This document shows positions 1 through 64,000 of a stretch of 64,000 nucleotides of DNA, piece after piece; the stretch's first letter is position 1, and each line of letters opens with the position of its first letter. Origin of the DNA: Octopus sinensis (lineage: Eukaryota). The translations under genes were made by a program, and so were the position numbers. The stretch covers positions 71,238,001-71,302,000 of the forward strand of contig NC_043002.1 of the NCBI RefSeq assembly GCF_006345805.1. The letters are read 5' to 3'. The notes below the pieces were generated by a model. That model ran no database searches, was not told the origin of the DNA, and worked only from the letters and a program-made list of their open reading frames with translations.

Positions 1-934
1 GTATAATGACATATTTCGTTTGTGTATGTTCCTATATGTGGCTGTGTCTGTGTGCATTCGAATTACGTGTGGTACCGAACAGTTTCCATTTGGTGTATTT
101 TATTTGCCAAATGACCAGAGTTTACGGCAGAAAATATTTGCTTAAATGCCGCACAGGGCAATTGACAAATAAAATTACATGGCTCTAAAATAACTTGCTT
201 ACCACAGTGCCACTTCTGTTGACATGTGCATTGTTGTCTGTACGTTCATTTAATAATTCTTTAACATTGTATAGTGGGAGTATAATTAAGAGTCTGTACC
301 GTTAGTTTATTATTCATAATTTAATGCAATTCCTACTTTACATATGCATCAACTTCTGTAAATATTTTGCTTTATCCTCAAGAGAATATGAAAAACAAAA
401 CGCTGTAGAAAGTTTGCAAATTTTACATCAGTTATTTAACGTTTAGACATAACTTAGATACAACTACAATTCAAGTTATACGTCAGCCATTAATTATTAA
501 TTTGGTTAATGTAGTAATCGGTAAAAATAGTTACTCAATTTCGCAAAAGTAATGTTTATTTTCCATATACAGCATTCTATTTTTAAAGCTATACGTTCTT
601 ACAAACTAATGTAACTATTGTTTGCTGCTTAAACGAATAAGCTGTCTGTTCTATTCTGTGCTGTAATGAAAAGTTGAATATGAACACAGTTGAATATAAC
701 GATTAACCCTTTGATAGGGAAGGTCTGTAAGCATTAGTTCGGAAATGAAATTTGCTTGAGAGTTACAAGCTCAGATCCAAAACGTTTTTAAGAACAGTCT
801 TACCGTTTTTTTAAAATTATTTATATGTTTTTTCTTTGTTTTTTAAGGAGAAACCTAGCTTCAAGCTACTTTTTTCAGGTCAATTTTTACGCACCCTTCT
901 AAACCTCAGAAAAATAAGAAACTTAGAAAACGTA

Positions 935-2184
935 CATTGGTTTCGGCCATTATCGGCCCAAGCCAATAGCACCACCAGGAAAAGTCTTTTAATTAATTAT
1001 TTCGGGACACTATAGACCACTCAAACAGAGAGTTGTTTTTGGTTGAGACATATCCAGGTGGTAGGTGGTTTATCCGGTATTTCCTGGAAGAATTTGTCCA
1101 GGCACCGTTTGAAAGTTGTGGGGTCTTTTTGTATTTTAATTTCTTTCAGTATAACATTGAAAAGAGCATGACCATTTGCAGTGAAGAGATTGTGTCCCAA
1201 TGTTCTTAGGTGATGTGATCTCGACCTTTGTAGGGGACGCCTTGCACGGAGGTTTAGTCTTGGATGGATTGTAAACATAATACCGATATCATTTGGATAA
1301 TATTGATGGAATATTTTCCATATGATGCATATAACGTATCGCTCACGACGGTGTTGCAAAGAATTGAGTTTCAGCTGTTTAAGTCGAGCCCAATAATCAA
1401 GTCCTGTCATACCATTTATTTTTTTAGTGATTAACCTTTATGGCACTTCGATCCTCATTATGCCTTTTTTTTTGTAGGGAAACCATAATGGGCAGCATAT
1501 ATAGCGAATGTGGAAAAGAGAAGGATGATGGTTTCATGATCTCTAGATTGAAAAGTTCTAAGGATTCATGAGCATATTCTGTTGACAACATCGACTTTTT
1601 TGTTGATGTACACACTCCAGCTAGGACTGTTGTTGACAATTACACCTGAGTCTCAGATATTATCCGACGGTTCAAATAGGTCTCCCGACGGTAGTGTATA
1701 TGGTTATTTGAGTGTGCCCTCTTTTCCAAAGTGGATGAGCTCAAATTTTTCTACGTTCAACTGCATGTTGTTTCTTTTATACCCACTGGGTTACTGCGCA
1801 TATGTCCGATTGAAGCATCATTGGACCATATGCTCACTTAATGACTTTCTTAAGCTTAGAGTCATCTGCAAATATTTTAATGGTACTATATTCAATGGAA
1901 TCTGCAATGTCAGTGATATAGACAATAAAAAGAAGTGGACCCAGCAGTGTACCCCGCGAGACTCCGCTGATTACTTTTGCTGGGTTTAAGTGCATGCCAT
2001 CCACCGCAACATGCTGGGTCCTGTTTGTTAGGAAATACTTAATCCACTGAAGTAGCTTTCCACCAACTCCAGCGTTGGATAAATTCCTTAACGGCGTATT
2101 ATGGGATACAAGTATGGATGCAAAGTTTGATTTTGCAGTCCTCAAACATTTTAGGAGGTGCGCCTGCAACCCCTGTCCTTGCAC
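935..2184 (-). mobile_element. Decayed, 5'-truncated CR1/Jockey-group LINE (RT C-terminal half plus 3' end)
   Basis: ORF 1834..2184 has LLQWIKYFLTNRTQHVAVDG..SGVSRGTLLGPLLFIVYITDI..IKIFADDSKL (GVPQG and FADD RT motifs). ORF 1021..1410 has DYWARLKQLKLNSLQHRRERY, typical of the CR1-type post-RT region. Frameshifts are present. Confidence 0.88.
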
Positions 2185-2564
2185 CCATGGATGTAAGCGA
2201 ACAAAATATTTTCATTGGCTAGAATTAGCTTCAAAGAACAGTCAAAACAAGTTTCTTAATTTATGCCTTGAGAAATACATAAGAACCACAATCACATATA
2301 GTATTTTCGGTTAAAATATACAGTAGGTTTTGGTACAGTAAAATGAATCCAGTATCACGAGACTGTCGTCAGTGTTATAGGCAAGTAGGAATATGTTTAA
2401 TGAAACATGCCTAGGCCTTGGTTTCGATCACATGCTGGAATAACTTTCATGACTCTAATGTTATTTGTAAAAACTTATATATATTACAGTGAATTATTTA
2501 ACCTATAAAAATGGAAGTACAATGCTTCAACTATTCAAACTGTCTGTTTATAACGATCGCTTAA

Positions 2565-2959
2565 TCTTTATATATGAAGCTGAAGTTGTCTGTGTGTGGC
2601 AGGTTTGGTAGCCTTCAACTAACACTATCGCCTCCGAGACCCTGCGGCGTAAGTCGACCAAAATTGAGAGTATAATAGAGGAAGGCTTGCACTTCCTTCC
2701 GTAGAAGGAAAAATGAAATCGGAACATGTTAAGACCGAAAATTATTTACATCAAAACGGTGCTTTTTTTCTATGAAAATCCCTATTTTGTACGAATTTTT
2801 GACTGCTGTGTTGCTACTTTTCAGTGTATTTCAACCAGAAAAATGTTCACTTAAAGATTATAACAAGCTACATAATGCAAAAGTTTTACTTTTCAAAAAT
2901 TCCAATCCGAAAGGGTCGAAAAGAAAACAAACCCGGGAAACGCCGGACTATACTGCTAG
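2565..2959 (+). mobile_element. Non-autonomous Helitron (395 bp)
   Basis: 5' A|TCTTTATATATGAAGCTGAAG; 3' CCGG-gaaacg-CCGG hairpin followed by CTAG|T; no TSD. Homologous to 25332-26090. Confidence 0.8.
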
Positions 2960-3598
2960 TAATACATAATGGGAACTTTTCTACTGAAAAGTTACTGAGC
3001 TTGTGTAAGTCTTTTTTGCCTTTTTCTTGAATATTACCAACAACGTCAGCTGGCATCAACCGAAAATCGAAAGCACTTTATGTTCCTCACCTCTTACTAA
3101 ATATTCTGCAGATAATAAATCATGATTCCTTACAGAATACAGTGAACATATTTGCTTATACTTTTCAGTGAGTGTATTTGATACCATTACATGAAATATA
3201 ACTTTAAATTCAGCGAATTTGAAATGCAGCTTATATATTCTTTTTTTTACTTCTGATCATGAAAGAGGTTTCAGAAATCCGATTATAGTTTAAACTAAAC
3301 CAAAGTTAAATCAGCGTAATAAATCTCCAATAATATTCTAAAATAATACCATACGATTTTTTTTTATATGTAATGATAGGTATATTTTATTAGACAAATC
3401 TGATATTGTTGTAGATGTCAGTGGTTGTTATTTGGCATTTGAGCAAGTGACTTTAAAATGACAAGCGTATTTACGAACGTATGGATTTTCTTTTGTCTCT
3501 CTGTGCTTCAGAAAATATTCAAATTTGAATACAAATATACACACATATACAATGATTTAACATATACACAGACAAATATAAATCTACGTATATGAATT

Positions 3599-3629
<31 letters not shown>

Positions 3630-4101
3630 GAAAATATGTATACGTAGGTATGTATGTATATCTATCTATACATATATATGTGTGTACGTGTGTACGTGTG
3701 TGAGCACGCGTGTGTATATTTGTATGTATGTATGTATATTTGTATGTATGTATGTATGTATACATAGATTCAATCCATATGAACAAGTTCTCTTTTATAG
3801 CTAAAATGATGTATAATTTTTCTGCTTTTCTTAATGTCTTAATATTCCTAAAAGTTTTTAGCTCAATTTTTTTTTCTTTTTATATTTCAACTAAAAATAA
3901 TATGCATATATCTACGAACCGTGTTAAAATAAATCTGGTTGTTAGTGGGATCGATAAAATAATTACGCCTCTGGTAAGCTGGTCGATGTTACCATTTATG
4001 TTTCGAAGTCTAAAAACTAGAAATAACATAAAGCAACACAATCCATAAAATCAAAAATAAATCCCATACAAGATACACGATTCTTTATATGATATGAATA
4101 T

Positions 4102-4151
<50 letters not shown>

Positions 4152-6321
4152 TTAAAATATATACTTTATTCAGTAAATTCAATGCAACTAATCCACCACT
4201 GTAAAACCAAAGCGAATACAAAAAAATCGATTACACATGTGACAAAGAATGCATGGTAAACTTCACGAAATATTTTCCCAGACGGCATTTAGATAGGTTC
4301 CATCCACTTAAACTCAAAGAGAGTAATGTTCTAAATGGTTTGATTCAAGTAGAATTTCACTGCGTATCAGTCACGCTCCACTAAAAGATAGCCCAAGAGA
4401 GCAGACAGTGTAGCTAAATGAAATCTATTAACAGACTGGTACAGCAATTGTTTTCTGTTGTCTACATCTATGAAATAAACAGCCTAATTATACACATATT
4501 TCTGACTTTCTCATACAAAAGGATAAAAACAGCTAGAAAAAGTTTTGTTCTACTTCAAAGAACACAACTGAAAAACTTTCTTTATATGATGCACGAAGTT
4601 ACAGATTGTACGAAGTTACAGATTAAAGAAGAGTTGTACCATATGGTCGTTATAATATATAGTTCCCATAAAATTGCTTTCTCAATCTAGCATATTAATT
4701 CATATCATTGGACAATAAACTGGGTTTTCAACTAGGAATACGGATATATGTATATATTTGCGTATATACGTGTGTGTGTGTGTGTATGTGTGCGTGTGTC
4801 TGCATGTGTGCATACGTGTATGTTTGCAAATATACCTGTACATGTGTTTCTGTGGGGGTGTCTTTGCATATATATGATGTGTGTGTGAGAGTTTGTATAC
4901 CTTTTATAAAACTACTAAAAGTGACTTCATTGCAGTTTAAATCTAAGTACTCAATACAATAAATAGAGTGAAGGAAGAAACTCGTTAGACACATCTTCAT
5001 AAACAAAAATGTGTAACTCTATTTATGGACGTAATTAAATATTTGTGTGTGTGGACGCGTACCTAATGAGTTTGTATTTCTGTAAACTAATATAAATACA
5101 TAGATATAATTAGCGGGTTATGGATCAATGTATTTGTAATGGGCAATCTCACCTGCCTAAAAGATGGCTAATCTTATGCTCTATTGATCCTGCATTATGT
5201 TTATGGCTAAAAATACTTAACTTTCTAAGGTTCAGTACACAAGTGTGTAAGTAGAGACAGCTCAATTCTACGTCACTGCAATGCTGTAAAACGGCTGACT
5301 GTGTAGCCTCTGTCTTCTAAACTAGAAACATTTTCATTGATTTCAGTGTCAGAAGTCACCAACAGAAACAATAAAATCCTAATTAATATCACGACTGCAC
5401 AATCATCAATTGTCTCGAATTCCAGTCCTTAGTTTGATTTTACCGAAATAGAAGTTTATGGTCTAAAGCAGTTTATGTTGTAATATATAGTTTAAATGGA
5501 AAGCAATCATAGTTGTTGTGTGGCTTGCATTGGTTATTTCAATTTCTTGCAGATGTGGAAGCCTCTACGTAGTGACACGGACTACTGTAACAAATAACCT
5601 AATCTCAACCAAATCTTAGATAACTGCGTTAAAATAAACAAAATGTGTATGAATTATGTTCAGCTTCTGAACATTATTCTGACTGAAAAATAAAATGAGT
5701 AGGCCATAGTTGGATTGTCCTGGCACAATGTACTACTCGGCGATAAATGCTAGAAGACAGGGGCTAATTGACTTTGTCTTTCTTACACTGTTGGAGTGTA
5801 TTAAGATGCATTCATATGGTTTATATGAGTTATTATATAGTGCTTAGCAAGATGAATGATTATGGCATTCACCGCCATAAATATAGCAAACCTAACATGC
5901 GTGACACGATCACCCGGACATATCGATCTAAATACAAAGTCATACAAATACGAAGACACACGCACACACAAACACGTATATACACACACATATACACTCA
6001 AACACACACGCATGTGTATATATATATATATATATCAATTAGTTTGGATCACGTCGATTGTGATTATTAGCTCGGTAATTTCCAGTTTATAAGTGGGTGG
6101 TTGCAGGAACATCAATAAATATATTATATAACCAATTAATAATATTCCCATTTTATTGTTTCATTACAAGATTATGAACAATTATTTAATGATATCAAGT
6201 AAGTTTACTATTCCAATCACTTTCTATCACGTAGCAAATGAATTATGAATAAATTACTATACAATTGAAACATTTGTAACATGTATTGGACGGCTATTGC
6301 CCATTCATTTTATATCATGGT

Positions 6322-6508
<187 letters not shown>

Positions 6509-6532
6509 AATTTATCTGCAAATATAATATGT

Positions 6533-7803
6533 GACAATTATTCGGTAGCCATGATAAGACTCCGAGTTTCGGCTGATGAGGCGGAAACCCATGCTGCTAT
6601 CTCTTCAGTTATCGGGCCATCGAAAAAATGCTATGAAAATGACCGTTAAACAAAGGGAAATTACTGTGTGATTGACCGTTATTAAGACAAAAGAGCTATT
6701 AGAATGACCGCTAAGTAAGAGAAGGGAGTAAAGCTAATGGTGTAAAAATGTTCAAAGTATTCGCGTAAGCGCGCATGTCAATACATACACATGCCTGCCC
6801 GCACACCCACGTACATGCACCTATAAGTATATACTCATACATCCTCACTTGATACACACACATGTTAACCCACACATTCGCCAAAAACTATACATACATA
6901 CCCGCATACACGCTCGCACACACACGCACGTGCACAAAAAGGTTTCATACAAATGTTTATATACGCACATACCCGCACACACACAACCACACGCGCGCAT
7001 GAAATATTCTATATACACGTCTATATACGCACAGGAAAAATGCAGGGTGGAAGGTAGAATACAGAAAAAATGTGTGTGAAATATATATGAGCAATAAACC
7101 TATAAAACAATATCTCTATAAATGTGTAAAAATAAAGATATTAAAATTATATAAAAATATATATGAAATATAAGTAAAATGTATAGAGAGACAAAAAGCT
7201 TGTACGTGGACACTATATAGAAAGCAAGTTCTATCTGTAATCTCGAGTGGACAAAAATCGTAACAAATATTTAGCAACGCGTGGACATGTTCCGAAAAAT
7301 TCAGTTCTTGAATTTAGAAATGTGGCAGAGGTTTAAGTTGCTTTTAAAGATGAGCTATCTTTTTATATCACAAAGATCGCACTTTCCACTGCCATTGGCT
7401 AAGATCTTCCAGTAGACGTTATAACTGACACTTTTATCTTTTAAGAACCATATTTGACTAGATACTTTGCTCGTTTACCTTTTATCCCAGTGCCTGAAGC
7501 TCAAGGTGTGATTATTGAACCTACCCTTGAAATTACCGCCTTTAAGGCCGGCGTAGTTCTTCGTCGAAACCGTGTCCTTACTGGATATAGAGACCACGGT
7601 GGCTTCATAAATGATGGTCTCGTACATGCAAGCTCCATTTAGCGGGCACAAACCTTTATCCCTGCATGAACAGTTGGTTTCATATTGTGGTTTTTGTGTG
7701 TCCGAGACCATCATTTATGGTCTCTATATCCACTAAGGAGACGGTTTCGACGGTTTCGACAAATTATCCCTGCATGAACAGCTGGTTTCATATTGTGGTT
7801 TTT
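6533..7803 (-). mobile_element. Penelope-like element 3' fragment (decayed GIY-YIG endonuclease, 3' pLTR with hammerhead)
   Basis: ORF 7475..7714 reads CSCRDKGLCPLNGACMYETIIYEATV..NYAGLKGGNFKGRFNNHTLSFRH (GIY-YIG). A hammerhead motif lies at the 3' end, next to a microsatellite. Confidence 0.8.
6553..6613 (-). ncRNA. Minimal type-I hammerhead ribozyme (degenerate stem II)
   Basis: Minus strand reads gataa-CTGAAGA-g..c-GAAA-ctcgga-GTC-ttatc; stem I gataa/ttatc pairs perfectly. Confidence 0.65.
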
Positions 7804-8650
7804 CCTTATCGCATACCTTGTTGTCAGCTGGGCATGCTATATCTATGATCCAGCATAGTTTATTTCATTTCTCAATTAAGACTATGGCTGGCTTCCGATT
7901 CTTTATCTCATGGTCGCACTGAATCATAAAATCCCATAGCATCTTTGCATTTCTATCTTCGATGATGCCTTCGAGTTTGTGGTCGTACCAATTTTTTGCT
8001 CTGTCAAGTCCATACTTGTTACAAAGTGTCCAATGGACAAGCCTGGCTATATTGTCGTGGCGTCTCTTATATTCCTTCTGGGTTAGTGGTGTACGTTGGC
8101 TGGTAATATGCCATACTGCTTGACCGTTTTGTCCACAGATTCTGCACTTATCACTTTCTGATGTGCTTTCTATTCTGTATGTTATGTAGTTAGTTCTTAG
8201 TGATTGCCCTTGGGCAGCACAGATTAGAGCCTCCATTTCCGGATTTAAATCCCTTTTAGTCATCCACAGCCTTCTTTTTTCTTTGTCTATCTTATCTTCA
8301 ACATCCCTACGAAATTGACCATGCATTCTTTTCTTTACCCACATTTCTTGTATAGTGCTTTATCTTTGCATTCTTTCATCCTACACAAGCCTGCCCTTCC
8401 TAATTCTAATAATAGCGGTTCTGTGGCATCTTTTATGCTATGTTGTTTTCTTCTGCTCTAATGCTGTGTTTGCATCCCATAAATCCGCTTCCCCCTCTTT
8501 TTCTTGGTACATACAGTCTGACTGTGTCACGTTTTGGGTGGAGTTATACATATCTAGTTAGCAACTTCCTTGTCTTTCTTTCTAAATTGTTTAGCTCGTC
8601 TAATGTCCATGCAATTATCTATGTTCCATATCAAAGGAGTGAAACCACCC
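7800..8650 (-). mobile_element. R4/Dong-like non-LTR retrotransposon fragment (post-RT, CCHC, RLE start)
   Basis: ORF 7865..8344: MHGQF..EALICAAQGQSLRTNY..CRICG..HITS..YKRRHDNIARLVHW..LWDFMIQCDHEIKNRKPAIVLIEK. Flanked by (TTA)n. Confidence 0.88.
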
Positions 8651-8696
<46 letters not shown>

Positions 8697-9020
8697 GTTG
8701 TTGTGTTGTTGTTGTTGTTGTTGTTTTCTCTTTATAATACATTTTTCTGGAGCTCCTGGAGCCTTGCATGCGTAACGGGAATACTACCTACAGCCTATTG
8801 TAGCATGCTATCCGTTCTTTTCACCTATCTAATACTTTCCTGATTATTCTGGTCGTGCCGCCGAGGAGGCAAACATTTTGTAACAGTTCTACCAAGCACT
8901 CTATTCCAGTTTCCTTTGTATTCCTCTTGATGCCTTCTGATACTGCTTCCAAGGAGCCAACAATAATTAGCACTGCCTTCACCTTCTTCATTTGCCATAG
9001 ATTGTTATTGTTGTTCTTGT
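8651..9020 (-). mobile_element. R4/Dong-like 3' terminus with (AAC)n(AAT)n tail
   Basis: LWQMKKVKAVLIIVGSLEAV..VELLQNVCLLGGTTRIIRKVL (RLE C-terminus), then a short UTR and a trinucleotide tail at 8651-8725. Confidence 0.75.
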
Positions 9021-10211
9021 TATCACAAGCACTATTTGTACTGACATAGGGAATTACTGGAAACATGCAAATGCTTTCGTATATCATTATGTGAAACGCG
9101 GTTACAATGAATCACGATTAAAGGATATAGCAAATGAAATAGCTAAGTTTAAATCCCACATAATTTCACACATAATTTTAGCAAAGACAATAAAATAGAT
9201 GACAGAATTTCTTTAGTGATTAACTGGCACCGACATTTCGCTGGCATTTCAAATTACAGAGGAGAACTCGACAAAATAATTCTGAAATTGGAGGAAAACA
9301 ATTTCGTTAATTTACGTCTATTTAAAATACACAAAAAAATTCGAAAGATTTCCTCCAATGCGCCCAATTTGCAGCGGATATGAATTTTGCACGGCCAAAA
9401 TTTCGGAATGGCTGGGTGGCTTTCTACTCCCCGTCGCAAAACGATCAAGTTCCTATATTCGTGATACCTTTGATTTTGTGTCTAAATCAACAACTGTTTA
9501 AAGCACTGAGGCCGTATCGAGAACTGTTTTGTTGGTAACCATGGATGTTTCTTCCTTATATCCCAATATTGACCACAATGAAGGAGTAGAAGCATGCATA
9601 GATGCCTTCGAAAAGCGGTCAAACAAAAGTATTCCATCAAATTTTCTCTGTAGATTATTGAGGTTTGTGTTAGAAAATACCACATTGAAGTTTAGACAAC
9701 GATTTTGTCACCCGATGAAGGGCTGCGCCATGGGAACCCCTATGGCAATTAATTTCGTTAATGTTTTCATAACGAAATTCCAGAAACAGTTACAGAAGAC
9801 TGTCAAAATCCTTTCATTGTCATGAACCAATACTCTGGTTACGGTTCATTGATGACGTATCTTTTGCCTGGGTAGGATCACAAGATAGTTTAATGGAATT
9901 CTTGCATTTCTGTGATTGTTATGCTAGAAACTATGGCTTTAAGTCCAACATAAAATTTACGTCTAGTTTTTCAAAACCTAGCGTTGAATTAGAAATATTG
10001 AATTTCTAAATGTCTCAAAGAGACATGAGCGGTGGTGTAACGATAGAGTGGTTGTATAATGTCAAAATAACGTGACAATCCCCTAAAGGGAATTACACCA
10101 CCGCTATATAGCCCTAGGAAGCATCGACACTTCCTGTCGGCTTTGACATATTTCCTGTGTCCTTATATTTGCAAAGGGGAGGCAAGCACCCGCACCAGCT
10201 AGGACTAATAA

Positions 10212-10257
10212 CCTGAAGACATGCACGTTTCTGGGTCTTGCCCGTCATCGGTCCAGG
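10212..10257 (-). ncRNA. Minimal hammerhead ribozyme, core variant CCGATGA
   Basis: cctgga-CCGATGA-cgggcaagaccca-GAAA-cgtgcat-GTC-ttcagg. Confidence 0.6.
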
Positions 10258-10500
10258 GTAGCGAGGCCCGCTAGCAGAGATACCTGCCAAGCTTTTGCAG
10301 ATATATATATATTTACAGTGAAATTTATTCACTGGACACCGTAATTAGAAATATTGAATTTCTAAATGTCTCAAAGAGACATGAGCGATGGTGGAGCGAT
10401 AGAGTGGTTGTATAATGTCAACATAACGTGACAATCCCGTAAAGAGAATTACACCACCGCTATATACCCGGCAGGTATCTCCGCTATCGGGACTCGCTAC

Positions 10501-10546
10501 CCTGGACTGTTGACGGGCAAGACCCAGAAACATGCATGTCTTCAGG
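10501..10546 (+). ncRNA. Minimal hammerhead ribozyme, core variant CTGTTGA
   Basis: cctgga-CTGTTGA-cgggcaagaccca-GAAA-catgcat-GTC-ttcagg; palindromic stem III acatgcatgt. Confidence 0.65.
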
Positions 10547-12061
10547 TTGCTAGTCCTAGCTGGTGGGGGGTGCTTGCCTCCCCTTTGCAAATATAAGTAC
10601 ACAGGAAATGTGCCAAAGCCTACATGAAGCGTCGATGCTTCCTAGGGCTATATAGCGGTCGTGTAATTTTCTTTACAGGATTGTCACGTTATGTTGACAT
10701 TATACAACCACTCTAGCATTGAAGTTTTGGACACAAAAGCTTTCTGGAGGCAGAATAGTGAGAGAGTTATTTTGAAAGCCCACGTCATCCCACATTTATC
10801 TTCACCGCCGCTCCGATCATCCACATCATTTTATTCGATCAAATACGAAATCGCAATTTTTGAGGATAAAACGGATTTGTACTGACATAGGGGATTACTG
10901 GAAACATGCAAATGCTTTCGTATATCATTATGTGAAACGCGGTTACAGTGAATCACGATTAAAGGATATAGCAAATGAAATAGCTAAGATTAGGGAAGAT
11001 AGTCAAACATTCACACATAAGTTTAGCAAAGACAATAAAATAGATGACAGAATTTCTTTAGTGATTAACTGGCACCGACAGTTCGCTGGCATTTCAAAAG
11101 TGTTGCATGAACGTTACCAGCATATGGCGAAAACATATCCTCGTTTCAAATAGATATTTCATCAGCCGCCTATTGTAGCCTTTAGACGGAATCAGAATAT
11201 AAGAGAATTATTGACCTCTATTTCTGACTCCAAGAAAACGAACATTGGCGTATCTGCATGCTATACCTTAAAGAACAGCCGCAAGAGAGGTAAGTCCTGT
11301 TCATTGTGCAACAACATGAGTGAAGTGAATTCCATCAGAAATCATAACATTTCTGTTATGATTTATACAGAAGGCGGAACATGTAAAGATTCCCAATTAG
11401 TGTACGCTGCAGAATGTACGAAACACAACTTAATTTATGTTGGTTGTACAACAGAACAATTAAACAAAAGGTTTAATGGTCACAGATTCGACGTCAGGCA
11501 CAATAACAGTAGTTCGACAGAACTTGCTGAACATTTCGTTTTAAACGGCTGCAATTTTGAAGAAGACTTGAAAGTGCATATTCTCAAAAGATATTCTGAA
11601 CCTGCTTCACTTTCAATTCTCAGAATGTATGAGGAGAAATATGTTTGCAGGTTGCTAACATCACGCCCTGGAAGAATGAATAAAATGACAGGAGAATATC
11701 ATCAAATTTATACAAAACTGTTTAATTAAATATTCTTCTTTCTCTCTTTTTTCTTTCCTCTTTTTTTCCTGTCGTTTTCTTTTTTTGGTTCTTTTTTCAA
11801 TCTTTTTCTTTTCGGCTGTTATAAAATGAAGCTTAAAAACTGATGATGTCATTCCATCAACGTATGGACGCTGGTTGCTCTCGTTCATACTTTACGTTTA
11901 TATTTCTATAATTTTGAATTTTTATCACTTCTTATTTTGAACTTGACAAAGACAGACTCACTGTTGAAATATCGTTCAACTAATAAGATATCTTACAATC
12001 AAATCGCGCTTTTCGTCTTGGCTGTTTCCATTTGTGAAGAGTTACGTCAATCCTTTTTTAA

Positions 12062-12114
<53 letters not shown>

Positions 12115-12190
12115 TAGTTAATAAATTACAAGCCATAGACCTGGCAGTTTGCCGGTAAAGCGCGTTCACTGGCTCGGTGTTCGTTGGGTA

Positions 12191-12551
12191 TGTGATTAAT
12201 AAAAGAGACAGAAGATGGCAGATACGACAACCTTTATTGGCCACTACAATTGTCTCGACCCATCTAGCATCGATTCCTCGCGGGTAGGATATTATACAAC
12301 TGGCTTAGGTGTATCCCCCGGTGTAGATATGTCTCCTCAGGTGATTTGAAGTGGTATCTTGGGAAACAGTTTATTTTAACGAGATACTTCTTGAAATCGC
12401 CTGAGGAAACACATATACACCGAGCGATACACCTAAGCCAGTTGCATAGCATCCCACCTGAGAGGTGGGTCGATGCTAGATGGGTCTAAACAACTGTAAT
12501 AATAAATAAAATTCTTGTATCTTCCATCTGCCGTCTTCTTAATTAATCACA
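12191..12551. repeat. About 360-bp fold-back palindrome made of two head-to-head hammerhead-like units
   Basis: tgtgattaat...attaatcaca termini. The arms are complementary along their length (e.g. gacccatctagcatcga / tcgatgctagatgggtc; caactggcttaggtgtatc / gatacacctaagccagttg), with the centre near 12370. Confidence 0.9.
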
Positions 12552-14281
12552 AACACACACGCAAACACACACACAAAACACATACATGCACACATACACG
12601 CCCGCGCGTATTTGTATGCGTATGTATGTATGCGTATGTCACCGTGTGCAGGTGGAATTTTAATAACGAAATAGAGGAATACGGGCTGGTTAAGTGAGTT
12701 ACATGCTTATTTCCTTGTGTCCATAGCTGACTATTGCATATTACACATGCCATTCAGAGTTTATGATTAAGTTTTTGCGTATTTGATTGTTTTCCCTTTC
12801 TCAAAATTCATCTAGTTATTATCGAAATGGCAAAGTTCCTTATTTATTTATTTATTTGTTTATTTATTTGTTTGTTTAATCAGTGCATCTTTAGGTATTT
12901 GGTGCTTTCTGAATTTTTAAAGACATGCACTGCTCTGATATGCGCATGGACACGTGTGGGCATTTGGATAAACATACAACTGTTTACATGTATATTCCAC
13001 ACGTATATATGTTTGGGATCATTTGACAGCCTACTATTTACATAACTGTTGTTTCATCATGCTGTTAATTACAGTTAAACAAAATAAACTATTGATTCCA
13101 TGCTGTTAGCATATTTTTCCAAATTTCAAATTACGTATGCTACTATAAGGATATATTTATAAACACAATGATAAAATATAATGTAACAGGACAAACATTT
13201 TTGAAGAACTATGAGCTTTAAACTTTCACTAAATAATAAATATACTTGATATATTATTTGATTGTAATGGTATGTATTCAACTATAATACTCTGATATGA
13301 TATATTGTAATTCGGAAAGATTGCAAAGCTATATCTGTTGAAAATCTGTGATGGATACATTTTAAAGTAAAGACTTTGTTTATGACTCGTTAAATATTTC
13401 TATGCTGTCTTTGAAACAGAGAAAACTAATATCTCAGCGATGTAATAACTAAGTCTATTTATTTGCCAGTAAGATATACAAGGCCTAGTTATAATTTTTG
13501 CTAGTATATTGCATTTCAACCTCGAATTGACATTCACAGAAATGGGTTGTCTAAGATGATTAAGAGAAAAAGTTTATACAAGAATAAAGGAGGATGTGAA
13601 AAGGAAACCATTAAAATTCGTTCTCAATCGATTGCTTGTATTTTCTATTTTAAAATATGAGTAGGGAAATGAGGTTGTGGTGGGGGTAAGGATGACTTAC
13701 TGTTCTTCTGAAGATTTCGTTATTTTATTATGAATGTTTCTTGTGCAATATGTTTTTGAAATAAAATTTTAAATATCAAAAATATTCCACGCTCAAAAAT
13801 GTGATTAGTTTTACAATACTACTGAATTAGAAATCGAAGAACGGAATAAATTTAAAATCAATGTCTACTTTTATTAACTTTTAAAGAAATAATACTTTTT
13901 TTTCAAAGGATATGTATGGTAATCAACAGGTATTAATGACAGGGGAAAAATGACGTTAATGTTTTGGGCTTTCGCAGTTGACAAGTAATAAACAATAATC
14001 TTCTGAAAAAGTCGTAAATTTTCTTGTTTCTACTCAACTGTTCATACACTTGAAATATGTTTTCTACAGAAGATGATAGACAAGAAATCTAATCGAAAAA
14101 AGGAAATCTCATGTCAAATTAATTTTTATTATTTCGATGAATTCCAGTTGAAATACATTTCAATATTCAGCCTCATACGGCTTCAGATGTATTTAAGATA
14201 AGCTGAAATATATAAGATACCATGTAGTTTAAAGCAAAAGTTTGCTACTGGGTTAAAATAATTTCCTTAATTCATTTGTCA

Positions 14282-14500
14282 GAGCTTATATGGATGTTGG
14301 AATCGAAGGGTTGCCAGGTTTATATACAACATACAACTAAGCTCACGTATGATGAGGTCTGGAAGCACTATATTAGACGTTTGAATGGAATTTATAGTAA
14401 ATTTCACTTAAAGTTACCCAAGACAGGATGAGAACAACTGAGTATCCTCCCATCAGCCACAAGATTCTGATGATATATATGAACCAACATGGAGAGGAAA
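14282..14500 (+). mobile_element. Possible highly decayed RTE-like RT remnant
   Basis: ELIWMLESKG..YIQH..LTYDE loosely resembles the IWWALRKKGVPE.YI..I..LY segment of RT; weak. Confidence 0.25.
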
Positions 14501-15087
14501 TATCTTTGTTGTTTTATATGACTTTAACGCTCCGGATTATATATTTCGTAAAATGATTGTATCGTACATACGTGTGTCTGTTTGTACACGTACACACGTA
14601 TATATGTAGTAATGCAGATAGACAGATTTAGACTTCATATATATATATATATATATATAATTTTGTTAAGCAGTTTCGATTTTTACAATTCCCGCACGAG
14701 AAAACCTACGTTTTTCCGCCGAGGGTTTATGTGCCACATTATTAGACTATTTTCTTTAATCGTCACGCGGTGATCGCTATAAGATTTAACCTTATAAATA
14801 ACTATAAATATTATTTACAGAATATATATATATATACTAAAGTAACATAAATTGTCTTAGGTCGTTCCAGCTGATCTACTGAACTTGCCATGCTGGAGTG
14901 GGGGAGTGATTCGCTCCATTACTCACTATATATTGGACACAGGTTGTGTGTCGTTAAGCAGATAGAAAAGATGTTTTCCTGAGGTTAGTAACATAGTTCT
15001 TTATAGGACATCCCTCTTATAATGGCAAAAAAGAAAATTACCGTCCCGTTTAGAAACTTAAGAACTAGGAACTTTGCTCGTTATATA

Positions 15088-15260
15088 TGCAGGAGTGGCT
15101 GTGTAGTATGTAGCTTGTTTACCAATCAGATGGTACCGGGTACAGTCCCACTTGCGTGGCACTTTGGGCGAGTGTCTTCTACTATAGCCTCGGGCCGACC
15201 AAAGCTTTGTGAGTGGATTTGGTAGACGGAAACTGAAAGAAGCCCGTCGTATATATGTGT
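15088..15260 (+). mobile_element. SINE family A, head only
   Basis: gcaggagtggctgtgt..ggtacagtccc..ggcactttgggcgagtgtcttctactatagcc matches the other copies. Confidence 0.85.
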
Positions 15261-16466
15261 GTGTATTTATATATTCGTATGCTTGCTATCAAATAATAAA
15301 TCTATCGCTAAGAAGTATCTTACGAATGAATTTAAACTTAATATTATAGTATAGAGAGATTTTATTCTTTATTTGTGACTTCATTCTTTTTACACTGATA
15401 AACAAATAATTTTCCCATTCACAATCTTTAATAAAACGTAGGTTCCTCACGCATAATGAATTCTTCAACAATTTATTCTATTTTTTTTGCTAATAACGTA
15501 ATTCCACGAGTATTCTTATAAACGCTGTAAAAGACGTTTTCTGATTCAAAATTTTAGTTCATTGATTAAACCTCACTAAGTTAAGTATGTATTTATTTAA
15601 GATCTTCAAATTGTAAATTTTAATATTGTATAAGCCTTTGGAGTAATAATATTCTCCTTATGTAAATATCGTTGTTTATGTAATGATCTAATTATCGTAA
15701 TTTTCTATATCATTAGATATTAAATTTAAGTTTATTCGTAAGATACTTCTTAGCGATAGATAGTTAGGCTTTGCATATACATGTTTTAATAGTATTAATT
15801 GTAGTTTTAAATTTATAATTAAATTAGATAAACTTTGATAAATTTAGATATGTTTCGACTAAAGATTGGTCCAGGCCATGTCTAATTTAATAGCATAACT
15901 TAGTTATTTCTTTAAATTTATATTCGATAATTATTCCCATTCATAATTATATTTATAGTACTTATAGTATTTATTCGATACTATATTACGACGAATTGAT
16001 TATTTCTAAAAGTATTTTACATAAGATTTCCGAAAGTTTGTTTAAGTTAGTTTATTTGTATTTTGAAAGGAGCTATTTCATCTTTAAATATGAAAAATTA
16101 AATTTATTAGGTTTTTATTATATGAGCATATACAATTATTTATAGAGATTATTTTAGATCTTAATTATAATATTTATATACATTTATATATTTTCATTGA
16201 TAATTTATATATATTAGTCATTTTAAATATTTATGTAATTAGATATAGACTAATATTGATATTAGATTATGGGTGGGTTTCCTACCTTATAAATTAAAAT
16301 TAATATTTAACATTATAGTCGATTTGGATATAATCATAATTGTTAATTTCTATGTCTCTAGTTTGATAATAGAATTTATTATAAGTAAAATTATTATATT
16401 ATATATATTATTTATATCTTTAAAATATTGTTTAAATATTTCTGATTATATTTTAGATATTTCAAT

Positions 16467-16529
16467 CACCTGAAGAATGACTGTAACTCGAATTTTTACG
16501 AATTGGACAGCCATGAAACGATCGTAGTG
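16467..16529 (+). ncRNA. Type-I hammerhead ribozyme, intact core
   Basis: cac-CTGAAGA-atgactgt...acagccat-GAAA-cgatc-GTA-gtg; palindromic stem III acgatcgt; predicted cleavage after 16526. Confidence 0.8.
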
Positions 16530-16533
16530 TTAT

Positions 16534-16958
16534 ACTCTTTACTCTTTTACTCTTTTACTTGTTTCAGTCATGTGACTGTGGCCATGCTGGAGCACCGCCT
16601 TTAGTCGATCAAATCGACCCCAGGACTTATTCTTTGTAAGCCTAGTACTTATTTTATCGGGCTCTTTTTGCCGAACCGCTAAGTTACGGGGACGTATACA
16701 CACCAGGATCGGTTGTCAAGCGATGTTGGGGGGACAAACACAGACACACAAACACGCACATACACACACATATATATATATATATATACATATATACGAC
16801 GAGCTTCTTTCAGTTTCCGTCTACCAAATCCACTCACAAGGCTTTGGTCGGCCCGAGGCTATAGTAGAAGACACTTACCCAAGGTGCCACGCAGTGGGCC
16901 TGAACCCGGAAGCATGTGGTTCGTAAGCAAGCTACTTACCACACAGCCACACTGCGCC
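16534..16958 (-). mobile_element. SINE family A, full length (tRNA-derived head, CORE-like segment, internal microsatellite, AAAAGAGT tail)
   Basis: A box TGGCTGTGTGG and B box GGTTCAGGCCC on the minus strand; ACCTTGGGTAAGT CORE-like motif; many copies in the window. Confidence 0.92.
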
Positions 16959-17217
16959 TATTTACTAATTATCTTTTTTTAATAAATTTGATATATATTT
17001 AAAATAATATAAATTAATTAATCTTATGTATTGGCTTAAGTTTTTCATTGTATGATTTGCCTAATAGTGGTTTTATCTCTAATTTAATATAATATAATAT
17101 TTTACTATAAAATTGGATTCAATCCTAAATCTGATTTTTCCCTGTAAGTTTGGATTTATTCCCTAATATTTTATTATATATATATATATATATATATGTG
17201 TATGTTTATGTGTGTTT

Positions 17218-17584
17218 GGTTGTGTGGTAAGAAGCTTGCTTTCCTGCCACATGTTTCCTTATTCAGTTCCACTGTGTGGTACCTTGGCTGTTTTCTACTG
17301 TAGCCTCGGGCCGACCAAAGCCTTGGGAGTCAATTAGGTAAATGGAAACTGAAAAAAGGCCGTCGTATATATATATGACGCTGTGTGTCTGTATTTCTCC
17401 CCACCCCTTCCATGCTTGACATCCGATGTTGGTGTGTTTACGTCCCCGTAACTTAGCAGTTTGGCAAAAGGACCCGATAGAATAAGTACTAGGCTTACAA
17501 AGTGTAAGTCCTGGGGTCGATTTGTTCGACCAGAGTCGGTGCTCCAGCATGGCCGCAATAAAATGACTGAAAAAAATAAAAGAA
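17218..17584 (+). mobile_element. SINE family A
   Basis: Homologous to 16534-16958 in the opposite orientation. Confidence 0.88.
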
Positions 17585-18746
17585 GATATGTAATGTTATA
17601 AAGCTTAGTCTCATAACAGAAAATTAATCTTGCCGAGATCTTTCATGATGAAGAACATTCCAGTTGTGAAGAAGTAAAGTAACAATCATGAAGTATGGAT
17701 GATACGAAACTAAATTTATAATGTATAACACACTTTTGCCAAGACCCTCATTGCTGCACAGCAAAAAGTTGTCAGCGCACTTGATTCTATCCGCCTCTGT
17801 ACCGAGTGTAGGTTTACGCAAAACCATAGTTCAATTCATTTCATACATTGAGATTAACAAAAATGTTGTAACTCCAAATCAGAAACAATATAATAACGGA
17901 TTTCTAATATCACAAGCTCTGCTTTGTATTTTTCTTCTCGTTATTCTTTTTTTTTTTTTACTAGCTTTTCTCTCTGTAGCTTTCCGGCTCAGAAGCTCCT
18001 GGATTGAAGGACAAAAAGTAAAACGTCATGATCATAGAAACTCCTAGAAAGGCACATTTTCAGGTACGACTATTGTATTCCAGAAATGCAGCAGATGTGC
18101 AGGTATCAAATTTGGTAATAATCTCCTCTGGATTGTGTTTTTTTTTCTTTTTTTCTTTTACCCTGATTTATCTCACTTCATGTTTTCGCAATAATAGCAA
18201 CAAGAAAAATATGAAAAGCAACAGGAGCACGAATGCCACAAGACAAAGGTGGTGAGAGGATATTAACAGAAGGATACGTTATTTGGAGAAAGAGAAAATG
18301 AATAAATGAAGAAAATAAATACAGCGAACAAAGGTAGAAACAAGGAAAGGAAGGACGGAAGAAAGGAAGATATGAAGGAAGAATGAAACGAAGAAAGAAC
18401 AAGCAGAGTCAGCAAAAGTAATGTCTTCAAATTCGATAAAGAAAAAAATCTATAAATAGATTCCGGGTATGTTTTGAACAAAAAAAGATGATTTTTTTTA
18501 TTTCGTGACACCTTTCACTGATATCAATAGATTGCAGCTGTCCGTTGGACATAGAATTTTTTTGTATTTGTTTTTAATATGCTATTCTTTCCCTTTATCA
18601 GGGTATGTAATATAATATCATTCTGATTGAATAATGATCCACCTAGAGTTTTACAGTAATCAGTCACATATGTTATATTCTGATGGAAAGGAATTATAGA
18701 TTATATATTTATATCTCAGCACACGAACGAACGCACGCACACGCGC

Positions 18747-18784
<38 letters not shown>

Positions 18785-18807
18785 TCATGTATGTATTTGT
18801 GTATGTG

Positions 18808-18960
18808 TGAGGGTTGTCCAGAAAGTAATGCAAAACCGAGCACGGCTGTTTAATTAACTGACGTAGGTCGATAGAATTGCACATGTTGGTAAAATAATTC
18901 ATTCTCTGTCGGATCTCACCTTACTCTTCTACATTGCAGGCACGTGATGTGTTATAAGCA
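18808..18960 (+). mobile_element. Possible mariner-type TIR remnant
   Basis: GAGGGTTGTCCAGAAAGTAATGCA resembles mariner termini; no partner TIR found. Confidence 0.3.
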
Positions 18961-19071
18961 GAAGATACTTATCTTGGTTGTTGATGAAAGAGGGATGATG
19001 CAGGCTTCTTAGGATTTAGAGAAGACTTCCATTTTTACGTTTATGAATCCAATGAAAATGCAATGGGTATA

Positions 19072-19874
19072 GGAGCAGGCGTAGATGCGTGGTCAGAAGA
19101 TTGCTATTCAACCACATAGTTCTGGTTCAATCCCGCTGCGTGGTATCTTGGACTAGTGTATTCTGCTGTAGCCTTGGGCCGGCCAAAGCCTCATAAGTGA
19201 ATTTAGAAAATGGAAACTAAAAGAAGCCCACTTGGGAGGCACTCGACATGATAAAAGACACCAGTCCGAGTATGAGAAAAGTTCTGAACGCGAACAACAC
19301 CTCTCACAACATCGATAAGTGTACATTATCAAATTGCTCCATCATAGACACCAAAATATGTCCGAAGACCTATGTTGTATACGACGTCAGATGCGGCAAA
19401 TGTGGTGTATGCTACATAGGAAGCACAACAAAAAAACTACACAGACACATAAAAGAACACATGCAGACAGACGCTTCCGCGAAGAAACATCTACGAAAAT
19501 GCCAGACCCGTGAGTTCACAAAACACATTAGGACACAACAGAGCAAAAGAAGCAACCTAAGAATGTCCGAAGCCATATTAATACACCAACGGAAGCCGAG
19601 AGTCAACAACAGAAGAGAGTTAGATGAAGATAACCGGTTGCTATAACAATAATCTTCTACGCATGTCTTCTTCCCCACATACTCACACACATGTAGATCT
19701 GCAAGATTCCCTAATGTCTGAAAAGGGCGGCGGTCATAACCCTGAAATATTGAATAAATGGTGAGTCGCAATGAATTCCCAAGTCGGTTTCTTGTGCTTT
19801 ACCTTGGATTTATATCGCAATATTTCGGCCTTACCCACAAATTTTATATAATATATTTGTATATTTGTATACTG

Positions 19875-19941
<67 letters not shown>

Positions 19942-20130
19942 ATGTGCGTGTGTCGTTGCCTGTCCTCCCACCACCGATTGACAAACCGTGTTGCTGTGTT
20001 TACGTCCCCGTAGTCTGGTGTTTCGGCAAAAGAGACCGAGACTGATTGAATAAGTACCACACTTAACTAAAAATACACAAATTTTTCAAGGTGATGCCCT
20101 AGCATGGCTGCAGGCTAATGACTCAAAAAT
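19072..20130 (+). mobile_element. SINE family A split by a Penelope fragment (head 19072-19229, tail about 19950-20130)
   Basis: Both SINE halves are colinear around the insert. Confidence 0.8.
19230..19850 (+). mobile_element. Penelope-like 3' fragment (GIY-YIG endonuclease)
   Basis: ORF 19248..19646: CPKTYVVYDVRCGKCGVCYIGSTTKKLHRHIKEH..KKHL..LRMSEAILIHQRKPRVN. Confidence 0.9.
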
Positions 20131-20160
20131 AACAGATACGTAGGTTTGGCTGTGTGAATA

Positions 20161-20545
20161 GGCGCAGGAACGGCTGTGGTAAGTAGCTTGATTTCCAACC
20201 ACATGGTTTTAGGTTCAATCCCACTGTGTGGCACTTTGGTCAAGTGTCTTCTACTTTTACCTCAGGCCGACCAAAGCCTTGTGAGTGCATTTCGTAGACG
20301 GAAACTAAAAGAAGCCCGTCGTATACACATACACACACACATATATATATAGATATATATACATATATATATATGTTTCTGTGTCTGTGTTTGCCCTCCC
20401 CCACATCCTCTGAAAACAGATGCTAATGTGTTTACGTCCCCGAAAGCGGTTCAGCAAAAGAGGCCGATAAAATAAGTAACAAAGAATAAGTCCTGGGGTC
20501 GATTTGCTCGACTAAAGGTGGTGCTCCAGCATGGCCGCAGGAAAA
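20161..20545 (+). mobile_element. SINE family A
   Basis: Homology to the other copies. Confidence 0.88.
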
Positions 20546-20769
20546 TTGAAAGAAGGGGAAAAGGGCATTACAAAAACTGCCAAGTAGAAAACCATCTACT
20601 GCAACAACTAAACGAATCCCTCGTCTCAAACTGGTACTCTCTAACGTCTAGGAGTTTGATCCAATAACGGGGAGAGAGACCATGTGGAAATGACTGTGAA
20701 GTATGTAAAACTGTATTTCTCTTACAGGTTTTCGAGAGTTGGCTTCAACGATGACACAAATGTATTTCA

Positions 20770-20925
20770 CCTGTCTTTACGTTCTGAGTTCGAGTTCCGC
20801 CAAGGTCGACTTTGCCTTTCATCCTTTCGGGGTCGATACATTAAGTACCAGTTGCATGCTGGAGTCGATCTAATCGACTGGCTCCCTCCCCAAAAATTTT
20901 GGGCCTTGTGTCCAGAGTATAAAAG
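20770..20925 (+). mobile_element. SINE family B, partial
   Basis: gttcgagttccgcc..gactttgcctttcatcctttcggggtcgat..aagtaccag. Confidence 0.8.
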
Positions 20926-21301
20926 AATATATGTTTTCTTAAAGAATCGTTGCCTACGTAGCTTGGTATAGAAGGAGACTGGGTCTAACAGTGTATGCCG
21001 TTTAGAGGGCTTATGTCAGTGAATAAAAGAGTTATGTCCACTTTTACGATGCATTGCGACTCACAAACGCAGACAGAGAGACAGATAGACACACACACAC
21101 CCACAGCCACTTACAAACACACACGCATGCACACATGCACACAGACGCACGCACACTCACGCAGCAAAAAAAAAACAGATATAATCGACCGCCTTAATGC
21201 CAACAAGCCTCCCGCAAAGCAAGGCAAAGAACCGCACCTTGTCATGTATGTTTGTTGACGAGTGACAGAATAAATAGCTAAGTACTATATATATATATAT
21301 C

Positions 21302-21525
21302 TTACTCTTTTACTCTTTTACTTGTTTCAGTAATTTGACTGCGGCCATGCTGGAGCACCGCCTTTAGTCAGCAAATCGACCCCGGGACTTATTCTTTGTA
21401 AGCCCAGTACGTATTCTATCGGTAACTTTTGCCGAACCGCTATGTGACGGGGACGTAAACGCACCAGCATCGGTTGTCAAGCAATGCTACAAGGGACAAA
21501 CACTGACACACAAACATACACACAC

Positions 21526-21565
<40 letters not shown>

Positions 21566-21729
21566 CATATATACGACAGGCTTCTTTCAGTTTCCGTCAA
21601 CCAAATCCACTCACAAGGCTTCGGTCGGCCCGAAGCTATAGCAAAAGACACTTGCCCAAGATGCCACGCAGTGGGACTGAACCCGGAACCATGTGGTTGG
21701 TTAGCAAGCTACTCACCACACAGCCACTC
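21302..21729 (-). mobile_element. SINE family A, near full length
   Basis: Homology to the other copies; followed by a long (TA)n running to 21921. Confidence 0.92.
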
Positions 21730-21761
21730 ATATATATACAGACACACACATATATATATAC

Positions 21762-22118
<357 letters not shown>

Positions 22119-22309
22119 CATATACACACATGACTGTTCGACTTGAACCATGTTTACACAACCCCACAGGCATTCGGGTCGAGTGCTAATCTATATATGT
22201 ACGTGTGTGTGTGTGTGTGTATTTATGGTTCTGTGTATATATATACATATATATTCCTTTTTTTCATTCCTTATATTTCTTTTACTGGTGACAGTCATTT
22301 GCCTGCGGT

Positions 22310-22631
22310 CATGGTGGAGCACAGGCGTTATGAGTGTTTATTGAGCGAAAACACCCAAAGCATCAAGAGCCTCCTGCTAGGGGGTATTGGCGAACCCTGC
22401 TATACTCTTTGCCCACAACTTTCTCTCCACTCTTCCTTCCTGTTTCTGTTGTACCTGTATTTTAAAAGGCCAGCCTTGTTACACTCTGTGTCATGCCGAA
22501 TCACCCTGAAAACCACGTTAAAGGTACACGTGTATGTGGAATGCTCAGCCACTTACACGTTAATTTCACGAGCAGGGTGTTCTGTTGATCGGATCAACCG
22601 GAACTCTCGTCGTCGTACCGACAGAGTGTTA

Positions 22632-22632
<1 letters not shown>
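22310..22632 (+). mobile_element. SINE family C, 5'-truncated
   Basis: Matches 63380-63690. Confidence 0.85.
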
Positions 22633-22689
<57 letters not shown>

Positions 22690-22945
22690 TGCGCGTGGAA
22701 CGTAAAAGCACCAACCGATTGTGGCCGTATCCAGACTCCCCTTGCACCTGTGCCGGTGGCACGTAAAAAGCACCCACTACACTCAGGAGTGGTTGGTGTT
22801 AGGAAGGGTATCCATCTGTAGAAACACTGCCAGATCAGACTGGAGCCTAGTGCAGCCACCTGGCTTCTCAGACCCCGGTCAACCGTCCAACCCATGCTAC
22901 CATTGAAAACGGACGTTAAACGATGATGATGATCGTGATCATGAT
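22690..22945 (+). mobile_element. SINE/LINE-derived 3' tail ending in (GAT)n
   Basis: GC-richer block with repeated acgtaaaagcacc, ending ggacgttaaacgatgatgat; single copy in this window. Confidence 0.6.
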
Positions 22946-23060
22946 GTTGATGATGTATATATAATTGGTAAGCAGGAGTCAAATATTAAGGCAAGGCAGA
23001 TATCTCAAGTCATACACAATATTATTATAGGAAGAAATTCAAAATCTTACAGATGTTTTG

Positions 23061-23063
<3 letters not shown>

Positions 23064-23121
<58 letters not shown>

Positions 23122-23280
23122 TTTTTTTCTAATTTTTATATATATATATTATATTGTGTGAAATTTGATTTAGTATTTCTAAATTGAATTTTTTCCCTCA
23201 AATAATAATAATAATTATATATATATATATATATATACATATATATGTGGTGTGTGTGTGTGTATATAATATGTATATAT

Positions 23281-23376
<96 letters not shown>

Positions 23377-23400
23377 CATGTATGTATGTTTGCATGTATG
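23064..23400. repeat. (TA)n-rich microsatellite cluster
   Basis: Direct reading. Confidence 0.9.
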
Positions 23401-24007
23401 TGTATGCATGTGCGTGCATGTGTATCCATGTGCATGAGTATGTTAGCGTGTATGTTTGATATATAAGCTGATGATCGCCTTCGTTGTAATTCGCAACTTT
23501 TCAATTATGTTTATTTCTTCTGTTGTTTTTGTTATTTAGAAGAGTGAAAAAGGGAAAAAAAAAACCTTTGGTGATGTACAGTGTCTTCAGATTAAAGAGC
23601 TATTGGTGGTTGAGATCAAAATAATAATGATTTGACGTTACAACATACGTAGCCGATGGGGTAAAATGTACTTTTGCGAACGAAACTATTTTTCTGCTAC
23701 TTTGTGTTCAGGTAGATTCTTCATGCAGCTTACAGAATGGAATGTGAGTGGAAACAATCTTTTCTACATGTTTGCAGCTTTTTGAGGGCCTGCTTTACAC
23801 CTCCAGCCATAATCTTACAATTAAAATGAAATACATTACTTTGTGTGTGATGTACATAGATGCGTGCATGGCTAAGACCTGCGCTTTGAAAAGACGTGAC
23901 AAGTGTTCACTCACATAGTGTGTGATATTATGCAACTGTTTCTGTAAGGTAGTTTCGGATTAACCAGCCTATACTTTGGAGATGGAAACTGTTACAAATA
24001 CATAAAA

Positions 24008-24063
<56 letters not shown>

Positions 24064-24566
24064 GTATATATACATATATACATACATATAGATAGATAGA
24101 TATGCGTGTATGCGTGTGCGGTGGGGGGAGTTTGGCGAGATGCGGTGTTTAGTGGTTAGGTGCAGCGCACTCATGATCATGAGACCATGGGTTCAGTTCC
24201 TAGAGCAGCTGCACGTTTTATTTTTCAGCGAAACATTTCCTTCAATATTCTTCAAGTGCACGTAGCTGCAATGGGTAACTCTACGACAGAATGGTCTTAA
24301 TATCAGGAGAAATGTTAGTCACGTCAACTAGCCAAAGGATTGGCATCATTCGATAAAGTGATACAAAGTAGCAAAGTGCATTGTGACCAATAGTCAGATC
24401 GATCACATCTAGATATCTATCTTTTAATTTATTTATCTATCGATCTGTTTGTCTATCTGCCTGTCTATATTTATACGTATATATATAGATATATGTGTGT
24501 GTATGTATGTATGTATATTCACACACACACATACATATATGTATGCATATATATATACATATATAT

Positions 24567-24600
<34 letters not shown>

Positions 24601-24619
24601 GTGTGTATATATATATATA

Positions 24620-24653
<34 letters not shown>

Positions 24654-25331
24654 CGCACACACACACATGCACGTCTCCCTCGTCATCATCCGGGTAACAC
24701 GGAACTTTTATGTTCGACTTCGTAAATACTTACATCCCTGCATTAATTTATTGCTTTACTCTAAATAGTAAACCCGTTTTCCCTGGTATGTAAAATTATA
24801 AGCAAACAGCAACATACGTACACTTAGCTCTGTTACACAGCGTCAGATCTGGGCAACATGGTTAGAGCTTCAGGCAAAATTGTTCGGTATTTATTTACGT
24901 CCCTTTATATTGTGAACTCTAAATACACCAGTCAAATTAACACTTTCTTTCCGGACTTGGTTAAATAAGTACGTGTCATCTGTTGGTCCCTGCGATCGGC
25001 CATACTTTCTTCCAAAATTATCACTATTTCTAGGAACCAATATTAATCTAAAATAGTTTTCAATACGAACCTTCTCGTTTAAAAATTACTACGATCTGGA
25101 TTAAAACGAATAATTTGCCCGCATTTTTTATACAACTTTTCTGTTTACAAAAATGCTAACGGCATGTCCAGTTAGATTTCGAAAAGAAGCGCAGGTTGGT
25201 AAATATTTAACACTGTAAACTGATGTAAACAGAGTGATGTTGTGTGAGAGAGTTACAGCTGTCTCGTATTGCCCGCTACTTTAGTTATATCAAGATGTCT
25301 CTTCCAAGTTTTCTAAATCTATGTTGTCGTG

Positions 25332-26090
25332 CTAGCAGTATAGCCCGGCGTTGCTCGGATTTGTTTTTTTAGTTGCGCTTAAAACGGCATACTTTGATGC
25401 CGTGTTAAAAAAGTTTTGACATAGTTTCAATCTATGAATAAAAGTTTAGTGTGGCGATGCATTACGGAGAAAAAAATTACCGGTAGATTTAAAGCAAAAT
25501 GAAGCTCAAGTTTCGAGCTGCACTAAAAATCTATTAAGAAGTTAACACTGCAACAATATTCATTAAGAAAGAGTACAGGAAAATCCAAAATGTTAGTAAG
25601 AACAGTTTGTGGTTACAAAATAACAAAACATGTTATTTTGAAGCCAAACGGGTGGGCAACATGAATCGTGGTTGTACCTGTAAAATGAATAGAATCGACT
25701 ATTTTACATCATGTATAACTAAAAATATCTGTAAAATCAAAACATACCCATTGAAGGTTAGACTTGAGCATCGTAGGTAGTAACAGCATGCAGGTCGCAC
25801 CTTTTCTGGTTGAAATACACAGAAAAATGGCGACAGCAATAAAAAACATCGTAAGAAATAGGTATTTTCATAGGAACAAAAGCACCTTTTGATGTAAATA
25901 ATTTTTGGTCTTACCGTGGTCCGATTTGTATTTTTCTTCTACAGAATGACGAGCAAGCCTTCTTCTATCATACTCTCAATTCTGATCAACTTGCGCCGTA
26001 GGCTCTCGGAGGAGAGAGTGTTAGTTGAAGGCTACCAAACCTGCTACATACACACACAGACACAGACAGCTTCAGCTTTATATATAGAGA
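25332..26090 (-). mobile_element. Non-autonomous Helitron (759 bp), same family as 2565-2959
   Basis: Minus strand starts A|TCTCTATATATAAAGCTGAAG and ends ccgagcaacgccgggctatactgCTAG; the 5' about 200 bp and the 3' terminus are shared with the first copy. Confidence 0.8.
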
Positions 26091-26299
26091 TATTTAGAAA
26101 ATTTGCAACTGCATATTTCCTAGGTCGTTGCTATTCAAATAAAATCAACATAAACTGGATAATTTTCTCCTAACGAAGACGATATTCATGATGATGATGA
26201 TGATAATGATGATGATGACGACGATGAGGATGCTGATGATGATGATGATAATGATGATGATGATAATGATGATGATGTTGACAATAACAGTTTAAAATG

Positions 26300-26685
26300 T
26301 TGACACAAGGCCATCAGTTTTAGAGGGGAGGAGATAAAACATTACATCGACCCCACTCTTTCTCTGGTACTTAATTTAGCGAACCCGAAAGGGTGAAAGG
26401 CAAAGTCGACCTCGACAGAATTAGATCTCAGAGCATAAAGACAGACGAAATACCTGTTTGTTTATTACCCACAAGGGGCTAAACATAATGGGGACAAACG
26501 AGGACAGACAAACGGATTAAGTCGATTACATCGACCATAGTGCGTAACTGGTACTTCATTTATCGACCCCGAAAGGATAAAAGGCAAAGTAGACCTCGTC
26601 GGAATTTGAACTCAGGACGTAACGGCAGACGAAATACGGCTATGCATTTCGCCCGGCGTGCTAACGTTTCTGCCAGCTCGCCGCC
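26300..26685 (-). mobile_element. SINE family B (dimeric)
   Basis: Head ggcggcgagctggcagaaacgttagcacgccggg; B box gagttcaaattcc; two GCCTTTCATCCTTTCGGGGTCGAT-like modules. Confidence 0.9.
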
Positions 26686-26686
<1 letters not shown>

Positions 26687-26718
<32 letters not shown>

Positions 26719-26726
26719 TAATAATA

Positions 26727-26757
<31 letters not shown>

Positions 26758-26806
26758 CGACGACGACGATGACGACATCAACAATAACAACAACAACAAC
26801 AACAAC

Positions 26807-26842
<36 letters not shown>

Positions 26843-26928
26843 GAGAAGAAAAGAAGAAGAAGAAGAAGAAGAAGCAGAAGAAGAAGAAGAAGAAGAAGAA
26901 GAAGAAGAAGAAGGAAGAAGAAGAAGAA
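26687..26928. repeat. Compound trinucleotide repeat (AAT)(GAT)(GAC)(AAC)(AAT)(GAA)
   Basis: Direct reading. Confidence 0.95.
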
Positions 26929-27399
26929 TATCAAATTTGGCACAAGACCAGCAATTTAGGGAAGAGGATAAGTCGATTACACTGACCCCAGTGTTCAACT
27001 GCTACTTATTTTATCGACCCTGATAAAATAATGAAGAATTGCTCGAAGACCAATTTCGCCGCGTGCATGTCGGTTGTGATGCCTTCCCTCATCTAAGTTT
27101 CTAACTAAATATCCTTTTATTTCCCTTTATTGCTAATACCCAACTAATTCTAATAAATTTTACTCTTATTACTCTTTTCAGAGCAAATCCTCATTTAAGG
27201 ATTGACCCGTGAACAGAAGCTTTCAGTAGCCGGGTCCCTGCCTACGAAGACCATGTAGGTCGACTGTGTAGATCGTGAATTTGTGCTCTGTGGGGCCGAT
27301 GATATTAAAAAGTGGCAAGTTGTTCTAGTGGCCTACGGATTACTCTCACTTGATACAACTAAGATGACTCGATACGTTTTGTCTACGTCCATATTGACA

Positions 27400-28560
27400 C
27401 ATTCGAGATTTTCAGTCTGTACCTGTCAGACAGCTGAAAAGGTTTGAGCAGTGATCTGTTCCACCAAACATTAGGAATCTCAGCTTTTTGCCCTCAGTTG
27501 CTACGAATTTCTCTGTACCATTAGAGAGTTGGATCAGGCCAGGGAAAACTTCAATACATTCTAGTCGGTGTACATCAGGAATTCCCTACCCATGCATTCT
27601 CAATTTTTTTTCCCATTTTATACACTTGGAAAATTGTTGCTTTATTCTCTGTGTCGTATGCAATATGGCTGCCACCAACAAAGGGATGTCCACTTCGGTT
27701 GGGGTCACTGCCACCTTTATTTGCGCCACTCTCCAACAGAGCTATTTCAGAATTACCCGCAGTTCTTTACTTTTGAGAGTTGTTGTTGCACTTCCTTTGG
27801 TTTTTCTTCACTTAAATATCTCACCTCAACAGTGTCAAAGCGTCACCCACGAGTGACATAAGTTTTTATTCCCCTGACTGATCTTTGGCAGATTTCAATC
27901 TGAGCCTGCGTCGCTCGCTCAGTTTCTTGGTTTTTGATGAAATACTCCTGTAGATATAATATTTTTCTAGTATCTTCTTTTACTTTATTTGATATGTTTA
28001 GAAATATTGGTATTTCACTTTTTGTTAAGCGCGCTTGGCGTCACTTAATGTTTTTTTTTCCGACATGAAAACTATCCCCGGTCGACAAAACCCGTAGGCA
28101 AAACTGTTCCCATTTTGTTTAGAAATAAGACCAGTCGCACTTTGCGTGGTATTAATATTTGTGTTGATGGTGGCAGTGGTAGTGATGTTGAAGGTGGTAG
28201 ATTTGCTGTTGCCACTGGTGGTAGTTGTAGAAGTGGAAATGTTCTTGCTAGTTTTGTTGGTTTTTCTTCTCATTGTTCTCTTTTGTTTTTGTTGTGATGG
28301 TGATGGAGATTTTTAAATGTTAGCAGTAGAGAATTAGCTTTATACTTTTCCCATGATGTGTTGTTGTTGTTGCTGTTGTTGTTATTGGTGCTGATGCTGC
28401 TGTCGTCACTGGTTTTTACAATTTCGGTGTTCATTTCTGCGGATAGATGACTCTTCTTTCCAGGGATTAAAAAATCCTTGTGCGCCATGTCTCTTTTCAA
28501 AAACAAAACTCGAGAGGCCTGCCTGCTAAACAACTTCAAGTTTAACTCCTGAGGGATAAC
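27400..28560 (-). mobile_element. Possible decayed LINE ORF1 (gag-like) / 5' region
   Basis: Purine-rich on the minus strand. Broken frame RVAQIKVAVTPTEVDIPLLVAAIL..VATEGKKLRFLMFGGTDH resembles an ORF1 with an eroded zinc knuckle; unverified. Confidence 0.3.
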
Positions 28561-28649
28561 AGGAAAAACGAAACCGCTCCGTATGTCCTAGTTAGTTCAT
28601 CTGCAAAACGATAACAAATGTTCAATATATAACCTTGGGTAGCAATATA

Positions 28650-29123
28650 GGCGTAGGAGTGGCTGTGTGGTAAGTAGCTTGCTTAACAACCACATGGTTC
28701 TGGGTTCAGTCCCACTGCGTGGCACCTTGGGCAAGTGTCTTCTACTATAGACTCAGACCGATCAAAGTCTTGTGAGTGGATTAGGTAGACGGAAACTGAA
28801 AGAAGCCCGTCGTATATATGTACACACACAAACATATATATATATATGTGTGTGTATGTGTGTGTATGTATGTATGTATGTATGTATGTATGTATGCATG
28901 CATGTATGTATGTATATATGTATATGTTTGTGTGCCTGTGTTTGTCCCTCCAACATCGCTTGACAACCGATGCTGGTGTGTTTACGTCCCCGTAACAAAA
29001 GAATAAGTACGATAGAATAAGTACTAAGCTTACAAAGAATAAGTCCTGGGGTTGATCTGCTCGACTAATGGCGGTGCTCCAGCATGATGGCCACAGACTG
29101 AAACAAGTAAAAGAGTAAAGAGT
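28650..29123 (+). mobile_element. SINE family A, full length
   Basis: ggcgtaggagtggctgtgtgg head through gtaaaagagtaaagagt tail. Confidence 0.92.
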
Positions 29124-30849
29124 AATGGAAATAATAACAAACATACAAGAGCATCGCGCAATATGTATCGATAGATAATAATAATAATAATAATAATATA
29201 ATAATAACAACAACAATAACAACAATAACGGTTTCGAAAATTACTAATTGAAGCTTTGCCATTTTTATACACCACTTAACATACCACCAAAAATGTTTTG
29301 AACTAAAATTAGACCGAATCATTCTGAGTTAAAAGTTGAAATATATTTGTGTATTGATTTCTTTTGATATTTACCATATTCCTTTTTAGTGTGTCCTTAA
29401 TTCTGGAAGGTCAAATTCTAAGCAAGAGATCAAGATTATTCTAGTTGATTCATTTTCCTTTTCAACTGCGGATTAAAATTTTCGATTATTTTAATCAATA
29501 TTAGGAGGGAGCGTAAATGAATGCTTCAACTTATTATTGTTGTAATTAAAAGCTTGTTTCATTGATTCTAAAATTTCGTATTTGCAATATAACGTTGGGA
29601 ATATATATATACAGTTAAAACAATGCTTTAAATATTGCTTTCCCCAGACTGTTGTTCAATACTTCGTCTGTATGATTTTGTGTTAATATTATCCTTCCAC
29701 AATAGAAACAAGTATATTTTCTAACATTAGCTATTGTTAGTACTTCTAGTACTTGTCTATCAAAAGTTGGTCTTAATGTAAAACTTTATTGAAATTAATG
29801 CTGTTACTCCACAGCTTTTCTTTTATAGCTAAATATGTTAATGAACACTTATGAACTCTTATATTTCAAGCGATAAATGTATTTATTGATAAAGCTGTGT
29901 TCCTAATACTTCTAATTATCTCTTTGTCCATGATACATTATCTATTATCTTATGATCTGCGAACAAATTTAATACTAATTTCTAAATCAATATTTGCTTC
30001 AAACCTTTCTCCAAATAAGGCGCTCTGCAGAAACGAAGTAAACTTCTAAAATTTAGACTTCAACAGCTGAAAATTTTATTTTGGGGTTTCAGCTGTTAGT
30101 TATAGCCATTTCATAGTTATATCATTTTATATCATTATGCTTCTCTAAATTTTCTCTGTACCGATTCAAAAGAAAATTCAAAACCTATTGAGAGATTGAT
30201 CTCATCAGAGTTCTCTCACTTATAAATATCGACATTTTGAAAATCAAATTGATTGCGTGCGAGTAAGACAAATATATCAAATCAAAATACGTCGAAAATA
30301 TTTCTAATTTCTAATCGCCGAGGTACGCAAGGATGGCAGTGTAATTTATACAGAAAAAAAAATCTACTAAGCAATAATGGAGAGACTTCAATAAGCATGT
30401 TATTGTATATGAATAAAGAATGAGAATTTGTCTCTCCATATATTGTTAGTTTTGCTGCACGCTTCTATAAGTGATAACTACGTTTTACAACTCCTGGTAT
30501 ACCAACTTGAAGCTGAACATGCAAGCAGGCGCATCCTTATTGTTCCAGTTCCACAACACTCAATAATAGCCCTCGCGAATTATAGACGATTATCGGCAAC
30601 ACTGTGACTGAAAATTAAATGAAAAGCGAGTTGGCTTTAGTGGTATTTTAAAAATGAATCACCCAATCTAGCAATTTTTCTGACTCGATTATGGCAGCCA
30701 TTAAGACATCATATTTTTGATGGTCAGTCTTGTTTGAAAGTAGAATGATTTGATGGACAAAGATTCTGCATGTTAATTGTATTTTATCGCCTGACATGTA
30801 CAAGCGACCGAAGGAGGCGTTAAGGAAAAAACATGAAATTGCTGGGTTT

Positions 30850-31233
30850 TATAGGCCCGAAAATTTTTGGGGTGGGAGAGACCAGTCAATTAGTTCGAAC
30901 CCAATGCGCAACTGGTATTTAATTTATCGACCCCGAAAGGATGAAAGGCGAAGTCGATCTCGTTGGAATTTGAACTCAGAACGTAGCGGCATACGAAATA
31001 CCCATTCCTTTACTACCCACAAGGGGCTAAACACGGAGGGGACAAACAGGGACAGACACACGGATTAAGTCGATTATATCGACCCCAGTGCGTATCTGGT
31101 ACTTATTTAATCGACCCCGAAAGGATGAAAGGCAAAGTCGACCTCGGCGGAATTTGAACTCAAAACGTAACGGCAGACGAAATACGGCTATCCATTTCGC
31201 CCGGTGTGCTAACGTTTCTGCCAGCTCGCCGCC
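30850..31233 (-). mobile_element. SINE family B (dimeric)
   Basis: Homologous to 26300-26685. Confidence 0.9.
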
Positions 31234-33907
31234 TTATAACTATACAAATACCACTTAAATAATTTTCACTTGTATTTAGTATCCTACATTTTTCTGAAAA
31301 GCTACACTTAATGCTCATTCCACCCGCCTATTTGTTTAATTAACATACTCTTAAAGAAATAGCACTCATTGTTATTTTAATCATTGTCCACACTCCTTAA
31401 TATTATTTCTAGTTCAAATGAGCTAAAATTGTACTAAATTGGTTTATATACTGTAGGTTCACTTTTGAGGCTTCATGTTCACAGGGCAAATTGTTTACCT
31501 CTCAGCAATACCTATGCCTCCCCAGATACCCGCAAACACGCACAAACACATAAACTTTTATACATAATGAAATAAAGTATGTTTGTCTGTGTGTGTGTAT
31601 TTAAGTATATTGTGTAACGTTATATATAACTATATTATGTGTTTCAAACCAATATTACTTCTCTTTATATTCAGCTAGTATACACGTCAACTGATAAGGA
31701 AATTATGACGGGAAATTACACATTACTCATCAGAAAGACAAAAGAAGGTGTTATATAATAAACTTGATCTGACAAACGAAAGTCTGGGAATTACTAATGA
31801 GAAACTTAACATCTGAAACTTTTATATAATTTCGCAATTTACCCCGATGTAACGTGATGTCAAATTTATAATAGCTTCGAATGAGGCTATTTCTTGATCA
31901 TAATTGCCACCATTTTGTTACCTGATAACTTTATTGGTGATGGAACATATAATAGAATACTAAGGTGAATAGTTAATGTAACTAATTGGATAATCCCTAG
32001 CTCGGTGTTTAGATTCTACAGCTGGTGGGGATTTGAGGCTAATGTACGGTACTAACTTAATGCTTTGTAGTCGCATGTGTTTATGTTCTTCATCGTTTTG
32101 TGGCCTAACAAGTATTTATTTTAAATAAGATATACACATTTTATTTCAATTTGTCAATTATGTACATACCTTTATTACATTTCATTGACCTTGTGTTGAG
32201 TCAAACACGTACGTCAAAACAGCAAAAGCTAAGAATTTAATTTATTTCATATTAAGCAACAGCATCAATTTTAGACAGAGAACAGAAAAAGACCCTTTAA
32301 GAGAGCTTGAACTCTAAGGTAGAGGAATGGCGGAAGACTCCTTGGGTAAACCCATTTATAGGATTGAGTTCATCTCATTGACATTCAAATTTAAAACGAA
32401 ACATCGACATTGGTCACCCCATCCTGCGAACATGAATGAAACGATTATCTTTAATGTTATACGCTGAATTTAATTCACATATATTCACATCTCGCGCCAT
32501 ATATTACCGTCATCTAAAATCAATTGATTTACATATTATTGACTGTTATTGGAAATACATACATTTAAGGCATATTCAATAGTGTTTCTATTCCATCTCT
32601 CTGCTTGGTGTTCGTTATCATAATTTATCTTTACTAATTCATCTTGGCGCATACCTGGGGGGTTTTCTCTTGTAAAGGATTTTGAAATGAATTTGTCCCT
32701 GTGTTTTGCCTATTTTATTATATTGAAGCTTCTATATCTTCAGTTGTCTTTCTAGAAATAGCCCACAAATTTGTCTCGCTATATCGCCTGGTGTTTAAAA
32801 AATGAATATTATGCATTGACATTGTATATCAGGCATCCTTATACAAAATGGTCACGCCTGGAATTTTGTCATGGTCTGGCTTCAACCGAAATTGCCCTAG
32901 AACTAAACAACATCAGAAACATTGGCAATACCAAAATATTAACAACAAAAACAACAACAATAACAAGGAGTATTAACTTTAACACTACCAGTCAGCAAAT
33001 AATAGTTTATTTCACAACATTGCTATCGCTATCAGATTCAATACCTACTTAGAGATTGAAGAGAAAAGACAGTGAATGGCGGGCATTTCAATATGTTGGT
33101 TGAATGAAAGATGGGATTATCAACGCCAGAACATGTTTGATCACATGTTTACAGGTTCTGGGCTGACGCTGAACTAGGCACCAACCTTCAAGCACAACAC
33201 CATCCCATCTAACATCGTTAGCTCAACAAAAGCAACACTAACAACATTATAACCACCACTACGAGGGGGCAGCTCTGTGTTCACGCAACCTGCAAGAAAT
33301 ATTAACGAAATGTCCCACATTCCACATCCTATTGCCTTAAATTTGAAGATAATACATATATGGTGAATCTCATATTCTGCACCACAAATTGGTGCCCCTC
33401 TCCCCACACACACACATCGTCTGATCCTAGGATGTTTTAAAGACTGTCCATTCTATTACAAGCATTCAAGCCAAGTTATTCGTCAGGATGAGATCAGTAA
33501 TTCCTTCTTCTGAAAACTTTCCAGGCCACCACACAGACACCAGAATCTATCGGCGATGACCTTCCTCCCATGGCAACAAAATATTGGATGAGATCATCAC
33601 GGCTGTAATTTGCTGGATCATAAGTTTTCACTGTTAAACAACAAAGAAAACAGAAATAAAATCTTTAAACCAACCAAGTCGAAAGTGGAGCTCTTATTTG
33701 GTCGCTTGAGTTTATAGAAATAGCAGTAGAATCCATCGGCAACCAAAGGCCGGCTACGTTAGTTAATGTAGAAAATATCTCTAATAAGACAGAATGGACA
33801 TGGCTGGAATGTCTTTGATCATACACCAGTTTAACCAGGGCAAAGGCAGGATCATAAACAATGTCAAATTAAGGGCAACTTTATTTGGTGGTAAATGTTT
33901 CAGATGT

Positions 33908-34208
33908 GGAGGCACATGGCCTAGTGTTTAGAGCAGTGGACTCCTTATCGAAGGATCGCGGGTTCGAATCTCAGACCGGGCGATATGTGTGTTTATGAGC
34001 GAAACACCTAAGCTCCACTCGGCTCCAGCAGAAGGTAATGGCGAACTCCTGCTGACTCTTTCGTCACAACTTTCTCTCACTCTTTCCTCCTGCATCTTGC
34101 AGCTCACCGGCGACGGACCGGCGTCCCGTCCAGGTGGGGAGCCTATACGCCAAGGAAACCGGGGAACCGGCCCTAATGAGCCAGCCGTGGCTCGAAAAGG
34201 AACAAACA
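33908..34208 (+). mobile_element. tRNA-derived SINE related to family C
   Basis: ggaggcacatggcctagtg (A box), ggttcgaatctc (B box); body partly shared with 63309; different tail ending aacaaacaa. Confidence 0.82.
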
Positions 34209-34977
34209 ATTGTTTCAGATAAAATATTTCATATATGAAGTATTGGTAATATTTAGGTTTCTTGTCCCTAAAACATCGAGCAGTGTACAAAATAAGGAGT
34301 TATATGTGGAAGAGCGTATTTTTAAAGAATGTAGGACGTTGAATCATGCCTCTTTCAATGTCCTCATCTTGGCTGTTATAGTCACAGCATTTTGCCGGTT
34401 GTTAACTAAACAGAAAATTCTATGAGACATTTTCGTACCGTTTTCGTCGCTTTCTTATCTGTTTGAACCGGAGCATGTATATTGTTTGATTAACTTTGTG
34501 GCTGAGACATCTATTAATACCTATGCTACTACACATAGCATTTAATCTACGTTTATAGACATAGGTGTGCGAAACTACTGCCAAAACATTTTCACCAATA
34601 TAAATGCAAGATCCGCCATAAAAATACCACATAGGATCCTATGTGCCACGTATGATCCTATGTGCAACATAGGATCATATAGCTGTTTCGTTTGACAATA
34701 AGGCATAAACGACTAAAGAAATTGTTACTGCTGAGACTATATGATATGTCTGCTGTTGCAGCCGCTTAGCTCCAGGTCACACTGATCAATCGGAGTTATT
34801 GGCACAGGTATTCTAGTAGTGAACACCTAGTCTTTTTAGGACTACATTCTCTAATATAATCTTCACTTTTTAAAGACCGTAGGGAGTTATGTGAAAGCGA
34901 TTCTGCAACTGGTACAGCGAGCGATTGCATAAAACCGGGCATGTTGGCTAGTAAAACATGGTATGAGAAACAAGTTG

Positions 34978-35020
<43 letters not shown>

Positions 35021-36461
35021 ATAAAATCGATATTTAAATATCGATCTTATCAAGTGGCCAGCATGGGAATAAAATCCTTACAAAGGTAATAATTATTTAA
35101 AGTTATAATTTAGTGTATTTGACTGCTATTTCAGCGTGGTGGTATCTCTCAGATACCCTAATTTATACATACATATATACATACATACATATATGCATAT
35201 ATATATATTATATATATATATATATATAATATATATATATATAATATATATATATAACGTGATAGATATATAGAGAAAACAGAAAAGGTAAGGAGAGGGA
35301 GAAAGAGAGTAAGAGAGAGATATAGGTATGTACAACGAATATACATTGCCATATAATGGCAAGCAAAGGCTTGTATTCTGATAGTGTCTATCAAATATAT
35401 TGATATTTGTGCAACGCACTTATTCGTACTTACGTACAGATACACACAGACACATGCACAGTGACACACACACACATGTGTGCATGCTTCAATGAGCATT
35501 CATATCATATACACATATATATGTAATGTAATAAGTATGTACATACATACGCAGACTTATGTATGTGTGAATATATATGTATATACATGCATGCGCGTGT
35601 GTGCGTGTGTATGTGTGTGTGTGTGTGTGTTTGTGTGTGTGTGGTGTGTGTGTGTGTGTGTGTGTGTGTTGTGTGTGTGTGTGTGTGTGTGTGTGAGTTT
35701 ACGCATATAAGTATGCAGAAACATGTCTTGCAGTATTACAATGGATTTTCTGTAGTTCTTAACTCGTGCCCTGTCAGAGTGAACTGAGCCTTTCTGCGAC
35801 TTGCTGCTCTATGAAACAATAATCTTTTAAATATTCATGCCGTGTCAGATATCACACACGAAGCTTAAGCACTAAATCTTTGAATGCAATATATCTTTCA
35901 CGAATTCCTTTCTTCGTGTGCTTATGGGGCAGAACATCTCCGAAAGTTTATGTTAATGTGTGTGTGTTTGAATTAACAACCAAACACTGTACGTGCATTA
36001 AAGGTATATCATATTTCTGGATGAGTGCCAATGCTTTATACCTACGTTCAACGATAAAGTTATATAACTTTGACAATACCCATTGTGTTTCCTGTACAGT
36101 TGTTTTGTTCACATTTCCTTCAATATTTCCTCTACAGCGTGTTTGTACATATCTCCAAGTAGAGATATGCACCATGTATGGGTATATATAAAGATACGTA
36201 CATGCATACAAACATATATATATTTACACTCACATATATCCATGTGTATGTGCAATCTTACAGATACAAAGTGCATATATCTATATACTAGATACGTTCA
36301 AATATGTATATATATATATATATACATACATATGCGTTTGTGTGTGAGTGTGTATGCATATGTATTTGTGTATATGTATATATAGAGCATATATATATAT
36401 ATATATGCTCATGCATGTATAAATACATATGTGTATGTATATACATATATATATCTGTCTA

Positions 36462-36502
<41 letters not shown>

Positions 36503-36913
36503 CCAGTCACATACAAGCACATACACACACTCACACACACACGTATATACACGTACAATTGTGTATGTGTTCTTCTGAATCTTTGTTTATGGGTAGGTTT
36601 ATCTGTGTTTAGGATAAGTCGGCGTGAATGTGTTGGTATTTATTGTAGCTGGTTGTATGTGTGCGTTTGTGACGTCTGCTTGTGTGTGTGTGTGTGTGTG
36701 TGTGTTTATGTGCGAGCGCGCAATTGCACGTAGCAATGCCAATTAAGTCCGTCTCTTTGCCATTGTGTAATACAAATAGAAATAGTAAATTCACTGAACG
36801 GATACGCCTCATTTTCTTGCCTGAAATATCGTATCCCGTTGAGGATGCTGAAATAGATAACACAGGAAAACATTCTCTCGGCTATTGTTAACATTTAGTA
36901 AAACAGACGTAAA

Positions 36914-36946
<33 letters not shown>

Positions 36947-37560
36947 TGGGAGAGAGACAGACAGACAGACAGACAGAAGGAATTAGTGATTGAATGCCGT
37001 TTGGACTGAAATTTATTGAATAATTTCGTTGCTTATTCTGTTGTTATGGACACCTTTCAAACGATCGGGAACGGACCATTGCCTGCAATTACTATCAATT
37101 ACTTATTTACATATCATGGCATCAATTAATTTCACTGCATCTAATAACGACGTGACAAGGAGCCATACTAAAACTAAATATCTAAATTAGATCCAATTTG
37201 GAGATCAGACCCTACTGGGAGAAAATGTTGCCGTTCAACCATCAGTGGTTTAAATAAAATAATTATCTCTGATATCGAACAATTAGTCTAGGTGTAATTA
37301 ATTAATCTTTTACTAGCGATGATAATTTTAAGAGTGCGTGGTTAGGTTTTGTGTTGAAAAAATTTGTTGCATCTGCTGGTTCAATATTGTATGTTTCGAT
37401 TTACATATGTCGAAACAGTCAACCACGTCTCTCTCTCTCTCGCTCATTCTCCCTCTGTCTCTGTCTCTGTCTGTCTCTCTGTCTCTCTCTCCCTCTCTCT
37501 TCAACACCTTTAGGAAGAGTTACCTATATTATCATTATTATCATTTAAAGTAAGGCGTAA

Positions 37561-38170
37561 GGCGCCGAGCTGGCATAATCGTTAGCACGCCGGGCGAAAT
37601 GCTTAGCGGTACTTCGTCTGCCGTTACGTTCTGGGTTCAAATTCCAACGAGGTCGACTTTGCCTTTCATCATTTCGAGGTCGATAAATCGAGTACCAGTT
37701 GCGCACTGGGGTCGATGTAATCGACTTAATCCATGTGTCTGTCATTGTTTGACCTCTCTTTGTTTAGCCCCTTGTGGGTTGTAAAGAAATAGGTATTTCG
37801 CCTGCCGCTACGTTCCGAGTTCAAATTCCGCCGAGGTCGACTTTGCCTTTCATCCTTTCGGGGTCGATTAAATAAGTATCAGTTACACACTGGGGTCAAT
37901 ATAATCGACTTAATCCCTTTGTCTGTCCTTGTTTGTCCTCTCTGAGTTTAGCCCTTGTGGGTAGTAAAAAAAATAGGTAGCACTCTGCACAAAATGCATG
38001 GTGGTATGTTCCCCGCTACTACGTTCTGAGTTCAAGTTCCGCCGAGGACAACTTTACCTTCCATCTTTTGGGGGTCGATCAACTAAGTACAAGTGAAACG
38101 GTGGGGTCGATCTACTCGACTATCTCCCCCCGCCCCAATCCACAAAATTTAGGTTTTGTGCCTTTAGTCG
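37561..38170 (+). mobile_element. SINE family B (three internal modules)
   Basis: Head plus three tandem gttcaaattcc..ggggtcgat modules. Confidence 0.9.
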
Positions 38171-38356
38171 AAATGATTGTTATTATTTAAAACTGTTTCG
38201 TTTGGCTCCACGTGACTTAAAGTTTCGCAAGCTTCTTACAGACACCTAACACACTCAGGCTCATTAACTGGTTAATCAGGCTGTTTTAAATGCATACAAC
38301 CACATACACGCGCGCGCACACATATGTATATATTTATGTATGTACATATATACAAG

Positions 38357-38506
38357 CGCAGGAGTGGCTGTATGCATCCAAACGACATGGTTCCGAGTTC
38401 AGTCCCACTGTGTAGCAACTTGGGCAAGTGTCATCTACTACAGCCTCAGGCAGGCCGAAGCCTCGTGAATGAAATTCGTAGGCAGAAACTGAAAGAAGCC
38501 CATCGT
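38357..38506 (+). mobile_element. SINE family A head, followed by (TA)n to 38748
   Basis: Homology to the other copies. Confidence 0.8.
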
Positions 38507-38518
38507 TTATATATATAT

Positions 38519-38553
<35 letters not shown>

Positions 38554-38614
38554 ATGTATATGTGCGTATATATATATATATATATGCATAGTATATGTAT
38601 ATATATATATGTAT

Positions 38615-38646
<32 letters not shown>

Positions 38647-38696
38647 CATGCATATGTATATGTATATATATGTATATATATATATATATATGTATA

Positions 38697-38749
<53 letters not shown>

Positions 38750-38830
38750 CTTATAAATAAGGGCAAACGAAAAAATTTCTAATGCCAAATATGCCGAAAA
38801 ATTGGACATATTGTCCATTACCATTATTAC

Positions 38831-38887
38831 CATATCGGACCGATTTCAAGGTTAGTTCGTAAGGACCCTCCCTTCGTCAGTAATACA
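38831..38887 (-). ncRNA. Candidate minimal hammerhead ribozyme (eroded stems)
   Basis: tgtatta-CTGACGA-aggg...cctt-GAAA-tcg-GTC-cgatatg; core intact, stem I imperfect. Confidence 0.55.
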
Positions 38888-39172
38888 TGTGGCAAGGAAA
38901 TAAATGGAATTCTTACTCATACCCATGTAAGAAGCAGAATACTAAGTCATGAGCACAACTAAGACCCCAAATACATCCAAAATAGAAATACCCCAGCCCA
39001 TTCAAGACACGTGTGATTCGAACTGAGGTTCTCACAGAGTGAGAGAGTCCGGAAGTGAACACTTAAATTTATATTTAATGTAGGATAATTTAATGTAGGG
39101 CAATTTTGTTCCTTCGGAAAAAAATTTATCCTACATTAAATATAAATTTATTTATATTTAATGCAAATATTC

Positions 39173-39610
39173 TATTCAATACCACAAATTTGCTTGTCAG
39201 TTGTTTGACCGTAACCAGTTGAGTATGTCCCTTGGTGGTTGACGACATGTACATCTTTGATCACGAGCAGAAGTAACGGGAGAGCATCACAGACATGTGT
39301 TGAGAGGAATTCTTCGCGGTTTGAATAATTCCCCTTTGGAAACATGGTTGTTTCGTTCGACATCCTTAAATAACCCTTATTCAAGGACCTTTTGAGCTGA
39401 CGGGCTACTCGACCGGAAGAAAACTGTAACTGGGCCCCACCTGCAAGGTCATACGCTGTTTATCTTGGTATGAGATCACAATGTCGCACACATATAGTTG
39501 AGATGCTTGTGCCCAGTGTTCAACTATGAGACAGGTAGTCGTGATGGGTATACTGAGCTCCGTATATTTTTAACGCAGTGTCACTTTGATAGCATGTATA
39601 GCACTCTCAC

Positions 39611-39650
<40 letters not shown>

Positions 39651-39713
39651 GAAGAAGAAGAAGAGAAGAAGAAGAAGAAGAAGAAGAAGAAGAAGAAGAA
39701 GAAGAAGAAGAAG
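39173..39713 (+). mobile_element. Probable retroelement 3' UTR fragment with (AAT)n(GAA)n tail
   Basis: A GC-richer non-coding block ends directly in (ATA)n, as do the Dong-like 3' ends in this window; family not identified. Confidence 0.35.
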
Positions 39714-42000
39714 ACTATTCTTTAATGAAATATGGCACAAGTGTTGTTAGGAGAAAAAAGAACAGCAAAATTTATAATTACGGAAGAAAATATGTAGGCA
39801 AAAGAAGCTCGTTAGAAATTGTGACTTAATTTCATATAATATTTTATCGTCATCAAAATGGTGGAAAATACTGAATAATTTTGTCTTAGATACACAGTCA
39901 CCAAAAAAAAACGGTGATATATTCGTAGCTGAAACGGTAGATTACAGGTCTGAGTAGTTAGAAGTGTCATAGCGTCAAACCATAAAAACTACAAAAATTA
40001 GTTGTTTTAAATGCTGAGAAGTTGAAGATTTGAGGATCGAAGCAGGCTTCATGATCAGCAAATGTCCCAGTGATGTAGAACCATATCGATGAGCTTAGTC
40101 ACGTGGTGTGATCATTGTTTAAATCAACTGTCGATTCAATAAACGGAAGGGGTGACAAGATATTACCTTACCTTATATTGCTCTTTCAACTAGTGCTGTA
40201 GAGCCTTCTTTGTGAATAGACTTCGACCAGGAAGAGAAATCGGTTTTGAGAATCGACTCATAGAGGTCGCGCCACGCGGCAAAACAATTTTGCTTCAAAA
40301 CATAAATCGGTCAGATAATATATATTGTCGATATCTGAAAAATGTATACGGGAAAATATAGATAAACAATAACAAGCAAAATAAAATACATAGAAAAGAA
40401 ATAAATATCCGTAGATTAATGATTTACGGTCGATCAGGTTTAATCTATCAGATCACTAGGATATTGATAATAAGAAAGAACAGTTAAACTTGTTTTTGTA
40501 GCATTATGGTATCAGCTTTGTCTGAGAGATATAATTTAGTATAGGAATAGTGTAGGAATCGATTAGCATGTGGCGTGTATTTCATTCTGGATTGCTGAAA
40601 GTGAGGTGAGCTTAAGAGAGAAAATCTAAAAGAAATAAATAAATAAGAACATAAATAGTGATGTGTGGTGAAACCAATACAGTAATAATGATATCTGATA
40701 TATGCATAAGAGTAAGACACACATAATGCTAAATCGTGAGATGACGAACGATGGACAAAAGATTACAGTGTGTAACCGTTCCAGAGTACAGTGACATTGT
40801 GTCCACTTAATATTATCTATTGGATATCAGTCTAATTGCCATGATATCGCGATCTATTTGAAAGCAGCCCTGTAATAAACCGTGTTGTCAATAATCGACT
40901 TAGCTTTGATATACCTATTAGAAATCGACTCAGCAGAGTTGGTTCATAGTTGATGAATCAAGGTAAAATTTATTTTTAGTGTTATATTTACAATCCAAAT
41001 CTTTATAGAGTTTACTTTAAAAGGATTGCTGATAGGGAAAATGAAACAGAAGTAAAAATATTTTCCATATCTTTTGTATACGCAGAGGGAATGCATATAT
41101 GGAAATAATGTTAAACTATTCCAAATGGAAATCGAAATCAGATAAGCATTTTTTCTAAATCTTTGTTCAAAACATTGGGATTCGAGAGGATAAAAATAAA
41201 GAACGTTATAATCAACTCACTATAATTCTAGAACGCTGCATAGAATCAAATGCTTCTACGACATCTCTCTCGTTTTCCCGACTCTCTTTTTCTCTTTCTT
41301 TCTCTCTCGTTCAATATTTATATTCATCTCAGTTGCTTTCTGTTCTTCTCACAGGATAAGTCGCTCACCTCACACAGTAAAAAGGAAAAAAAAAAGCACT
41401 TTCTAGCTAGGTAAACAAATCTAAAAGGTATTAGTGAATTATGCAACGCAGTGGTGCGATAAATAGAATTCATGTTTTCATATTTAGTTTTGAAATCTGA
41501 GTTATCCATGAATTTATGATCAACGTGACTGACTTCACAGGGTCGAAGAAACTAGTGTGTTCACACCCATGTCATTATAAAGAAATTTATTATAAAGAAA
41601 TAGTTATTATCGTGGTTTGAAGATAAACTGCAGGCTTATTTCGAATTCAAATGGAGCTGGAACTTCTTTTCAATTCTAAAGAACACTCTATAAAATGGTC
41701 TTTATATGCTAGACACATCAGCCAAATTTCTCTTGAATTATCTCGAATAATAACAAACTTTGAGATACGAGATAGACTTCAAGTTGGCTTCCGTCATAGG
41801 TCTGCTCGAAGCGACAGGAGGATACTAAGCCTACAGCAGGCAACTTGAAATAGTGTATACTTTTATCCACGTATAATTTCATAAAACAATATTTAGATAT
41901 AAGATATAATAGTTAAGTGTATCACATTAAAATTTATCAACTCTTTAGCGAGTAGATTTTGTTTCGTATGTATGCTAGGCTCATGTCTGGTATCATCTCA

Positions 42001-42250
42001 CATCTATCTGTCTGTCAGTCTATCAGTCTATTTACCTGTCTGCCTGTCCGCCTGTGTGTCTATCAGTGAATCTATCTGTCCGTCTGTCTATCTATCTATC
42101 AATCTATCTGTCCGTATGTCTCTCTGTCTATGAATTTATCTGTCTGTCTATCTGTTTGTCTGTCCGTCTGTCTGTCTGTCTATCAATCAATCTATTTGTC
42201 CGTCTGTCGGTCTATTTATCTGTCTGCTTATTTATCTGTCTATATCTATT
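42001..42250. repeat. Degenerate (TCTG/TCTA)n tetranucleotide array
   Basis: Direct reading. Confidence 0.9.
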
Positions 42251-42530
42251 TCTGTTTTTGTGGGGGGTATATACAGTGATATACGTGTATGTATGTATAT
42301 GAACGATGCCAGGTTTGTGATGTTAGGGAGATGTAAGTAGATGAACAGGCTGCTCAGATTGGTTCAACTGATATCACCTAAAACATATTCATGGATGACG
42401 TAACAATACTAATAAGAGACAAAAACGATACGAAAATAGTTCTGTCTCGACCATTTTTTGTACAGGTAAATACATTATTCAATGAAATTCCAGTATTATG
42501 TGAGTTACACGTATTTATTGCACGTTTAAT

Positions 42531-42591
42531 CATGATAATAATAATAATCATAATAATAATTATAATAATAATGATAATAATAATAATAATG

Positions 42592-42655
<64 letters not shown>
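42531..42655. repeat. (AAT)n microsatellite
   Basis: Direct reading. Confidence 0.95.
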
Positions 42656-42657
<2 letters not shown>

Positions 42658-43249
42658 TATTTTATCACATTAATACAGTATTAAATATTATGATAATATA
42701 AGTACTTTCGTGTTTTCCACAATCTTCAGATTTATTTAGTTACAGTGTTAAGAGAGTTGTGTTTTTCAATTGATATCCGTAGTGAAATTACTGAATCTGC
42801 CCTCTAAATACCTTCTGGTAGGTTCAAGTGTATTGCTTCTTAGAATCAGCATGCAGCCTTGACGTCACAGTTTGGTGAGTGCGCCAACACATTTTGATAT
42901 TAATAGTGCCTTAGTTATAGAAACATTTCAACCAATCACCGAGCAGGTTAGGTGGCACGGCTAGGTATGCGCGCAAACACAGTTTAGCGTTCATTCATAA
43001 AAACTGGTTAGTCATAATAATCTGTAAAGGATTCAGTTATATTTAGATGTTGGGAAATACTCGATGCTATAAACTACATCCCTGCCTTAAAGGAATTTAA
43101 TGTTAATCTTAAGAGTAATATTTGAGTTCAAATTCCGCCTAAGTCTAATAAATAAGAAGCAGTTGAGTGCTGGAATCTGTGTAATCGACTTATCATCTCT
43201 CTCAAAATTTTTGGCTTTGACCTGAAATTTCAAATAATCAAGTTGGTCA

Positions 43250-43680
43250 CATTTTCCACTCTCTTTCCAGAGTCTGCAGTTCTCAGTGTCATAAGCTTTA
43301 TAGATGTTATTCTTCACTGAAATAGTAGCGAGAGCTTGGTCTTGTGCAGCAATGATCAGGCTTTCGGTGGTACGCTTCAAATCACTTCGTTCAAGCCATG
43401 CCCACGATGCAGTATTATCCTTAATATCTAGTGTATTCCTTTCAAACCTCCATGCATTCTCATTTCAAGAAGATCTACTTTTCTCTTCTCCTCAGGTCTG
43501 TCTTGTCCATCATTTCATCAGCATTTACACCCATATCTTTCGCAGCATATTGCAGCAGGTCTTCATCACTATTTATGAAATACTCGGCAAGCATTCTCCT
43601 TTCACTCCTTGCACAGTGGTCTATACTAATTAGTCCTCTGCCACCATTCTTACTTTTCATATACAGTCTGTTTACATTAT
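43250..43680 (-). mobile_element. R4/Dong-like LINE fragment
   Basis: RLYMKSKNGGRGLISI and KRTTESLIIAAQDQALAT..NCRL; abuts (TTA)n at about 43676-43762. Confidence 0.82.
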
Positions 43681-43696
43681 TATTATTGTTCTTGTG

Positions 43697-43746
<50 letters not shown>

Positions 43747-44093
43747 GATTATTATGATTATTACAACGGAATTGAACTCCTCAAAAACACTGTTGTGCCT
43801 TACTCTTTCGTCTACATTACTTGAGATCTACACTTTGTAAAATAAGAATGTCATAAACATATTCTAATCACATATTTATAAATAGGCGAGTACCTGAATC
43901 TGACGAACATTACGGACCATAATTCCTTGTCTGTACATTCGTGAAAGTTTGTGACAGATTAGATTGCTGCTTTGCCAGGTCGTATTTCTATCTGTTTTGA
44001 CTTCATATTTTGTTAATATGCTGGCCAATATGTCTGAACTGACATGTACCACATCGTCTGTCATTGCGTTTGAATAATACTATGTCGTGTTCC

Positions 44094-44133
<40 letters not shown>

Positions 44134-44297
44134 CCTACATTCATACATAGAAATATACACATACACATACATACAACATACACACACAAAAAGAGTGTGA
44201 CTAAATACATTCATTCCCTATGTATGTATGTATGTATGTATGTATGTATGTATGTATATGTATTTATGTATATATATATATATATATGTGTGTGTGC

Positions 44298-44356
<59 letters not shown>

Positions 44357-45038
44357 CATACATACATTCATACATGGAGAAACACGTATATTCATACATA
44401 CACACAAAGAAAGGACGGATAGAGGAAAACACAGACCGAGTGACAAAGAGAGAGAGAGGAGGGGTGAGAGAGATGCATTAATATTTTATTTCTTCCATGA
44501 CCTCGCAAATTGATCTACTGACAGGAAATATATCAACTAGACCTATCATTTTGGGAATATGTGTGTTCCCTCGTTCTGATATTTATAAAACTGAGAAATA
44601 CAAAAAAATATTCATCCCATTTCTCTACGCTGGAATACACACATATATATTTACATAAGCACACGCTTGCATGCAGAGACGTCAACGATCATGCATGCAT
44701 ATTCTACACATGCACATCACTCTAATAATTTACATACACATAAGCAGCCTGTCTAAATGCCATATACAGATTGCTGAATGCTTATATCTACACATATACT
44801 CTTTTACTCTTTTACTTGTTTCAGTCATTTGACTGCGACTATGCTGGGGTACCGCCTTTAGTCGAGCAAATCGACACGGGCACTTATTCTTTGTAAGCCT
44901 AGTACTTAATCTATTGGTCTATTTTGCCGAAACGCTAATTTACGGGGAAGCAAACACACCAGCATCGGTTGTGAAGCGATGTTGGGGGGACAAACACACA
45001 CACACACACCACACACACACACACATATATATATATTA

Positions 45039-45070
<32 letters not shown>

Positions 45071-45316
45071 ATATTAATTAAGGGTAGAAATTGATATTTA
45101 TCAATTAGGACCAGTGGGCTAGCATATTAAAAAAGAATCCGAAGATTAAAATATTCATATATACCAATTAAGGACTGAACACGAAAAGTGGACAGTCAAC
45201 ATGCTAGATATAGACGTCAAATCGCCATTCACCACAAAAGATTATGTTCTCAGATCAAACTCAGCACAAAACCATAGCAATAAACAAGTGAAAAATATAC
45301 GAAATAAAATAATTAC

Positions 45317-45380
45317 CCATGCACTAATTAGTTTCAGCTGTTATTTTCCGCAAGGAAAACTGCAGCCATCATCAGCATGG
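45317..45380 (-). ncRNA. Hammerhead copy with non-cleavable GTG triplet
   Basis: Same as 45815-45878 except GAAACTAATTA-GTG-catgg. Confidence 0.7.
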
Positions 45381-45814
45381 TCCGTTATAAATGTAATTTG
45401 CTGGACTAGATGCAAACACGATACCGAAATATCGCGTGCATGGAGTTCAGCCTATTACATTTGAATATATCTTTCAAATGCCTTTACTCTGGTATATATG
45501 CCTTTACTCTGGTTTACTTAATTGGTATATATGAATATTTTAATCTTCGGATTCTTTTTTAATATGCTAGACCACTGGTCCTAATTGATAAATATCAATT
45601 TCTACCCTTAATTAATTTTATATAAATAAATATGTTCTCTAACCGATAAATTGACTGCTGCTAATTATTAGCTGCAGGCTAGTTTTCTCGGGCCTCAGCG
45701 CGCCAGAGTAAAGGCATTTGAAAGATATATTCAAATGTAATAGGCTGAACTCCATGCACGCGATATTTCGGTATCGTGTTTGCATCTAGTCCGGCAAATT
45801 ACATTTATAACGGA

Positions 45815-45878
45815 CCATGCTGATGATGGCTGCAGTTTTCCTTGCGGAAAATAACAGCTGAAACTAATTAGTACATGG
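45815..45878 (+). ncRNA. Type-I hammerhead ribozyme, intact core
   Basis: ccatg-CTGATGA-tggctgcagttttccttgcggaaaataacagct-GAAA-ctaatta-GTA-catgg; palindromic stem III actaattagt; predicted cleavage after 45873. Confidence 0.85.
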
Positions 45879-46031
45879 GTAATTATTTTATTTCGTATAT
45901 TTTTCACTTGTTTATTGCTATGGTTTTGTGCTGAGTTTGATCTGAGAACATAATCTTTTGTGGTGAATGGCGATTTGACGTCTATATCTAGCATGTTGAC
46001 TGTCCACTTTTCGTGTTCAGTCCTTAATTGG

Positions 46032-46069
<38 letters not shown>

Positions 46070-46358
46070 ATATATATATACGACGGGCTTCTTCAGTTTC
46101 CCTCTACCAAATCCACTCACAAGGCTTTGGTCGACCCAAAGCTTTTGAAACAGTTGACCAAGGTGCCACGCAGTGGGACTGAACTCGGAACCATGTGGTT
46201 GGTAAGCAAGCTACTTACCACACAGCCATTCCTGCGCCTATAAAAATGATTTTAAATTAAAAGTTACTCCTAACCACGACGTGATACGATCACGCAGCTA
46301 CCCGATCTGGAGTCATACGCACTACCATTACTCCACCGGGCCCCATACATATATATAA

Positions 46359-46399
<41 letters not shown>

Positions 46400-46446
46400 G
46401 TGTGTGTGTGTGAATGTGTATGTGCGTGTGTGTATACAAATATACG

Positions 46447-46603
46447 GTCATGACTGACCATGGGATTCCACCTAGAAAGTCCGGGAAAGGTTGTTTATGG
46501 AAGACCAGCAGCCGCCCTTGCATACCGGCCTCCCCTCCCAACGCCCCCAGTGTTATCCAAGGGAAAGGCAAAGGCCGACGCTCTAACCACTGAGCCATGC
46601 GCA
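46447..46603 (-). mobile_element. Internally deleted tRNA-derived SINE
   Basis: Minus-strand head gcgcatggctcagtggttagagcgtcgg (A box) joined to a GC-rich tail; no B box. Confidence 0.55.
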
Positions 46604-47073
46604 TTCATATACACATATATATATATATGTGTGTGTGTGTGTATAAATATATATATGTGCGTGTGTATGTATATATGAATGCATGTATGTATTTTTGTGT
46701 GTGGGTACGTTTGTATGTATATTATATATATCTTTTGTCTTTTATCTTTCACTTATTTCCGTCATTAGACTGCGGTCATGCTGTAGAATGAATAGATTCC
46801 AATGCATTTTTTGAAACTCGCAGTTATACTATGGATTTCTATAGCAGGACCGCTAGGTTAGAGCGACGTAAACACAACAACATCGGTTGTCAAGCAGTGG
46901 TACAGACGGAGGACAAACACAGTCAAAAAGACACACTCACACACAAGCATTCACGCACACAAACACATACATGCATTCATACATTGTAGACACGTCTACA
47001 TGCGTGTATGTGCATGTGCAATCATGTGTGCATATATATATATATACACACACATATATAGAGAGAGAGAGCG

Positions 47074-47074
<1 letters not shown>

Positions 47075-47123
<49 letters not shown>

Positions 47124-47132
47124 GTAGATAGG

Positions 47133-47214
<82 letters not shown>
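47075..47214. repeat. (GATA)n microsatellite
   Basis: Direct reading. Confidence 0.95.
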
Positions 47215-47628
47215 TCGTGAATTCCCTCGGTTACGACGACGAGACTTCCAGTTGAAGATAGATATATATAGATATCGTGCACTCCCTCGGTTACGACGAC
47301 GAGAATTCCAGTTGATCCGATAAACAGAACAGCCTGTTCGTGCAATGAACGTGCAAGTTGCTGAGCACTCCACAGACACGTGAATCCTTAACGTAGTTCT
47401 CCGGGGGATACTGCGTGACGCAGAGTGTGACAAGACTGGCCCTTTGAAATACATGTACAACAGAAACAGGAAGAGTGAGTGAAAGTTGTGGTGGAAGAGT
47501 GCAGCAGGGGTCGCCGCTCGCCCCCTACCGGATCCTAAATAAACACTCACAATGCTCAGTCTGGGAAGCGAAACCGCGATCATACGACCGCAAATCCGCT
47601 GCCATAACCACTGGGCTATTGCACCTCC
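47215..47628 (-). mobile_element. SINE family C with a duplicated 3' end
   Basis: Reverse complement of the 63309 family; ccctcggttacgacgacgaga occurs twice (47224, 47284). Confidence 0.9.
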
Positions 47629-48477
47629 ACATATATATATACATGAAGTGATTATAATCAAATAAGCAACAAGGATATCCAGAGGTAATACAGAACGATC
47701 GTTTCATGCGACTCCATTCAATTGAACAATTCAAAAAATACATCAATTTAATATGTAGAGCAATCTTCTGCTGAACATTTGGATTCTTACAGGAACATGG
47801 GAATAAAAGATTTTGCTCTTTCAGAGGCGATTTACTTGTTAATGTCTCTGATTTCCTTTGACTAACTTCTGGATCAGAGTCCAGGAAGAAATTTTTAGAG
47901 ATGTACACAATGAAGAGACTCAAGCTGAGTGACCAACAACGGTAGTTTTCGATAGAACCTCTTTCCTTTAATCTTTCTCAATTGAAGAGTATAGTAGTTC
48001 GCATATATCTACATCGTCCAGGGATTTGTCTCCCTTACAAGGAAGAAATTTGTACACGCATCTTTGTTGTCACGGTAAGGCCTTATTGCGTAAGTAACGT
48101 CACCAGTAATGTGGATCGTAGTCTTTCGATCATAAAGATGGTCGTTGACGTTTCTGATGTTAGAATGTTAATATTCAGCAATGAAATACAGCTATGTCCG
48201 TTGCTTCTTTGTAAGAATAGTCAAAGGTTAGATCATATGGGGTAGCTGTTGGGATTATTTAGTCAATTCACGCAGCAGCCTTTCCATTGGTGCTACTTTT
48301 TAAAAGTAGTTATCAGAGCATTCAGTATTCGGGGTTATGATCCCATTGTAAAGAAATAGATGAATGTTGCGTCTATTTCTTGAAGATGGGGTCATAACTC
48401 CGAAATAATGAACATAAGGTAAGTCTACATGAATTCACATACTTGTTTTCTATGAATGAGCGTGACTATAAGTATAT

Positions 48478-48511
<34 letters not shown>

Positions 48512-48686
48512 CCACACACACGCATATATATATATTAAATCTTTCATCTGTTTCGAACATTAGATTGCTGCCATGCTGATGCCTTGTCTTGAAGTATTTT
48601 CTTAAGCCTGGTATTTATTCTATCACTCAATTTTGCCAAACCACTAGCTTACGGGGACATAAACCCACCAACACTGGTTGTCAGCC

Positions 48687-48732
<46 letters not shown>

Positions 48733-50661
48733 TTACATCTATATGTATTTACGCATATTTGTGTGTGTGTTTGTAATTATATGTGCATAAATGAATCTTT
48801 GCACTCCATATTTTCTATTTATTTGTCTCCTTACATATAATTATAGCAAAGGTTAGCTACATAAAGATATGAATAGAGGAAGATGATTAACTATATTCTA
48901 TGCGTTTATTATGTATATTCAATGGTGATATTAAAATCTCTATGTAAACATTTTTCATGTATGAAATCACTGTTCAACTGTTGTCTCTATAATATTTTTT
49001 GTCATTGTTCCAGGAAGACTCTGTATTAACCTGTCTATAATTGATATGCTTAATTAACTTCAGATACAGACGTTTGAATGCGCAATCTAAGTTTTCTTGT
49101 AGATATTAAACTGCTATCAAATTCTTACATATGCAACATACTGCGGCTCCAGTTTTGTAAGAGCTGTATTGGGCCTCACCTTTCATGACCACAATAATAT
49201 GAGTTACAATAGAAATCGTTTATAATATTCAGCACTATTCTTTCTTTTTCGATTTTCTTCCTATCTTTGTTTCTCTGATTCTGTCTTTACGTATTTCATA
49301 CACGGATAGACGTTATAAATCCGCACATATTCATATCATACGAACACATAATAATTATTCTAAGATGATTTATGTGTATTTCCACAGCCATATTTCCTGG
49401 CACAATAACGTTAATCTTCGTAATACAAGACAGAAAACATTAGCAAGGTTGATGTTAAAGACGATATTTTTTTTCTTTCTGCTCGTTCTACTTTTCTCTT
49501 GTAAGTTGCATCATTAAATATCACACATTCTTCACCTCTTCTTTATTTCTCTCTCTCTTTCTCTCGCTCACTCTGTCGTCTACTCACTGCTTCCCGTCTT
49601 TCCCTTGGTAGAGACCCATTGTCCATTCATCAACCACTCGCGTTCCGCCACCCTCTCGTTTCATAGAAATATGATCATAAGAGTAGAAATTGAAATCATG
49701 AAAGCCCACAGATTATAACCCAGTCTGGTTCACCTTCAAGTGTTCCATTATTATAAAAAGTCGGTAGTCATGGAGAGAGAAGTTTAGCAAAGCTGAAATT
49801 ATTATGAAGCAATCAATATTCCACAGCCAATTTCCCGGCGGATTTCGACGCTACAATGTCATCCGATTCTATTCAACATATACATAATTGTCAGACAGAT
49901 ACTAATATAAAGACATCATTTATTGCAATGGGATTAAAGGTCTTGTGACTCCTCTGCACACTATATCGGTAATATAGAAATAAAAGACATAATTTTATTC
50001 ATTATTCAAACAGCGTCGACCTATAGCAATAGTTAGTGCGAACAAAGAAAAATTCAAACTATAATATTAATAGTAATGACGAGTTTCTTTCGGCCAGCAG
50101 GGCCAATGTTGTAAGGAGAGAAGTGACAGTCGATATTATTGACCCTGATATATTACTAGTACTTATCTTATCGAATCAGAAAACAAAAATAGACACTTCT
50201 GACCTTGGTGAGATTTGAAAAGAGAGAAATCGAAAATGTTAAGGCGAAAAATATAGTTCATTTACTATTTCTCAAACAATAACTAAAACAATAATTAAAA
50301 CTATTGCTAATAATTTTTGTTACGATTTCTAACGTAGCTTCGAGGCAAATCTTTCGGTGAGGGGTGTTGCAGTTGCATAAATCGATCCAAGTATGGCGTT
50401 GATAATTATTTTATCGATCATAAATGGATGAAAGACAATATCGAGCTCGGTTTGATTGGCACTAACAATATAAAGAGACGTAAAAATGAAAAGCTTGGCA
50501 CAGCAGTTGATTCATTCTTTTATCTACTGCTCTGAATAACGATGAACGTGATGATGATGATAATGATGATGATGGTGATAAAATTGTTGTTGTTGCTTTT
50601 GCTGTTGTTGTTCAGTAGTTTTATAGCATGTTTGAAAGGTATCTGGAAGCGCTAATCTATT

Positions 50662-50920
50662 ACTCTCTTTACTCTTTTACTCTTTTACATGTTTCAGTCA
50701 TTTGACTGTGGTCATGCTGGAGCACCGCCTTATAGTCGAGCAAATCGACCCCAGGACTTATTCTTTGTAAGCCTAGAACTTATTCTATCGGTCGCTGTTG
50801 CCGAACAGCTAAGTTACGGCGACGTAAACACAGCAGCACCGGTTGTGAAGCGATGTTGGGGGGACAAACACAGACACACAACCATATACACACGCATACA
50901 TACATATATACATACTTACA

Positions 50921-50974
<54 letters not shown>

Positions 50975-51138
50975 ATATATATATACGACGGGGTTTTTTC
51001 AGTTTCCGTCTACCAAATAAACTTTGGTCGGCCCGAGGCTATAGTAGAAGACACTTGCCTAAATTTCCACTCAGTGGGACTAAACCCGGAACCATGTGGT
51101 TCGTAAGTAAGCTACTTACGACACAGCCACTCCTACGC
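50662..51138 (-). mobile_element. SINE family A, full length
   Basis: Homology to the other copies. Confidence 0.9.
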
Positions 51139-51155
51139 TTAATAATAATAATAAT

Positions 51156-51197
<42 letters not shown>

Positions 51198-51198
<1 letters not shown>

Positions 51199-52770
51199 TG
51201 GAATACTCTCAGATTCAATGTACGAACATCTAGGAAAAAATGGAATCCTGCCACATAAGCAGAAGGGTCCCAATCGTAAGTGCAGAGGTACCAAGGATCA
51301 ACTCCTGATAGATAAAACTGTACTCAGGGACTGCAAGAGGAAGAAAAGTAACTTAGCCATGGCATGGATCGACTATCGTAAGGCGTACGATATGATCCCA
51401 CCTTCCTTGATTATGGAGTGTATGAACCTGTTTGGGATTGCATCGAATGTTGAGCGATTTCTTAGAAAAAGTATGGGGAATTTGGAAGACGGACCTGACA
51501 GCATTCGGAAGAAGTTTAGGGACAGTAGAAATTAGGAGGGGCATCTTCCAAGGAGACTGCCTGATCTTTGTACCGTGCTTGATACCACTGACACTGATTC
51601 TGAGGAAAGCAAAAGTGGGTATGCATTCAAAAGCCGCCAACAAAAAGCCAGCCATTTGTTATCCATGGATGACCTCAAACTTTATGATAAAGATGAAGCC
51701 CAAGTCAGTTACCTCGTTGATACAGTGTATACTTTCAGTGCTGATAGCAGAATGGAGTTCGAACTGAGCAAGTGTGATATGTTAGTATTGAAGACAGGCA
51801 AAATAAAATGTATGGACGGACTAACGATACAGTCGGGGAAGTTTATGAAGCAGATAGAAGAGACGGGCTATAAGTATTTGGGGATTTTGGAAATGAATAA
51901 ATTAATGGAGAAAGAAATGACAGGAAAATTTAAGGTAGAGTACTTACGCAGACTGAGACTGATCCTTAAATCGAAATTAAACGGACTGAATAAGATCGAA
52001 GCTATTAACACCTGGGAAGTTTCACTACTTAGATATGAAGCAGGGGTAATGGTATGGATAGTAGACGAACTAAACAGCTTAGACAGAAAGACAAGAAATT
52101 TGCTAACTAGATATGGGTTACTCCACCCCAAAATTGGCACAGACAGACTATATGTACCAAGCAAAAGAGGGGGAAAAGGACTTATTGGATGCAAACACAG
52201 CATTAGAGCAGAAGGAAACAACATAGCATGGTATGTAAAAATGCCACAGAACCGCTATTGTTAGAAGTATGAAGGTCAGGCGTGTGTAAAGATGAAAGAT
52301 TGCAAAGATAAAGCACTATAAAAGAAATTGAAAACTAATGAAACTGAAAATAGGTGGTTAAAGAAAATAATGTATGTTCAATTTCATAGGGATGTTGAAG
52401 ATAAGACAGACAAAAAATGGATGGCTATGGATGACTAAAAGTGATTTAAAACCGGAAACGAAGGCTCTAATCTATGCTGCCTATGAGCAAGCTGTAAGAA
52501 CAAACTACATAAAATACAGAATAGAAAACATCAGAAAGTGATAAGTGCAGAATCTGTGGAAAAACGGTGAAATCGTATGGCATTTTACCAGCCAATGTAC
52601 GCCACTAACCCAGAAGGAATATGACAACGCCATGACAATGTAGTCAGGCTTGTCCATTGGACACGTTGCAACAAGTATGGACTTCACAGAGCCAAAAACC
52701 TGAAGGCATTGTCGAAAATAGAAATGCAAAGATCCTATGAGATTTTATGATTCAGTGAGACCATAAGATT
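51198..52770 (+). mobile_element. R4/Dong-like LINE, decayed RT to CCHC region (copy 1)
   Basis: [62 protein letters not shown]. Begins right after (AAT)n; same family as 7800-8650. Confidence 0.92.
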
Positions 52771-54540
52771 ATTGAATGCCTTAAACTGCTTAAGGTCTCA
52801 CACAATATCCTGAAGCTAATACAAAACTCAATGACAACGTGGCGAACTGAACTCGTAGCTTGGAGAGATAAGCTGGGAGAGGTAAATATCAAACAAGGAA
52901 TCTTTCAAGCGGACATTCTGTCACCTTTCTTATTTGTTGTCTGCATACTGCCATTATGAGCGGTTTAAGAAAGATGCTAAGCAGGATGAAAGTAAACAAC
53001 CTGTGGTTTATGGATGACCTAAAGCTATTCGCTAAGACTGGGAAAGAAATTGAGAGTTTGACGGCAACTGAGTAGATGATTAGCAAAAGGGAAAGCCATG
53101 GGATCAAGCTAAAAAGTGGTGAAACCAGAAGGGAAGACGGAGAGGAAGGATATAAGTATCTGGGTATCATTGAAAGCGATAAGATGAATGAACACAAGAT
53201 GAAAGAAATGTACAAGAATGAGTATTTGAGGAGAACTGGGCTTGTGCTCCGATGGAAGCTAAGATTAGAGGAATTAAGTTTAGTGCTTTTAACATGTGGG
53301 CTGTTGCTTTGATGAGGTAAGGGGCAGGAATAGTATCTTGGAAGAAACATGAATTACAAGAGATAGACCGGAGAACACATGTAAATTAATGACAATGAAC
53401 AAGAAACTACGTCCAAAAGTGATGTGTCAAGATTTTGTGTAAAGATAAGGGAAGGAGGACGGAGATTTGTGTGCTGTGAAGGTTGTGTAAGTGAAGAGGA
53501 GAATTTCCTGGCTTGGTATGTCAAGGGGAGTAAAGAAGAAATGATTGAAGCAGTGAAAATGCAAGTAACCTTAAAAGTGAATGAAGCCGTATATCGAATA
53601 CAGTTTAAGAAAGACCAGAGAAAGCAGAGGAAGAAAATTTGGCAGGACAAGAAAACGACAGTCAATTCTTGAAGAATAAAGATGAGCTTGATTGGAATAG
53701 AAGCTGGCAATGGCTATAAAAAGGAGATTTAAAAAATTAAAAGGGCCCACTGCGGCATTAGTGTGCAGCGCTCAAGAACAAGCTCTCAGAACAAACTAAA
53801 CCAAATATCACATTAATAAAAACACTAACTTCCACAGTGTAGGATGTGCTCTGAGAAGGGAGAAAGTATAAGCCATATTATTAGTGAGCACTGTAAACTC
53901 GCACAACGCGACTACAAAAGGAGACACGACAATGTGGCCAGATATGTCCACTGGTTGTTGTATGGTAAAGCAAACCTCGAGAGAGCCGAACTCAAGCCAG
54001 AGGGAGTAATGGAAAATGAGCATTACAAAATACTCAGGAATTTTAGCATACAGTTCGACCACGTTATAGAGGCGAGACTACCACATGTCGTGCTCATCCA
54101 TAAAGATGAAAAAGAAGTAAAGATAATAGATGTTGCAAAACCAGGCGATTCGCGGGGAAATGTACGGAAACAGAAAAGATTGAGAAATACCAGCCACTGC
54201 GGGACGAAATAGGAAGGGTATGGGGCATGAGGAAAGTAATGCTGATACTGGTGATAATTGGAGCATAAGTAGCAGTTTCCAAGGGCTTTGAAAAACATAT
54301 TAAGAATATTGGAGCTGCTTTCAGGATCGAAGTAATCCAAAAGGCAACATTGTTGGGTAGAGCTCGCATTCTAAGGAGAGAATTGGTCTCTGAGTCACAG
54401 GAGAAGGCACTACTTGAAATCTTTGGTGATTTGTTCTTGCCTGTTTTCAAGTAAAGAATAACCGGTAATTAAGAACTATGCGAGAGTATTTCATAATAAT
54501 AATAATAATAATAATAATGATAATAATGATAATAATAATC
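52771..54540 (+). mobile_element. R4/Dong-like LINE, second family, 5'-truncated with 3' end and (AAT)n tail
   Basis: RT restarts (IKQGIFQAD, FMDDLKLF, YKYLG), then CRMC..HIISEHC..YKRRHDNVA..PHVVLI..IIDVAKPGD and QKATLLGRARILR; (AAT)n tail from 54494. Confidence 0.9.
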
Positions 54541-54549
54541 CTTTCTGTC

Positions 54550-54751
54550 GTAACCATAAGGCATGAACTTTTAGGGGAAGGGACTAATCGATTTCGTCGA
54601 CCCCAGTGATCCACTGGCATTTAAGGTATCGACCCCGAAACGATGAAAAGTAAAATAGACCTTGGTGTAATTTGAACTCAGAACGTATAGATAGACGAGA
54701 TACCGGTAAGCATTTCGCCCGACGTGCTAAAGCTTCTGCCAGCCCACTGCC
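54550..54751 (-). mobile_element. SINE family B (monomeric)
   Basis: Homology to the other copies. Confidence 0.82.
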
Positions 54752-57179
54752 TTAAATATTACAACAATAACAAAAACAGCAACAACATAAGCAAACTCAT
54801 TTCTTTGTAATGGACACCTGAATGTTTCCGCACATGCGATTAAAAGTCTTGTAGATTTGTTTACAGAACATGTTGAGGCATGTGTTCTGGATTATACTGA
54901 ATGAGAGTTATATATGATGCAGCAGTTAATTTCTTTAATTACGTCAGATAATTACAGAGAATAATTAATGAGTAAACTTTTCTTATGCACAAGCCACGAC
55001 AATTACGAAGTTCTTGATTAAGAAGACTACAAACTGGTAGTGCGACCCATATACACACAGGTAAGATGTAGCAAAAGATTCAAACATGATACCAGTCCGC
55101 TAGGCGCCAAGTGCTTTACATTCCCCATGCCATGTGCAATTTGCGGACAGCTGAGTTGTTAAGTATCCCACATCTTCTGAAGAATATTCCTCCATATTTT
55201 CGTAGGACACCAATGCAATCTTCAACAAAAAACCTCTCATCGTGGCGTTTCTGCTAATAGTTTTCAAAATTGTCTACCAGTATACTGATTCGGACATATG
55301 CCGCCAGCTCCTATACGAAACTGAACAGTCAACTACACTCCTTCCACATTAATACTAAACTTGGTGATTCCGTGGGGAGGAAGTCCGTCCGTTAGCATTC
55401 TATGTTTTTGCTTGAGGTGATCCATTTTTTCCCGCTTTTGTTCCTCTTTTTCCCAACGAGTTTTGAAATTTTCTGTTTCCATCTTCTAACCACTAAGATA
55501 TAGTACTACTACTAAGATATAGTAGTACTATTCTAATCTTTTATTCTAATGTCAACATCCGCACTTGATTACATAGCGATAACCATGACGTCAACCCTGC
55601 GAACGTGCCCATAATATACCACGCAATAACAGTGGTATTTGGATGAACGTTGTCTCTGACCGTTTCATGTAAAGGTGAATATAGTTCCAGAGACCTTATC
55701 TCGCTCACTATAAGATTGTAGAATTTAATCAGAATGTAGACAATCATTAAACCATACGTAGACAGATCAGAAGTTCAAGACACACGCCATTTCATGATAT
55801 AAACTGTCAACAATAATTCCATTAGCATTTTCAATCGAGTTTTCGTGGACATAGGGTGAGAAATTCTCACTAATGGAATAATACTGCTCCCCATTAATAA
55901 TATGATAAACGTATAGAGATTCTACAATACGTTGTGAATACCTTTTACTCCTTCCGTAACTGAACTTTGGAAATACAACAGGTACAGCTACATGCGTACG
56001 TACATACATAGATACATACACACACATATATGTGTGGTGGGGATGAGTGTGAGTGCGTATTATGTATCTGTGTGTGTGTCCGTGTGTGTGTATGTGTGCG
56101 TGCTAGTGTGTTAGTGTGCGATGGATTCAGAGATACTGGAAGCACAAATACTTTACCAGTAACATACACAAAGCGGTACCTTGCAACTTTTTTCCTTATC
56201 ATTCCGTATAAAAATTTATTCCAATTACATCACATGCAATATTAAGATCCCTTAACAGCATACTATTTTGGGTGTTAATCTCAACCACTTAACAAAATTC
56301 TATTGACCATCCAATATGAGTCTAAGTGGTGTGTGATGTTGAGCACCTGGCCTTTGTGTCATTTCCATAAAACAATTTTTGGTTCTTGTTACATGTTGTT
56401 TTCAACACATTGCTACTTTGAATAATCACTTCTCAACAATAATTACGTACAATCCTTCACGTAAACTTGCAGATATTATTGAAATTTGACCTCTACATCT
56501 GTAAAGTTAGCTTAGAATTCTTCGAAAATCCACTCTTCGATTCATATAAATGCATTTTATCTATTTAGCCCAAAGCTCGCATCACGTTCGCTACTTGTAT
56601 TCATCTTAAAGCTAGCATCATGTATACAGGCTGTACAACTGTTTGAATAGAAAGCGGAAGTATTTGATATGTTTGTAGAACTCAAACTCTTATTAAATTA
56701 GAAAGCTACCAGCTTACGTCAATAACATTTATACACGGGCAGCAATGCTGGAATATCTATGTGGTCATCCAAACTGCTAAATATAGGCAGACAGGCACTT
56801 CTCAAATGTATATTTAATACTACGTGGAAAGTAGTTCTCGATATAATAGAAATAGGTAGACGCATTTAAATCCTATGTTCTTCATAGATCTGCTCGGTCA
56901 AAGCTGACTTAGGGCTGGATGGTATAAACACTTTTAGTAAAAACAATGGTGAGTGCAGGGCTTTCTAACTGTCTTTTCCGTTTTTATTGGTTTACTATAG
57001 TAAATACTTCTTAGATTAAAACTTAGTGGATTAGTGAGGCCAGGCGAATTTTACATTTGCAGAACAATGTAATGGTATGAATGCAGTGTTATTTTATTTT
57101 ATTGCATGGGAGAAGAGTGAAGATGTACAACATTAAAGATATCGACGTATTCTTGAATTCCGGATATGTTGAAAGTGAA

Positions 57180-57600
57180 CGGTTGTTTGGTAAGAAGTTT
57201 GTTTCCGAGTCGCATGGTTCGGGGTTCAATCCCAATGCGTGGCACCTTGGGCAAGTTTCTATTAACCTTGGTCCAATTAAAGCCTTGTCAGTGCATTTGG
57301 TAGACGGAAGCTGAAAGCGCGTCGTGTGTGTGTGTGTGTGTGTGTCTGTGTGTGTGTGTGTGTGAGTGAGTGTGCATGCGTGTGTATCCTTTTATATGTG
57401 TCTGTACCCAACTGCTGCTTGACAACCTGTATCGTGTTTACGTTCCCGTAACTTAGCCGTTCGGCAATAAAGTCCGATGGAATAAGTACCAGGCTCTACA
57501 AAAAAAAAAAAAATTAAATTATTAACAAATCATGAAGTCGATTTATTCCACTAAAATTCTTCAAGGTGGTGCCTCAGCATAGACGCATTGTAATGAGCGA
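57180..57600 (+). mobile_element. SINE family A, diverged
   Basis: ggttcaatccc..gcgtggcaccttgggcaagt..gtaacttagccgttcggcaa. Confidence 0.75.
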
Positions 57601-59036
57601 AGCAACTAAACGAAAAAAATGTGATTAATCAACTGTTTATCATATTGTGTTACTTTCCTTTCAATACTTATGCAAGAATGTAGAAATTTTGCCAAATTAT
57701 TTGATATCTGCCGCCGGTTATTCATACTTCAATACTATAGGTTATTTTTACATTTTACTGTTGAATTCAGATAAAATGCATTGCAGAATCTTCATCCAAC
57801 AAAATCATCCAATTCTAGATCGTAGCTTTGAAGAAATACTATACCATTAAATAACACAGCTATCAGAACTGGCAACTCTACCACTTCAACGGCATTTCAT
57901 ATCAGATCGAAGATACAAGAGATGAATGAATGGGAAATCATAACTTCAATATATGTTTTCTTTAATTTGTTTTTCAACACTTTTTTTTTCTCTATTCTCA
58001 GTTATTTTTCACTCGGGCCAGACAATATAACAAAAGAAGCAATAGACTTCAGGAGCCTTAAACGTAGAATATAAATTGACAGGAAAAAATCGTGCATTAA
58101 TTCCCTAATATATATTGAAAAGACAGAGACAGAAATATACGAAAACTGAGAAGTGATGGCTTCGATTTGATTGAAATTATGTTAACTAGAGTACTGTTAA
58201 AAGCAAATCAGACAATTCACGATAATTACATTAATCTAAATTTAGTTTTAGCAAATGCAAATATATAAAAAAAACATAAATTACACGTAAAATATATTAA
58301 AAAATAAGGGAGAATATTGATTACTCGCATGATATTAAATAAATACATTTGTAATTTTAGAAAGTGTTTTGACCAAAGGGAGTATTCAATTCTGGTGAAA
58401 CAAAACTCAAAATAATAAGAACAAATGTGTATTTTTTAAATAAAAGTTGTAAAAAAATCCTGACAAAACCGAAGCTTTCTAAAGAGGCGGCAAAGAAGTG
58501 ATTGTATACAAAGGTCTTGTAGAAGGCCAAAAGTATTAGTCAATAACAATTTTTTTTTAATGCAGTAACAAAATGAGGTACTTTATCTTTTGTTTTTGTG
58601 CATTTTGAAAATGTATATTTTTTTCTCTGTGAATGCTTCGGTTGTTCTGGAAAAAAAATGCCCAAAATATATACGAAATGGACAGATTCCAAATTGGAGT
58701 AGATATTCATAGAGGAATTCAACTCAACATGTGCAAGTAAATATGTATAGAGAAAGATACTTAATAAGATATTTATTTTAGATAAATGATTGTATGTTAT
58801 GGATTACTGATACATAAACGAAACAACAATGCTCAAATTACGCTTCACTTTTTCTTTAATCTCGAAAAAGGAGATCAAAGTTCATTCAAGGACTAACGCA
58901 GAGCAAGTTATACAAACACACTTATATGTTTGCGCGTATATATATATATATATATATAGATAGATAGATATAGATATAGATATATACGCGCAAACATATA
59001 AGTGTGTTTGTATAACTTGTATATATATATATATAT

Positions 59037-59105
<69 letters not shown>

Positions 59106-59346
59106 CAGATACGACAATATGTGAAATATGGGTACGTGAACAATTACATATATGTTATGCATATATATAAATAGCTCTAATATATAGTATATAAAGTATT
59201 TGATATATATATATATATATACATACATACATACATATATATATTTATATATACATACATATATATGTATACGTACGAAAATATGTGAAATATGTGTATA
59301 TGTATAAATACCTATATATTATGCATATATATATATATACATAGAC

Positions 59347-59381
<35 letters not shown>

Positions 59382-59392
59382 TTGTATGCGTG

Positions 59393-59446
<54 letters not shown>

Positions 59447-60579
59447 GACTAATACACCTACACACACATATGTACGCACAGAGAGAAAATGAGTGATAGA
59501 GCGAGGAATGGCCTAATAAGTACTCACGTATGAATCAGGGAGTGACGAGAGAGTTAGGAGACGAGGTGGAGGAGGTGCAAATAATTTGATGCAGTGAAAT
59601 TAGTATAGAAGTATTCAAAGGAATTGATACATCTCTTTGGGATCGATACGTTCATACATAGCAATGATTTTCCGATAGGTCAAAAACAGGGTGAGAAATC
59701 CAGTTGTACATTAAATATCTGTGGGTATCGAAATGCCCCATTTAGGATCAATTCTCAGGCTAGCTTAAAGTAGGATAAATGCAATCTAATTTAAAAGACT
59801 CAACAAACTGACAAACCAAAAGAAATAATAGATTATCAATGATACGTTTTAAAAAGTATTTGCAAAGTATTGAAATATTTTTTGCTGTAATAATCTAAAG
59901 AAATTCTTCGCCCCAATTCCCCAATAGACTCAATGCCAAAGAATTGATCTTGGAAACAGAATAGAATGAAATGAAAGTAAAATACTGCCATAAATTCGAT
60001 CGAGGAAGAGTTTTACCGCTTCACTGGTTTACAATAAAAATATTAGACGAGAAACATTGTTTATGTATTCATGGTTTTTGTAAAATCGAACAATTTACTA
60101 AGGAACTATACACATACCCTTTGCAGACCTTCTGGATCGGTCTGGGAAATTTCATGTTATTAATATTTTAGTTTGAGGCCTCGAAGGTGGTATCTATAAG
60201 GAAAACATGGGTGGGGATGAAGTCAAGAATGTTGATATTTCAGTCAGTAACAAATGGATGAGGTAGTTGATGCAGCATGCGTGACGAACTCCAGATGGCT
60301 AAGAAAATCAGGTTGTGTGTGTAATAATCAAACTCAAAGAAGCAGAGGTCGTGTTAGTACCTCCAAATTAACGTGCAGCAGGATTGAAACCAATCCAAGT
60401 GTCGCAAAACAATCTTAGGTGCACAGTATTGTCTATGCCTATCTGTCAAAAATGTTTTATTCATGTATAACATAAGACTCCACTTAGAAAAATCACTATC
60501 TGCAGAGTGTGCGTTGCGAAGGGAGCCGTTGATAATGAGCTGCATGGCATTCGAATGAATAGAAACAGATAACCATTAA

Positions 60580-60792
60580 GGCGGCTACCTGGCAGAAACG
60601 TTAGCACGCCCGGCGAAATGCTGAGTTCAAATTCCGCTGAGGTCGACTTTGCCTTACATCCTTTAGGGGTCGATTAAATAAGAACCAGTTACACACTGGA
60701 ATCGATGTAATCGACTTAATTCGTTTGTCTCTCCTTGTTTGTCCCCTCTATGTTTAGTCCCTTGTATGCAATAAAGAAATGAGAAACAGGTA
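60580..60792 (+). mobile_element. SINE family B (monomeric)
   Basis: Homology to the other copies; flanked by aaacagataaccattaa / aaacaggtaaccattaa (putative TSD). Confidence 0.88.
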
Positions 60793-61524
60793 ACCATTAA
60801 ACACGGAAACTTCCTGCTAAACAATATAATGACGAACACATAAAATTGACAACAAGCTAAAATACAGTGAAATGTTTCAGAATGAGGGGCTTTCAATTTT
60901 CTAACTTACCAGGGGTACAATATCTGATAGCTTCTATGGAAATATTTGAATGAAAATGATCAAGATCTTATAAGCCTTCAAAACAAACTTCTCCAAAATC
61001 AAAATATTCTTGGAAAAGTTTATTTATCTCAAACCAAATGTTTCAAAGAATAAACAATTTAACAAAAGCGTACAAAACTAATTAGAAACACAGAATGCAT
61101 TTGCAACTCTCAGCAAGACACCATGATACACTGCATAACATAACACGATATTTGTGAATATTAAAAGCCTATACAAAATGTTAAACACTTAAAAATTTAA
61201 CATAAAACTTTTAAGGGCTTAAATTTTTCTTTTACTTCTTTCAGTTATTGGACGACAGCTACACTCCTGTCCGGTACCACCTTAAATAGTTTAGTCGAGT
61301 AAAACACACGCCTTCCCTACAACGTGCGACGTATTAAGCCTAAACACGGGACACCGAACTTTAACAACTGTCATGCCTACTAATGAATGTTGAAGATACT
61401 TTTATTTTCTACACTGCTTAGAAGATCATTATCTCATGCAAAATCTCATATAGGCACCACTTTATCAATAGACGACTAGAAAATGTACTAAAGAAGTTAG
61501 ACAATCATGTACGTAAATAGCACG

Positions 61525-61820
61525 AGTATGGCTCTCCGGATAAGAAGTTCGGTTTTCAAATACGTGATCTCAAGCTCAGTGTTACTGGGCCGCACGTTGG
61601 ACACATGTGTTCCGCTGTTGTTTTTGGTCGACCTATGATTTGTGAATAAATTTGAGTGAAGGAAACTGTCGTGTACACGCATATACATACACACACACGC
61701 ACATAGATATCCATACATACGTGTGTACGTACATGTTTCTTTTTTTTGTGGTTGTCCCCTAACATCTCTTGACAACCGCTGTTGATTTGTTTACGTCGCT
61801 CTAAATTGGCGTCTTTGCAA
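61525..61820 (+). mobile_element. SINE family A, highly diverged
   Basis: ggaaactg..gtcgt, microsatellite, cttgacaaccg..gtttacgtc. Confidence 0.6.
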
Positions 61821-61856
61821 ATTCATAAACCTGCGCGAATGCTATACTAACACTCT

Positions 61857-62268
61857 GGGATCTTTTCGGTTTGAACGGCAGTTTTTAACATAATTTCTAG
61901 GGAACTAAAAATTTTGAATTTCGTATACTGGTAGAATGCGTTTATAAAACACCTTTTTCTCTTGGCTTTATGGAGAAAATTCTGTAGTTTGTAAGATAAT
62001 AGTTTTTTTCTTCAATTTCTGCAATTTCAACCAATCAGTGACGTCTATTCAGTTAAGAAGCATTCTGTGCCGTATGAATATGTGCCTCGTTTAAGAAACA
62101 GATTGTGTTTATTTACATTTGTGAAGAAAAAAAGATACACTTCCCCCACCCCTAACCCTAACCCTAAAAGAGATTGAAATGCAATAGATCGATTCTAGGG
62201 TTATAATTATGGGTGACAATTTCATATAACACCGCTAGAAAAAACTGCTGTTCAAAACGAAAAAACCC
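61857..62268. mobile_element. MITE with about 29-bp TIRs, 7-bp TSD and internal (CCCTAA)3
   Basis: TIR gggatcttttcggtttgaacggcagttttt versus the reverse complement of aaaaactgctgttcaaaacgaaaaaaccc; acactct on both sides. Confidence 0.85.
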
Positions 62269-63308
62269 ACACTCTGATAAAATCCAGACTTGACTAACCA
62301 CATCTAATATTAGGAAACATTTAAAGCTGTTTAGAATGAACAATTAACTGTATTTCCTTCGTTTCATAAATCTTGAGTTCACTTTAATAGATTTCATGCA
62401 GAATACACAGTCTATTATCGAGACACAATAATGAACAGTGAGAATTAAGCATCTTTTAAAATCTATTATACCAGAAACATTTTCTTCATATTACATTCTG
62501 ATATGTGTTTCTGCTGAATGAGCGTCTTAAGGTCCTTTGATATAAGCGGTATCTACATTTAATCGATTTATATTAAATCCATTGTAATACACTTTCTAGC
62601 CCAAAGGTTTACAATCCAATACAGCATCTTTATTGAAGGTGTTTTCCATGTGGGCGGGCGAAGCGAACTAAACATTCTGGTATTAAATATAAGTTCCTGA
62701 AATATACTCTTGGTGGGCGAATATAAAAGATTTGGAATAAAACAGTGAAGATTGTTGTAATGTATTTTATGTCCATAGTTCTAGGTATCTTTTCAACTTA
62801 GAATGACCTATTATACAGGTAGAAAGCAGATTACTATATTGCGCTTAATAGTAGAAGATTCCTTAACATCAATGTCTGCACATACTAAAAATGATATAAA
62901 GTAAGTGGACAGATATTTAAAAAATCGAAACAATACAGGAGCTGATGTTGTTTTTCTTGGGTAACTTGACTTATCCATCACAAGAGAATATCATAATATT
63001 AACACATTAAAATATTAATATCAGTTGATGTTAATGAAATAAAACTGTAATAGAATTATGTTTCTTAGAAAGAAAAAGAACAGTTTAATCGAAAGGCTAT
63101 CCTAGTAGTTGGCCTAGTAGGTAAATGCTATTTAGTTAAAACCAATATTAAATAAATTTGTGAATATTTGATTAAGTCTGCTTAAGTACACTTCTTTCAA
63201 AGTGGTTCAAACTAATACTACTTATTTGGAAAATATTTAAAGTTTCTCAATATGAATACAAACATTTTATTGCTTTTTCATTCCCGCAATTTGATAATCT
63301 TTAGATAT

Positions 63309-63690
63309 GGAGGCGCAATGGCCCAGTGGTTAGGGCAGCGGACTCGCGGTCATAGGATCGCGGTTTCGATTCCCAGACCGGGCGTTGTGAGTGTTTATTG
63401 AGCGAAAACACCTAAAAGCTCCACGAGGCTCCGGCAGGGGATGGTGGTGATCCCTGCTGTACTCTTTCACCACAACTTTCTCTCACTCTTACTTCCTGTT
63501 TCTGTTGTACCTGTATTTCAAAGGGCCGGTCTTGTCACTCTCTGTATCACGCTGAATATCCCCGAGAACTACGTTAAGAGTGCACGTGTCTGTGGAGTGC
63601 TCAGCCACTTACATGTTAATTTCACGAGCAGGCTGTTCCGTTGATTCGGATCAACCGGAACCCTCGTCGTCGTAACCGACGGAGTGCTTC
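63309..63690 (+). mobile_element. SINE family C, full length, tRNA-derived
   Basis: A box tggcccagtgg, B box gtttcgattcc; copies at 22310 and 47215. May be one of the described octopus OR/OK SINEs (not verified). Confidence 0.9.
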
Positions 63691-63854
63691 CATCCTTGCA
63701 TCCTAGATATAAGGATATCGAATATTTCTTCAAAACACAGGTCGCATCCCCGATTCCAACTAATATAGGGTGAAGCGTCACTTATAATTAACCACTGAAT
63801 GCCATATTTGTGGTCTTAATCATTTAACGTGCAAATGAGCTTCTTTAAAGTCAA

Positions 63855-64000
63855 ACTCTTTACTCTCTTTTTTCCCTTTTACTTGTTTCAATCATATGAC
63901 AGTGGCCATGCTCGAGCACCGCCTTTAGTCGAAGAAATCAACACCAGGATTTATCCTTTGTAAGCCTAGTACTTATTCTATCGGTCGCTTTCGCCGAACG
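63855..64000 (-). mobile_element. SINE family A tail (runs off the window)
   Basis: Homology to the other copies. Confidence 0.88.

Follow-up and report, generated by a model that had tools for sequence, protein, structure and literature searches.

A recent-looking head-to-head double copy of a 506-nt hammerhead repeat in a (TA)n tract of the Octopus sinensis genome

In the Octopus sinensis genome, two copies of a small repeat carrying a hammerhead ribozyme face each other within a (TA)n tract, which raises the question of what kind of element the repeat is, and from which template and by which enzyme it was inserted. The locus was analysed within a 64,000-nt stretch of contig NC_043002.1 (the window), and all positions are those of the window. 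An earlier note, made from the same letters, had proposed a 506-nt monomer at 45517-46022 on the + strand followed by a restart. Both were present in the sequence: the full monomer (35% GC, no recognisable ORF) was followed by a 14-nt restart of the unit (46023-46036), which formed the outer end of the + arm and passed into the right (TA)n tract (46037-46080) through a TATATAT microhomology. On the other side lay an inverted, 5'-truncated arm of 420 nt (45073-45492, - strand), the outer end of which entered the left (TA)n tract (45024-45072) with imperfect homology. The 5' ends of the two arms faced each other, and both 3' ends lay in (TA)n. A target-site duplication was considered and rejected; a similar TT interruption occurred in both TA tracts, yet they did not align as a duplication, and none could be called. 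The insertion and its (TA)n target were flanked by SINE-like repeats at 44790-45020 and 46080-46240, which presumably resemble octopus SINEs.

The inverted truncated copy claimed to the left of the + unit was recovered by BLAST of the region against the window, as a match of 342 bp at 98.8% (E 1e-173) between 45151-45492 (-) and 45703-46044 (+). Two of the four mismatches fell where the + arm was already in (TA)n. The same search gave a second inverted match of 115 bp at 96.5%, and 45073-45172 of the inverted arm matched unit 45517-45616, which added 100 nt beyond the inverted copy noted earlier. The two matches formed one piece, so that the inverted arm was continuous over 420 nt and crossed the join between the end and the start of the monomer. 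The near-identity of the arms described earlier was real, while the length given for it (about 330 bp) was too short. When the unit was divided into segments A (45517-45620), B (45621-45702) and C (45703-46022), the + arm was organized as A-B-C-a and the left arm as C-A; read in the ribozyme direction, the left arm consisted of unit 45703-46022 and then, unbroken, 45517-45616. No further copy of the unit was found by BLAST within the 64-kb window.

The arms differed at only 3 of 420 sites (45402/45793, 45322/45873, and 45118/45571), in agreement with the recent insertion claimed earlier. Two alleles in the minority within the family, C45581 and C45931, were common to both arms, pointing to one source for both. 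Judged by its sequence, the insertion is a recent-looking head-to-head double copy of a 506-nt repeat. A-to-I editing of the template was considered as the origin of two A>G differences between the arms and was set aside, because only these two differences exist and A>G was not evidently overrepresented in the 36 family variants.

The head-to-head junction consisted of 24 nt (45493-45516) with templated inserts. The first insert, of 8 nt, came from unit 45526-45533 and was entered via a TGG microhomology; the 11 nt at 45490-45500 matched unit 45523-45533, with TGG common at the entry. In the second, 45498-45512 re-copied the arm end 45478-45492, with entry via ATG, and a 4-nt filler followed. 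The short junction duplication that had been claimed was thus located at 45478 and 45498. Templated junction inserts are read as microhomology-guided end joining or as jumps of the reverse transcriptase (RT).

Such inserts are typical, as general knowledge, of end-joining repair, and together with the rare alleles common to both arms they would suit an origin at the DNA level, in which the inverted arm was copied from the + arm after insertion by a fold-back or by a template switch in replication. This is very unlikely, given the composition of the left arm, which contained C and 100 nt of A, whereas the + arm had only 14 nt of A after C. A second switch, exactly in register and recreating the family's own join, would also be needed, and the left arm stopped where other copies of the family stop. 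Also very unlikely is an assembly chimera, with two copies of a high-copy family fused into one inverted structure. This reading would draw on the microsatellites on both sides and on the trouble that such structures cause in assemblies (PMC8557442), and among the contigs listed from public runs none spanned the locus-specific junction 45493-45516, which in short repeat contigs is not evidence of absence; however, the junction was a unique 24-nt sequence with a templated logic, and the arms differed at three sites yet had minority alleles in common.

Both arms had the type I hammerhead arrangement, in which three helices surround a CUGANGA and GAAA core and helix I is left open. In the + arm, the ribozyme spanned 45815-45878, with helix I at 45815-45819/45874-45878, the core at 45820-45826, an extra U at 45827, helix II with an internal loop at 45828-45859, GAAA at 45860-45863, and a palindromic helix III at 45863-45872. 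The cut was predicted after A45873. The assignment draws on the core and on compensatory variants in helices II and III; the compensatory pairs were 45832/45855, 45838/45849, and 45866/45869, all in a diverged contig. The second copy (45317-45380, - strand) carried a private change at 45322. The two triplets were as described before, GTA at 45871-45873 (+) and GTG at 45324-45322 (-). According to the NUH rule for hammerhead cleavage triplets, in which H is not G (PMC2238771), the GUA of the + arm is allowed, while the GUG of the inverted arm breaks the rule, and the copy formerly called disabled is predicted to be non-cleaving. Among 36 variant rows from public runs, A>G at 45873 was absent; GTA was therefore considered as the family norm and GUG as private to the left arm.

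The traits of the hammerheads of Penelope-like elements (PLEs) include an extra base that separates position 9 from position 10.1 and a helix III that is palindromic (PMC4209133). Both were found here, as U45827 and as the 10-nt palindrome 45863-45872, the self-duplex of which was predicted at -9.0 kcal/mol. PLE hammerheads are thought to work as dimers (PMC4209133, PMC6765202). The 10.1-11.1 pair, which is G-C in PLE-type hammerheads, was G-U in the window, and a T>C change at 45859 made it G-C in a minority of family contigs.

The + copy had been called the best candidate for an active ribozyme, a claim that was not borne out. The motif was intact, but helix III was a short palindrome of the dimer type, the catalytic fold was predicted 3.1 kcal/mol above the minimum-energy fold, which is non-catalytic, and a read-through transcript was predicted to bury the motif in a hairpin of about 340 bp. 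An active locus, as defined by Li, Clavereau, and Pollet (2026; bioRxiv 10.64898/2026.07.22.740005), requires at least two units in a row, all of them with a complete hammerhead; here, only one ribozyme was present per strand. Because of this, the locus would be unable to release a monomer, and from the model it is probably a dead end and not an active source. The Rfam search of the whole window gave no matches at the gathering score, and no hammerhead was among the 17 matches obtained for 45000-46100 at E<=10. A 20-nt ribozyme pattern had no hits in viral contigs; in metagenomes it gave 15 loci, all of which matched over only 20-27 nt at the seed and were therefore discarded as chance matches.

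The unit, or part of it, was present in 20 of 24 listed public runs, from 10 studies; no run with it was recorded as RNA, which counts in neither direction. Four runs (X1, X2, X5, and X16) were compared over 45440-46030; the status of X5 and X16 as RNA is a guess. X1 gave 1791 contigs and X2 gave 1531, mostly 90-100% alike, and the 506-nt unit is read from these as a many-copy family, the contig depth sums being left unused as copy numbers. The head-to-tail join 46022->45517, which goes back 506 nt, was found in two contigs of X2 and in one 480-nt contig of X5 (164 letters on the short side). In X1, a loose end matching this join was found in seven contigs, and in X16 the joint was absent. Of the four runs, two thus contained the join seen in the window and a third contained a matching loose end, in agreement with a template longer than one linear cleaved monomer, although such contigs cannot tell arrays, circles, and partial tandems apart. 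The 480-nt contig of X5 was permuted and extended over both the join and the cleavage site. Three variants common in X1 and X2 (45580, 45590, and 45964) were missing from X5, which is therefore unlike a random sample of genomic copies; its contig fits a transcript of one subfamily, but also a targeted DNA library. One contig of X16 contained a joint 45534->45967 between opposite unit strands, which hints at another inverted insertion of the family elsewhere.

The 520 nt of the + arm and the 420 nt of the left arm extended past the cleavage site and over the join between monomers. Had the template been a linear monomer cut at 45873, copying from the two outer end points would have stopped after about 160 or 250 nt, which points to an uncut multimer or a circle as the template, unless the RT jumped precisely between monomers. 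The circular or multimeric template suggested by the earlier note was upheld in so far as the arms crossed the scissile bond and the template was longer than one linear cleaved monomer; as to circle or multimer, both fit.

The outer ends of the arms coincided with poorly paired AU loops of the predicted fold. The first loop (45517-45531, +) contained UAUAUAU and is the putative priming site at the end of the + arm. The second (45607-45630, +) is the putative priming site of the inverted arm; it contained that arm's end and was a common end of other family copies, with 5 of the 18 loose-end rows shown (of 160) falling after 45613-45633 and being TA-rich. By an 11-nt sliding measure of pairing, position 45530 ranked 17 and position 45616 ranked 6 of 506, and the two outer ends fell in the two least stably paired of 34 bins of 15 nt. 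In the model, both AU loops can pair with (TA)n.

The longest ATG ORF of the unit was 19 aa on the ribozyme strand and 87 aa on the other strand. Neither of the two 100-aa stop-free frames of 45073-46036 had a match in Pfam, the scan of the window covering 84 of its 105 stop-free frames of at least 90 aa, and no ORF for RT plus GIY-YIG, as carried by autonomous PLEs with an endonuclease (EN+ PLEs), was found in or beside the unit. In lacking coding sequence and in having a GC content below 50%, the unit was like a retrozyme.

Folded as a ring, the unit had a predicted energy of -144 kcal/mol (z -8.7, 40 shuffles), and the opposite strand had a z of -4.4. In the first control, a GC regression over 124 windows, the unit was unremarkable (residual z -1.2, with 9 windows lower). 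Because hairpin elements and (TA)n inflate the spread, the control was redone on windows without microsatellites or exact inverted repeats. Of 64 such control windows, 53 were scored; relative to their shuffles they averaged -3.6 kcal/mol and went no lower than -30, so that the unit, at 40 kcal/mol below its own shuffles, exceeded them all. A highly self-paired predicted structure, as in retrozymes, was thus obtained, though the first control was weak.

Predicted pairs were broken by 5 of 36 family variants versus 14.5 expected, and 6 of the 36 made three two-sided changes versus 0.8 expected, in a test that used one structure predicted from one sequence, with statistics that ignore kinship and with a single diverged contig carrying 19 of the 36 variants, which are thus non-independent. 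A fourth two-sided change, 45866/45869, was in the catalytic helix III. Outside the ribozyme, 3 of 24 variants broke pairs versus 7.4 expected (P 0.012); for the fold of the opposite strand, the same test gave 7 versus 9.9 expected, which was not significant (P 0.11). The segment 45694-45730 (+) formed the 5' side of a predicted long-range rod and paired with 45895-45935; another such rod was predicted between 45561-45570 and 45988-45997. Within the first rod, the pair 45698/45931 was G-C here and A-U in most family copies; A at 45698 and U at 45931 were both at 100% in X5 and X16, as read from contigs none of which covers both sites. The nested fold is equally open to a linear monomer in the model, and hence is no proof of a circle.

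The Penelope-like inverted layout that had been claimed agreed with the PLE structure described in PMC8557442, where an inverted 5'-truncated copy, an optional tail, and a (TA)n bias are given as PLE traits. An inverted 5'-truncated copy, a one-sided tail, and a microsatellite target were all present here, as in EN+ PLEs. The purified protein of Poseidon, a PLE, cuts and extends both strands of AT-rich DNA; its copying begins at two internal positions, which set the tail, and RNA that has not been processed is its main template (PMC11167929). Relics of RT and GIY-YIG were detected by Pfam in the same window, at 9502-11729 and 19221-19646, and BLAST showed no similarity of the unit to the PLE relics of the window. 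Naiad elements were considered as the parent and disfavoured, as they are described as being without canonical hammerheads (PMC8557442).

The 506-nt unit is thus likely to be a non-autonomous retroelement of the retrozyme type, inserted head to head in (TA)n by a Penelope-like RT/GIY-YIG endonuclease. Source arrays would be transcribed as compactly folding multimers; from these, dimeric hammerheads may release 506-nt monomers, which may then circularise. A helper endonuclease would then cut both (TA)n strands, and each 3' end would prime internally in an open AU loop, near 45530 or 45616, where the arms end, leaving an 86-nt 'tail' on one end only. Over their 520 and 420 nt, both copies passed the cleavage site and the join, and the template was not a single linear cleaved monomer. 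The inner ends would be joined by microhomology-guided synthesis, giving the templated junction with its inserts. GUG would have arisen privately in the left arm, in a locus that presumably cannot release a monomer alone. Several points count against this best explanation: the start site of the purified PLE protein is described as not homologous to the cut DNA, whereas microhomology was found at the ends here; the PLE relics of the window had no similarity to the unit by BLAST; Rfam did not recognise the ribozyme; X16 was without the head-to-tail joint; and both the first folding control and the variant test had the weaknesses given above.

A more specific scenario is conceivable, though on balance doubtful. 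In it, the 506-nt RNA is expressed as a viroid-like circle with its whole structure under selection, and a Penelope RT copies the circle, priming from the two open AU loops on both cut (TA)n strands, so that the 520-nt arm would represent a full turn plus 14 nt. If true, the locus would be a direct genomic footprint of the proposed PLE mobilisation of retrozyme circles, and the unit would be a minimal natural cis template for PLE insertion.

The unit could instead be the pLTR plus tail of an autonomous PLE, or a one-off ORF-deleted copy, with the restart as the usual partial tandem and with no small-RNA cycle. The PLE type of the ribozyme, with its base between 9 and 10.1 and its palindromic helix III (PMC4209133), would be expected of such an element, the layout agrees with the figure 2 legend of PMC8557442, and the fold could accommodate an ORF as a loop at the open segment 45607-45630. 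However, segments A and B were bridged without an insert in X2 (record 17), X16 (record 9), and X5 (record 25), and A->B and C->A were direct in several independent contigs, so that an ORF could not fit between the segments in those copies. Contigs that continued into unlike sequence made up a fraction of about 0 in X1, X2, and X5 and of 0.11 in X16, and nothing recognisably coding was seen at the 18 loose ends shown (of 160); both are weak indications, as the contigs were short. This origin is considered rather unlikely.

The retrozyme-type element inserted by a PLE can be compared with known systems. The metazoan non-LTR retrozymes are described as 170-400 nt long (Cervera and de la Pena 2020, PMC7229834). 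Like these (PMC7229834), the unit was non-coding, low in GC, and joined head to tail; it had a hammerhead of type I, its predicted ring was highly self-paired, and PLE-dependent mobility is proposed for both. Unlike them (PMC7229834), it had 506 nt and a ribozyme of the PLE type, where theirs is canonical with loop-loop contacts; it was also found as a dispersed head-to-head insertion, not an array, and its circular RNA form is putative. Retrozymes were viewed as non-autonomous PLE derivatives by Li et al. (bioRxiv 10.64898/2026.07.22.740005), who compared 35 genomes (31 vertebrates, 3 insects, and 1 coral) for co-occurrence and phylogeny, and only one of the nine dimers tested there cleaved. 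The 506 nt of the unit falls within the 51-972 bp of their retrozymes, among which monomeric dispersed derivatives and a link to pLTRs are also described. In contrast to that study, the link to PLEs here is the insertion signature itself, and the locus is not 'active' in their sense. By its sequence, the family is probably a member of the non-LTR retrozymes and is in line with the proposal that these derive from PLEs and lack autonomy.

With EN+ PLEs of the Neptune or Penelope/Poseidon clades (PMC8557442), the insertion shared the inverted 5'-truncated copy at the 5' end, the one-sided tail, and the microsatellite target, and with EN+ PLEs (PMC4209133) the hammerhead with an inserted base and a palindromic helix III; unlike them, it had no RT/GIY-YIG ORF, and its tail was 86 nt versus 30-40 in the elements described (PMC8557442). 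For the Poseidon of Anolis, PAc, both strands of AT-rich DNA were cut and extended in vitro (Frangieh 2024, PMC11167929), with two internal starts downstream of the ribozyme and uncut RNA as the template (PMC11167929), as is suggested for the present locus. In PAc, the start is described as an AC-rich stem-loop inside the ORF, without homology to the target (PMC11167929), whereas here the ends lay in AU loops of a non-coding RNA and had microhomology to (TA)n.

In the literature searched, judged mostly from listings and abstracts, neither the 506-nt family nor a head-to-head retrozyme insertion was described. A squid genome is reported to have 235 hammerhead loci (PMC6962438), and the PLE mobilisation of animal retrozymes was proposed from co-occurrence, shared ribozymes, and phylogeny (PMC7229834; bioRxiv 10.64898/2026.07.22.740005). 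The class itself has thus already been described, and what is unusual is the legible insertion record. The locus displays a PLE insertion signature on a small, non-coding unit with a strong predicted fold, and both putative priming points and the read-through of the cleavage site are legible in it. With a helper RT in hand, the 506-nt RNA would be a compact substrate for tests of circle versus multimer and of double-strand priming.

Several other elements were observed in the window. The PLE relic at 9040-12060 (+) was broken, with an RT fragment (9502-9825), a GIY-YIG domain with a cysteine-rich linker (11154-11729), and, upstream near 9040-9220, a short second copy of the sequence encoding the linker, and it ended in (ATT)n. 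The cysteines upstream of GIY-YIG in the 9502-11729 relic resemble, by sequence, the linker described for Neptune/Nematis. Inside this relic, imperfect inverted repeats of about 250 bp (91%) formed a fold-back element at 10039-10720, the start of which recurred in direct orientation near 10345. After the (ATT)n tract, at 12145-12520, lay a further fold-back element, again with strong self-complementarity. The second GIY-YIG relic (19221-19860, +) belonged to a different family; after it came what may be a degenerate pLTR, with (TG)n at its end. Weak RVT_1 matches below the Pfam cut-off at 1834-2211 (-) and 51161-52264 (+) looked like LINE-type RT fragments. The region 39975-40480 folded 23 kcal/mol below its shuffles (z about -7, 8 shuffles), and the scans found no ribozyme within it. 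A second, unrelated type I hammerhead-like motif was present at 38750-39170 (-), with its core at 38880, a CUGACGA core, and an AUA triplet. This element ended in (TA)n and folded at z -5.3, partly via an internal inverted repeat, and it is probably another family of the same kind as the 506-nt unit.
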